Source: a virus. Taken from it: a stretch of DNA of 64,000 nt. Where the stretch lies: positions 1 to 64,000 of IMG/VR virus record IMGVR_UViG_3300045988_182793; one strand, given 5' to 3'. Each line of letters opens with the position of its first letter. The stretch's first letter is position 1. Made by a program: the position numbers and the translations under genes. The notes under the pieces are model-generated. The model was not told the origin of the DNA, did not search any database, and saw only the letters and a list, made by a program, of their open reading frames with translations. Shown piece by piece: positions 1 through 64,000 of this stretch.

Positions 1-9685: not shown

Positions 9686-11380
9686 GTGACGAAGAAAAAT
9701 ATTTTCCCTGTAGTTGCAACCATCGCCGTGGTGGGTGTTGTTCTCGGCGTGTTTTCGACGACTGTGCTGCGCGACTCGAATGTCAGCATCAGCACGATGA
9801 CTTCCGAGCAGGCATATGCCAATTTAAGTAGTAAGATGAAACGTATCGGGGTGCAGGAAGTATCCGTCAATCCGCAGCAGCTTGATGTATCGGAGTTTCT
9901 GGACGCAAAAGATGAGTTGCCGAATATCGACTCCTCCTACCCGTTTGTGGTGGAGGGGAACGGTGATGTCAACATTGAAATCTTCTCTTCCGGCGAGAAA
10001 GCAGCAGAATCCGGCTCCGATTCTTTCCTGACAAGCATGGCAAAAAAGTTCAACGCCCAGCACAACAAGACTTCCGGAGACAAGACTATGAGTGTCTCCC
10101 TGCGCTCCATTCCGTCCGGTACGGCGGCTGAGTACATCTCGACGGGAAAGTATCAGCCCGAGTGCTATACCCCCTCAAATACGCTCTTTGGCGAGCTGGT
10201 GAAGAACGAGGGCGTAGAATTGACCGTTGAGGCTGACCGTCTGGTCGGCAATGTGGCGGGTATTCTCGTATCAAAGAAGACAGGGGATATGCTTCGCTCT
10301 GAATACGGTGAAGCGTCTGTTTCTTCCGTTCTGAACGCAACCATCGATGGCAAACTCATGATGGGGTATTCCAACCCATATACCAGCGCAACTGGTCTTA
10401 ACTTCCTGCTTGCTGCATTGGCAAGCAGCGGCAGCGATACGATTGTCGATACGGCTGCTGTTGAGAATTTCCAGAAATTTCAAGCAAACGTCCCTCTCGT
10501 ATCCTTCACGACCCAGCAGATGGTCCAGTCGGCTGACAAGGGTATCGTGGACGGTGTCGTGATGGAGTACCAGTCTTATCAGAATGACCCGACCTTACAG
10601 CGCAACTACGAGTTCATCCCGTTCGGTGTGCGGCATGATAACCCCCTGTATTCTATTGGAAGCATCTCGGCCGAAAAGAAGGAAGTTATTGCTGCGTTCG
10701 TTTCCCTCTGCGCCCAGAATCAGGCAGAAGCGACGAAGGACGGGTTCAATGGTCTTGACGACTATGCTTATACAGGCAAGGCATACGACGGCAACACCAT
10801 CGCACAGGCTCAGAGTGTCTGGAAAGAAGAGAAGGACTCAGGCATTCCTATTGTGGCAGAGTTCGTTGTCGATACTTCCGGCTCGATGCGCGGCGAACCC
10901 CTGAATGCCCTGAAAACCGCGATGATAAACACCATCCAGTATATCAATGACGAAAACTATATCGGCATCATTGGCTTTGATTCAGATGTCAGGGAATACC
11001 TGCCCATTGACCAGTTCTCTCTGACCCAGAAAACTCTGTATAAGGGTGCCGTGAACTCCCTCGATGCGAACGGCAGCACCGCAATGTACAACGGTCTTTG
11101 CGTTGCTATGGACCGCATCTACCAGAAATCTCAGGAACTGGGTGGGAATTGCACGCCCATCATCTTTGTGCTCACGGATGGTGACAACAATACCGGATAT
11201 GGCTTCTCCGATACGAAAAACATCATTGCCGGTATGGATATCCCCATTTACACCATCAGCTACAACTACGCAGCGGATAGTCTTTCGGAGCTCGCTTCCA
11301 TCAACGAAGCGGCAGCTATCGTCGGCAACAGCGAGGATATCACCTACAAGCTCCGCAACCTGTTTAACGCAGAGATGTAA
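9686..11380 (+). CDS. von Willebrand factor A (vWA) domain protein with N-terminal TM anchor
   Basis: MIDAS motif VVDTSGSMRGEP...GSTAMYNGL...VLTDGDNNTG; GTG start with RBS AAAGGAGAG. Confidence 0.8.
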   Translation: MTKKNIFPVVATIAVVGVVLGVFSTTVLRDSNVSISTMTSEQAYANLSSKMKRIGVQEVSVNPQQLDVSEFLDAKDELPNIDSSYPFVVEGNGDVNIEIFSSGEKAAESGSDSFLTSMAKKFNAQHNKTSGDKTMSVSLRSIPSGTAAEYISTGKYQPECYTPSNTLFGELVKNEGVELTVEADRLVGNVAGILVSKKTGDMLRSEYGEASVSSVLNATIDGKLMMGYSNPYTSATGLNFLLAALASSGSDTIVDTAAVENFQKFQANVPLVSFTTQQMVQSADKGIVDGVVMEYQSYQNDPTLQRNYEFIPFGVRHDNPLYSIGSISAEKKEVIAAFVSLCAQNQAEATKDGFNGLDDYAYTGKAYDGNTIAQAQSVWKEEKDSGIPIVAEFVVDTSGSMRGEPLNALKTAMINTIQYINDENYIGIIGFDSDVREYLPIDQFSLTQKTLYKGAVNSLDANGSTAMYNGLCVAMDRIYQKSQELGGNCTPIIFVLTDGDNNTGYGFSDTKNIIAGMDIPIYTISYNYAADSLSELASINEAAAIVGNSEDITYKLRNLFNAEM

Positions 11381-11658
11381 CTCAAAAGCGCGGTTTTGTC
11401 CGCGCAGCTGCTCCAAAAGACAGCCTCCACGCGGCGAGCAGCGGGAACATGCTGGTCGGAAGCGGCACGGCCGTCAGCTACCAGTGCCACTCGATGGATG
11501 AGGCGGTCGATATGGTCGCCGCCTTGTACAATGGCAGAAAAAACAGAAGCAGCGCAAGCATAACCATCCTGCAAAAATATATGCCGTTCATCTTTTTGGG
11601 TGGACGGCTTTTTGTTTTGTGAATCCAGCGATTCAGTGGCGAAGCGAGCCGATTTTAC

Positions 11659-11710
11659 CAGCAGTTTGATATTCTGCGGCATGATTTCCAGCAGTTTGAT
11701 ACTCTGTGGG
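11659..11710 (+). promoter_or_regulatory. two direct repeats CCAGCAGTTTGATA(T/C)TCTG(C/T)GG (operator-like) immediately upstream of promoter copy 4
   Basis: third copy CAGCACTTTGATATTCTGCGG at 19543-19563 in the same position relative to another promoter. Confidence 0.55.
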
Positions 11711-11712
11711 CA

Positions 11713-11748
11713 GTTGCACAGCCGTGCAAATTGCATACAATGGGAATT
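11713..11748 (+). promoter_or_regulatory. copy 4 (variant) of conserved promoter motif (TTGCACAGCCGTGCAAATTGCATACAAT)
   Basis: consensus match with GTGCAAAT variant. Confidence 0.5.
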
Positions 11749-12083
11749 GGAGAACAAAAAAAGCGATGCAAGGATGTATTTGTAATAAATATAGCGGCTG
11801 TTTTTGGTATTCGCGAAACAACACGAAATTAAACGAAACGCGAAGAGAATACAAGAAAAGATGAATGAAATCCGGCTGAGGCGGATAATACTTGTGCCGA
11901 GTAGTTTAAAGTCCGGACAATGGGACAGCTAAAGTGGTAAAATGAAACTAGGAATACCTAAAATCAGATTTAACCGAAAAAACAAAAACCATGAATGAAT
12001 AATTGGTTGCTAAAAAGTAACCGCTCGCTTTTATACCCAAACCAACAAATGACCCAAATCTGTTTAGGAAGGATAGATACAAA

Positions 12084-14249
12084 ATGGCAAGAAGGAAAAC
12101 AAACGACTTGGAAAATCAGATGTCGCTCATGGACATGATGGCATCGGAAAGCCCCGAATATACCGAAGAAGGCCCGGAAGAACTCTTGGACCCCGGCGAG
12201 GACATGGGGGACAGTGAAGGGCAGACGGATAAGCCCTTCAAACTCGTGGCGAACAAGACCACGAAGGCAAAGGTGAGCATCTCCACGCAGGCGCTGAATG
12301 TTGTGAAGGCGGTATATGCTGATACGGTCGAAACGAATTGGGAAGAGTTGTTTGACGGGTTCGACAGACTCTATGCTATCACTTTTTCGTCCGGTATCGA
12401 GTTCGTGAATAAGGTCATCAACAAGTTCTCGTATGCGGAAGTCGTGTTCGGCTGCGAGAAAATCATCGCCAACGACATCGCTGCCATCATGTCGGTGCAA
12501 ATCGACAGCGTGCAGCGGCTCGCTAAGTCTAAGTCGGCAGGGAACCTTGCGAACCGCCTCGATGACGGGTCCTTGCAGCTGTATGTATCGCGGGACACGA
12601 AATCGCACGAGAAAATCTTTATCTTGGAGAGCGCTGACCATAAGCGTGTCCGAGTCATCACCAGCAGTGCGAATATGTCGGCATCGGCGTTTTGCGGCAT
12701 TCAGCGAGAGAATATCGTCTGCTTCGATGACGAGGCGGCATTTTCGCATTACAAGGTTCTGTTCGAGACCTTCAAGGAGACCTGCTCCGACAATGTCTCC
12801 TATAAGGCAGTCGTGAACACCATGAACCAGGAAGATTATCTGAAAGAGAACATCAAAGAAGTGCCCGTCTTTCAGTCTATTGAAAAGCAGAAGCTTGTCT
12901 TTCTGGAACAGGCACAGCCTGAGGATGAGGTCGAATACGAGATAGTTGCCGATGTCAAGAAAATGCAGGAACTCGTCAAGCCAATCATGCCTAAGATGCC
13001 GGTACAGGCGAATCGTATTGTAGTGGCAGCGGAACCGATGCGCGTTTTCGGGAAACGATATACCGAGGTGCGGCGTGTGGCAGCTGAGGCAGTTAAGCAG
13101 CTCCCGAAATTACATATCGACTATGATGCCGGGACCATGACCTTCAACGACGAGAATATCGACCTCAATCCGAATCTCAGCGAGGTGGCAAAGAACATCG
13201 AGAGCATCCAGAAGTTCTTCTCAGGCATGGACTACTTTTACGGCGATGTCGAACAGGCCAAGAAGGACTACTTCAAGTACATGACCTGGTATCTGGCTAC
13301 CCCGTTCATGGCGTACCTTCGGTATTTTGCGTCAAGGAACAACTACGATACGAAGCTGTTCCCGATGTACGGCGTAATTTACGGTGACTCAAACGGCGGC
13401 AAGACGACCTTTATAAAATTTCTTGTCAAACTCATGTGCGGTGAGACCGTTAAGATGAACACGACGGAGGATTTCACAGCCACAAGAATCGACGGCCTCA
13501 AACGAGTTTGTGAGGGGCTGCCGCTGAACATCGACGACCTCGCCAAGACCCAGTTTCAGAACCATTCAGAACGGGTAATCAAGAACGATGAATGGGGTAT
13601 CTCGGACAGGCTCGTGAACTATCCTGCTGTATCTATCACATCGAATAAAATTACCTCGCTGACAAAAGACCTCTCGAAACGTGCTATCATCTGTCGAATT
13701 GGTGCTAAAATCGACAACGAGCGCGGTGCCAAGAACTCGAAGCGTGTGAATGAGAGTATGTCGGAGCTGACAACCGCGTTCTATGGCGAATATGTCCGCC
13801 GAATGCTTGTTTGCATCGATGAGATGACGACGGAAATGCGTGAAAATGCGAATGGCAAGGAATACTTCCCGGATATCTTCCACGCTTCGTCTAGTGTCAT
13901 TGCAGATATCTTCGAGGCATGCGGAATCGATTTGCCGGACTATGTGCGTATCCTGTACTATAACGACTATATGGGTGATGAGAGCATTGGTCGTGCTGCA
14001 ATTGAGAAAATCGAACTGGCATGGCAGGCTGACCCGAGCAAGTTCCGGGTTGATAAGAAGCAGAACAGGCTCATTTACTCCTATCCGCCGGATGGACCGT
14101 GGTACGAACTGAAATACATTGCAGATGAGCTGCCGAACTCCCTCGAAGCAGAGATTTCTGGCGGCAACCAGCTTATCATGAACTACGAGCAGGCACAGGA
14201 ATTGTTCGGCATCAAGTTTCGGCGCTGGCTGGGCATCTTTAACCTCTAA
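12084..14249 (+). CDS. large P-loop NTPase, C-terminal SF3-helicase/D5-P4-primase-like ATPase; N-terminal PLD-like (HxK...GSxN-like) motif
   Basis: Walker A YGDSNGGKTTF, Walker B LNIDDL; SHEKIFILESADHKRVRVITSSAN resembles HKD nuclease motif; RBS AGGAAGGA. Confidence 0.6.
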   Translation: MARRKTNDLENQMSLMDMMASESPEYTEEGPEELLDPGEDMGDSEGQTDKPFKLVANKTTKAKVSISTQALNVVKAVYADTVETNWEELFDGFDRLYAITFSSGIEFVNKVINKFSYAEVVFGCEKIIANDIAAIMSVQIDSVQRLAKSKSAGNLANRLDDGSLQLYVSRDTKSHEKIFILESADHKRVRVITSSANMSASAFCGIQRENIVCFDDEAAFSHYKVLFETFKETCSDNVSYKAVVNTMNQEDYLKENIKEVPVFQSIEKQKLVFLEQAQPEDEVEYEIVADVKKMQELVKPIMPKMPVQANRIVVAAEPMRVFGKRYTEVRRVAAEAVKQLPKLHIDYDAGTMTFNDENIDLNPNLSEVAKNIESIQKFFSGMDYFYGDVEQAKKDYFKYMTWYLATPFMAYLRYFASRNNYDTKLFPMYGVIYGDSNGGKTTFIKFLVKLMCGETVKMNTTEDFTATRIDGLKRVCEGLPLNIDDLAKTQFQNHSERVIKNDEWGISDRLVNYPAVSITSNKITSLTKDLSKRAIICRIGAKIDNERGAKNSKRVNESMSELTTAFYGEYVRRMLVCIDEMTTEMRENANGKEYFPDIFHASSSVIADIFEACGIDLPDYVRILYYNDYMGDESIGRAAIEKIELAWQADPSKFRVDKKQNRLIYSYPPDGPWYELKYIADELPNSLEAEISGGNQLIMNYEQAQELFGIKFRRWLGIFNL

Positions 14250-14299
14250 TATGCATGGCAGGTTCTTTTCGGAGCCTGCCTTTTTATTTCGCAAAAATA

Positions 14300-14335
14300 G
14301 TTGCCCATTTGTGCGAATTGCAGACAATCAGAAAT
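14300..14335 (+). promoter_or_regulatory. copy 5 of conserved promoter motif (TTTGTGCGAATTGCAGACAAT)
   Basis: consensus match. Confidence 0.6.
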
Positions 14336-14411
14336 AAAGCGTAAAGCAAAGAAGCTGAGTACCATCTCAAAATTTGCAAGCAAAAAGTTGATTGAGCGAA
14401 ATTGGAATATC

Positions 14412-14684
14412 ATGAAAGACTACGGCAACGGCTATTCCATTGAGGAGCTTGCCGCAAAATACAGGTTGAGCGTCCGTACATGCTATCGAGCGTTAGACGA
14501 CGCGAAACAGAAGGCCAGAATTCAGTTGGCGCAGGTAGAGGATGCCAGAAAAGCTGAAATCCTTGCGGCATACAAGAACAGTGTCCCTCTCAAGGAAATG
14601 ATTGCGAAATTCAACGTGGCAGGTCAACAACCCCGCCTAAACCGGTTCGCCGGTTATAGACGGGGCTTGCGGGGCAACCCGTAA
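14412..14684 (+). CDS. small HTH-repeat regulator, C-terminus replaced by IS left-end sequence
   Basis: first unit DYGNGYSIEELAAKYRLSVRTCYRAL matches the repeat unit of genes 51988-53981; second unit cut where IS hairpin begins (~14633). Confidence 0.55.
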   Translation: MKDYGNGYSIEELAAKYRLSVRTCYRALDDAKQKARIQLAQVEDARKAEILAAYKNSVPLKEMIAKFNVAGQQPRLNRFAGYRRGLRGNP

Positions 14685-14989
14685 GCCCGGTTGATTAGCC
14701 TCAGTGAACGGTAACTTCGGTTGCTGCGAACTCCGTTATGCATTTGATGAGCAATCATCTTCATAATATAGGCACCCCGATATGCTCCACAAGTGTCGGG
14801 CTTTGCGGGCAGTGTATGTATCAATGGCGCAAGCCGTTGATATGTATTACGTTAAAAATCTCTAAGGGTAGGAGATGTGCGGCTGCCATGCCGAAAGGCT
14901 AAAACAGTGCATAACATTGGCGAAGTGGACCACAGGGCGCAACCCCTGACTTATAGTTTCATTACTATTTTACGAAAGGAGTACCTTGC
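14630..14989 (+). ncRNA. candidate omega-RNA of IscB (5' of iscB, spanning IS left end)
   Basis: ~300 nt non-coding, GC-rich with multiple stem-loops, in the position where IscB omega-RNAs are encoded (established for IscB family). Confidence 0.45.
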
Positions 14990-16387
14990 ATGAGCACTTG
15001 CGTTTGCGTTCTCAGCAACAGTGGTGAACGCTTAATGCCTACCTTCCGTCTTGGCAAGGTGCGCCATCTTCTGAAAGACGGAAAGGCTAAAATCGTTAAG
15101 CATCACCCGTTTACCATCCAGCTGCTGTATGACAGCAAAACGAACACGCAGCCTATTGAAATCTGCGAGGATGTGGGCTACAACTACATCGGCATCAGTG
15201 TGAAAAGTCAATCTCACGAGTATGTATCTGCTCAATATGATACATTACAGGACGAGAAAGCCTGCCACGACAGTTGTCGTAAGTTGCGCCGTACACGCAG
15301 AAACAGACTGCGTTACCGTAAACCGCGCTTCGATAACCGCAAGCGCGGCGAAGGTTGGCTTGCTCCTTCTTTGAGGCATAAGAAAGAACTCAATGTCAAC
15401 GTTGTCAAGATGTATTGTGCAGTAATGCCCATTACTCATGCAACAGTTGAGGTTGGTTCTTTCGACACAATGCTTGTAAAAGCAATTCAGGAAGGAAAAG
15501 CCATTCCTGAGGGAGCAGACTATCAAAAAGGTCCTCGCTACAATTTGGCAACCTTGCGTGAGGCAGTGTTCTACCGTGATAATTACACCTGCCAAGTTTG
15601 TGGACGCAAAGTCGCGGATGGTGCCATTTTACATATGCACCACATGTTCTACTGGAAAGGTCGTCACGGCGACAGCCTGAACGAACTTCTAACGGTATGC
15701 GAAAAGTGCCATACACCAGCTAACCATCAAAAAGGCGGTAAGCTTTATGGCTTCGGAGAAAATGTAAAGTTTGCCGACCTTTCCGGTGCGGCTTTTATGA
15801 ACACCGTTAGGTGGCAAATTGTCAATGAACTCTATGCTGCTTTTGGAAAAGATTTTGTCACCGTCACTTATGGCGCAATGACAAAAGAAAAGCGTATCGC
15901 ACTTCGACTTGAAAAAAGCCATAATAACGACGCGTATGCAATGGGCGAGTTTCATCCAAACTGCCGCTGTACGTTTGAACATTATGAAAAGGTAAGGCGT
16001 AATAATCGCATCCTTGAAAAGTTTTATGATTCTCGCTACATTGACATTCGTACAGGAGAAATAGCTACTGGAAAAGAACTCTTCAACGGTAGAATTAACC
16101 GTAACCACAAAAAGGATTCGGAAAATTTGCACAGATACCGTGGCAAGAGGACATACGCAGGGCATCGCGCTCTATTACGCAAAAAGGTAAACCTTAATCC
16201 GGGTGATTTAGTCTCTCTCAACGGAGAAGTTCTCGTTGTGCATAGCACTCATACCAATAAAAAGGGTGCTGTAAATGTAGAATTCAAAACACCCGGAAAA
16301 AGCGGTCAAAAATCTGCAAGCCTTAAAAAACTTAAAATTGTAAAAGCAGCAGATTCCATGCATTCTGCATGGGAAAAAATATCTTAA
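14990..16387 (+). CDS. iscB: IscB RNA-guided nuclease (PLMP, RuvC-I/II/III, RRXRR bridge helix, HNH)
   Basis: N-term VLSNSGERLMPT...GKAKIVKHHPFTIQLLY; ICEDVG (RuvC-I); RRNRLRYRKPRFDNRKRGEGW; CQVCGRK...HMHH...CEKCH (HNH); SHNNDAY (RuvC-III). Confidence 0.85.
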   Translation: MSTCVCVLSNSGERLMPTFRLGKVRHLLKDGKAKIVKHHPFTIQLLYDSKTNTQPIEICEDVGYNYIGISVKSQSHEYVSAQYDTLQDEKACHDSCRKLRRTRRNRLRYRKPRFDNRKRGEGWLAPSLRHKKELNVNVVKMYCAVMPITHATVEVGSFDTMLVKAIQEGKAIPEGADYQKGPRYNLATLREAVFYRDNYTCQVCGRKVADGAILHMHHMFYWKGRHGDSLNELLTVCEKCHTPANHQKGGKLYGFGENVKFADLSGAAFMNTVRWQIVNELYAAFGKDFVTVTYGAMTKEKRIALRLEKSHNNDAYAMGEFHPNCRCTFEHYEKVRRNNRILEKFYDSRYIDIRTGEIATGKELFNGRINRNHKKDSENLHRYRGKRTYAGHRALLRKKVNLNPGDLVSLNGEVLVVHSTHTNKKGAVNVEFKTPGKSGQKSASLKKLKIVKAADSMHSAWEKIS

Positions 16388-16517
16388 TCATTTAAAGAAA
16401 GGAGTAGCAGGGTATTTGTGCTAACTGAGTACACTTCAAATTGCCTCTTGGTTAGCGCATTCCTCACCGCCTAAGTCGCAAGCGACTATAGACGGTGTAC
16501 CCTGCGCACATAATTTG

Positions 16518-17156
16518 ATGAAATGGATTGTGAAGCAAACCAAATCGAAAGGATATGAGTTCACCTTCGATATCGTGAAAGGCAAGGCCGTTATCGGGCA
16601 GGCACACTATATCCCGAAATTGCTACGGCAGGGTTATGGCATCCGGCTGAATGATTCCAAGTTCCTGCTGCAATACATGCCAGCTGCTGACGCAAGGGCG
16701 TACATGCGCGGCATCAACACGAAAGATATTCTGAGACACCCTTTTGCTATCCGTGAGAACAACTGCACGGTAGGCGAGATTTCCGTCATCCATACAAAAA
16801 CCGGATTCCTCCAAGGATACAATTCTATCGCCATGCAGCTGTATGGCGAGGAATACCAGAGCTACAAAATTGGTTTTGGAAAAGAAGGAGTATGCTGTCC
16901 CGTATTTCTTGGCGGACAGCAAATCGCCCAAATCAATAAGAGCGCGGTGGTCAAGGACAATCTGGATGAATACCTGATTTACGCGGTCAATGAAATGGCT
17001 CTGCTGCCGTCCGTTATGTTCGCCATTTACATTGACGGGATATACTACGCAAACCGAGGCGTGTATGTGGATGACGCAACGACTATCAACTGCGAATACA
17101 GCTTGAACGAGGAAGTCCTGTCCCACTACGACCCGAATTTTGTCAAAGGACTATGA
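16518..17156 (+). CDS. hypothetical protein (212 aa)
   Basis: ORF only. Confidence 0.45.
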   Translation: MKWIVKQTKSKGYEFTFDIVKGKAVIGQAHYIPKLLRQGYGIRLNDSKFLLQYMPAADARAYMRGINTKDILRHPFAIRENNCTVGEISVIHTKTGFLQGYNSIAMQLYGEEYQSYKIGFGKEGVCCPVFLGGQQIAQINKSAVVKDNLDEYLIYAVNEMALLPSVMFAIYIDGIYYANRGVYVDDATTINCEYSLNEEVLSHYDPNFVKGL

Positions 17157-17187
17157 CTCCGATAACTGGTATTCACAGACAATATCA

Positions 17188-17223
17188 TGTTGCGAAACTG
17201 TGCGAATCGCAGACAATTAAAAG
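17188..17223 (+). promoter_or_regulatory. copy 6 of conserved promoter motif (ACTGTGCGAATCGCAGACAAT)
   Basis: consensus match. Confidence 0.6.
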
Positions 17224-17256
17224 TGAATGAATTACAAAAGCTACAGAGGATAAACA

Positions 17257-17853
17257 ATGAGCTATGAACCCATTATCACACCGGGCAGGAATTTCTTTCT
17301 TGTCTCGACGGAGTACAAAGAGAGCTGCTCTGCCTGGTGCCGCAAGCAAATTAGAGCGACACTGAGGACCTGTCAGGGACGAGTCATCATCATTGATGCA
17401 ACGGGCGAGTACGCGGACTTGGCGCTTGAACATGACAGATTGATTCGAGAGAAAATCCCGTCCATCATTTATCGGTATAAGCTGGTGGACGGGAAACCGT
17501 ATATTGCTCATGTCATTGAAGTTGATACGGAAGCAAATGAAGCACCGCACCTGATTGTATACGATATCAGCCGGACCATAATCACCAGCTGGAAGGTCGG
17601 CGTAGAGGCAATTGATAAAATCCTGCAATCCTATGCCGTGATGCGGGACAGTGAAATCGCGTGGTTGTATGTTCCGCTGGACTTATATACCAATGTCAAG
17701 CCTGAAACCGAATCCTGGAACATTCTGGAACGAACTATCAAGGGTAATGAAGGCAAGCTCATGACAGTACTGACGACTCGCAAATTCACCATTGGGATGG
17801 TCCAGCGCTGTTTGCATATGACAAAAAATAAACTTTTGGAGGATAGCAAATGA
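17257..17853 (+). CDS. hypothetical protein (198 aa)
   Basis: ORF with RBS; no motif. Confidence 0.5.
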   Translation: MSYEPIITPGRNFFLVSTEYKESCSAWCRKQIRATLRTCQGRVIIIDATGEYADLALEHDRLIREKIPSIIYRYKLVDGKPYIAHVIEVDTEANEAPHLIVYDISRTIITSWKVGVEAIDKILQSYAVMRDSEIAWLYVPLDLYTNVKPETESWNILERTIKGNEGKLMTVLTTRKFTIGMVQRCLHMTKNKLLEDSK

Positions 17854-18797
17854 CCAATGAACAGCTGAAAATCGCATTGACGGCGAATGCCGTTACCAAA
17901 CAAACCCGAAACCATTTTGGATTCAGTGACCCGTGTGGAAAAACGCTAGAAGAATACAACAAGTCCGCGATGCTGTGCTGCATGACAGCGGCGCAGAGAA
18001 TGAACACGCCGGGTTTTGAGCGTGTTTTGGCTGCGCAGATTTTTCCCTGCTTTACCATTGGCTGCTGGAATCAGACGAAGACGGTCTATGATTTTGACTA
18101 CGAGTTTCAGAAAATGCTGATGGATACGGATGACGTGGCAATTCATCAGGATATCCTGCAGCGACTCCCGGTTCGTGATTTCTTTATCCCGGTGTATGAC
18201 AGCTACGACTACAACGGTATGTTCGTGCATGTGGAATTCGACGAAAAAGAGAAAACCACAGCTTTCGGTATCGTTCTTGTCGGCCCCACTAAGGGCAGCC
18301 ACGATGATTTCACGTTCCTGACTCTGCCTGCCTGGGCCAAAGAAAACCAGAGTTTGACGGAAGCAACCCGGAGTACGAAAGAATACCTGGAAAAGGCAGC
18401 AGGGCAGCGGCAAGTAAATGGTATCAGCGTACCGGCTGTGATGGAAGCAGTTCCTTCGGTCTTTGACGGCGGCACACCTTATGTCCGGCTGGCAATCCTG
18501 TGCGCCAACTATCTTGCCAGCAAGAACCCAGATGTCCGCCTTGAAACTTCCAAAAAGCGTGACCGCCCGGTATTCGTGTTTCAGGGAAAGGCACAGCGAA
18601 TCAACGTCAAGACATATACCGTTGGTGAGAATGCGGCCAAAGAATACAAAAAGAATGGGGAAGGCAACCCCCCCCCGCTGGCGGCATTACTGGTGCGGCA
18701 ATGGCCGGGAACGCCGGGAATGCAAGTTTATTTACTGATGGCGGTGAGGGGGAATCATGGCTCCCCCTACTTATCAGGACCCGATTGGGTTCTATGA
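17850..18797 (+). CDS. hypothetical protein (315 aa)
   Basis: ATGA overlap with upstream gene, RBS GGAGGA. Confidence 0.5.
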   Translation: MTNEQLKIALTANAVTKQTRNHFGFSDPCGKTLEEYNKSAMLCCMTAAQRMNTPGFERVLAAQIFPCFTIGCWNQTKTVYDFDYEFQKMLMDTDDVAIHQDILQRLPVRDFFIPVYDSYDYNGMFVHVEFDEKEKTTAFGIVLVGPTKGSHDDFTFLTLPAWAKENQSLTEATRSTKEYLEKAAGQRQVNGISVPAVMEAVPSVFDGGTPYVRLAILCANYLASKNPDVRLETSKKRDRPVFVFQGKAQRINVKTYTVGENAAKEYKKNGEGNPPPLAALLVRQWPGTPGMQVYLLMAVRGNHGSPYLSGPDWVL

Positions 18798-19464
18798 ATG
18801 GTTCGATGACCTTCCTTATGCTATCCAGGATAGTATTCTGAAACACCTGCCGCATATGGAAGGCGAGGAATGGCTCATTGTCATTATCCTTGCAGCTCTT
18901 CTTCTGATGATTCTGGTTTCAGCGTATCTGGGCTTTGCAAGACATAATGTCAAAAAAACGAGTGAACGACTCAACGCTTTGAAAGAGCTGAACAACACGA
19001 CTGAATTCATGCCGGTCGAGGCGCAGTACCGCTACTATCTACGTTCTGATACGAAGCTGGAATACGAGGAGTTCTCGCTCCCGAAATTCTTCCGCCGCGA
19101 AGTGAGAGAAAACTTTAAGCTGTTCAACACTCTTCTTGGCAATGCTCGGGCAAACACGGTATTGTATGAAACATACGGCCGCGAAATCCAGGAACTCCCG
19201 GATTGGACAGAATCGGATGACGATTGCGGGCGGCATATCCCGTTCTTTCTCTACCACAACATCGAGAAAGAGTTGTACGATGAAACTGTCCTGGACTGCC
19301 CTGTAACGAGCCCTGAGTTTGTCTGTACGAAAAGCTATCTGCCCAAAGATGCCAAAGAGCCGATTGAGACGGAAGAAACCTATACACTGGAGGAACTGGA
19401 AGAGTACATACGCCGCTTGAAGGTTGCAGCCGATGTCAAGAAGAACAGCCAGAACGCAGGCTGA
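18757..19464 (+). CDS. hypothetical membrane protein (1 TM, 235 aa)
   Basis: EEWLIVIILAALLLMILVSAYLGF hydrophobic helix. Confidence 0.5.
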   Translation: MAPPTYQDPIGFYEWFDDLPYAIQDSILKHLPHMEGEEWLIVIILAALLLMILVSAYLGFARHNVKKTSERLNALKELNNTTEFMPVEAQYRYYLRSDTKLEYEEFSLPKFFRREVRENFKLFNTLLGNARANTVLYETYGREIQELPDWTESDDDCGRHIPFFLYHNIEKELYDETVLDCPVTSPEFVCTKSYLPKDAKEPIETEETYTLEELEEYIRRLKVAADVKKNSQNAG

Positions 19465-19599
19465 AAAAAGTCAGCAGCCATAAGCAAGAGGCAGGGCCCT
19501 GTGTTTCATGGTTCCAGAACGTCTTCCCACCTGAACTTTAACAGCACTTTGATATTCTGCGGGTATTGACAAACAGCCAAAAAGGTGCTTGGGTCAAAA

Positions 19600-19630
19600 G
19601 CTCTTGCAAAAACGTACGATACCCGTACAA
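19600..19630 (+). promoter_or_regulatory. diverged copy of promoter motif (TTGCAAAAACGTACGATACCCGTACAAT) with upstream operator repeat at 19543-19563
   Basis: TTGCAA-16-TACAAT. Confidence 0.45.
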
Positions 19631-19671
19631 TAAGCACAAACAAAATAACGAATGAATAGGAGATACATACC

Positions 19672-20280
19672 ATGAGTGAACAGAATACCAATGCTCAGCT
19701 CGAAGCTTATCGGAAGCTCGTTGACGATTTCAAGCGCTTCGTCAGTTCTGAAATTCGGGCAGAAGAGAACAGCTACAGGATTGTGGACATGACTTCCGAA
19801 GATGCCGAAATCGATGACCCGAGCGTTCCGGTGACTCAACTGGAGGACGAAAAAGCAGAGAAGCTTGCCGGTATTTGCATGGACCTGTCCAATGCCACGC
19901 TGTGGCTCTACTACAACCGTGACAAATTTGCAAACGTCGAGTTTATGCCCCTGACTGATGAAACTCTGAAAGAATACCAGAAGCAGGCTCAGAATGCTCT
20001 GAATGAACCGAAGAGCCCTCTGTATCTGAAATCCTGGTATCAGCTCATTGAAATGTTGAGTCAGGAATGTATCCCGCAGCGCTACGAGGACGACGGTCAG
20101 CGATATACAGACGTCTATGTGAACACCTATATGCTCATGTACCTGACCATGACCCGACTCAAGAACGGCGGAACCTTTACACGCCTTGCAAACGGGCAGG
20201 GAAGCGATGCTGTGAAAATCACGACCATCGCAATGTACTACTTCTCCAGCCTTTTGACGGTTCTCTGCACTGAATATTAA
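19672..20280 (+). CDS. hypothetical protein (202 aa)
   Basis: RBS AGGAGA. Confidence 0.5.
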   Translation: MSEQNTNAQLEAYRKLVDDFKRFVSSEIRAEENSYRIVDMTSEDAEIDDPSVPVTQLEDEKAEKLAGICMDLSNATLWLYYNRDKFANVEFMPLTDETLKEYQKQAQNALNEPKSPLYLKSWYQLIEMLSQECIPQRYEDDGQRYTDVYVNTYMLMYLTMTRLKNGGTFTRLANGQGSDAVKITTIAMYYFSSLLTVLCTEY

Positions 20281-20290
20281 GAAATTTTTT

Positions 20291-20330
20291 CCCGTGTGAG
20301 CAGCGACGCTCATGCGGGAATTTTTTTGTA
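20291..20330 (+). terminator. rho-independent terminator
   Basis: CCCGTGTGAGC..GCTCATGCGGG + T7. Confidence 0.6.
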
Positions 20331-20337
20331 ATTTTCT

Positions 20338-20373
20338 ATTGTCAATCTGTGCGAATTACGTACAATGAAAAAT
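20338..20373 (+). promoter_or_regulatory. copy 7 of conserved promoter motif (TCTGTGCGAATTACGTACAAT)
   Basis: consensus match. Confidence 0.6.
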
Positions 20374-20399
20374 ATAAACCAAAAATATATCTTATCGTT

Positions 20400-20433
20400 G
20401 TCCCGCATGAGTTGTTTGTGCGGGACTTTTTTG
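20400..20433 (+). terminator. leader hairpin+T6 between promoter and gene (GTCCCGCA...TGCGGGAC)
   Basis: perfect 8-bp stem then TTTTTT, 22 nt before ATG 20455. Confidence 0.5.
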
Positions 20434-20454
20434 TTTGCGGAAAGGAAATGCACT

Positions 20455-20652
20455 ATGTACGGTTTATCAGAAGAAAGCTTAACGATTGTTGGTGTTATTT
20501 TGATTGTGGTTGGTGTCGCTATGATTGGTTGGGGATTTGAATGGAATCAGGACATTACCAATGATAAACGGGTCGGAACCGTTGTCAGAGACATTGGCGT
20601 TATGGTTTTGGCAACCGGCATTATATTTGTGATGCAGCGGGCAATGAACTAA
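20455..20652 (+). CDS. small membrane protein (65 aa, 2 TM)
   Basis: MYGLSEESLTIVGVILIVVGVAMIGWGF... Confidence 0.4.
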   Translation: MYGLSEESLTIVGVILIVVGVAMIGWGFEWNQDITNDKRVGTVVRDIGVMVLATGIIFVMQRAMN

Positions 20653-20707
20653 ATTGAGAAAAAGTAAGGCAGGCTCATTTCGGGCCTGCTTGTTTTTTGG
20701 GTGAAAT

Positions 20708-22903
20708 ATGATTACAACAAAGAAGATTGACCCACGGCCATATCAGCAGAAAGCTGCTGCGGCGATTCATAGAGAGTGGGATGCCGGGAATAAGAAAACG
20801 CTGGTTGTGATGCCGACCGGAACCGGCAAAACTATTGTGTTTGCAAGCATCGTGAACGACCAGGTGGCAAAGGGTGAACACGTTTTGATTCTTGCGCACC
20901 GGGAAGAGCTTTTACAGCAGGCAAGCGACAAGCTCAAGATGGTGACGGGGCTAGAGACCGCGTTAGAGAAAGCGCAAAGCTCGGCGCTCGATTCCGATAA
21001 GATGGTCGTGGTTGCCAGTGTTCAGACTCTCTCTAAGCAGAATCGGTTAATGAAGTATCCGCGTGATTATTTCGGGACTATCATCATTGATGAAGCGCAT
21101 CACACGGCAGCCAAAACTTACAAGGGAATTCTCGAGCATTTCATCGATGCCAAAGTGTTGGGCGTGACCGCAACACCCGACCGAAGCGACATGAAATCCC
21201 TATCTGATATCTTTGATAGTCTTGCATTTGAATATAAGCTCCCGGATGCAATTCGGGAAGGATATCTCTGCAAAATTAACACGAAGACAATTCCGGTCGA
21301 GGTAGACATCAGCAAGGTTCATATCAATGCCGGTGATTTCAGTGCTCAGGACCTCGGCAATGTTCTTGACCTGTATCTGGACACGATTGCGGATGCCATT
21401 GTGCGAGAATGCCAGAACCGAAAGACTGTCATCTTTACGCCTCTGGTACGAATCAGCAAAAGACTGTGTAATATCCTCAATAAGCGAAACTTCAAGACCG
21501 CAGAAGTCAATGGCGCGTCTGCGGACCGGAAGGACGTTCTGAAAGGGTTTGACAATGGCGAGTACAAGGCGCTGACGAACGCGATGCTCCTGACGGAAGG
21601 CTGGGATTGCCCGACCGTTGACTGTATCATCTGCTTGCGTCCTACCAAGAGCCGTAGCCTGTATGCGCAGATTGTGGGACGCGGAACACGCCTATGTGAA
21701 GGGAAAAAGAATCTTCTCGTGCTGGATTTCCTGTGGCTGACAAAGAAACATAGTCTTTGCCATCCTGCTGATATTTTCTGTGAAGACCCGGAAGTGGCAC
21801 AAAAGACCACCGATATGCTGGCGGATGCGGCACTCACCGGTTCGAATAGCCAGGAGAATTTCGGGAGTCCCGAATTGGGGCTGATTGAGGCAATCGAGGA
21901 AGCACAGACTGAGCTGGACGAGGAAAAGCGGAAAGCACTGTGTGAACTCGAAAAGCAGGATACGATTCAGCGCAAGCTCAAGGCACAGCGTCAAAAGCCG
22001 AGAGGATTGGTTGACCCGCTGCAGTACATTTTCAGCATCGAAGCGCCGGAACTCAACGATTATCAGCCGATGTTTGAGAGTGAGAGGCAGGAGCCTTCCG
22101 ATGACATCATCGATAGTATTTCGTGCTACGGCGTAAAAGGGGATGCCATCAAATCTCAGGGCCTTGCCGCTGCAATTCTCAAACGACTCATTGCTCGCAG
22201 AGCCAGCGGAATGGCTACCCCGAAACAGATTCGGTGTCTTGAAAGTTTTGGGTTCGTCCATGTTGGGCGCTGGACATTGCGCTATGCAAGCAGCTTTTTG
22301 GACATCATCAGTTCTCATGACTGGAAACTTCCGAATGGGTTCGACGCATCCACGCTGGACCCGGAAAAGAATACGGCAGAAGACCTCGCCAAGCTGTATC
22401 CAGACTACAAGGAAGATGAGACGAAGAAAGCACCGCGTGGGGATGCTTTCATCTGCTGCTACTACGATGCAAGCTACAATTTGGCTCGCAAGAAGGTCTG
22501 CAACAGTGAAAAAGAAATGTTGAATCTGTATTATTCACTGTTCAATACTTGCGAAGCAAAGTACTTCTATTATACGAAGGAAGCTGATGCCTGGATGGCA
22601 GAAAAGCAGAATCTAATTGCCAGAAAGACTGGAACACCGATTCCTGCCGCACAGCCGACTCAGGCAACACCCGCAGTACCTCCTCCCTTTGTCCCGACAG
22701 CTCCCGCTAAGAGCCACGAATATTATTGCTGCCTTGCCCGATGGGATGGGTCCTACATTGGCTATGAGATTTACAAGAGTGAGCAGGCAGCTCAGAATGC
22801 CCGAAAGCAGATTGCCCGGCGCGGTGAGACGGCAGTGTATGCCACAGTAGAGGAAGCCGAAGCGTGGGTCGAACAACAGAAGGCGGCAAGAACCAGGAGG
22901 TAA
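20708..22903 (+). CDS. DEAD/DEAH-box SF2 helicase (type III res-subunit-like) with ~330-aa unknown C-terminal region
   Basis: motif I MPTGTGKT, II DEAHH, III TATPDR, VI QIVGRGTR. Confidence 0.8.
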   Translation: MITTKKIDPRPYQQKAAAAIHREWDAGNKKTLVVMPTGTGKTIVFASIVNDQVAKGEHVLILAHREELLQQASDKLKMVTGLETALEKAQSSALDSDKMVVVASVQTLSKQNRLMKYPRDYFGTIIIDEAHHTAAKTYKGILEHFIDAKVLGVTATPDRSDMKSLSDIFDSLAFEYKLPDAIREGYLCKINTKTIPVEVDISKVHINAGDFSAQDLGNVLDLYLDTIADAIVRECQNRKTVIFTPLVRISKRLCNILNKRNFKTAEVNGASADRKDVLKGFDNGEYKALTNAMLLTEGWDCPTVDCIICLRPTKSRSLYAQIVGRGTRLCEGKKNLLVLDFLWLTKKHSLCHPADIFCEDPEVAQKTTDMLADAALTGSNSQENFGSPELGLIEAIEEAQTELDEEKRKALCELEKQDTIQRKLKAQRQKPRGLVDPLQYIFSIEAPELNDYQPMFESERQEPSDDIIDSISCYGVKGDAIKSQGLAAAILKRLIARRASGMATPKQIRCLESFGFVHVGRWTLRYASSFLDIISSHDWKLPNGFDASTLDPEKNTAEDLAKLYPDYKEDETKKAPRGDAFICCYYDASYNLARKKVCNSEKEMLNLYYSLFNTCEAKYFYYTKEADAWMAEKQNLIARKTGTPIPAAQPTQATPAVPPPFVPTAPAKSHEYYCCLARWDGSYIGYEIYKSEQAAQNARKQIARRGETAVYATVEEAEAWVEQQKAARTRR

Positions 22904-22907
22904 CAAG

Positions 22908-23462
22908 ATGCGTACAAACAAGACGGCAAGCCATATTTACTATGAGCTTGACCACGATGTGCAGGAATATGCGAAACGGCTTTTAGCCAAAAAAACTCTG
23001 CACGCGGTACGGCAGGACAATACTGCTTCATTGCCTGACGAAATGGCAAAAAAACTCTCCGAAACGGCAGTATTTCTGACCGAACGCCTCGCGCTTTTGT
23101 ATGAGCTGAATTCTGGATTCCGAGGCATCCGATTCAGCACTTTCGGAGAACAACCTGCTGTTTACACTACCATGGTCCAGCACAATGCTCCGCTGTACGA
23201 TGAGCTGATGCTTGGACGGGCCTATAACCTTGCCAACTACCTTGCTGCTGATAACGCGAATATCAAAGAATCTGCTTTGATGAAGCACAAGGTTTTGGCA
23301 GCAATTTATAGTGCCGCTGCACACATGAAAGGGCAGACTCCGGAGCGGAGAAAAATCTCGATTCAGAGCCAGATGTTTGTGTCTACGGCAATAGAGCTGT
23401 TTGATGGTCTTTTGAGTGCAGCGGCAGAGAAAAAGAACGGCGGCGATAAAAGTGCCGCCTGA
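22908..23462 (+). CDS. hypothetical protein (184 aa)
   Basis: ORF only. Confidence 0.45.
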   Translation: MRTNKTASHIYYELDHDVQEYAKRLLAKKTLHAVRQDNTASLPDEMAKKLSETAVFLTERLALLYELNSGFRGIRFSTFGEQPAVYTTMVQHNAPLYDELMLGRAYNLANYLAADNANIKESALMKHKVLAAIYSAAAHMKGQTPERRKISIQSQMFVSTAIELFDGLLSAAAEKKNGGDKSAA

Positions 23463-23484
23463 GTTAGAAATTAGGGGAGTTTGC

Positions 23485-23937
23485 ATGATTCGAGTTAAGA
23501 AAGAGAACCACCGTAGTTGGTTCATGAGCAACTATTATCCTTGCGAATTTGTGATGAATGGGATTCGTTACAAGAACGCCGAGGCAGCATTCCAGAGTCA
23601 CAAGGTCCCACTGGAAGAGCGCAGACAGTTTGCGGACATGCCACCGGCTTCTGCCAAGCGCTTTGGCCGCAATGTAGCTATCCCCGCAAACTGGGATGAG
23701 GCTCGGGACGACGTGATGCGCCGCGTGGTGATGGCCAAGTTCGAGCAGAATGAGGACCTCAAACAGCGCCTCCTCGAAACGGGTACACAGCTTATTGAGG
23801 AGGATACTACCAGCTGGCATGACAATTACTGGGGCAACTGCCACTGCCAGAAATGCCGGAACATCCCGGGTCAGAATCGGCTCGGAATCATTCTCATGGA
23901 AACGAGAGATAAGCTGAAAAAGCAAGCGGGCAAATAA
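23485..23937 (+). CDS. NADAR / YbiA-like (DUF1768) N-glycosidase-family protein
   Basis: VMRRVVMAKFEQNEDLKQRLLETG...WHDNYWG...GQNRLGIILMETR closely parallels E. coli YbiA. Confidence 0.8.
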   Translation: MIRVKKENHRSWFMSNYYPCEFVMNGIRYKNAEAAFQSHKVPLEERRQFADMPPASAKRFGRNVAIPANWDEARDDVMRRVVMAKFEQNEDLKQRLLETGTQLIEEDTTSWHDNYWGNCHCQKCRNIPGQNRLGIILMETRDKLKKQAGK

Positions 23938-24047
23938 TGCTTGCAATGCATTGCGGGTTCCATATAATTAAAACCGTAATCAAAAAGAACTATCTTTTGC
24001 GAGGACTCCGTTGCCGACGGTGTTCTCGTTTTCTTTTGTTCAAACGC

Positions 24048-24092
24048 AAAAGGCTGCCGCCCAGTAATGGGTAGCAGCCTTATTTTTTTTGT
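24048..24092. terminator. bidirectional terminator
   Basis: GGCTGC...GCAGCC stem, A-run upstream, T8 downstream. Confidence 0.65.
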
Positions 24093-24141
24093 TTGTATCA
24101 ACCGATAGGGCAGCAAATCATCTTACCGCGTTCAGAACGAT

Positions 24142-26028
24142 TCACTGCACAATCTCGCCAAGGTCGTTTGCATATTTCGGGTCACACATCATGAAGTAGT
24201 TGACGGGGCCGTACTCCAGACCGAGCTCCTGCGCGTATGCCTTGATAGCTTCCAGAACGTCCTCTTTCTTGAGGCCAAACTTGGAATGCAGACGGGCAAA
24301 CTCTTTGTCAGAGACAGAAACGCAAGAGCAATTTTCTGCATCGGTTTCTTTGCTGCCCAGCATCCCGTCAAAGATGTCCTGCCCTGCACAGAGAATCGTC
24401 TCATTGTTCATCGCATAGGCGATAACGGAAGCCTTACAGTCAAAGTCGCTGTCTTCCACAAGGAAATCCTCAGGGCGGCCGTGACGTTCAACAACGTTTT
24501 CATAGATGTCCCGGAGTTCGATAGGAGCAGAAGGAGCGGTCAGCGCTGCTTTATGAAGGCGCATAAATTCCACAAGCTTTTCATCCGAGAGGGTATCGGT
24601 ATAAAAGCCGATGCCGGAAACGCGAACCTTCACTTCGCTGGCAAAGTAATCGTCAATTTTGGAGACGATTTTCTGCTGGACCCGCTTGTATGCTTCCTGA
24701 ACATTGGAAGCCGTGTAAAATACCGGGAACTTCATGATGTCGATTCCCTCCGGCAGACTCGCGTCATAGGCCGCATCAATGCCGCCTCGCAGCGTCGGAA
24801 CCGCGTCATGCAGCTCTTTCACAGAAGAAATGTATCCGGTAATGTACAGCTCATCGTTTTTGCTGTAATGCCCGATAAGTCCCACATAGAGGGTCTGCAT
24901 CAGCATCCGCTTGAAGCTGAACCAACAAAGACGAATAGGTAGAATGACATTAGCAGCCGTACCTTCCGCACGATAGGTGCCGGGGGCAGAGACCTTTTCC
25001 AGCAGAATCTGGTCGTTCTTGTCACCGTATTTTTCCTTGAAAAGAGCTTGAAGAATTTCAGTGGACGAAAGAGGAGTGGACATTGGAATCGTTTCATTCA
25101 GAAAAGAGAGGAATGCATCCACGTTGTCTTTCTGCCATGCGTCATCAGACATGCTTGCACGCTGCATAGAGAGCTTGTCTTTCCCGTCGTCAGGCAAGGG
25201 CTCATACCCACAGGCGATACGAAGCTCGTTCTCCGTGACAGCATCCGTTGCGCTTGCAATTTTCTTGATGGTATTCTCGGTCGGCTGAGCTTTCGCGTTG
25301 CCGTTCGCAAGGTTACTGATATATCCACGAGTCAGCCCCGCTTGAAACGCAAACTTACCCTGTGTGCGGGTTCCGATGGCTTTTTTGACCAGCGATGCCA
25401 GCCTTTGAAAGTCGGGCTCTTTGGGAAAGGTGGCCTCCGTATCCTTATTGCTGTTCTTTTCAAGTACCGACTTGTCCCAACCGGTGACAAGAGAATACCC
25501 AATATCCTTCAAGGATTGATAGGCAACCCCATTCTGGTCAAGAGCCGGGGAGTAAATACCGCTGTTATCTTCCAGCTGCTCTACTGCCTCACGCACCATC
25601 CTTGCTTCGTTCATCAGGATGACGTCCGGGGCTTCAAGCCGGGCAAGACTCTTGTACCGATTATTGAGGCGCTCGACTCGTGCGGCCAATGCAGTGATGT
25701 TGGCAACTTGGTCTTCCGTTGCATGGGCAGAGATATCTGCACCAAGTTCAAAATGGTTCAGTGCAGGAATATCCACGCCTTTGCTCTTGGCGAATTCCAC
25801 AATGGCTTCCGCGCCATAGAAACGCTTCTCATGGGCTGCGACAACTTTCGTTATCGTGTCGGCCGAGTTGTCCAGCTCAAGCACTTCACCTTTTCCGGCA
25901 TCCTCGACATAACACCTGGCGTTGGTGAGAAAGCCTTTCAAAAAATCAGCATCCACATCCAGATTCTTAGCGATGCCGGGCAGCTGCTTATAGAAAATCA
26001 CGGGCGTGGCGAGGTTAACAGAAATCAT
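24142..26028 (-). CDS. large reverse-strand protein (628 aa) with internal XRE-like HTH (GKFAFQAGLTRGYISNLANG)
   Basis: only long minus-strand gene inside the + block; own AT-rich promoter region 26030-26240. Confidence 0.6.
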   Translation of the reverse strand: MISVNLATPVIFYKQLPGIAKNLDVDADFLKGFLTNARCYVEDAGKGEVLELDNSADTITKVVAAHEKRFYGAEAIVEFAKSKGVDIPALNHFELGADISAHATEDQVANITALAARVERLNNRYKSLARLEAPDVILMNEARMVREAVEQLEDNSGIYSPALDQNGVAYQSLKDIGYSLVTGWDKSVLEKNSNKDTEATFPKEPDFQRLASLVKKAIGTRTQGKFAFQAGLTRGYISNLANGNAKAQPTENTIKKIASATDAVTENELRIACGYEPLPDDGKDKLSMQRASMSDDAWQKDNVDAFLSFLNETIPMSTPLSSTEILQALFKEKYGDKNDQILLEKVSAPGTYRAEGTAANVILPIRLCWFSFKRMLMQTLYVGLIGHYSKNDELYITGYISSVKELHDAVPTLRGGIDAAYDASLPEGIDIMKFPVFYTASNVQEAYKRVQQKIVSKIDDYFASEVKVRVSGIGFYTDTLSDEKLVEFMRLHKAALTAPSAPIELRDIYENVVERHGRPEDFLVEDSDFDCKASVIAYAMNNETILCAGQDIFDGMLGSKETDAENCSCVSVSDKEFARLHSKFGLKKEDVLEAIKAYAQELGLEYGPVNYFMMCDPKYANDLGEIVQ

Positions 26029-26029
26029 G

Positions 26030-26240
26030 GTGTACTCCTTTCAGATGTGTCATTTGCTGTATAATAATGTCATCTTCTGTAATTATAATAGCACATCTCT
26101 CGCCAAAAAGCAAGCATGAATTTACAATAAATGACAATAAAACACACAAGATGACATATTTGAGCAAAGCAATTGATTCTTGAGCTTTCCGGCTTGGTGA
26201 CGGAACAAGCTCTATGCGCCTTGTCTTTACCACAGTTTTG
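26030..26240. promoter_or_regulatory. divergent promoter region with 4 TGTCAT/ATGACA half-sites
   Basis: gtgtcatttg, aatgtcatct, aaatgacaat, agatgacata read directly. Confidence 0.45.
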
Positions 26241-26275
26241 CCTTGTACATCCGTGCGAATTAAATACAATTAAAG
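26240..26275 (+). promoter_or_regulatory. copy 8 of conserved promoter motif (TCCGTGCGAATTAAATACAAT)
   Basis: consensus match. Confidence 0.6.
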
Positions 26276-26319
26276 ATGTCGAAAGATAAAGCACAACACA
26301 CAAAAAAGGAAATTTCACT

Positions 26320-26640
26320 ATGAACACCAGTATTTTGAAACTCAAAGCCACTGTAATCCGCCCCAAAGACGATGATGAACTTGACGGCCTTGCCGCATCC
26401 ATCAGCTTTCCCGTCGAATGCGATGATGAAGCAATTGGCGAGGCTCTGGGCGACCATGACCTGATGGCCTATGTTGTCGGAGAGCTACACGACCTCGTTG
26501 TCCGAATGCGTCCCGAATGGCTGGATAATGAGGATACTAGCCTGACCATCAAGGCATTCCTGGACGAAGCTGAGTACCAGACGTTCAAGGGCCTTGTCGC
26601 GATGAAAGAAGACAGCTACACCTTTGTTATTGAGGGCTAA
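26320..26640 (+). CDS. hypothetical acidic protein (106 aa)
   Basis: ORF with RBS AAAGGAAA. Confidence 0.5.
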   Translation: MNTSILKLKATVIRPKDDDELDGLAASISFPVECDDEAIGEALGDHDLMAYVVGELHDLVVRMRPEWLDNEDTSLTIKAFLDEAEYQTFKGLVAMKEDSYTFVIEG

Positions 26641-26763
26641 ACACCACAGAGCAAAAAGCAAACCAAGCCTGCAGTAAAATGCGGGTAGGACTTTTTTGTT
26701 TGCGTAGCTGCATCCTTTTGTCCGCAGAAACCGTAGGTGCCAGGATGCGTAGCTGCCGATGTG

Positions 26764-26800
26764 TCTTGACCCGGCGTGCGAATCTCATACAATCAAATCT
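26764..26800 (+). promoter_or_regulatory. copy 9 of conserved promoter motif (GGCGTGCGAATCTCATACAAT), no obvious gene before next copy
   Basis: preceded by direct repeat GCGTAGCTGC x2 (26701-26750). Confidence 0.5.
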
Positions 26801-26869
26801 GTACGAAAGATACTATGCACACAATAGAATTCACACTAAGCTGCTCAGTGGCCTTATGGCTATTGGGTA

Positions 26870-26905
26870 GCTTTTTCTTTTGTGCGAACTGCGTACAATA
26901 AAAAT
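26870..26905 (+). promoter_or_regulatory. copy 10 of conserved promoter motif (TTTGTGCGAACTGCGTACAAT)
   Basis: consensus match. Confidence 0.6.
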
Positions 26906-26922
26906 CAGACGGAGGAACAACT

Positions 26923-27330
26923 ATGAAAAAATTTATTGGGACTGCTCTGGTGCTGTGCTGCCTGGCTCTACCTTTGGCTGGCTGTGAGGACGCAATCAGC
27001 ACTGTGACAAGTACCACAATGTCTGAACTCGAAGATATCCCGAACCAGATATTGGCCACACCGGAAAGTGCTGAGATGAAACCGGAATACAATTACATCC
27101 ATTTTCGTTACGACAACATCTGGACTGTATCTGCCCTCGTGAACTACGAAATCGTGGACAACGGCCAAAACATAAAATTTGAAATCAACGATAGTCGTTA
27201 TCGAGACAAGGTTTTTTATACCAGCATGTCGAATGTAGAGCTCGTATACCGAGACGATAGCGTTGATTATCGCACGGGCTATGCGGTTTATCCGGGGAAT
27301 GCCTCGAAATTTGGAAAAGGTGGTAAGTGA
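26923..27330 (+). CDS. small lipoprotein (MKKFIGTALVLCCLALPLAGC)
   Basis: signal peptide + lipobox. Confidence 0.6.
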   Translation: MKKFIGTALVLCCLALPLAGCEDAISTVTSTTMSELEDIPNQILATPESAEMKPEYNYIHFRYDNIWTVSALVNYEIVDNGQNIKFEINDSRYRDKVFYTSMSNVELVYRDDSVDYRTGYAVYPGNASKFGKGGK

Positions 27331-27331
27331 G

Positions 27332-27808
27332 ATGAGCATAAATTTTGTTGATGGCAATATTTTTTCACGACTGTCAACGAACAAGACGACATATATCTGC
27401 CAACAAGTGAATTGTAAAGGTGTAATGGGAGCTGGACTTGCCATGCAAATTTGCATCCAATGGCCGGTGGTATATCAGCGCTATCTGGAGTTTTGCTATG
27501 GAAACGACGGCAACAAGCTCGGTACTTATCAGGAGGTTCTGGTAGAACCGAAGCTGTATGTCGTGAATCTGTTCGGGCAGAATGGTTATAGCCGAGGTGA
27601 AAGGCAGACGAATTATGCTGCACTGGCGGCTGCGCTGTTCTCGTTTTTTAGAGACTGCGCTCAAAAGTATCAGGACGTAACTATCCGGTTGCCATATGGT
27701 TTAGGCTGCGGACTTGCCGGAGGTGACTGGAATACGGTTCTGGACATCATCAGCGATGCAGCAAAAGCCTGGAATCTGAATGTTGAGATTTGGGAACTCC
27801 AACAGTAA
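27332..27808 (+). CDS. Macro-domain (ADP-ribose binding/hydrolase)-like protein
   Basis: QQVNCKGVMGAGLAMQI resembles VNAAN..L.GGGV.GAI motif; later RLPYGLGCGLAGGDW. Confidence 0.55.
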   Translation: MSINFVDGNIFSRLSTNKTTYICQQVNCKGVMGAGLAMQICIQWPVVYQRYLEFCYGNDGNKLGTYQEVLVEPKLYVVNLFGQNGYSRGERQTNYAALAAALFSFFRDCAQKYQDVTIRLPYGLGCGLAGGDWNTVLDIISDAAKAWNLNVEIWELQQ

Positions 27809-27812
27809 TAGC

Positions 27813-27852
27813 AGAAAGACCCTTACCGAAAATCGGTAGGGGTCTTTCTTTT
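27813..27852 (+). terminator. rho-independent terminator
   Basis: AAAGACCCTTACCG..CGGTAGGGGTCTTT + T-run. Confidence 0.7.
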
Positions 27853-27965
27853 CTGTAGGGATGCAAATATGTACAGATTGCAAACAAATGACACCTGCCG
27901 TTGCAGAAAAAGCACGATAGTGGGATAATATTAGTAAAGAAACAACAACATCATCAGTAAAGTAA

Positions 27966-28955
27966 GTGAAAAAGCCTATGACAAACGCAGAACTAAAAGC
28001 AATCGTCCAGCGCGAGGAATACGATTTCCTGCACACCAACAAACACTTGGGGAGCAACATTTTATTCCTAACGCTTAGCGGCAGTCATGCCTACGGAACC
28101 AACGTCGAAGGCTCCGATATCGATATACGTGGCGTGGCAGGCTCACCCGAAATCTTAGGGTTTAACCGCTTCGAGCAGGCCATTGACAACCGGACAGATA
28201 CAGTCATCTACGCTGTGAACAAGTTCGTCGGCTTGCTTGCGCAGGGTAATCCCAGCATTATCGAACTTCTTGGCAATGACCCGGAGCTATATGTGAACAT
28301 GACGCCGGAAGGCCAAATGCTGCTTGACAATAGGGAACTGTTCTTGACTCGGCGCATTGCCTACAGCTATGGCGGCTTTGCGAACGACCAGCTCAGACGT
28401 TTGCAGATGGGACTCCTTCGTAATGGGGCCTCGCCGGAAGCATTCAAGAACAAATTCGAAAAGAGAAGCCTGGAACGGTCGATTACCGGATGGGGCAAGG
28501 ATGACATTTTTGAAATTTCCATCAGTGAGGATACAGATGAAGAAGGCAAACATCCGCTCCTGATTTCTGGCAGCTTGAACGATTATCCAGTCACCTCTCT
28601 AAAGTCGCTGCTAAAGAGTCTGACTACGACCATCGACCAGTATGAGCAGCCGCAGCATCCAAAAGCACAAAAAGATGCTGCCCACATCAACAAACACGCG
28701 ATGCACATTGTGCGGTTGTACTACACGGCGTTCGATATTCTGGAAAAAGGCGAGATTATCACTCGCCGAGACAAGGAACGCGAGGAACTGTTGGCGATTC
28801 GCAACGGCAAGTACCTGCGTGAAGACGGGTCGTACGCACCCGAATTCTTTGAGCTTGTTGATGCACTCGAAAAGAGATTTCAGTATGATGTGAAGAAGAC
28901 GATTGAAGAACTGTTGGTAGAAATCAATAAGTCGTATCTGCGACGCGTTTTTTGA
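27966..28955 (+). CDS. Pol-beta-superfamily nucleotidyltransferase (RlaP/DUF2204-like)
   Basis: GSHAYGTNVEGSDIDIRGV (GS...DxD) near N-terminus; LLAQGNPSIIELL. Confidence 0.55.
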   Translation: MKKPMTNAELKAIVQREEYDFLHTNKHLGSNILFLTLSGSHAYGTNVEGSDIDIRGVAGSPEILGFNRFEQAIDNRTDTVIYAVNKFVGLLAQGNPSIIELLGNDPELYVNMTPEGQMLLDNRELFLTRRIAYSYGGFANDQLRRLQMGLLRNGASPEAFKNKFEKRSLERSITGWGKDDIFEISISEDTDEEGKHPLLISGSLNDYPVTSLKSLLKSLTTTIDQYEQPQHPKAQKDAAHINKHAMHIVRLYYTAFDILEKGEIITRRDKEREELLAIRNGKYLREDGSYAPEFFELVDALEKRFQYDVKKTIEELLVEINKSYLRRVF

Positions 28956-29005
28956 CGCACTCCCACCCCTTACGGAGTGGGCTTTCCCGGCGCGGGGACT
29001 GTAAA

Positions 29006-29040
29006 ATAAAGCTTGCACATCTGTGCGAATCAGATATAAT
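29006..29040 (+). promoter_or_regulatory. copy 11 of conserved promoter motif (TTGCACATCTGTGCGAATCAGATATAAT)
   Basis: best consensus copy: TTGCAC-16-TATAAT. Confidence 0.65.
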
Positions 29041-29063
29041 AACCCTAATAAGATAAAAATTGT

Positions 29064-29110
29064 GCCCTGACGGCATCTGAATTGGATGCTGCCGGGGCAT
29101 TTTTGTTTGT
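29064..29110 (+). terminator. leader hairpin+T-run between promoter and UvrD-like gene
   Basis: 14-bp stem GCCCTGACGGCATC/GATGCTGCCGGGGC then ATTTTTGTTTG. Confidence 0.5.
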
Positions 29111-29126
29111 TAAGGAGAATTTGGCT

Positions 29127-31847
29127 ATGACACTGAACGACTTGTCAAGCGAACAGCAGGAATTCGTACATTTGGCATTGTCGGGCAAAAACGTATTGTG
29201 TGACGCCTGCATCGGCAGCGGAAAAACATCGACTATCAACGTACTCTGCGATGCATATCCACCAGAACGGCGTATTTTGTACTTGACCTACAACCGATTA
29301 CTCAAACTTGATGCCAAAGACAAAATCAAGAATGGCAATGTCCTGGTTCAGAACTATCATGGATTTGCAAGCCTGCTGCTGAACAAAAAGGGAATCCGGA
29401 ATTGCGGACAGGGCGAACAGCTTGCCATGGTATTGGAAAAGAAAATTCCGATTCCGCCGATTGATACTCTTATCATTGACGAGTATCAGGATATCAATGA
29501 CGAGATTGCAGAACTGCTCAAATATATCCGCTCTAAGAATCCGGGCCTTCAAATCGTCGCAGTGGGCGATATGAAGCAGAAAATCTACGATGATACAGCG
29601 CTGGATGTCTGGGAGTTCATGCAGGATTTTCTCGGCCGCCATGAACAGGTGGTTTTCACGAAATGCTTCCGTATTTCTCATGACTTGGCAGAACGACTCG
29701 GCAACATCTGGGGCAAGACCATCAACGGCGTAAATAGCTCCTGTATCGTGGAACAGATGTCGGTCGATGAAGTAACAGAGTTCCTGAATAAGCAGAACCC
29801 CAAAAATGTCCTTTGCCTGGGTGCTCGAATTGGAGCCATGACGAAGGTGCTCAACGACTTGGAGAATCGACCGGGGAACCTCTATGACAAGCATCATGTC
29901 TATGCAAGTATCGCAGACAATGACGGGAATAAAGCAGTAGCGCCCTCCTCGGATGTTGGTATCTTCACGACTTTTGACGGCAGCAAAGGTATGGAGCGGC
30001 CTATCTGCGTTGTGTTTGATTTCACGGAAGAATACTGGTCGTCTCGCACAAACAAACCGATGGCACGATATGAGATTCTTCGGAATCTGTTTTGTGTCGC
30101 AGCAAGCCGAGGAAAGCAGCGAATCATTTTCGTAAACTCAGACCATCCGTTGAGCGATAAATCTCTGATGACCCCAACTGAAACTCTTCGCGGATTTCCG
30201 CATCCGTTCGCATTCTCTGAAATGTTTGACCATAAATTCATCGAGGATGTAGATACCTGCTATAAGCTGTTGGAAGTCACACCGATTGAACGTAATGATA
30301 CCACGACCATTGATATCCAGACGGCAGATGCAATGATTGATTTGTCTCCCTGCATCAGTATCTACATGCAGGCAGGATTCTTTAATTCCTACGATATAGA
30401 TGACGCACTTGCGTATTATATGGACCTGCATAAAGACATGCAGTATTTGAAAATCAAGAAGGGCGCAACGGTCGAGGATAAGGTTCTACTGCTCACAGCA
30501 CTCGAAACGAATCAGTGCAGGTATGTAAAACAGGTCAAGCCTCCTTTTGTGAACGCAAAAGCCAAAATGTCGCTCAGTATGCGGCTTGGAACCGTGTTCA
30601 CTCCCGATGAATATGTTCAGGCACGCGGCGATATCGACATTCATACTAAGGACCATAAAGTAATTTATACCTCGGGTCTTGCGGATGTCGTAAAGAATAA
30701 TACCGTCTACTGCATCAAATTCATCAGCAGCCTGGCACATAAGCATTTTCTGCAGTGTGCGTGTTCCATGATGGCATTGGGGTTGCCGTATGGCGTTGTC
30801 TGGAACGTCAAAAGTAACCTGATGTACAGCGTAAAAATCAAGGATATAGACGCTCTGATTGACGCAATTACCAAGTGCATTACGAAACGGGTTTATGATA
30901 GCGCAGATGACTACACCTGCAGGAAAGGTTTTGTACAGGATACCGCGTCGATTATCGACCGATGGACTGACGACGGATATGCGGAAGAGCCCACCACTAT
31001 CACTTCCGGCGACGGTATTGCCATCATCAAGCAAGGAAGCCGCTATTTTGTGATGGACGGAGCACGTCGAAACACCCTGAACGATAATTTCGGGATGGGC
31101 TTTGCCGATGTAAAAGATGCTTGCCTTGCTTATGCAAAGAGTTGTGAACTCCAGAAAATCGTGGACCATGATTCTCCTTATTCCGAAGTCGAATTCTGGC
31201 TCGACCAGAACAAGGCGTTTGAGGAATACATGACGCAAGTAAGCCATGAAATCGAACAGCACAAGGAAGGACCGTATGCAAAGTATAAGTCTCTTGCTGC
31301 TCCCGCTGTCCGAAAGATGCTGGCCGAAAAGGGACTGACCATCATGTTCCCGGAAAAGGTCCTCATCAAGGTCTGGAAGATGCGCCGTGTCGAAGATGCC
31401 ATGTATCAGAAAATTGAAGAAGCAAAGAAGCAGAACAGCTCCAATGTACCGCTTGATGAGGCGTTCTTTGACTCTGAACTGGTGGATTCCGTTGAGGGAA
31501 GCATCGAAAGCGCCAAGGCAAAATCCAAGCCCAAAAAGGAATCCGCATTACCGTTTTCCAAGTACTGCGCAGATGAGAAGAAGAGCTATCGTGTCGTGAA
31601 AAGCGATGAACTCTCAAAGCCCAACCAGCCCCGTTATGTTGTGGTCGAGACCGCTACTGATAAGGTCCTGGACAATGCTAACGGATATGGCTACCTTTCC
31701 TATCAGGCTGCCTGGAAAGGCTATTCGTACAAGAGCAAGCATCATCTGGACGGCACGAAGAAACCGATAAGTAAGAGTGCAAAAGAGCAGGCAAAGAAAA
31801 AGGCGGCTTTCTTTTCAACTGACTCGGAGCAGCTCAGCTTTGGCTGA
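29127..31847 (+). CDS. UvrD/PcrA-like SF1 helicase (N-terminal ~400 aa) fused to ~500-aa unknown C-terminal region
   Basis: motif I CIGSGKTST, II IIDEYQD, III VGDMKQKIY, IV FTKCFR. Confidence 0.75.
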   Translation: MTLNDLSSEQQEFVHLALSGKNVLCDACIGSGKTSTINVLCDAYPPERRILYLTYNRLLKLDAKDKIKNGNVLVQNYHGFASLLLNKKGIRNCGQGEQLAMVLEKKIPIPPIDTLIIDEYQDINDEIAELLKYIRSKNPGLQIVAVGDMKQKIYDDTALDVWEFMQDFLGRHEQVVFTKCFRISHDLAERLGNIWGKTINGVNSSCIVEQMSVDEVTEFLNKQNPKNVLCLGARIGAMTKVLNDLENRPGNLYDKHHVYASIADNDGNKAVAPSSDVGIFTTFDGSKGMERPICVVFDFTEEYWSSRTNKPMARYEILRNLFCVAASRGKQRIIFVNSDHPLSDKSLMTPTETLRGFPHPFAFSEMFDHKFIEDVDTCYKLLEVTPIERNDTTTIDIQTADAMIDLSPCISIYMQAGFFNSYDIDDALAYYMDLHKDMQYLKIKKGATVEDKVLLLTALETNQCRYVKQVKPPFVNAKAKMSLSMRLGTVFTPDEYVQARGDIDIHTKDHKVIYTSGLADVVKNNTVYCIKFISSLAHKHFLQCACSMMALGLPYGVVWNVKSNLMYSVKIKDIDALIDAITKCITKRVYDSADDYTCRKGFVQDTASIIDRWTDDGYAEEPTTITSGDGIAIIKQGSRYFVMDGARRNTLNDNFGMGFADVKDACLAYAKSCELQKIVDHDSPYSEVEFWLDQNKAFEEYMTQVSHEIEQHKEGPYAKYKSLAAPAVRKMLAEKGLTIMFPEKVLIKVWKMRRVEDAMYQKIEEAKKQNSSNVPLDEAFFDSELVDSVEGSIESAKAKSKPKKESALPFSKYCADEKKSYRVVKSDELSKPNQPRYVVVETATDKVLDNANGYGYLSYQAAWKGYSYKSKHHLDGTKKPISKSAKEQAKKKAAFFSTDSEQLSFG

Positions 31848-31894
31848 TTCAGAAAATCAACAACAGATTTCACAATTAAAAGGAGGAGGAAATC

Positions 31895-32668
31895 ATGGCA
31901 GCCAAAAAGGATAAGATGATTCCGTCTGAGAAAGAACGGAAAAGAGCACTGAAATATGCGACCCCGGCAGGTACGGGTCGGATGTGGGTAACAATGGGAA
32001 TCGCCTTTATAATTATCGGCATTATCTTGCTGCTGATTCCAATTGGCCTTGTTATCTCGGAGGCATCAGCGCAGAGATACGACCCCGAAAGCATCCATAC
32101 AGCAACACTTGTATTCTATCTGCTTGGTGCATTTTTTGGTTTCTGCGGATGTTTATGCGTTATCTTTGGTAAGCTTGCCGTCAAAGCATTTGCGAAAATA
32201 CTGTGCAAGGGTGAAATTAACTATCCGGTAGCGGAATACAAAACACCTAAGAAACTGCTGCTTCAAGAGGCAGCAGCTATCAACCAGAGTCCGAATGCTC
32301 CATTGACAGCTTCCACATTCGGGAACTGGATTGATTTTGAAGCCGATTGGCAAAACTGCCTTTCCATTCATAATGGCATCTTGCAGAGTCATCAGATTTT
32401 CAAAAAACTGATTCTTGTACAAGACAATTTTACTTACAAAGAGCTGGACTACGAGAATAACTCGGAACTCGGCGTCGGAGTCAAAACATTCGCCGCAGGA
32501 AGCACAACGACCATCGGCAAAATGAAAGGCCACAAGCTCATTTATAATATCGGCATGAATCTTTCCAATGGCAAACTGGGAGTTAACAGCTATTCCATCG
32601 ATACATTGGACGTCACGAATGAAGTACATAAATGGTTAGCTGACCACGGATACACCCGCACAGACTAA
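31895..32668 (+). CDS. membrane protein (2 TM N-terminus, 257 aa)
   Basis: RBS AGGAGGAGGA; hydrophobic helices. Confidence 0.5.
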   Translation: MAAKKDKMIPSEKERKRALKYATPAGTGRMWVTMGIAFIIIGIILLLIPIGLVISEASAQRYDPESIHTATLVFYLLGAFFGFCGCLCVIFGKLAVKAFAKILCKGEINYPVAEYKTPKKLLLQEAAAINQSPNAPLTASTFGNWIDFEADWQNCLSIHNGILQSHQIFKKLILVQDNFTYKELDYENNSELGVGVKTFAAGSTTTIGKMKGHKLIYNIGMNLSNGKLGVNSYSIDTLDVTNEVHKWLADHGYTRTD

Positions 32669-32679
32669 GAAATAGCTTT

Positions 32680-32820
32680 GTTCGTTGTCGATACTTCCGG
32701 TTCAATGCGCGGAGAGCCTCTCAATGCACTGAAAACAACCATGATTAACACCATCCAGTATATCAATGACGACAACTATATCGGCATCCTCGATGAGTTG
32801 CTGGATATTCTTAACGATAA
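32680..32820 (+). pseudogene. remnant of vWA gene (110 bp ~88% identical to 10861-10970) with divergent tail
   Basis: direct comparison of gttcgttgtcgatacttccgg...tatcggcatc at both loci. Confidence 0.7.
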
Positions 32821-32884
32821 ATAATTGATTTTTACACCTCCGATGTTACGGCATCGGGGGTTTTGTTTTTGGGAGGATACGGAG

Positions 32885-33931
32885 ATGGCAAAGAACGATA
32901 ACCTGCATAAGGCAAAGGACGCAAAAAACGACGAGTTCTACACCAGAATCGAGGATGTCGCAGAGGAATTGCGGCACTACAAAAAGCATTTCGCAGGCAA
33001 GGTCGTATTCTGCAACTGTGATGACCCGACATGGTCTGCTTTCTGGCGGTATTTCCACCTGAACTTCGCCGAACTTGGTCTAAAGAAGCTGATTTCCACG
33101 CACTATGACCGCACCGAGCCCACCTACAAGATGGAGTATGAGGGTGGGGATGATAATGATGTGGAAGTCGGTGTAAAAACCCCGCTGGAAGGCAACGGCG
33201 ATTTCCGGAGCAAGGAATGCCTTGACTTGCTGGATGAGTGCGATATCGTGGTAACGAATCCGCCGTGGTCAATGTTCAGAGAATATGTCTCGCTCTTAGT
33301 GGAGCACAAAAAGCAGTTTGTTATCATTGGCAATAAGAACTCCATTACATACAAAGAATTTTTCCCGCTTTTGAAGGACAATCATGTTTGGATTGGCTAC
33401 ATGTCCCCGTCTGAATTCGATACGCCGTCTGGAATGACAAAGAAAGTCGCCGGTCTTGGGCGTTGGTTCACCAACCTCGACATCCAAAAGCGCCACGAAA
33501 AGCTGATTCTCTGGCAGCGGTACTATGACGATGACGGGAATCCTCTGCCGGATGCGGATGAGCGCTACCCCCACTACGATAATTACGACGCCATCAATGT
33601 GGACAGGGTTGCGGATATCCCGGTGGATTACAAGGGCGTTATGGGTGTGCCGATTACGTTCTTGGATAAGTATAATCCGAAAGAATTTGAAATTTTAGGC
33701 TATACAGGCGGTTTGGGATGGAATAGCCAAAACGATGTAAAAACCACAAAAGAATATTTGGAATGTAAGCAGCACAACCCAGACGGTAGTATTACAAGTG
33801 GGGGCAAAGTCAATACTGGCGCTGCATTGTGCTTTAGTGTAATTCCTGCACAAAGATACTATACGGCATCAAATTGCAGCGGGTATTTACTCAGAACATA
33901 CGGACGAATTCTTGTTTGCAAGACGCAATGA
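32885..33931 (+). CDS. EcoRI-family adenine-N6 DNA methyltransferase
   Basis: N-term MAKNDNLHKAKDAKNDEFYT parallels M.EcoRI N-terminus; motif IV VVTNPPWS. Confidence 0.8.
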   Translation: MAKNDNLHKAKDAKNDEFYTRIEDVAEELRHYKKHFAGKVVFCNCDDPTWSAFWRYFHLNFAELGLKKLISTHYDRTEPTYKMEYEGGDDNDVEVGVKTPLEGNGDFRSKECLDLLDECDIVVTNPPWSMFREYVSLLVEHKKQFVIIGNKNSITYKEFFPLLKDNHVWIGYMSPSEFDTPSGMTKKVAGLGRWFTNLDIQKRHEKLILWQRYYDDDGNPLPDADERYPHYDNYDAINVDRVADIPVDYKGVMGVPITFLDKYNPKEFEILGYTGGLGWNSQNDVKTTKEYLECKQHNPDGSITSGGKVNTGAALCFSVIPAQRYYTASNCSGYLLRTYGRILVCKTQ

Positions 33932-34755
33932 AAGGGAAAAATGGAATGGATATAAAATGGGAAATTGCCTTTTATTTAATTGAAGCAAAAAAGGCTGTCG
34001 ATTCTTTATGGTATATATCAAACCATGTCAGCGAATTATATGATGTCAGGCAATTATGCAACGATAGACGAAGTCAGTATTACATTAACACCTGTGCCGT
34101 CTTAGATAAAACTGTGTGTGATGGTAAAGGAAAGAAAAAGGAATTAACGCAAAACGACAATGTTATTGCGCACATCTATTACGAAAGAGATAAGCACTAC
34201 GCTCACAAAGATAGTGATTATAAACAAAACTATCCGTGGACAAATTTGGAACAAGAAGCGTTTGCATTACAAGAGGAATTGCGCCACATTTTAGAAAAAT
34301 GTAAGGATTATCTTCCACAAGTGCTTACACTCGACTTTGTATGTTATGACAGCGTCCAATATCGATATATCAATAAAATTGGCAAAAGTGATGAAGAAAA
34401 AATCAAAGAAGAAAAACATCCTTTTTATAACAATCCGTTCCAATTGAATGCAAAGCCGATAAGAAAGAAACCTATATATGATATTGAGGCTATTAAAAGT
34501 ATCCCTGATAATAAACATAATGAGTATTGTGTTGTCATAGAAAGCGGTTTGACGTTTGAAGAAGATTTACAAAATAGGCAAGATGCTTTAATCAAGTTGA
34601 ATATGCTGTGCGGCAAAAATCTTTGGTGCAGAAAGAATGAATCGATGTGGAATGAATGTCTTAGATTACGGGAATTAGGGATATTTGACGCCTTTGGAAG
34701 ACTAAATTGCAGAAGAATTATAGAAGAAATAGAGAAAGGAAACAACATCTTATGA
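33928..34755 (+). CDS. hypothetical protein, AT-rich, translationally coupled between MTase and DUF262-HNH
   Basis: ATGA overlaps at both ends (33928/33931 and 34752/34755); low GC. Confidence 0.5.
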   Translation: MKGKNGMDIKWEIAFYLIEAKKAVDSLWYISNHVSELYDVRQLCNDRRSQYYINTCAVLDKTVCDGKGKKKELTQNDNVIAHIYYERDKHYAHKDSDYKQNYPWTNLEQEAFALQEELRHILEKCKDYLPQVLTLDFVCYDSVQYRYINKIGKSDEEKIKEEKHPFYNNPFQLNAKPIRKKPIYDIEAIKSIPDNKHNEYCVVIESGLTFEEDLQNRQDALIKLNMLCGKNLWCRKNESMWNECLRLRELGIFDAFGRLNCRRIIEEIEKGNNIL

Positions 34756-35888
34756 AAATTACAGAAACCAAAATCAAGGTATCCGACCTCGTAGAGAACT
34801 ATTCGAACGATGGAGACGGCGGCGTATACGGTTACAACAATCGGCTCACGATTAGGCCGAGCTACCAAAGAAATTTCTGCTTCTCCGATAAACAGCGTGC
34901 AGCCGTCATTGATTCAGTGATGAACGGATTTCCATTGAACCTTATGTACTGGTCTAAGACCGGTCCGGATTCCTACGAGGTTCTCGATGGTCAGCAGCGG
35001 ACAATTTCCATTGCGCAGTATGTCAACAAAGACTACCCCGTCAAAATCAACGGCAATGACAAGTTCTTCCAGAACCTGACAGACGAGGAAAAGCGGACGA
35101 TACTGGACTACGAGTTGACCGTGAATATCTGTGAGGGCTCCGAAGCCGAGAAACTGGCATGGTTCAAGCGCATCAACATCGCTGGAGAAGTTCTGACTCC
35201 GCAAGAGCTGCTGAACGCTACCTATACAGGTCCGTGGCTGGCTGATGCAAAGAACTACTTATCAAAGCGCAACTGTGTGGCCGCGAAGATGGCTGATGGT
35301 TACTTGAAAGGGAACCCTATTCGGCAGGAGTTGCTGGAAAAGGCACTGGCGTGGATTGCTGACCGTGATGGTCTGGAATCCGGGCAGATGTACATGGCGG
35401 TTCACCAGCATGACGAGGACGCCAATGACCTCTGGCTTTACTTCCAGTCGGTAATCAACTGGGCAAAAATGCTGTTCCCGACTAAGCGGAAGGGAATTAC
35501 GGATGCACAGGCATGGGGACTGCTCTACAACCAATATCATTCAAAGCAGTACAATAGCAACGCTTTGGAAACGGACATTAAGAAACTCGTACTGGATGAT
35601 GATGTAACTAAGAAGGCAGGCATCATCCCGTTCATCCTCTCTGACCGTATTTGGCGTGATGAAAAGCACCTGTCCCTTCGTGCGTTTACTGAATCTCAGA
35701 AGCTTCGCGCCTATGAGCGGCAGGGTCACAAGTGCCCCTTGTGCGTTGCAAATGGCATCAACACCGAGTATGCCTTTGAGGATATGGAAGGTGACCACAT
35801 CATTCCTTGGAGCAAGGGCGGGCATACCACAGACAATAACCTGCAGATGCTGTGCAAGAAGTGCAATGCGGCAAAGTCGGATAAATAA
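34752..35888 (+). CDS. DUF262 (ParB-like DGQQR) + C-terminal HNH nuclease (GmrSD-like)
   Basis: LDGQQRTISIAQ; C-term GDHIIPWSKGGHTTDNNLQMLCKKCNAAK. Confidence 0.8.
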   Translation: MKITETKIKVSDLVENYSNDGDGGVYGYNNRLTIRPSYQRNFCFSDKQRAAVIDSVMNGFPLNLMYWSKTGPDSYEVLDGQQRTISIAQYVNKDYPVKINGNDKFFQNLTDEEKRTILDYELTVNICEGSEAEKLAWFKRINIAGEVLTPQELLNATYTGPWLADAKNYLSKRNCVAAKMADGYLKGNPIRQELLEKALAWIADRDGLESGQMYMAVHQHDEDANDLWLYFQSVINWAKMLFPTKRKGITDAQAWGLLYNQYHSKQYNSNALETDIKKLVLDDDVTKKAGIIPFILSDRIWRDEKHLSLRAFTESQKLRAYERQGHKCPLCVANGINTEYAFEDMEGDHIIPWSKGGHTTDNNLQMLCKKCNAAKSDK

Positions 35889-35900
35889 GGAGAAATTAAA

Positions 35901-36266
35901 ATGGATATTTTCGAGAAATTAGCAGAATTTAGTAATGAAACTTTTAGCGCATTGAAATGGATTTTTCTTTTCATAAGTTGCGTTACATTTTTCGCATTGC
36001 CCTTTAAGATGAAGCCTTCAAAAAAAGATGTATCAAAAGCAGTGACTTTTAGTAGTGCTGTTTCCTTCGCTGTTACAGCGTGTGGATTTGTGTACGCTGA
36101 CATTCTTGATATGGTATGGAAATTGATTGGTTGTAATGCTGGAATATTTGTAACCATTGTTGGAATACTGTTTGCAATTCTCGCGTTGTTTTCTGCGGTT
36201 GGCTTTGTATGCTCTTTTGAAGACATGGCAAGGTCATTTTATAATAGAATATACAAAAACAAATAA
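35901..36266 (+). CDS. small membrane protein (121 aa, AT-rich)
   Basis: 3 predicted TM helices. Confidence 0.45.
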   Translation: MDIFEKLAEFSNETFSALKWIFLFISCVTFFALPFKMKPSKKDVSKAVTFSSAVSFAVTACGFVYADILDMVWKLIGCNAGIFVTIVGILFAILALFSAVGFVCSFEDMARSFYNRIYKNK

Positions 36267-36335
36267 GGCGGCAAAATGCAGCGATTTTTGTTTGAAACCA
36301 ATGTATTGACTGAATAGTATCATTAAAATGGGGCT

Positions 36336-36440
36336 TGCGCAATTCTCAAAACATGCTATAATACAGACGTCACAACAAGTTCTAAACCTCCTATTGTAAT
36401 CAGTATCACACTGGCTGCGGTAGGAGGTTTTTTGTTTTGA
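36336..36440 (+). ncRNA. candidate small RNA: TTGCGC-17-TATAAT promoter then ~65-nt transcript ending in AACCTCCT..AGGAGGTT hairpin + T-run
   Basis: seen in sequence; no ORF. Confidence 0.35.
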
Positions 36441-36604
36441 TGGAAGGAGTAACAACAGATTGGTTTTTTGAATTCCGTGTAAAGCATGAGAGTGTAGTAT
36501 GGATGAATATGTCAAAAAACCTTTCGGTAACCTGGACATCAGAAGCCTCGACACTGGAAATGATATAGACATAAACCTGCGAACGTATAAAAAGGAATTG
36601 GAAA

Positions 36605-37261
36605 ATGAATAATTACGAAAAAGCCAAATCAAAATTAAATATCACAAAAGCAGCTAATAAAGAAATCGAACGTATCGCCGAAGAAAAGCAAGGTGATAAA
36701 AATAGAGTTTTAGCAGCAAAAGAAATGCTGACGTATTATCTCGGAGATATCAAACGGCTACTAAGGAAAGAAAAGCATTCTGCAGATGATGCACTACTAC
36801 TTATAATAAAAGCAAATATGTGTATGGATGCAATTAGATATTTGCTGAGTCTAAAACAAGGAAACGAATACTTAGGACTGCTAACAGAAAGTCAAAAAGC
36901 AAGTATAAAGCGATTCCGCTCATTGCGTAGCATTGCTACAGCCCACCCTTTTAACACATCGAGTGGAGGGGAGGAAAACTTTGGTAGAGGGGGTACTGAA
37001 TGGTTTGTCGATATTCGGCCTTATGGATGGTGCGACGACTTTTTATCTGAATCAAGTTATGGTTTTTGTGAAGACGAATCTTTTAGTTGTTCTGAAAAGC
37101 CGGATTTTGTCATGATAGTGTACAGCGCAAACAACGATTCTCGGCATAGAAGAAAAATATATATCTATAAAGATATTATTGAACCCCTTATAATGTCTGT
37201 CGAATTTCTAAATAAAGAAATCAAAAAGCAAAATCACGGCACCGTAACTCCTGACACATAA
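36605..37261 (+). CDS. hypothetical protein, AT-rich, possible HEPN-like Rx5H motif (RSIATAH)
   Basis: ORF; motif match is weak. Confidence 0.4.
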   Translation: MNNYEKAKSKLNITKAANKEIERIAEEKQGDKNRVLAAKEMLTYYLGDIKRLLRKEKHSADDALLLIIKANMCMDAIRYLLSLKQGNEYLGLLTESQKASIKRFRSLRSIATAHPFNTSSGGEENFGRGGTEWFVDIRPYGWCDDFLSESSYGFCEDESFSCSEKPDFVMIVYSANNDSRHRRKIYIYKDIIEPLIMSVEFLNKEIKKQNHGTVTPDT

Positions 37262-37511
37262 CCAGAACTATCGCGGTCTTCATCCCGGCACTCGATGTCG
37301 AGGTGGATGTCCAGCCTTCCAAATATATCCATCCAGAGCGTCTTCGTTCTCACAGAGGATTTTGGCAACTTAGATATTGACTGAGTTATTGATAATGATA
37401 ATTGCATATCAAGAAAATGAATGGTATAATGTAAATAATACAAACCGCCATCCCGCACCAAATTCAAATACCAACAACCAAAACAAATCTCATTACGAAA
37501 GGAGTCATACC

Positions 37512-37976
37512 ATGTCCACCCTCAAAAACGGCGAGTTCGGCATCGATTTGGACAAGGAGAAAATTCTCTGGACTGACCGCAAACGCCACACCATCTTTTC
37601 TCTGCCGCTGTCCTTTACAAAGTACACCCTGACTGAGACCAAACTCATCATCCAGCGTGGCTGCTTCAACCTGCGCGAGGATGAGATTCAGCTGTACCGT
37701 GTCCGGGACATCGCGTTCAAGCAGAACTTCTATGAGCGCCTTTGCCGTGTCGGCAGCATCCATCTCTGCTCCACGGATGCCATGACACCGGAAATCGATA
37801 TCCGTCGTATCAAGAACCCGCGCGATGTCAAGGAAGTGCTTTCTAAGACCATCGAGGCTTGCCGAAAAGCCAATGGTATCCGCACTTCGGAAATCATCGG
37901 GGACCATGGTCGCTTTCCCGAGCCTGACCCGCATGGTATGCCGCCTGAACCCTGCCACGAACATCCTCATGACTAA
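37512..37976 (+). CDS. hypothetical protein (bacterial PH-like?)
   Basis: extended -10 TGGTATAAT at ~37413. Confidence 0.45.
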   Translation: MSTLKNGEFGIDLDKEKILWTDRKRHTIFSLPLSFTKYTLTETKLIIQRGCFNLREDEIQLYRVRDIAFKQNFYERLCRVGSIHLCSTDAMTPEIDIRRIKNPRDVKEVLSKTIEACRKANGIRTSEIIGDHGRFPEPDPHGMPPEPCHEHPHD

Positions 37977-37980
37977 TACC

Positions 37981-38020
37981 AGCCCGTACAGATTCAGTTC
38001 TGTGCGGGCTATTTTTTTGT
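37981..38020 (+). terminator. rho-independent terminator
   Basis: AGCCCGTACAG...CTGTGCGGGCT + T8. Confidence 0.75.
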
Positions 38021-38379
38021 TTACAAAGAAATTTTTGGGTGGTGAGGCAGTTGACCAGCTATGCGAGCGGCTTAGAATTATAAGTGCAATAAGCAAACAC
38101 ACATCGACACAGTCAACAACCCCGCCAAAACCGGCTGAACCAGTATTATAAGACTGCCACCGGGCAACGGGTTGCCAAGCGTGTCAACAATGGGGATTTC
38201 CCGTACAATGTTTACGATGCCAACGGCGGTATCGTGAAACCCGAAACCAAGAAAACCAAGAAAGCTGGGTAATGCCATCAACTTGAGTCTTTGCAGCTGT
38301 ATGGATGTTGCAAAGCTCAGATATAATCCCGGAATTCTGATAATACGCATGGAAAATTGTTGCAAGGAGGACGAAAGCT

Positions 38380-38655
38380 ATGAATGAATTCAAAGCAAGG
38401 AGCACGCTGGGAAGCGAGGCTGTCCCGGTTTTCGACGATGACGGTGAGCTCACGGAATGGCTGCACCGGGACAACTATACTGTCGAGGAATTGGAACTGA
38501 TGAACTTTGTCGGCGATGAAAAGCCCGTCATCAAAAAGGATGGCGTGAAAATCATCCGGGATGGCACGGTCATTCGGAGGACCAACACTGAAACAAGAAA
38601 AACTGAATTTCTATTCATCCCGCGCATTGTCACCAGCGAACAGAAAACGGTGTGA
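38380..38655 (+). CDS. hypothetical protein (91 aa)
   Basis: RBS AAGGAGGA. Confidence 0.45.
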   Translation: MNEFKARSTLGSEAVPVFDDDGELTEWLHRDNYTVEELELMNFVGDEKPVIKKDGVKIIRDGTVIRRTNTETRKTEFLFIPRIVTSEQKTV

Positions 38656-38945
38656 GGTGCAACGTGGTCAAAATTTATGGGTCCAGTGACGACCTTGTCT
38701 GCCTGGATAATTCCAACTATGGGGTCGATGAAATTGGTTGCTTCGATGTCAAGGGAGTCCGGCTGTTCTTGGATGATGACACGATTTTGGTAGTGCGCTA
38801 TACGAACGGTATCTGGCGCATCGAAATCGAGCGAAAGGGTACTGCACCATATCAGCATGAGGTCTGTGCGGGCAATGATGAGGCCGATTACAGCGATATC
38901 TTTTGTACGGAATCCGACGTTATTGCGCACGAAATCATTCGATGA
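38652..38945 (+). CDS. hypothetical protein (97 aa)
   Basis: overlapping stop/start with upstream. Confidence 0.45.
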   Translation: MRCNVVKIYGSSDDLVCLDNSNYGVDEIGCFDVKGVRLFLDDDTILVVRYTNGIWRIEIERKGTAPYQHEVCAGNDEADYSDIFCTESDVIAHEIIR

Positions 38946-38959
38946 GGATTGGAGCAGCC

Positions 38960-39625
38960 ATGGCAAAAACTCTTCTGACTCAAAAAATAGAATCAGCGCT
39001 AAAGGTTTGGCATCCTGCCAACTATGGTGGATACCGGGTTGATTCGTTCCGTCAAGGCTTCGACGCTCTGGAAGTACCTGTCGAGTGCGGTTCGATAAAA
39101 TCCGGCCTTGTTGACTTCGTTCGGGTTCAAGAGTGCTTCACATCAGAAACAAAATGTGGGACCTGCAAACTCTCAATGTACAGGGATGAGGACAGAGACT
39201 TAGTTATGCCGTCCATCCGGCAGTGGATGCAGGAGGTATCATGCCCCAAAGATATCTCTGACTGGAATTTTCGAAACGAACCTTGTACGGAACGGTTCTG
39301 CAGGCTGTACAAAACGAAACATACATACATCATCGACACTGTCGTCACCTGCGTAGAAATTAAGGTTTCCGTGAGCGACTTTCACTCTGACCATGGCCAC
39401 AACTTTGTGGGGCACTGTAACTACTATGTGATGCCGTTAGCGCTATACAAGAAGGTCAAAGATGAGATTCCTGATGGTATAGGAGTTCTGCTATATTACA
39501 ACGGCGAAAATACATGCGGGATTCGCAAGAAAATCGAATGCAAGCCCCGCCAACTCTCGGAGAAAACCCAGAAATGGCTCATCATGTCAGTTGCTAAGCG
39601 ACTGACAAAAATGAGCAAAGCATAA
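38960..39625 (+). CDS. hypothetical protein with possible PD-(D/E)xK motif (IIDTVVTCVEIK)
   Basis: D...E.K spacing only. Confidence 0.4.
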   Translation: MAKTLLTQKIESALKVWHPANYGGYRVDSFRQGFDALEVPVECGSIKSGLVDFVRVQECFTSETKCGTCKLSMYRDEDRDLVMPSIRQWMQEVSCPKDISDWNFRNEPCTERFCRLYKTKHTYIIDTVVTCVEIKVSVSDFHSDHGHNFVGHCNYYVMPLALYKKVKDEIPDGIGVLLYYNGENTCGIRKKIECKPRQLSEKTQKWLIMSVAKRLTKMSKA

Positions 39626-39755
39626 ACAATTATTCTGCGAATATCACGATGCCATAAAAATATTCGCAGCGATAAAAATTTTCTAAAAAAGGAGAGAGAT
39701 ATAGTGAACTCTTAGACAAAAGCTAAATTATAAAGTGACAGCAAAGGAGAAGAAA

Positions 39756-40199
39756 ATGAAAAATGTTATGAAAAGTATGGCATTTATCATGGCAGCAATG
39801 CTTGCTACATCTTTTACTGCATTCGCAGACGATGCAGCAAAGAGCGCAACAACCACGGTAAATGCAAGCGTAAACGGAAACTACAGTATTACGGTTCCAG
39901 AACGTGTAACCTTGACCGGCTCTGGGGGAACGGGAGTTAAAACGGCATCGCTCGATGTTACCCTCAAGGGAGACATTCCCGAGGACAAGGTCGTTACCGT
40001 AACAACTGTTCCGCCCGTTATGACACGGTCCGGAGCAAAAGATGTGACGGCAACGGTTGAGACACCGAAAACTACATGGAGCCGAGATGACCTCTTGGCG
40101 AACTCGAAAGACGGCACAAAATCGGAATATACCGTTTCAGCTACACTCACACCAGGCGACTGGACCGGCACAGCAACATTTAGTTGTTCCATGTCGTAA
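39756..40199 (+). CDS. secreted protein, paralog of N-terminal domain of 40233-43013
   Basis: signal peptide; shared block VPE(R/N)V..TG..GTG.K.AS..V.LKGDIPE...TPGDW. Confidence 0.6.
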   Translation: MKNVMKSMAFIMAAMLATSFTAFADDAAKSATTTVNASVNGNYSITVPERVTLTGSGGTGVKTASLDVTLKGDIPEDKVVTVTTVPPVMTRSGAKDVTATVETPKTTWSRDDLLANSKDGTKSEYTVSATLTPGDWTGTATFSCSMS

Positions 40200-40232
40200 T
40201 GCTAGTCAAATACAATGAGAAGGAAAAAAACC

Positions 40233-43013
40233 ATGAAAATCAAAAGAATGGCGGCTGGATTTCTTGCGGTTGCCATGTTTGCCTCAATGGCGCTAACTCC
40301 AGCATGGGCAGAAGAGCTGACGGATTCTGTGGTAACGAATGATTTAACAGATACGGTCAGCGATGAACCGTCTGATACAGACGTTCTGGATGAAGACGAA
40401 AATCCTAACCCCCCGCAATTTTTTTCAGATACTGCAGCCGAAGGCAGTGCCTCTTTAGGTGCAGAAGATGACGGTACTTCTGTAGAAACAGCGGAAGACG
40501 AACCTAAAGAAGAAGGAAACACCGTATCCTTTACAACGCAAGGTGATAGCGGTTCCTCGCTTCAAGCCGATAGTAATGATAAAACGGCGGCCACTCAAAT
40601 CACGGCGTCGGTAGAGAGCACTTATACTCTTGTCGTTCCGGAAAACGTATCAATGACCGGTGCGGATGGTACTGGTGAAAAGAGCGCATCGATTCCGGTT
40701 CTTCTAAAAGGGGATATTCCGGAAGGTAAAGCAGTCTACGTCACGACAGACGCATCCCCGATGCAGCGAACCGGTTCCAAGGACGCGCCAATGTCTGTCA
40801 TGGCAAGCAAGACCCAGTGGAACCGCAGTGAACTGCTAGGTGATGGAACATCCTCTGATTACTCTGCAACAGCCACACTTACTCCGGGTGATTGGCTTGG
40901 AACGGTTGTGTTTAATTGCTTGCTCAACAAAGCTACCATCTACAATAAATTTACAGACAGCGACCCATTTAGCATTCTGGAAGATGGCGAAACATCTGAT
41001 GGCAAAACATTTGAAAGCAATAATGAGGCAGTGGCAAAAGTAGATGCAAATGGAACGGTGACAATTATTGGAGCTGGAGTTGCATCGATTACAGTGTCTT
41101 ACGTTGACGAAGAAGGAAACAAACAGCAATACATAGAAGTTGTTAATGTGGTAGAAAGACCGCTGTTTACAGCATCAATGCTAAAAACGGCATTAGATGA
41201 ACAAAAAGCTGCAAATAACTCAATTACTGCAATTCATTTCGGAGAATATGAAATCCCCAATAATGCCACAACTTACGATGTTTCAAGTGACAAGTCCGGA
41301 AGCATTATAGCATTTTGCGATGGAACTGAATTATGGGTAACGAATGCAGAAGGCGGAGCTTTACAATTTGCAAGTGGAGATAGCCTTTCTATAAGGGGAA
41401 ACGTAGATAAAGTAACAAAGTTATTTTATGACAATGTAAATACCAGCAGGGTAACAATTGTAAATAAGGTATTTCAATATTGGAAAAAACTAGAAGAAAT
41501 TTATGGACTTGAAAATTGGGATGTTTCAAACATCACTGATATGTCTAAAATGTTCTGGAGCTGTGAAAGGCTGACGACAATTTCGGGGATTGACGCATGG
41601 GATACAAGTAAAGTTACAACAATGTACTACATGTTTGATGATTGCGGTAGACTAAAATATTTACCGGACATCGGGAAATGGGACACTTCAAATGTAACTT
41701 CAATGGGATGCATGTTTAATGATAGCGGCTTAAAAGAATTGCCGGATATCAGTAATTGGGACACAAGCAATGTTACTGAAATGTATGGAATGTTTGCGGA
41801 ATGCTACTCGCTAAGCAAGTTGCCTGATATCGGGAAGTGGGATACGGGCAATGTAAAAATGTTCGGCTACAAAAATACAGAAAGCCTTGGAATGTTTAGT
41901 TGCTGCAGTTCTCTAACGGAACTCCCAGATATTAGCAATTGGAATACCAGCAATGCAGAAGATATGGGGCGAATGTTTCAGCAGTGTACAAAGCTTGAAA
42001 GACTACCAGATATTGGCAAATGGGATATAAGCAATGTAAAAAGCGTAGTACACATGTTCGAAGATGATAGAAAGATTACTGATTTTTCAACGTTAGCCAA
42101 TTGGGATACACGCAGCATCGAAGACATGAGCGGTATGTTTGAATATTGCGCAGGTATTTCAAATCTTCATTTTTTGAAAACATGGAACACCAGTAATACA
42201 CTATATACGGGCGGCATGTTTTACATGGGTAGAAGTCACTTGCAGTGGACACACTCCCAATTGACCTCATTGGAGGGACTTGAAGATTGGGAGGTAAGTA
42301 ACGTTATCTCTATGTACAATATGTTTGGGGACTGTGACAATTTAATTGATATTTCAGCACTTAAATCATGGGAAACGGATAACTTGCAAAATATTTCGAA
42401 TATTTTTTATGGTTGCTCAAAAATTGATGATATATCCGCACTTAAATCTTGGAACACTGGAAACGTTACCGATTTTTCATATGCTTTTACATATTGCAAA
42501 ATGAGCAGCCTTGACGCACTATCAAATTGGAAAACCGAAAAAGCTACTTCTTTTCGGGAAACATTCTCTGGCTGCACAAAACTAACAGATATTGCAGCCC
42601 TAAGAAATTGGAATACGATGAATGTTACTGACATTTGCGAAACGTTTGGTTACTGCTCGTTAATTCAAGATTTTTCACCAATTTCCAATTGGGATGTTTC
42701 AAAAGTGACGACAATGAAAAGTACATTCTCTGGCTGTAAAAAGTTAACGAATTTGAATGCATTAAAAAGCTGGAACCCGAAAGCTGTTACAACTATGGAT
42801 TCGATGTTTAGTAGCTGTACATTATTATCAGATATATCTTCGATAGCATCCTGGGATACTTCTAATGTAACATCAATGAACTATATGTTTTATGATTGCA
42901 CATCTCTCGAAGATGCTTCGCCTATTCAAAACTGGAATATCAGTAATGTGACTTCACGAACTGATATGTTTACAAATGCTCCGTGCGGTGACATCTTTGC
43001 ATCTGCAGCATAA
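40233..43013 (+). CDS. large secreted surface protein: acidic linker, Ig-like (BIG2) domain, ~20 DUF285/BspA-type LRR repeats
   Basis: repeats of WDTSNVT.M..MF..C..L; NNEAVAKVDANGTVTIIGAGVASITVSY. Confidence 0.75.
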   Translation: MKIKRMAAGFLAVAMFASMALTPAWAEELTDSVVTNDLTDTVSDEPSDTDVLDEDENPNPPQFFSDTAAEGSASLGAEDDGTSVETAEDEPKEEGNTVSFTTQGDSGSSLQADSNDKTAATQITASVESTYTLVVPENVSMTGADGTGEKSASIPVLLKGDIPEGKAVYVTTDASPMQRTGSKDAPMSVMASKTQWNRSELLGDGTSSDYSATATLTPGDWLGTVVFNCLLNKATIYNKFTDSDPFSILEDGETSDGKTFESNNEAVAKVDANGTVTIIGAGVASITVSYVDEEGNKQQYIEVVNVVERPLFTASMLKTALDEQKAANNSITAIHFGEYEIPNNATTYDVSSDKSGSIIAFCDGTELWVTNAEGGALQFASGDSLSIRGNVDKVTKLFYDNVNTSRVTIVNKVFQYWKKLEEIYGLENWDVSNITDMSKMFWSCERLTTISGIDAWDTSKVTTMYYMFDDCGRLKYLPDIGKWDTSNVTSMGCMFNDSGLKELPDISNWDTSNVTEMYGMFAECYSLSKLPDIGKWDTGNVKMFGYKNTESLGMFSCCSSLTELPDISNWNTSNAEDMGRMFQQCTKLERLPDIGKWDISNVKSVVHMFEDDRKITDFSTLANWDTRSIEDMSGMFEYCAGISNLHFLKTWNTSNTLYTGGMFYMGRSHLQWTHSQLTSLEGLEDWEVSNVISMYNMFGDCDNLIDISALKSWETDNLQNISNIFYGCSKIDDISALKSWNTGNVTDFSYAFTYCKMSSLDALSNWKTEKATSFRETFSGCTKLTDIAALRNWNTMNVTDICETFGYCSLIQDFSPISNWDVSKVTTMKSTFSGCKKLTNLNALKSWNPKAVTTMDSMFSSCTLLSDISSIASWDTSNVTSMNYMFYDCTSLEDASPIQNWNISNVTSRTDMFTNAPCGDIFASAA

Positions 43014-43360
43014 AGGAGGACTAAATGAAAAGGCTTTTGAAAATCATCATTTTCGCTATCCTGGCCGGACTTAGTATTTTTTGGTATACAGAAAGTCAGA
43101 AGCGCCGAACTCTGATTCCGCTCGAATTTCGAGGCGAGTGAGATGCGAAAAGACATCAAAATTGTGCTGGAAAGCATCTGGTATCTAATTCTGCCGGTGT
43201 TTATTTTTGTACTTAACGTTAGATATTGGCATGGGTATCTAGCGAATCCTGGCTGGTCCTTGACTCATCCATCCTACATTGTTTTCGGATTTATTTTGAG
43301 CGCTGCACTGTGCTTTGAAATCGTATATATCGACATTAAGTTTGGCGAAAAATAGCGCTT

Positions 43361-43396
43361 GCCAAAATATACGAACGCAGTACAATATAAAATGTG
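43361..43396 (+). promoter_or_regulatory. weak copy of promoter motif (ATACGAACGCAGTACAAT)
   Basis: partial consensus. Confidence 0.35.
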
Positions 43397-43437
43397 AACA
43401 GATACTAAAAATCAGTAGGATTCACAATCTGTATTTT

Positions 43438-43480
43438 AAGCGGACTTATCCCATAGCGGGGTAGGTCCGCTTTTTTTTGT
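43438..43480 (+). terminator. hairpin+T8 in leader of MBL gene / terminator of upstream unit
   Basis: GCGGACTTATCCC..GGGGTAGGTCCGC TTTTTTTT. Confidence 0.6.
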
Positions 43481-43496
43481 TGAAAGGAGAAAAAGT

Positions 43497-44657
43497 ATGA
43501 AACTCAAAAACAATCTATTCCGGAGCACGGCGGCAATCATCGCTACGCTCCTTGCACTCAGCTTCACCTGCTGCGGTCAGAATCCGATAATATCGGAAAG
43601 TCCATCCAGCACCGGGGTCGTCTCAGAAAGCACTGCAAGCAGTGAACAGACGGCTGGCGGTTCGGTGGACGGCAGCTTTACCATTCACTTTATAGACGTA
43701 GGGCAGGCGGATTCCGCCCTTATCACCTGCGACGGCCACTCAATGCTTATTGATGGCGGTAATGTCGATGATTCTAACCTCTTATATTCTGTTATGCAGC
43801 GTGAAACCGATGGGCACCTGGATTATGTCGTTGGGACTCACGCGCACGAAGACCACATCGGCGGCTTGTCCGGTGCTTTTGAGGCCGTCACTGCGAACAT
43901 GACTCTATGCCCTGTGACAGAATACGACAGCAAAGCATTTCGGGACTTTGCAAGCTACGCGGAGCAAAAAGGCGGAGGCATCACGATACCGGATGTGGGT
44001 GAAACCTACACTCTGGGGGAAGCGGAATTCACGATAGTTGGTGTTAATTCTGTTCCCGATGACACGAACAATACTTCGATTGTTTTGCGTATTGTCTATG
44101 GAGACACCTCGTTCCTCTTTACCGGAGATGCGGAACAGGAAGCGGAAAACGTGATACTTGCATCGGGACAAGACATTCAGTCAACAGTTCTGAAAGTAGG
44201 GCACCATGGCTCAAGTACATCTACCTCAGAGGCTTTTCTGGATGCGGTAAATCCAACATATGCTGTGATTTCTTGTGGCACAGGGAACAGTTACGGTCAT
44301 CCACATCAGGAAACACTCGACAAGTTGCAAAACAAAGGTGTAGAGGTTTATCGCACAGACCTGCTGGGTGATATTTACTGCACCTCGGATGGCAAAGAGG
44401 TAAGTTTCACTTCCGGTGAATATCATGATGAAAATCGGATTGAAGCCGGTAGTGCTGCAGATTCCAAGGATGAACAGGACAAAGCTTCACTTGTCATAGA
44501 CGAGACATACGTTCTGAACACGAGCACTATGAAGTTTCACAAACCCGATTGCTCTGCAGTCGAATCGATGAGTCAAAAGAATCGAATCGACTATATGGGC
44601 CCCCGCGATGAGCTCATCCAGGAAGGGTATTCGGCGTGTGGGATTTGCAAACCATAA
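43497..44657 (+). CDS. MBL-fold metallo-hydrolase lipoprotein (ComEC C-terminal-domain-like) with C-terminal Cys motif
   Basis: HFIDVGQADS, THAHEDHIGG, VGHHGSSTS; lipobox LSFTCC. Confidence 0.7.
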   Translation: MKLKNNLFRSTAAIIATLLALSFTCCGQNPIISESPSSTGVVSESTASSEQTAGGSVDGSFTIHFIDVGQADSALITCDGHSMLIDGGNVDDSNLLYSVMQRETDGHLDYVVGTHAHEDHIGGLSGAFEAVTANMTLCPVTEYDSKAFRDFASYAEQKGGGITIPDVGETYTLGEAEFTIVGVNSVPDDTNNTSIVLRIVYGDTSFLFTGDAEQEAENVILASGQDIQSTVLKVGHHGSSTSTSEAFLDAVNPTYAVISCGTGNSYGHPHQETLDKLQNKGVEVYRTDLLGDIYCTSDGKEVSFTSGEYHDENRIEAGSAADSKDEQDKASLVIDETYVLNTSTMKFHKPDCSAVESMSQKNRIDYMGPRDELIQEGYSACGICKP

Positions 44658-44675
44658 AAATTGCACCTGATTTAC

Positions 44676-44712
44676 TCGACAAGCTGTGCGAACCGACTAC
44701 AATAAAAATTGT
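44676..44712 (+). promoter_or_regulatory. copy 12 of conserved promoter motif (GCTGTGCGAACCGACTACAAT)
   Basis: consensus match. Confidence 0.55.
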
Positions 44713-44776
44713 ACGATAGATAACATTCCATATCGAAAGGGTTTTATGCCTTTCGTACATTCACAATTTCGCTTAA

Positions 44777-44815
44777 AGGGCGGACTTCCTGTTTTTAGGG
44801 AGCCCGCCCTTTTTG
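44777..44815 (+). terminator. leader hairpin+T-run (GGGCGGACTTCC..GGGAGCCCGCCC TTTTT) 25 nt before ATG 44841
   Basis: shares GCGGACTT with hairpin at 43440. Confidence 0.5.
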
Positions 44816-44840
44816 TATGAACAAGAAGGAGCGTAATGCA

Positions 44841-45581
44841 ATGTTCAAAATTCACGATGACAAAGTCTATTTCGTCGCCGAAACCCCCGATATCAACAAA
44901 GTTATCGAAATCTTCCTACCTAAGGATGACCGTGGCACCATTATGGATTCACACGAAATCCGTGTGGACCTGTGCCGTGCCGTCATTCACATGGAGAAGA
45001 AGGGTGTCCGTGTCTTGAAGGTCCGCAACATTGAGGATACCAACAAGGCAAGCATCGACATCTGGCACATGCCGGAATATCAGGAGGCTGCAGAGTCTCC
45101 CGTAAGCGATGTGGTCAATGCCTGCATTGAGTCCTGCTTTGATTCCGGTGCAATGTTCAATCTGCCATGCAAAGCCAACCGCAAAACCCATGAAGTTTTT
45201 GCTGTCGAATGCTGCGCAAGCCCCGATGATGATGACTCGTTCAGTTATGCAGAAGTGAAAATCAACGGCAAGGATTATCCTATCAATTTTATTGACGATA
45301 TTCTTCTCGAAAACAATGTTGATGATGCGCTGGATGAGTTTTATAGAATTCAGCAGACAGGCGAGTATTGGCAGCCTGATGGCAACAAAACGCTGGATGA
45401 TGCCATTCACGAATGTCGTTGGGCTATCCTGAAGGATGCCATCCAGAAGCGCGGACATGAGGCTGTTGCTGATTTTGTCGGGACCGACATTTCCAGCGAT
45501 ACTTACGACCGCGTGATGGATGAAACCGAAGCCCAGATGCCGGACGAAGAGTTCGAGCGCTTCTGGGAAAAGTACATCTAA
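44841..45581 (+). CDS. hypothetical acidic protein (246 aa)
   Basis: RBS AAGGAG. Confidence 0.5.
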   Translation: MFKIHDDKVYFVAETPDINKVIEIFLPKDDRGTIMDSHEIRVDLCRAVIHMEKKGVRVLKVRNIEDTNKASIDIWHMPEYQEAAESPVSDVVNACIESCFDSGAMFNLPCKANRKTHEVFAVECCASPDDDDSFSYAEVKINGKDYPINFIDDILLENNVDDALDEFYRIQQTGEYWQPDGNKTLDDAIHECRWAILKDAIQKRGHEAVADFVGTDISSDTYDRVMDETEAQMPDEEFERFWEKYI

Positions 45582-45616
45582 GAAACATCTCACACACAGA
45601 AAGGGAGCATATTACT

Positions 45617-45943
45617 ATGGCTATTTTCAATACCAACGAATTTCTCCGCAAAACCTTCAGCAAGACCATCTTTGGTACTGCTGCACTTCGTCCGGAAGCA
45701 GTTTGTGCAGACGGCTTCACCCTGTCGATTCAGGCAAGCGGCATGCACTACTGCATACCGAACGAAGACCTGTCGGACGGCAATTACTCTAAGGTCGAAC
45801 TCAGCTACTTGTCTGAGGAGGTCGAAGAGTTTCTGCCGTTTGCTGAAGACGACGAGGCACCGCTGGCTACGGTCTACGGGTATGTGCCCGTAGAAACCGT
45901 AGACGCGGTTCTGGCCAAGCACGGCGGTATCGTCAACGCGTGA
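45617..45943 (+). CDS. hypothetical protein (108 aa)
   Basis: RBS AAGGGAG. Confidence 0.45.
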   Translation: MAIFNTNEFLRKTFSKTIFGTAALRPEAVCADGFTLSIQASGMHYCIPNEDLSDGNYSKVELSYLSEEVEEFLPFAEDDEAPLATVYGYVPVETVDAVLAKHGGIVNA

Positions 45944-45959
45944 GGGGAGGGAACTTACG

Positions 45960-46286
45960 ATGGAAGTATTCACTATCGTCGCCAATGAGGTCATTGGCTT
46001 ATCCGCAACGGAATGCACACTGATTCAGTTTAGCTACAATCCGGAGCAAATCCGTGACCCCGAAACGGTCCTGCGCAGTGCTGTCAAGGACTATCTCAAG
46101 ACGGATGAAGGCAAACGACAGCTGGAAATCAACTGTGGTTGCTGGAACTGGGGCGATGTCGATGACATTCCCGGCTCGTTCTTCTTGAACTATGGTCTGA
46201 CTAAAATCGCTCCGCCGGATGTGAATGTTATCGTCGACCGCAACGAGAACTTCATGGACGACTACGAGGATTGCGAGGAAGAATAA
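45960..46286 (+). CDS. hypothetical protein (108 aa)
   Basis: ORF. Confidence 0.45.
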   Translation: MEVFTIVANEVIGLSATECTLIQFSYNPEQIRDPETVLRSAVKDYLKTDEGKRQLEINCGCWNWGDVDDIPGSFFLNYGLTKIAPPDVNVIVDRNENFMDDYEDCEEE

Positions 46287-46304
46287 CAGAAAGGGCATGA
46301 AAAA

Positions 46305-47045
46305 ATGCGTATTTATAGCGCAAACAACGTATTCATAGAAGTTACGCGCCGATGCAATATGTGCTGTGCGCACTGCCTGCGCGGAGATGCCGAAAGCATC
46401 GATATTCAGGAGAAGTACATCGATGCTTTTCTCGACAACTTTGAGAAGGGAGCTTATATCAGCTCTCTTACCTTTACCGGTGGGGAAATCTCTCTGAATA
46501 TACCGGCAATTCGATACACCTTGAAAGCTGTCAAAGAGCGCGGTATCGCCGTTGGAAGCTTTTACATGGTCACTAACGGAAAAGCTGTCGATAAGATGGC
46601 TGACCTTGCTATGGCGAGTCTGGAGTGGTGGGCCTACTGCGATGAAAAAGATGACTATATGTGCGGTCTTTGCATCAGCAGTGATAACTTCCACGAAGTA
46701 ATCCCGTATGAAAGTAAAAGTATCCTTAGTGGCTTGAAATATAACCGTAACGATAAGGTAACGGACTTTCATCTGGCTTATTTACTGAACGAAGGGCGTG
46801 CTAAGAATCTCGATTCGAATATCTATAAGAAGCGTGAACCTCATGTAGACAAGCTCGAATACGAATTCAACAAAACCGGCGATATCGACTTTTACAGCGG
46901 CGAGCTGTACTTGAACGCCATCGGTGATGTCGTTTCCGGCTGCGATTGGTCCTACAAGTCGCAGAAGAAATATCGTTTTGGTAATGTAATGAACAAAAAC
47001 TGGCTGGAAAACATTTCCAACGGCGAGTTGTACATTGCAAGCTAA
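46305..47045 (+). CDS. small radical SAM protein (246 aa)
   Basis: CNMCCAHC = CxxxCxxC; FTGGE SAM-binding motif. Confidence 0.65.
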   Translation: MRIYSANNVFIEVTRRCNMCCAHCLRGDAESIDIQEKYIDAFLDNFEKGAYISSLTFTGGEISLNIPAIRYTLKAVKERGIAVGSFYMVTNGKAVDKMADLAMASLEWWAYCDEKDDYMCGLCISSDNFHEVIPYESKSILSGLKYNRNDKVTDFHLAYLLNEGRAKNLDSNIYKKREPHVDKLEYEFNKTGDIDFYSGELYLNAIGDVVSGCDWSYKSQKKYRFGNVMNKNWLENISNGELYIAS

Positions 47046-47224
47046 ACCATATCACAAAATCCGCGCCAAGGAAACCCACTGCGTGAGCGGTGGGAGGAAT
47101 TGGCGCATGAGTTTTCAAGAATGATGAATGTGTACAATCTGTAAATAAGAAAGCTACTTGATTTCTTTTTGCATCAAAAAATATTATAATACCGATATAA
47201 TCAATCAAAGAAAGGAGGGCTATT

Positions 47225-48957
47225 ATGGCTTTCGGAAACAAGAATAGCACGCCATCGTTTGTGTTGACACTCCCCATGAAAGTGACCAAGCAGGACGAAT
47301 TTTTTCTTTCTAAAAGGTTTCGTGTTGGATGCACGGTTTATAACCAAATAGTTACAAAAACTACAAAAATGTGGCACCAGCTGCGCAAAACGCGTGAATA
47401 TAAAAACCTTATAAAAGCCATAAAAGCCGCTCCTGTCAACAGTGATGAACGAAAAGCACTGTTGGTGCAGCGTTCCAATCTGATTAAGCAAGCGGGCTTT
47501 TCTGAGGGTGCGTTCCACAAGTTGGTCGTGCCATACCAAAAAGCATACAACGTAAATTGTGATGTCGCTCAAAAAGTTGCGTCCGCCGTCTGGAAAGCGT
47601 GGGATGACTTCTTTTATGGAAAAGGAAAGACCGTACACTATAAAAAGTTGGACGATTTTGTGACCCTTTCCGGAAAGAAAAACAACAGCGGTATATTCTT
47701 TCGCCCGGCAAACCATACGGTGAGTTCGATGGAATCCGCTAAGCGAAAAACTCTATCGAGAAAAAATACTTCGATGCGTACAGAAAACCCGACGCTAAAA
47801 AAGACGAAGAAGTAGTTCTTCCCGATGAAGTAAAAGCGCAAATGGACAAAGAGGTTGCCGATGCCACGGCGAAAATCAAACCGTATATCGGAGAAGGTAA
47901 TCTGCGTATCATTTACGAGAAACACGAATTCCTTGTCAAAGTGCGCAACCCCGATACTCAAACTGGATGGTATCAACAGGAAGCGCTCAAATGCGGTGTG
48001 AAGTATTGCCGGATTGTTCGCTCATGGGTCGGCACCAAATGGAAGTATTACGCTCAACTTGTTTTGGAAGGCTATCCGCCCATCAAATGCGACGGTAACG
48101 GGGTCATAAAACACCCTGTTAAGCAGGGCCGCATTGGTATAGATATCGGCACACAGACTATCACGTTTTGCGGTAAAGATGTTTGCGACCTTCGTGTACT
48201 TGCACCGTCTGCCATAGCGGAAGCTCGCAATGGTCTTACCAAGGAAATCGCTCGCATTATGCGGCAAATGGACCGTTCGCGCCGTGCGATGAATCCGCAA
48301 TACTTTAACAAAAACGGAACCATCAAACGGCTAAAACGCAAGAACGGATATAAGCAAATTCGTCATTGGAACTATAGCAAAAACTATTATCGGCTGCTGT
48401 ACAGGCTGCGGAATTTGAACCGCAAGCTTGCTGCCGTACGCAAGGCGGAGCATTATATTCTCGCCAACGAATTGCTGACATACGGCAACGAATTCGTAGT
48501 TGAAGATATGAACTACAAAGCCTTGCAGAAGCGCAGCAAGAAAACGAAAACCAACCCCAAAACCGGTAGAGCGCATTCCAAAAAGCGGTTTGGCAAATCT
48601 ATAGGACGCTGCGCTCCAGCTTTGTTTATCACCATTTTGGGGCAAAAAGCAAGTCGTTGCGGAGGCAGCGTTATCAAGGTCAGTACCTTTGAAACAAAAG
48701 CTTCGCAGTTTGACCATACCGACGATAGTTTTACCAAGAAAAAATTGTCCCAGCGTTTTGCTAAACTTTCTGACGGAACCGTTGTCCAAAGAGATTTGTA
48801 TTCCGCATTCCTTTTATTACATCTTGGGAAGAACCTTCAATCCTATAACAAGAAAACCATTAAAAAAGATTTCCCGCAGTTTAAGAAGCTGCACGACAAA
48901 ACAAAAGAACGCTTGCAAAACAGCCACGAGTGGCTGCCTTGTAGCGTTGGCTTCTAA
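47225..48957 (+). pseudogene. tnpB: tnpB-like RuvC nuclease gene split by frameshift (47225-47815 frame 2; 47743-48957 frame 1); zinc-finger cysteines absent
   Basis: N-term FVLTLPMKVTKQDEFFLSKRFRVGCTVYNQIV (TnpB N-terminal pattern); GIDIGTQ (RuvC-I), VVEDMNYK (RuvC-II), QRDLYSAF (RuvC-III-like); SQFDHTDD where canonical TnpB has SQLCHDCG. Confidence 0.6.
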
Positions 48958-49240
48958 AGCACCTATAATTTAAGGGGTTTCGACGTAGCCCCATTGATTG
49001 CCTTGACATGTTGCTTTCAGCAGCACTTGATAGGTGAAACCCTAATTTAGGGGATATCTACACTTTTTATGCCGGCTTTTCGGGCATTTTGCCCTGCCTT
49101 TAAGCTTCGCTTTGGGTAGTAAGTACACTGGTCTATCGAAAGATAGTGTATCTGGCAGCTTTACGCTGTTGGAAAACCCTGTAACTGCATTGCGTCAGCA
49201 TAGAATCCCACTCCGTGAGGGGTGGGAGTACGTCAATTAT
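48958..49240 (+). ncRNA. candidate TnpB omega/reRNA (structured 3' region overlapping right end)
   Basis: ~280 nt non-coding with strong hairpins GGGGTTTCGACGTAGCCCC, ATGCCGGCTTTTCGGGCAT, CCCACTCC..GGGGTGGG. Confidence 0.4.
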
Positions 49241-49295
49241 ACATTGCCACTGTTTTCCTACAGAAACGGTGGTTTTTTAGAAAAGGAGACCACAA

Positions 49296-50729
49296 ATGAC
49301 TGAAACAAAAGACATGTTTGAACAAATCAGCGCCATCTTAACCGATAAGAAAGATAAGCCGTTTTCCTATGAGGAGCTTGCAGCAATGCTCAAAACTGAC
49401 CCTGATGCCCTCAAAACCTTTGATGAGGTCTATAAGACACAGGTTCTTGAAAGCGGAGAGCTGCATGAAAATATGCTCCAGTGGGATACAGCTACAGTCA
49501 AAGCAATTCTCGACAAAAAGGTCTACTTCCCACCGGAACTCAATTCGCTCATTGACCGCATCGTCACAGAACTGGTGCTTGAAACGCGTCTGTACATCTA
49601 CAACGCGGAACGCGGTGGCTATTATGTGACATACTCTGCCAACCGCGACTTTATGACAGAGGTTACAAACGAGGAGTTGAAACGCTACCCCGAAGAACTC
49701 CGTCCGCAGCTCACCGGAAAGTTGATGAAGATTGACATTTCTGAGCCGTCGTACAAGGAACTGCTTCAAAACTACGCAGGCTACAAGAATGCAAAGAACG
49801 ACAGCACAAAAATGTTCTACTACAACATGTTCCGTCAAGGTCTTGACATCCTCGACCTTGATGACTTCACTTATCAGATGCTTGAGATGAACCCCAACTC
49901 TATGGGCTTCTGGTTTCCTCCTCTGGTAGAGGGATTGTACGGCAGCGCATTTTTCAAGGTTCCGGACACAAAAATTCTTCGCGTACCTATCACCATGCTG
50001 CAGCTTACCCGCCTTGGTTTCGAGACGTTGAATCCCGTTACAAAGGAAATCGTGAACCGTTATTGCCAGAAAGTCTTCCATCTTGATGGATACGAAGACT
50101 ATTTTATCAAAACGGGCACGTATTCTTCCAAATACGAATTCCGCAACGCTCATATCCATAACCCGAAGGAAATCAATGAGATGGGCGAGTATTTCTTGTT
50201 TTTGAATCATCTGACATGCTCGATGGCATCCCCTCTGAACAATCGCTGCTTCTACGGCGCGAACACCACGAACGAGTGGGTCGTCAGAGAATACATCAAG
50301 GACAAAGAAAATAACCCCACCATCTACAACGGTTTGCCGCTGCACACTGAATATCGCGTGTTTGTGGATTTTGATACAAAGGAAATCCTTGGCGCAAGTC
50401 CTTATTGGCGCAGCGATGTTATGAAGAACGAATTCAAAAAAGTCAGCAGCCCACAGGAACGCCATGATTATGTTGTCTACAAGATGCATGAAGACATTCT
50501 GAACCAGCGTTACCACGAAAGCGTTCAAACTGTTCTGGCTGAGCTGAAGAAGGTTATTCCTCGCATTGAGTTGACAGGGCAGTGGAGCGTCGATGTAATG
50601 CGCAACGGCAATGATTACTACATCATTGATATGGCTCTTGCTGAGAATTCCGCTCTGAATGACTGCGTACCGAAAAATCTGCTTCGCGCTTATCCTCAGC
50701 AGTGGCTGCCGGGTGAATCGAACAGCTGA
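49296..50729 (+). CDS. ATP-grasp-like protein (477 aa)
   Basis: C-terminal EYRVFVDFDTKEILGA and YYIIDMALAENS resemble RimK-type ATP-grasp strands. Confidence 0.45.
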   Translation: MTETKDMFEQISAILTDKKDKPFSYEELAAMLKTDPDALKTFDEVYKTQVLESGELHENMLQWDTATVKAILDKKVYFPPELNSLIDRIVTELVLETRLYIYNAERGGYYVTYSANRDFMTEVTNEELKRYPEELRPQLTGKLMKIDISEPSYKELLQNYAGYKNAKNDSTKMFYYNMFRQGLDILDLDDFTYQMLEMNPNSMGFWFPPLVEGLYGSAFFKVPDTKILRVPITMLQLTRLGFETLNPVTKEIVNRYCQKVFHLDGYEDYFIKTGTYSSKYEFRNAHIHNPKEINEMGEYFLFLNHLTCSMASPLNNRCFYGANTTNEWVVREYIKDKENNPTIYNGLPLHTEYRVFVDFDTKEILGASPYWRSDVMKNEFKKVSSPQERHDYVVYKMHEDILNQRYHESVQTVLAELKKVIPRIELTGQWSVDVMRNGNDYYIIDMALAENSALNDCVPKNLLRAYPQQWLPGESNS

Positions 50730-50850
50730 TACTCCTAGAACGAAACTTTGATTCGGGTTCTTTCAGCAAAAAGCGTAGGAACCAAAATCATACGAAATGA
50801 TTGTGTTGACACATAAAAACAAGTATAATATATACAAGGAAGTGATAATA

Positions 50851-51303
50851 ATGGTTCTGTATCATGGCAGCGATGTAATAGTCCGCAACCCTGAGGTCAG
50901 AAAAACAAGGTACGCCAAAGATTTTTCATGGGGATTCTATTGCACTAGCAACTACGAACAAGCCGCTCGCTGGTCAAAAAAAGGCAGGTCTCGTGGTATT
51001 GTCAACGTGTTTGAATATACAGAATCTCCTATGCTAAATATTAAGAAATTCCCCGAAATGAGTGATGAGTGGCTTGATTTTATTGCTATATGTCGCTCGG
51101 GCAAACATCATGACTATGATATTGTGGAAGGACCCATGGCGGATGACACCATTTGGAACTACGTCAACGACTTTCTAAGCGGTGATATTAGCCGTGAAGC
51201 TTTTTGGGCGTTGGCAAAATTCAAGCATCCCACGCATCAAATCAGCTTTCACACGGAAGTCGCTTTGAAATGTCTCTCTTTTAAGGAGGCGATTGAAGTA
51301 TGA
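50851..51303 (+). CDS. DUF3990-family protein
   Basis: MVLYHGSDVIVRNPE...DFSWGFYCT N-terminal signature. Confidence 0.55.
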   Translation: MVLYHGSDVIVRNPEVRKTRYAKDFSWGFYCTSNYEQAARWSKKGRSRGIVNVFEYTESPMLNIKKFPEMSDEWLDFIAICRSGKHHDYDIVEGPMADDTIWNYVNDFLSGDISREAFWALAKFKHPTHQISFHTEVALKCLSFKEAIEV

Positions 51304-51749
51304 CTGAAACTGCAACCTACAGCAAAAACGATGTCTTTTATACCTGCAGCCTGATTGAATATATCGGCCGCGTTACGAGGAATCATCGCAAGGATGTGGT
51401 TTCTGCTCTTGGCACAAACGGAGTCAAGGCAATTCTCGACTCAGCGGATGTGTTTCACTGCCAGAGCTTTGAGCAATCTGCCGATGAAATTTGTGAGCTT
51501 TTTCCTGTGCCGGAAGGAACGTATGATACGGTGTCTAACTGCCATTACAAGGTTCCATCTTATACAGATATCGGAAAAGTGTACCAGCGCATCATCTTTG
51601 ACTGTACTAGCACTCCTAGTGTCCAGGATGTAATTGATGTATTTTCCTCGTTCATTAGCGATGACATCTCAGATTTTAATACTGCAACTTACTATTGTAA
51701 TCCGAGCTATTTGTACCACTCATACAAGGCCGGAAAACTACTGGATTGA
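51300..51749 (+). CDS. DUF3791-family protein (partner of DUF3990)
   Basis: conserved pairing and ATGA overlap. Confidence 0.45.
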   Translation: MTETATYSKNDVFYTCSLIEYIGRVTRNHRKDVVSALGTNGVKAILDSADVFHCQSFEQSADEICELFPVPEGTYDTVSNCHYKVPSYTDIGKVYQRIIFDCTSTPSVQDVIDVFSSFISDDISDFNTATYYCNPSYLYHSYKAGKLLD

Positions 51750-51839
51750 TTTTCAAAAGCAATAGCAATCAAGACCACTGCCCCAAAAAGGGTGGTGGTC
51801 TTATTTTTTTGCACAACACTTACCATAAATTACCAGAAA

Positions 51840-51875
51840 GAAAAACATTGTGCATCTGTGCGAATTGCATATAAT
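51840..51875 (+). promoter_or_regulatory. copy 13 of conserved promoter motif (TCTGTGCGAATTGCATATAAT)
   Basis: consensus match. Confidence 0.6.
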
Positions 51876-51987
51876 ACAAAATATAGAACGAAAGGCATCA
51901 AAAAACATCGTTGGTCGGGCAAAACCCGACCGAAAGGCTAGGGCGGGCTCAGTTTTGAACCTGCTCTTTCTTTTTATCGGAGGCTTT

Positions 51988-52515
51988 ATGTCAAACAAAG
52001 AAGAACGCATGAACCGCAATAAAAGCATCATCGAAGATTACAAAAATGGAAAGCCGATTTTAGAAATCGCGAGGGAATATAATCTTTCAGAAACGATGTG
52101 CTACAAGATTCTAAAAGGTACGCAGGAGCCGCCTCTCTATTTTGAAAAAAAGAGGAAGAGACTTACCACTCGAAATGAGCAAATTGTTAAACAGTATAAA
52201 GGCGGTATGACGGCCAGAGAATTGGGCAAGATGTACGGCATTTCCATGCAGCGTATTTATGCAATCTTGCATTCGAGCGGAGAGTACGAAAGCCAAAAAT
52301 ACAATCATATTGAAACGGCTCTCAAAAAAGAGAAAAAGATGCGGAACCAAACTTTTCTTGATGCTTACAAGAAAAATCCTCGAAAATCGATTATCGAGTT
52401 GAGCAGGGAGGTAAATATCAGCCCTTCACTAGGTTATCTTATCCTTCATCAAAATGGGATTTACCAGTATAACGTAAAAGCCAGAGCTAAGGAGAATAGC
52501 GAAAATGCCGATTAA
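51988..52515 (+). CDS. tandem-HTH-repeat protein (3 units)
   Basis: units IIEDYKNGKPILEIAREYNLSETMCYKIL / IVKQYKGGMTARELGKMYGISMQRIYAIL / ... Confidence 0.65.
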   Translation: MSNKEERMNRNKSIIEDYKNGKPILEIAREYNLSETMCYKILKGTQEPPLYFEKKRKRLTTRNEQIVKQYKGGMTARELGKMYGISMQRIYAILHSSGEYESQKYNHIETALKKEKKMRNQTFLDAYKKNPRKSIIELSREVNISPSLGYLILHQNGIYQYNVKARAKENSENAD

Positions 52516-53023
52516 CAAGATTACCCACGTGTGTCTAACTCATGACAAAGTCAGGGCGCGAAATGAAAAGATGCTGGAGGATGCCAAGAACGGTATGTCC
52601 CAGGAACAGCTGGCCGAAAAGTATCAAATCTGTGTTTCTACTGTCCGATATAGTCTGAAGGACTTTTACGAAGAACAGGCCCGGCAGAGGAAAGCAAAGA
52701 AGAAAGCCTGGCAAACCCAGATGATTCATGAATATGAGATGGGCGCAAAATCTCCAGAGCTTCAGGAAAAATACGGCATCAGTGGAACGCTCTTTTATCG
52801 GATTCTTCATGCGCACGGAAAGAATGGCCGACAAATCCACAGCCAAAACCGTATCGAGACTGGCAAGAAAAGAAACGCCGAGATGGTCAGGAAATACAAA
52901 AACGGCGTTTCTGTCAAAGAGCTTGCGGAAGAATACGGGCTCAAAAAGGGAAGCGTATATCGCGCCATGAAGCGGTATAGTCCAGGCCCAGGGAAAAGTA
53001 AAAGTTGTCAAAGTGAGGAATAA
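52505..53023 (+). CDS. tandem-HTH-repeat protein (3 units)
   Basis: MLEDAKNGMSQEQLAEKYQICVSTVRYSL; MIHEYEMGAKSPELQEKYGISGTLFYRIL; MVRKYKNGVSVKELAEEYGLKKGSVYRAM. Confidence 0.65.
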   Translation: MPINKITHVCLTHDKVRARNEKMLEDAKNGMSQEQLAEKYQICVSTVRYSLKDFYEEQARQRKAKKKAWQTQMIHEYEMGAKSPELQEKYGISGTLFYRILHAHGKNGRQIHSQNRIETGKKRNAEMVRKYKNGVSVKELAEEYGLKKGSVYRAMKRYSPGPGKSKSCQSEE

Positions 53024-53027
53024 TTGC

Positions 53028-53981
53028 ATGGCTGCATCAAAGAAAGATGTTGCGAAGCAGCAGGTCAAAGAAGACCGAGAAAAAGTCCGGGAAATGTATC
53101 TTTCTGGCAAAACTGTCAAGGAAATCGCCAAGGAAACGTATTTTTCAAGCTCTTATTGCTATGCCATGGTGAGAGACCTAGCAAAAGAAAAGAATCTTGC
53201 AAAGAGAGCAAAAAGAGCACCTCTCGACGAAGCTATGATTCAAGATGCGAAAGCCGGGATGACGGTTGCTGAAATCGCAAAGAAGCATGGCGTGACCTAT
53301 CAGCAGTGCTACTATACTGTTTCTGAATACGCTCAAGCTACGATTAAGAAGAACAAGAAAAAGCAGTCTGCTGCCACGAAAGTTCGCAATGCGGCTATGT
53401 TAGAAGATGCGAAAGCCGGAATGACTGATAAGGAAATCGCCAAAAAATACTTTTTGTCTCGAAGCAGTGTCCGTACCGTCCTTGCAGGGCATTTACATAC
53501 AAATTCCAAAAAGTTGGATGAAAGGCGCAAGGCGATTCTTGCGGATTATGAGACAGGAACGTCCTCAAAAGACATCTGTGAGAAATACGGTATTTCAAAA
53601 TCCACTCTTTACAAGGACATGCGCCAAGTTGGAAAAACCTGTCAGGAATACTATCACAAGGCGCTGAAAGACAAGACCAATCGAAGGAATTCCGATATTC
53701 GAAGCAAAATCGAAAGAGGGGTCTCGGTCAGCACTATTGCCAAGGAATACGGAATCTCTAAAGCGGCGATTTATGAAACGTTTCATCAGGAAAATGTCAG
53801 AGCTGGAATTTTACAGAAACGCGGCCGTCCGCGAAAAAACACGGAACGTAATGCACTGATTGCTAAACGCCACAGGGAAGGCGAGAAGGTGCAGGCGCTT
53901 GCCACTGAATATAATCTCTCTGTTTCGACGGTAAACACTATTTGCAGTAGAAACAAAAATCAGAATATAACCTCATATTAA
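53028..53981 (+). CDS. tandem-HTH-repeat protein (6 units)
   Basis: six consecutive ~50-aa units of the same pattern x(Y/A)xxGxxxxEIAKxYGxSxSxxYxxL. Confidence 0.65.
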   Translation: MAASKKDVAKQQVKEDREKVREMYLSGKTVKEIAKETYFSSSYCYAMVRDLAKEKNLAKRAKRAPLDEAMIQDAKAGMTVAEIAKKHGVTYQQCYYTVSEYAQATIKKNKKKQSAATKVRNAAMLEDAKAGMTDKEIAKKYFLSRSSVRTVLAGHLHTNSKKLDERRKAILADYETGTSSKDICEKYGISKSTLYKDMRQVGKTCQEYYHKALKDKTNRRNSDIRSKIERGVSVSTIAKEYGISKAAIYETFHQENVRAGILQKRGRPRKNTERNALIAKRHREGEKVQALATEYNLSVSTVNTICSRNKNQNITSY

Positions 53982-54026
53982 CAGGCTGCCATTTGGCGGC
54001 CTATTTCTTTTTTAGGAGGAAATGAA

Positions 54027-54941
54027 ATGACAGACGACGTACGTAATTTAATTCGATTTGTGGTGGATGGCGATATTCGAAACGCGCAGACTCAGTGCCG
54101 AATCATGCTTGAAAAGAATGTACCCGAAAAGGACGCCAGGTTCAAAGAAAACGAACTCAGAAAGTTGAATCTTCTGAAACCGGAACTGATTCAGCTGCCC
54201 GCCAACCTGGAAAGCCTCTTGATTGCGGAGGATGCCACGAATTTCCCTGAGAGCCGGTTCCTGCTCCGCGAGGAGGAAGAAACAGTCATCAACAAGCTCT
54301 TAGCCACCAGAAAAGCAGCTTTAGCCATCAAGGAGCTTGGCATCCACTATACTTGCTCTTTGCTTTTGACGGGCCTTCCTGGTGTTGGTAAGACTGAATT
54401 GGCCCGCTACATTGCACACAAGGCGAATTTACCGTTTGTTTTCCTGAAATTCTCTGGCCTTGTCAATTCTGCTCTTGGCCGGACACAGCAGAACATCGGC
54501 AGAGTGTTCGATTACGCAAAGCGCACGCCTTGTGTTCTTTGTGTTGATGAAATTGATGCCATCGGAATGTGCCGTGGCAGCCGCGATGATGTCGCTGAAA
54601 TGAGCCGCGTCACCATCGCATTGATGCAGGAACTTGACCGGCTCCCGAATGACGTCATTCTCATTGGCACTACAAACCGCGTCGATAACCTTGACGAAGC
54701 CCTCATTCGCCGATTCACTTTCAAACACCGCGTCAAGCCTTTAGGCGACGATGACATGAAAGAACTGTGCAAGAAGTTCCTTGCTTCGGCAGACTATCCC
54801 TTCACGGAATCCGAACTCGACGAACTCTGCCATTCGCTGCGTGAACAGCGGACTGCCAGCGCCGTTGTCAATGCCTGTACAGAACGTATCGTTGCACATA
54901 TCGTATCGCAGCTGCCTGAAAATTCGGCAGATGCCGTGTAA
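54027..54941 (+). CDS. AAA+ ATPase
   Basis: Walker A LTGLPGVGKT, Walker B VLCVDEIDAIG, sensor IGTTNR. Confidence 0.75.
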   Translation: MTDDVRNLIRFVVDGDIRNAQTQCRIMLEKNVPEKDARFKENELRKLNLLKPELIQLPANLESLLIAEDATNFPESRFLLREEEETVINKLLATRKAALAIKELGIHYTCSLLLTGLPGVGKTELARYIAHKANLPFVFLKFSGLVNSALGRTQQNIGRVFDYAKRTPCVLCVDEIDAIGMCRGSRDDVAEMSRVTIALMQELDRLPNDVILIGTTNRVDNLDEALIRRFTFKHRVKPLGDDDMKELCKKFLASADYPFTESELDELCHSLREQRTASAVVNACTERIVAHIVSQLPENSADAV

Positions 54942-54945
54942 AAGT

Positions 54946-55644
54946 ATGATAGCCTGGGAAGAAAGCCCTCGTCAGTTTAAGATGTCCAAGCAACTCGATG
55001 AGGGAAAATTCGGAGAAGACTTGGCTCGCAAATTCCTTAACGACCCGATTATCAAAGTGAATCATGGCATTAGCCATTACGATGACGTGACTCAGGATAA
55101 ATCATATCAAGACAAAGATACCGATTTCATCGTCTGGAAGAAGAATGGTAAGACCTTTGGCCTGGAAGCGAAAGTGGACAGTCACAATACCGGAAATTTC
55201 TACCTGGAAACCTCGGTGGACTACTTCTCCATGGTGCCTGACGCTCTGAACGAACAACGGGTGGCGCGGCGGTATCGGGATGGCATCGACCCTTTATGGC
55301 ACACCCCGGGCTGGGTATACAGGAGTGGTGCGGACCAGATTCTCTATTATTTCAGAACCACGCAGCTGCTTTACATTTTCTCCCGCGTTGATGTCTGGTT
55401 CTATGCTGAAAAGCTGATGCGCGGTGGAATCCATCTCGACCCCGGAATCAGAAAGCCAAAAATGTATTCTGCCGAAAATATCAGTGAACGCAATGGTTCC
55501 ACTCTCTTCTTTGCCAACGGCTTATGCGTGAATGCAGAGCAGACATACAAGGCTTTAGGAGCGCAAAAAAGAGTCATTAAATACCAGGTTGAGAACCCGG
55601 ATTCAGACGTTCCAACGTTCAGTTTTTGCCCTTTCAAATTATGA
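54946..55644 (+). CDS. PD-(D/E)xK nuclease-fold protein (putative)
   Basis: DTDFIVW...GLEAKVD (D-x-D...E-x-K). Confidence 0.45.
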   Translation: MIAWEESPRQFKMSKQLDEGKFGEDLARKFLNDPIIKVNHGISHYDDVTQDKSYQDKDTDFIVWKKNGKTFGLEAKVDSHNTGNFYLETSVDYFSMVPDALNEQRVARRYRDGIDPLWHTPGWVYRSGADQILYYFRTTQLLYIFSRVDVWFYAEKLMRGGIHLDPGIRKPKMYSAENISERNGSTLFFANGLCVNAEQTYKALGAQKRVIKYQVENPDSDVPTFSFCPFKL

Positions 55645-55729
55645 ATTTTTCGCTAACAATCGTTAGAAAATCACACTTCAGTCTGACGGAAGAGTATAAT
55701 TAAAGTATGGAAAGAGAGGACAAAAAATC

Positions 55730-56158
55730 ATGAACCAAATCAACGTTGTGACGATTGGAAAACTCATTGAAGCACATCGAGACGGTGACGAGCAGAAGTT
55801 CAAAGCATATGTCGATTTTATTGTCAAAGCCTACGAAGAGCAGGAGAATGACCGTGCCGCACGAATCATTCGAAGCAGCTATACGGGTGACTACGGTGAG
55901 CAGGGGAAAGTTGTTCTGGATGAAGCAGTCAAACAGACTGTGCATTATGAGACAGGTTGGTACGAACCCGAAATCTTAGGCTCTGGTGGTTCCTATCGCG
56001 GAGTTACAAAAACAAGCTCAGAGGAAGAAGCTCTGCAACAGCTACAAAAGCACACGGTGAACTATGCACAACGTATCACTGTATATAAGAAAGACGGCAA
56101 AACCGTAAAACGAGAAGTCGCTGAGTACGACCAGTGGGAAAAGAAGTGGATGAGTTAA
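55730..56158 (+). CDS. hypothetical protein (142 aa)
   Basis: ORF. Confidence 0.45.
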   Translation: MNQINVVTIGKLIEAHRDGDEQKFKAYVDFIVKAYEEQENDRAARIIRSSYTGDYGEQGKVVLDEAVKQTVHYETGWYEPEILGSGGSYRGVTKTSSEEEALQQLQKHTVNYAQRITVYKKDGKTVKREVAEYDQWEKKWMS

Positions 56159-56160
56159 TC

Positions 56161-56646
56161 ATGAAGCACAAAATCTCGGAAACCGGCGCTCGGATGCTTA
56201 AATATCAAGAGCAGCTTGCCGACGAATACAAGTACAAGCCCATCCCACGTACCTTTTTCAAGGATGTGCGGGCAGAATTTGAAGAAACTTTGCCGGAATG
56301 GTGCAATATGTCCGGCGATACGACCAAACTCGAAACCAGAAGCGGCACGGTCATTGCCAGCGGGTATAACCGAATCGTGATTGGCGACTACGGCGCATTC
56401 GTTGAGTTTTCGCGTGCCCAAGCAAATGCACGTCATTTGAAAATCAAAGAGGGGCAGAGCTATCGTATCGAAGACCCGCGCTATGCCGAACATGTGAAAT
56501 ATCTTTGGCTCACAGCGGACGATAACTCTGACGTGAAAGTATACGACCAAAAACGCTTGGTTGAGTACGCTGACTACAAGCCGGGGATGCTGTATGTCAG
56601 CGTGTACGAGGTGTTTCCAGCGGAAACTGATGCCGGATTATCATGA
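56161..56646 (+). CDS. hypothetical protein (161 aa)
   Basis: ATGA overlap. Confidence 0.45.
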   Translation: MKHKISETGARMLKYQEQLADEYKYKPIPRTFFKDVRAEFEETLPEWCNMSGDTTKLETRSGTVIASGYNRIVIGDYGAFVEFSRAQANARHLKIKEGQSYRIEDPRYAEHVKYLWLTADDNSDVKVYDQKRLVEYADYKPGMLYVSVYEVFPAETDAGLS

Positions 56647-56856
56647 CGAGCACTGTGCTTTCGACAGCAAGCCAATCAAGCATACACAGTGGGTGCGTTT
56701 TCTTGGGAAGGACTAACCATAGGGGCAGGAAGATTCCATTGCCGACCTGTACGCGAAAAGTGGCGCTGTGGTTTCCATGGTAGGTTCGGCTAAAGATTTG
56801 CTGACTTTCCTGCAATCTGCCGGAACCACAAGGCATTTTTGATGCGTTAGCCCCAA

Positions 56857-56951
56857 CCACTATATATAGTGGTATCTTAATGTTTGTTTACAATTTAGAC
56901 ACTATATATTGTGTCTTTTCATTGACCGGATACCACATATATGGTATAATA
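56857..56951 (+). promoter_or_regulatory. two palindromic operator-like sites (CCACTATATATAGTGG 56857-56872; GACACTATATATTGTGTC 56900-56917) followed by consensus sigma70 promoter TTGACC-17-TATAAT (56923-56951)
   Basis: read directly; upstream of tRNA block. Confidence 0.6.
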
Positions 56952-57196
56952 CAATTGTTCTCAGGAAGAGGAACGGCTCCTGAGACATCAAGGTTTTCCT
57001 TTCCCCAATCTTGGTCGCATGGCTTCATTTGAGCTGACACAGGTGAAGCGTGAAAATCATCCGTTTCATAGTAATATCCTTCCTTTCTTTGGCGCGGGTA
57101 ACTCCGCGCCAGCCGTCCAAGCAAACAGCCTCCACGCGGCGGACGGTGGACAACAGATGTTTCCGTGTTCCGGGCATCTGGCTAATGTTTGTATTT

Positions 57197-57272
57197 GCTG
57201 GTTTAGCTCAGCTGGTAGAGCAACTGATTTGTAATCAGTCGGTCATCGGTTCAAGTCCGATTTCCAGCTCCA
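57197..57272 (+). tRNA. tRNA-Thr (anticodon TGT); acceptor has two U-U mispairs
   Basis: cloverleaf traced by hand; D and T arms canonical. Confidence 0.6.
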
Positions 57273-57745
57273 GACGCTATCCGTTGGATGTATCGAAATC
57301 ACATGATACGATGCTATACACAACATCTGGCGGACAGCATGCCACCCATTAAGGCGGCCTCCTCGTGGCGGGTGGCGGACAGCGGCTCTTGCGGCTGCTG
57401 ACGAATGTCTTAGAAGCATGCAAACGTACGAGCATCCCCGTCAAGTCGGGGCGCATCCAGACGCGACACAGCCGTAAAGGCGAGATTGCTGCACGGCAAC
57501 TGGTAAGTTTCGCCGCAGTCTCACACACAGCCCAACAACAACCGTTAACCCGATTTGACAGGGAATCAACGACAGGGCTCAAAATTTGAAGTTGACCAAC
57601 ACCCAAGCGCTTTCTTGGATTCTCGCGTATCGTCAACGATGAGGTTCGCAAGATTGTCAGGTGGTGTGAAGATGACATCCGGGGATGACGACCTACTAAA
57701 CGGATGTCATGGCGGGGCTAAGTGAGGGTTCACCCGCAATCTTAT

Positions 57746-57820
57746 GCAGGTATCGTATAACGGCTAATACTCCGCCCCTCCAAGGCGGAGACGCGGGTTC
57801 GACCCCCGCTACTTGCTCCA
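57746..57820 (+). tRNA. tRNA-Gly (TCC)
   Basis: cloverleaf traced; encoded CCA. Confidence 0.7.
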
Positions 57821-58092
57821 CACGTCGCAGTCACCGTACGCCACGACGTTAAACTTGGTGAGCATGGTCCACTTGTGGTCCGCTGTCCGAATGTCGATGA
57901 GACAGCCTCAAAAATAATAGACAAACAGGTGCTGTGCCTGAAAGTATTCGAAAGTCCCGGTGTTAGTCGCGAATAAGACCGGAAAACGGTGAAGAGGGTA
58001 CAATACAGAATCTATCGGCGTGGCTGCCGAATGGTGCTGGATGCGAGTTGGCTTCTCGCTCAAGGGGTGACCAGCATAAAACACCCTATCGT

Positions 58093-58168
58093 GCTCGATT
58101 AGCTCAGTTGGTAGAGCAGCGCATTCGTAACGCGCAGGTCGGCAGTTCGAACCTGCCATCAAGCCCCA
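58093..58168 (+). tRNA. tRNA-Thr (CGT)
   Basis: cloverleaf traced; one A-C mismatch in anticodon stem. Confidence 0.65.
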
Positions 58169-58206
58169 TTACCCAATGAAGCGATAATAGAAAGGAGATG
58201 AAACTT

Positions 58207-58590
58207 ATGGAACAGGCAATTATCAATGTCGAAGGTACAACTACCATTGAAACCGCTGCAGCAGCCAAAAAGCTGATTGGGATGCTTGGCAACCAGAACG
58301 TCCGCGCCATCGCTGTCAACCGTGTAAACGACAAGAGCGACGAGGTCATTGTTGAACTCGATTTCGTTCCCGGTTTGGCACCGCATCTGCACGGCTTCAC
58401 GCTTCAGGTTAATGGCTTGACCTGTGGTTATGCTGGTACTGGTCCTTCCAATCTGTATGAAGTCCTGCAGGCGGCTGGCGTGAGTGAAGCTCAGGTAGCA
58501 CGCGAGGACATCACTCAGAAGAGCACAAAAACCATTCCTCTGCGCCTGGAACGCGCCGTGACTCAGTACGGCGACTTCCAGTTTGCGTAA
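58207..58590 (+). CDS. hypothetical protein (127 aa)
   Basis: RBS AAAGGAGA. Confidence 0.5.
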   Translation: MEQAIINVEGTTTIETAAAAKKLIGMLGNQNVRAIAVNRVNDKSDEVIVELDFVPGLAPHLHGFTLQVNGLTCGYAGTGPSNLYEVLQAAGVSEAQVAREDITQKSTKTIPLRLERAVTQYGDFQFA

Positions 58591-58620
58591 CGCTATTTGG
58601 CGGGCTTGACCCGCCATCAT

Positions 58621-58696
58621 GGAGGGATAGCTTAGCTGGATAAAGCACCTGCCGCAAAGCAGGGTATCGATGGTTCGAGGCCATCTCCCTTCTCCA
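58621..58696 (+). tRNA. tRNA-like with perfect 5-bp anticodon stem but 6-nt loop CGCAAA (Cys-GCA-like?)
   Basis: acceptor, D, T arms and CCA fit; anticodon loop non-canonical. Confidence 0.45.
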
Positions 58697-59055
58697 TCCA
58701 GACACCCTTTCGCTTCCTTTCGCCAAAGGTATCTGGGGTATTGTACTGCATTGCGTGTAGTACGGCCAATCAGGCGCGGAACTCCGAAACCATACCACGA
58801 AGAATTTTATCCTCTCCGCGCAGCATGGACATGCGATTTTACGGGGATAAATTCAAACCGAAATTGTGTCGAGTGGCGAAGACGGTTGCGACACTGGCGA
58901 AGCACATATCTGCTTCGTCAACCATCCATGAGAAAGCCTCCACGTGGCAGATGGTGGGCAACGCAGCAAAGCTGCGGCTGATTTCTTTCAAACCGGTATC
59001 TGAATAAATGCAGATAAATAGACGAAAAAATCAAAAAAGCAAAGGAGTACACAGC

Positions 59056-64000: not shown

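What the first reader, a model, noticed from the sequence alone, without database searches (positions are those of the whole stretch)
51988..55644. Three consecutive genes composed solely of tandem ~50-aa HTH repeats (3+3+6 units) followed by AAA+ ATPase and PD-(D/E)xK protein
Each unit follows x-Y-K/E-x-G-x-S/T-x-x-E-I-A-K-x-Y-G-I-S-x-S-T-V-Y-x-x-L. Twelve units sit in three overlapping ORFs, with further units in the 14412 regulator (cut by the IscB IS) and in the minus-strand gene at 63243-63770. A poly-HTH array could multimerise on the repeated GTGCGAAT promoter cores. The downstream AAA+ ATPase and nuclease-fold protein, linked by overlapping or adjacent stops and starts, suggest a functional module rather than simple regulators.
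Basis: seen in the sequence. Interest (0 to 1): 0.75.

Follow-up and report, generated by a model that had tools for sequence, protein, structure and literature searches.

The report
Tandem helix-turn-helix array genes in phage
A gut jumbo phage carries three adjacent genes made only of 3, 3 and 6 tandem DNA-binding helix-turn-helix units, which are most likely phage gene regulators, while the ATPase and nuclease next door look like a separate defence-type gene pair.

Summary
Genes A (51988-52515), B (52505-53023) and C (53028-53981) consist only of 3, 3 and 6 three-helix HTH units. The period is 46-57 aa and the linkers are rich in K and R.

The units are old and divergent (12-35% identity). 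All three genes are under purifying selection and are separate, translationally coupled genes. They are not fragments of one frameshifted gene. The unit is a Mor / sigma-region-4 / Hin-type HTH without Mor's dimerisation domain. The three-unit block is the ancestral module. The closest characterised architecture is archaeal Cbp1/Cbp2.

Such HTH-array proteins are widespread and uncharacterised in metagenomes, with 851 representative clusters.

The AAA+ protein is an IetA-like classic-clade ATPase. The last protein has a PD-(D/E)xK fold with an invariant D...E-x-K motif.

The idea of one functional module is not supported:
- A terminator-like hairpin separates C from the ATPase.
- Relatives have other genes inserted between these genes.
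- Divergence jumps at the boundary between C and the ATPase.
- Distant homologues of either part lack the other.

The operon is driven by a conserved GTGCGAA-spacer promoter, followed by a terminator in the leader. Seven of 14 such promoters share this layout.

Most likely function: sequence-specific DNA-binding regulators of phage transcription.

The parts
51771..51802 (+). Intrinsic terminator (13-bp stem plus T-run) ending the upstream PDC-M10 gene pair. It isolates the HTH operon as its own transcription unit.
51848..51875 (+). Promoter of the HTH operon: TTGTGC - ATC TGTGCGAAT TGCA - TATAAT. It belongs to the phage's conserved promoter class with a GTGCGAA element in the 16-nt spacer.
   Evidence: The same promoter sits upstream of gene A in all relatives.
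51876..51987 (+). Structured leader. Hairpin 1 is at about 51913-51931. Hairpin 2 is at 51940-51967 and is followed by the T-run 51968-51977, which makes it terminator-like. It lies directly before the ribosome-binding site GGAGG (51979-51983).
   Evidence: Fold z = -3.58. Terminator-like call. An equivalent hairpin plus U-run is present in L069 and L080 with different stem sequences.
51988..52515 (+). Gene A, 175 aa, pI 9.7. It has three HTH units (51997-52140, 52153-52296, 52324-52470). It is the only array gene kept in all three related clades.
52505..53023 (+). Gene B, 172 aa, pI 9.7. It has three HTH units (52541-52684, 52691-52834, 52853-52996). It overlaps A by 11 nt and has its own AAGGAG ribosome-binding site. 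It aligns in register with A.
53028..53981 (+). Gene C, 317 aa, pI 9.8, net charge +31. It has six HTH units (53055-53198, 53205-53348, 53367-53510, 53505-53648, 53667-53810, 53829-53972). An AT-hook-like KRGRPRK precedes unit 6. Copy number varies (6, 5) through recombination between units 2 and 3.
   Evidence: (D18)
53983..54002 (+). Terminator-like hairpin plus T-run between C and the ATPase gene. There is no room for a promoter before ATG 54027.
   Evidence: An analogous hairpin lies upstream of the ATPase gene in L069.
54027..54941 (+). IetA-like classic-clade AAA+ ATPase, 304 aa. Walker A is GLPGVGKT, Walker B is VDEID, and the arginine fingers are RR. The pore-loop position reads SALG, with no aromatic residue.
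54946..55644 (+). PD-(D/E)xK-fold protein, 232 aa from ATG 54946 or 220 aa from ATG 54982. Numbered from ATG 54982, the catalytic-type motif is D46, D48 ... E62-A-K64. The family is restricted to this phage group.
14301..14684 (+). Truncated fourth paralogue. It retains unit 1 and half of unit 2 of a three-unit HTH-array gene and is cut by the IscB element (IscB ORF 14990-16387). It has its own GTGCGAAT promoter at 14301-14328.
63243..63770 (-). Minus-strand ORF with two weaker HTH units at its N-terminus (63657-63758, 63519-63611). Its 3' third is antisense to two tRNA-Ser genes.

Best explanation
Genes A, B and C are paralogous, strongly basic DNA-binding proteins. They are built only from tandem three-helix HTH units of the Mor / sigma-region-4 / Hin type. 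The units are joined by flexible K/R-rich linkers, one of which carries an AT-hook-like RGRP motif.

The ancestral module is a three-unit block. A, B and the IscB-cut paralogue at 14.3 kb each have one block. C has two.

By analogy with Cbp1, Pax and Myb, each recognition helix reads one stretch of major groove while the linkers track the DNA between them. One block would then cover roughly 25-30 bp, and C about twice that (inferred).

The three genes are translated together from one early-type promoter, through a leader that contains a terminator-like hairpin. The most likely role is sequence-specific control of the jumbo phage's own transcription programme, as repressors or activators of promoter classes (inferred).

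The downstream IetA-like ATPase and PD-(D/E)xK nuclease are a separate, defence-type gene pair. They probably receive attenuated read-through transcription and are not a mechanistic partner of the arrays.
For: **Shown**
- There are 12 units, each matching the unit HMM at 56-71 bits.
- Pfam matches are to HTH_23, HTH_28, HTH_7, Sigma70_r4 and the Mor C-terminal region (profile positions 57-101 only). PHROG families 836 and 532, 'late transcriptional activator', also match.
- pI is 9.7-9.8 and net charge is +13, +15 and +31. The linkers are basic, and the RGRPRK motif is invariant.
- The AF2 model of C has six 3-helix units at pLDDT 70-82, linkers below 50 and pTM 0.24, which means independent units on flexible linkers.
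- The best local PDB matches are Cbp2 (2lvs, probability 0.99), AraC-type regulators, Tc3 and serine-recombinase HTHs.
- The NCBIfam model HTH_Cbp1 aligns across all three units of A (residues 12-147 against model positions 6-125 of 135, E 6e-6). For C the E-value is 4e-14.
- A aligns in register with B (hhalign 98.7%) and with C units 1-3 (99.5%).
- dN/dS is 0.08-0.39.
- Gene boundaries are the same in more than 60 contigs. Orthologues of A and B are also separate genes in the 64% clade.
- In another phage, a Mor-plus-HTH-array gene lies between a sigma-factor gene, a Mor gene and the holin gene. In a second element, a 7-unit array gene is followed by a small Mor-like gene.
- The promoter, leader and terminators are documented.

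**From the literature**
- The three HTHs of Cbp1 lie 5' to 3' along a 25-bp repeat (PMC10883916).
- The basic linker of Cbp2 is needed for high-affinity binding (PMC3597662).
Against: - No DNA target has been identified. The window has no tandem DNA repeat array of matching period.
- The Mor dimerisation domain is absent, so the Mor activation mechanism cannot simply be transferred.
- Recognition helices differ greatly between units, and gene-level dN/dS is higher than for the neighbouring genes. Both are also compatible with a fast-evolving host-directed or counter-defence role.
- The genes sit in a region rich in defence-type genes: PDC-M10, an IetA-like ATPase, a type II R-M system and IscB.
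- RNA binding cannot be excluded for such basic proteins.
Confidence: 0.5

Rival explanations
1. The arrays are architectural, low-specificity DNA-coating proteins. They would compact, organise or shield the large phage genome, comparable to the Cbp1-Cren7 chromatin-like structures, rather than act as gene-specific regulators.
For: - Net charge is very high (+13, +15, +31) and the linkers are K/R-rich, one with an AT-hook-like motif.
- The AF2 model shows flexible, independent units.
- There are several co-expressed paralogues. The terminator after C would let the arrays be made in excess over the downstream genes.
- Unit number is tolerant to change, with 6- and 5-unit forms.
- Cbp1 forms chromatin-like structures (PMC10883916).
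Against: - Every unit has a distinct recognition helix that is conserved among orthologues. This is what specific readers show.
- Relatives manage with a single three-unit gene.
- The proteins resemble sequence-specific HTH families: Mor, Hin and sigma region 4.
Confidence: 0.15
2. The HTH arrays, the AAA+ ATPase and the nuclease form one functional module, for example a DNA-sensing or DNA-targeting defence or exclusion system in which the arrays guide or regulate the ATPase-nuclease pair.
For: - All five genes are on the same strand, and no promoter is visible between C and the ATPase gene, so co-transcription by read-through is likely.
- The gene order is kept in three clades.
- The ATPase is IetA-like: PADLOC 188 bits, E 7e-56.
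- The surrounding genes are defence-type.
- PADLOC homing-endonuclease and CARF-HTH models weakly match the arrays.
Against: - There is a terminator-like hairpin between C and the ATPase gene.
- Lipoprotein and zinc-finger genes are inserted between the parts in relatives.
- The number of array genes varies from 1 to 3 while the ATPase and nuclease stay constant.
- dS jumps at the boundary, which indicates independent recombination histories.
- Distant ATPase homologues lack the arrays and the nuclease.
- Distant array proteins lack an ATPase or nuclease neighbour.
- The apparent C-ATPase fusions in public data are deletions that truncate both partners.
Confidence: 0.1
3. The arrays are host-directed takeover or counter-defence factors. 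They would bind repeated or extended sites in the host chromosome, such as host promoters or CRISPR repeats (as Cbp1 does), to shut off host or defence transcription.
For: - The operon has an early-type promoter and lies in an accessory, defence-rich region.
- There is detectable similarity to the Cbp1 CRISPR-repeat-binding model.
- Paralogue number varies by lineage and unit number varies, as expected for arms-race genes.
- Gene-level dN/dS is higher than for the neighbours.
Against: - The Cbp1 similarity is far below the family cut-off (26-53 bits against 140). It may only reflect the shared array architecture.
- The host is unknown, so no target could be looked for.
- Related array genes in other phages sit beside Mor and sigma-factor genes near late genes.
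Confidence: 0.1
4. The three ORFs are pieces of one broken gene, or leftover DNA-binding modules of a decayed homing endonuclease, with no present function.
For: - PHROG and PADLOC homing-endonuclease and HNH families weakly match, because such enzymes carry HTH arrays.
- The best fold match of the neighbouring nuclease is a homing endonuclease.
Against: - Each gene has its own ribosome-binding site and start codon.
- The boundaries are identical in more than 60 contigs and in the diverged clade.
- dN/dS is 0.08-0.39.
- Units are 12-35% identical, so they are old and maintained.
Confidence: 0.03

Closest known systems
Cbp1 / Cbp2, archaeal CRISPR DNA repeat-binding proteins (NCBIfam NF040595; PDB 2lvs)
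   Same: - They are proteins made only of 2-3 tandem three-helix HTH domains that arose by duplication and are joined by basic flexible linkers.
- The HTHs line up 5' to 3' along a site of about 25 bp (PMC3597662, PMC10883916).
- Gene A aligns over all three units of the Cbp1 model.
- Cbp2 is the best PDB match by both sequence and local fold.
   Different: - Scores are far below the family cut-off (26-53 bits against 140).
- The present genes are from a phage of a bacterial host, not from crenarchaeal chromosomes.
- Up to 6 units occur per protein, and there are 3-4 paralogues side by side.
- The target is unknown, and there is no CRISPR array nearby.
Mor / C family transcription activators of phage Mu (Pfam PF08765; PHROG 836 and 532)
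   Same: - The HTH unit matches the C-terminal DNA-binding part of the Mor profile (positions 57-101 of 107) in all three proteins.
- They are phage-encoded.
- JGI names a homologue 'Mor family transcriptional regulator'.
- In other phages, array genes sit beside true Mor genes.
   Different: - The N-terminal dimerisation domain is absent from every unit.
- Arrays of 3-6 units replace the Mor dimer, so the way the site is recognised must differ.
Eukaryotic tandem-HTH readers: Myb R1R2R3, the paired domain (Pax), and Pipsqueak with four 50-aa Psq repeats
   Same: - They have tandem HTH repeats of about 50 aa that read successive major-groove segments, with linkers contacting DNA. This rests on general knowledge and on PMC3597662 for Myb and Pax.
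- Pfam HTH_psq and CENP-B_N weakly match the units.
   Different: - There is no evidence of common descent of the arrays.
- The eukaryotic proteins carry additional regulatory domains, whereas these phage proteins contain nothing but units and linkers.
IetAS defence / plasmid-stabilisation system (IetA ATPase plus IetS subtilase)
   Same: The AAA+ protein matches IetA models much better than other AAA families: PADLOC E 7e-56 and NCBIfam E 3e-50, against 3e-23 for PAN.
   Different: - It is shorter (304 aa against about 370) and below the NCBIfam cut-off (171 bits against 510).
- There is no IetS protease. The following gene is a PD-(D/E)xK nuclease.
- A true phage IetAS pair (Paenibacillus phage Yyerffej) scores 316 and 201 bits.
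Lambdoid Q-type antitermination (cis layout only)
   Same: - A conserved DNA element lies between -35 and -10.
- An intrinsic terminator lies 60-130 nt downstream in the leader at 7 of 14 promoters, including that of the HTH operon.
- Q needs a binding element between -35 and -10 and reads it with a sigma-R4-like HTH (PMC6606751).
   Different: - No Q homologue was found. Pfam Phage_antitermQ gives only E 0.058 on gene A.
- A sigma-dependent pause element was not demonstrated.
- The arrays have no obvious RNAP-binding domain.

Membership tests
Mor/C family (PF08765) | C-terminal HTH matching the Mor profile | tested here: met
   Whole-protein E-values are 8e-10 (A), 5e-7 (B) and 3e-10 (C). The matched profile positions are 57-95 or 57-101 of 107.
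Mor/C family (PF08765) | N-terminal dimerisation domain (profile positions about 1-56) in a single-HTH protein of about 100-140 aa | tested here: not met
   No match starts before profile position 57. The proteins are arrays of 3-6 HTHs with only 9-22-aa linkers between units.
Mor/C family (PF08765) | Activates sigma70-RNAP from a site overlapping -35 | not testable with these tools
   This needs in vitro transcription or a reporter assay.
Cbp1/Cbp2 (NF040595) | Protein consists only of 2-3 tandem HTH domains with basic linkers | tested here: met
Cbp1/Cbp2 (NF040595) | Sequence membership (curated cut-off 140 bits) | tested here: not met
   Scores are 26.3 (A), 21.4 (B) and 52.6 (C) bits. Against 2lvs, phmmer gives E 0.004.
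Cbp1/Cbp2 (NF040595) | Binds CRISPR DNA repeats | not testable with these tools
   The host and its CRISPR arrays are unknown. No CRISPR-like array is present in the window.
IetAS system | IetA-type AAA+ ATPase | tested here: inconclusive
   PADLOC IetA gives 188 bits over residues 47-295 against model positions 64-305 of 374. NCBIfam gives 171 bits against a cut-off of 510. It is a homologue, not an equivalog.
IetAS system | Adjacent IetS subtilisin-like protease | tested here: not met
   The downstream gene has no Pfam, PHROG or PADLOC match and has a PD-(D/E)xK fold. The IetS model does hit the control phage Yyerffej.
PD-(D/E)xK nuclease superfamily | Core alpha-beta-beta-beta-alpha-beta fold | tested here: met
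PD-(D/E)xK nuclease superfamily | Catalytic D ... (D/E)-x-K motif | tested here: met
   D46, D48 and K64 are invariant, position 62 is E or D, and A63 is nearly invariant in 10 sequences that go down to 28% identity.
PD-(D/E)xK nuclease superfamily | Nuclease activity | not testable with these tools
   Needs biochemistry.
Lambdoid Q-type antitermination | Conserved factor-binding element between -35 and -10 | tested here: met
   TGTGCGAA(T/C) lies at fixed spacing in 14 promoters, all on the + strand. That a protein binds it is only inferred.
Lambdoid Q-type antitermination | Intrinsic terminator downstream of the promoter, before the genes | tested here: met
   Seven of 14 promoters have a hairpin (-11.7 to -24 kcal/mol) plus a T-run 60-131 nt downstream. 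The same is seen in L069 and L080.
Lambdoid Q-type antitermination | -10-like pause element in the initial transcribed region | tested here: inconclusive
   The leaders are A/T-rich, with TAnAnA- or TGTACGA-type words at about +6 to +14 in several cases. No statistical test was made.
Lambdoid Q-type antitermination | A Q-family protein | tested here: not met
   The only match is Pfam Phage_antitermQ at E 0.058 on gene A.

The most novel reading that the evidence does not exclude
The three-unit HTH block is the trans-acting reader of the phage's own promoter class. One block would lie along the roughly 29-bp TTGc-N-TGTGCGAA-N-TAcAAT region. It would then either switch these promoters off, or act like Q and make RNA polymerase read through the terminators found in the leaders of 7 of 14 such promoters, including the operon's own, which has the weakest terminator. 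That would be a new kind of antiterminator or promoter-specific factor, built only from sigma-region-4-like HTH repeats, and a model for a large uncharacterised class of HTH-array proteins.
Probability: 0.12. Interest if true: 0.75.

Novelty: new variant of a known kind. Interest (0 to 1): 0.45.

Why it matters
Proteins built only of tandem HTH units are characterised in archaea (Cbp1/Cbp2) and, as domains, in eukaryotes (Myb, Pax, Pipsqueak). I found no study of them in bacteria or phages.

This search shows hundreds of representative clusters of such proteins, with up to about 25 units (my estimate by eye), in metagenomes. They occur in phages and other mobile elements.

This phage gives a compact test case. 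It has 3-4 paralogues with 3 or 6 units and natural copy-number variants. It also has a sharply defined promoter class with leader terminators that could be the target.

If the arrays read long composite sites, they would be a natural modular DNA-recognition scaffold. They would also be a handle on how gut jumbo phages time their gene expression.

Separately, an IetA-like ATPase paired with a nuclease instead of the usual protease is a candidate variant of a defence system whose mechanism is still unknown.

Tried and rejected
- **Frameshifted fragments of one gene.** Rejected: each gene has its own ribosome-binding site, the boundaries are conserved in more than 60 contigs and in a diverged clade, and selection is purifying.
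- **Recent repeat expansion or assembly artefact.** Rejected: units are 12-35% identical in protein and 29-53% in DNA. Only C2 and C3 share a 53-nt stretch at 79%.
- **C-ATPase fusion proteins in public data as Rosetta-stone evidence.** Rejected: they are deletions that remove units 3-6 and the ATPase N-terminus, and they come from short contigs.
- **Conservation of the HTH-ATPase-nuclease neighbourhood beyond close relatives.** Not found.
- **DNA repeat arrays in the window as candidate binding sites.** None has a fitting period. The only finds were a 26-nt box present twice at 11654/11684 and once at 19537.
- **Whole-chain fold search with the C model.** No significant hit, as expected for a model with pTM 0.24.
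- **Nucleotide and protein searches of the annotated phage collection.** The 4.9-kb region (51800-56700) gave one nucleotide hit, in the ATPase gene. Gene A gave no protein hit.
- **Literature searches for tandem-, multi- or poly-HTH phage proteins.** Nothing relevant was found.
- **Rfam.** No known RNA family matches the operon leader.
- **MuB-like or clamp-loader identity of the ATPase.** Rejected in favour of an IetA-like classic-clade AAA protein.

Full report
**Setting**

The window is an accessory region of a large phage from human gut metagenomes.
- It holds 18 tRNA genes.
- Near-identical and related IMG/VR contigs reach 389 kb.
- An HDV-like ribozyme of the Faecalibacterium prausnitzii type lies before one tRNA, which hints at the host.
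- The region is rich in defence-type and mobile genes. These include SPFH and VWA proteins, a PLD nuclease, IscB, helicases, an EcoRI-type methylase with a type II restriction enzyme, and the candidate system PDC-M10 directly upstream of the finding.

**The observation**

The ORF listing and translation show three consecutive + strand genes.
- A is 51988-52515 (175 aa).
- B is 52505-53023 (172 aa).
- C is 53028-53981 (317 aa from the ATG that has a GAGGA ribosome-binding site; public gene calls agree).

I cut out the 12 units by eye and aligned them. An HMM built from that alignment hits 12 places in the three genes at 56-71 bits.
- Elsewhere in the six-frame translation of the window it finds only one good unit (14379-14522) and two weak ones in 63243-63770 (-).
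- The period is 46-57 aa.
- Units are only 12-35% identical to each other in protein and 29-53% in DNA. They are therefore old, not a recent expansion or an assembly artefact. The one exception is a 53-nt stretch shared at 79% by units C2 and C3 (family D18).

**Are they one broken gene?**

No.
- A has GGAGG 4 nt before its ATG.
- B has AAGGAG and overlaps A by 11 nt.
- C has GAGGA and starts 4 nt after B's stop.
- The same three genes with 3+3+6 units occur in about 60 independent contigs. A few have 3+3+5 units or carry isolated stops or frameshifts.
- In a clade whose ATPase is 64% identical, A and B are again separate, overlapping genes.
- Pairwise dN/dS is 0.08-0.39 for A, B and C.

**What a unit is**

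- Pfam gives HTH_23, HTH_28, HTH_7, Sigma70_r4 and Mor. The Mor matches cover only profile positions 57-101, which is the DNA-binding end. The Mor dimerisation domain is missing.
- PHROGs gives the Mor-like 'late transcriptional activator' families 836 and 532.
- NCBIfam gives 'CD3324 family' (C passes the cut-off) and, below cut-off, the Cbp1 CRISPR-repeat-binding model. That model aligns across all three units of A.
- AlphaFold2 models C as six three-helix units (pLDDT 70-82) joined by low-confidence linkers, with pTM 0.24. So the units are independent and no rigid solenoid is predicted.
- Foldseek finds no significant whole-chain match. The best local matches are Cbp2 (2lvs), AraC-type pairs, Tc3 and serine-recombinase HTHs. 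2lvs is also the only PDB sequence hit.
- The proteins are very basic: pI 9.7-9.8 and net charge +13, +15 and +31.
- The linkers are K/R-rich. The linker before C6 carries an invariant KRGRPRK, which is an AT-hook-type motif.

**Evolution**

- Profile comparison aligns A with B in register over all three units (98.7%). It aligns A with units 1-3 of C (99.5%). The three-unit block is therefore the module, and C is a double block.
- A is present in all three related clades, B in two, and C only in the window's clade.
- A fourth three-unit paralogue lies at 14.3 kb. In the window it is cut inside unit 2 by an IscB element. Relatives without the insertion encode an intact three-unit protein.
- C shows natural copy-number variation. 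The 263-264-aa forms are recombinants between units 2 and 3.

**How common are such proteins?**

A full phmmer scan of 1.84 billion representatives with C gave 851 hits at E up to 1e-3 and 105 at E up to 1e-10. Many are unrelated proteins made of the same kind of unit. The unit counts below are my own estimates by eye.
- One has 342 aa and 7 units.
- Two have about 630 aa and about 12 units.
- One has 1557 aa and about 25 units.

Their contexts were as follows.
- One gene (a Mor N-domain plus extra units) lies between a sigma-factor gene, a Mor gene and a holin gene.
- One is followed by a small Mor-like gene.
- One lies next to a transposase in a 3.8-Mb chromosome.
- None has an AAA+ or nuclease neighbour.

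I found no paper on such phage or bacterial proteins.

The characterised analogues are archaeal Cbp1 and Cbp2.
- Cbp1 has three HTHs lying 5' to 3' on a 25-bp repeat.
- Cbp2 has two HTHs, and its basic linker is needed for affinity.
- The sources are PMC10883916 and PMC3597662.

**The neighbours**

The AAA+ protein:
- It has a classic-clade AAA domain, with best PDB matches to VCP/CDC48 D2.
- It has intact Walker A, Walker B and arginine fingers.
- It fits IetA models far better than other AAA families (PADLOC E 7e-56, NCBIfam E 3e-50). It is shorter than IetA, falls below the curated cut-off, and has no IetS protease partner.

The last protein:
- It has no family match, and its homologues are confined to this phage group.
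- D46, D48 and K64 are invariant, and position 62 is E or D.

**Is it one module?**

The evidence says no.
- A terminator-like hairpin and T-run lie between C and the ATPase gene.
- Relatives have a lipoprotein gene between the arrays and the ATPase. They also have a DUF4379 zinc-finger gene between the ATPase and the nuclease.
- dS jumps from 0.05-0.09 in B and C (up to 0.12 in A) to 0.5-0.6 in the ATPase and nuclease in the same genome pairs. This shows separate recombination histories.
- ATPase homologues at 38-54% identity in other gut phages lack both other parts.
- No promoter is visible before the ATPase gene, so it probably receives attenuated read-through. That is co-transcription, not proof of joint function.

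**Expression**

The operon follows a strong terminator (51771-51802). It is driven by TTGTGC-N-TGTGCGAAT-N-TATAAT.
- This is one of 14 promoters in the window with the consensus TTGc.c-A.c-TGTGCGAAT-tgca-TACAAT. All 14 are on the + strand.
- The exact octamer occurs 10 times, against 2.7 expected.
- Seven of the 14 are followed, 60-131 nt downstream, by a hairpin plus T-run. In most cases this lies just before the ribosome-binding site of the first gene. The operon's own leader has the weakest one, at 51940-51977.
- The same promoter and a leader hairpin with a different stem sequence precede gene A in both diverged clades.
- This layout resembles the cis requirements of lambdoid Q antitermination (PMC6606751). 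No Q homologue was found, and the pause element is unproven.
- Each promoter carries a single GTGCGAA core and the cores are far apart. One three-unit block per promoter would fit in size, but this is untested.

**Conclusion**

The repeat observation is solid, and the architecture is unusual but not unique.
- Most likely (0.5), A, B and C are sequence-specific DNA-binding regulators of phage transcription. They would read long sites with strings of HTHs, as Cbp1 does.
- Weaker alternatives are an architectural DNA-coating role, a host-directed role, or a role tied to the ATPase-nuclease pair.
- I rate this a new variant of a known kind, with moderate interest.

Noticed in passing
window 6747, 6914, 8799, 11714, 14301, 17190, 20339, 26243, 26766, 26872, 29013, 43359, 44676, 51848 (promoter starts, + strand): A sharply conserved promoter class, TTGc.c-A.c-TGTGCGAA(T/C)-N-TAcAAT, with the conserved element inside the spacer. 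Seven members are followed 60-131 nt downstream by a strong hairpin plus T-run, in most cases just before the first gene's ribosome-binding site. This 'promoter, short leader, terminator, gene' layout suggests regulated antitermination or short leader RNAs.
   Followed up: partly
window 11654-11679, 11684-11709, 19537-19562: A 26-nt box, TTTaCCAGCAgTTTGATAtTCTGcGG, occurs twice 30 bp apart immediately upstream of the promoter at 11714. It occurs once immediately upstream of a TTGACA at about 19565. There are 3 matches against 0.13 expected, so it is a likely regulator-binding site.
   Followed up: partly
window 57112-57192: An HDV-like ribozyme (Rfam RF02682, the F. prausnitzii type; 46.6 bits against a gathering score of 44) lies directly upstream of tRNA-Thr (57197-57272). 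This hints at ribozyme-assisted tRNA processing and at a Faecalibacterium-like host.
   Followed up: no
window 50797-51303 and 51300-51749: A complete candidate defence pair, PDC-M10A (DUF3990, 257 bits) and PDC-M10B (185 bits), carried by the phage directly upstream of the HTH operon.
   Followed up: partly
window 14645-16387: An IscB element (RRXRR plus HNH ORF at 14990-16387) is inserted inside unit 2 of a three-unit HTH-array gene. Three related contigs share the insertion. About 18 others have the intact gene.
   Followed up: yes
window 32825-33931 and 34707-35888: An EcoRI-type adenine methylase, and a GmrSD_N plus HNH protein that matches a PADLOC type II restriction-enzyme model at 428 bits. 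This looks like a phage-borne R-M system.
   Followed up: no
window 63243-63412 (-): The last 57 or so codons of the minus-strand two-HTH ORF (63243-63770) are antisense to two tRNA-Ser genes (63232-63321, 63325-63412). Either the ORF's true end is doubtful, or the tRNA genes were inserted into it.
   Followed up: no
window 58621-58696: ARAGORN reports a tRNA with an irregular anticodon loop ('ca', amino acid undetermined) inside the tRNA cluster. Rfam's tRNA model does not list it at the gathering threshold.
   Followed up: no
window 53983-54941 boundary; loci L049, L052, L053, L056, L057: Synonymous divergence changes abruptly between the HTH genes and the ATPase-nuclease genes, and within the HTH cluster (A against B) in some pairs. 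This indicates frequent mosaic recombination in the region.
   Followed up: partly
proteins P0090, P0092, P0093, P0094 (short metagenome contigs): Several independent deletion variants join the first 2-3 units of C in frame to an N-terminally truncated ATPase. These are either real deletion mutants in gut populations or assembly artefacts at short repeats.
   Followed up: partly
proteins P0152, P0155, P0159, P0173 (metagenomes): Very long HTH-array proteins made of the same kind of unit: 1557 aa with about 25 units (my estimate), about 630 aa with about 12 units, and 1001 aa. All are of unknown function.
   Followed up: partly
L069 8875-9432; L080 8905-9645: In related phages, a protein made of 2-3 DUF4379 treble-clef zinc-finger repeats lies between the IetA-like ATPase and the nuclease. 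It is absent from the window.
   Followed up: no
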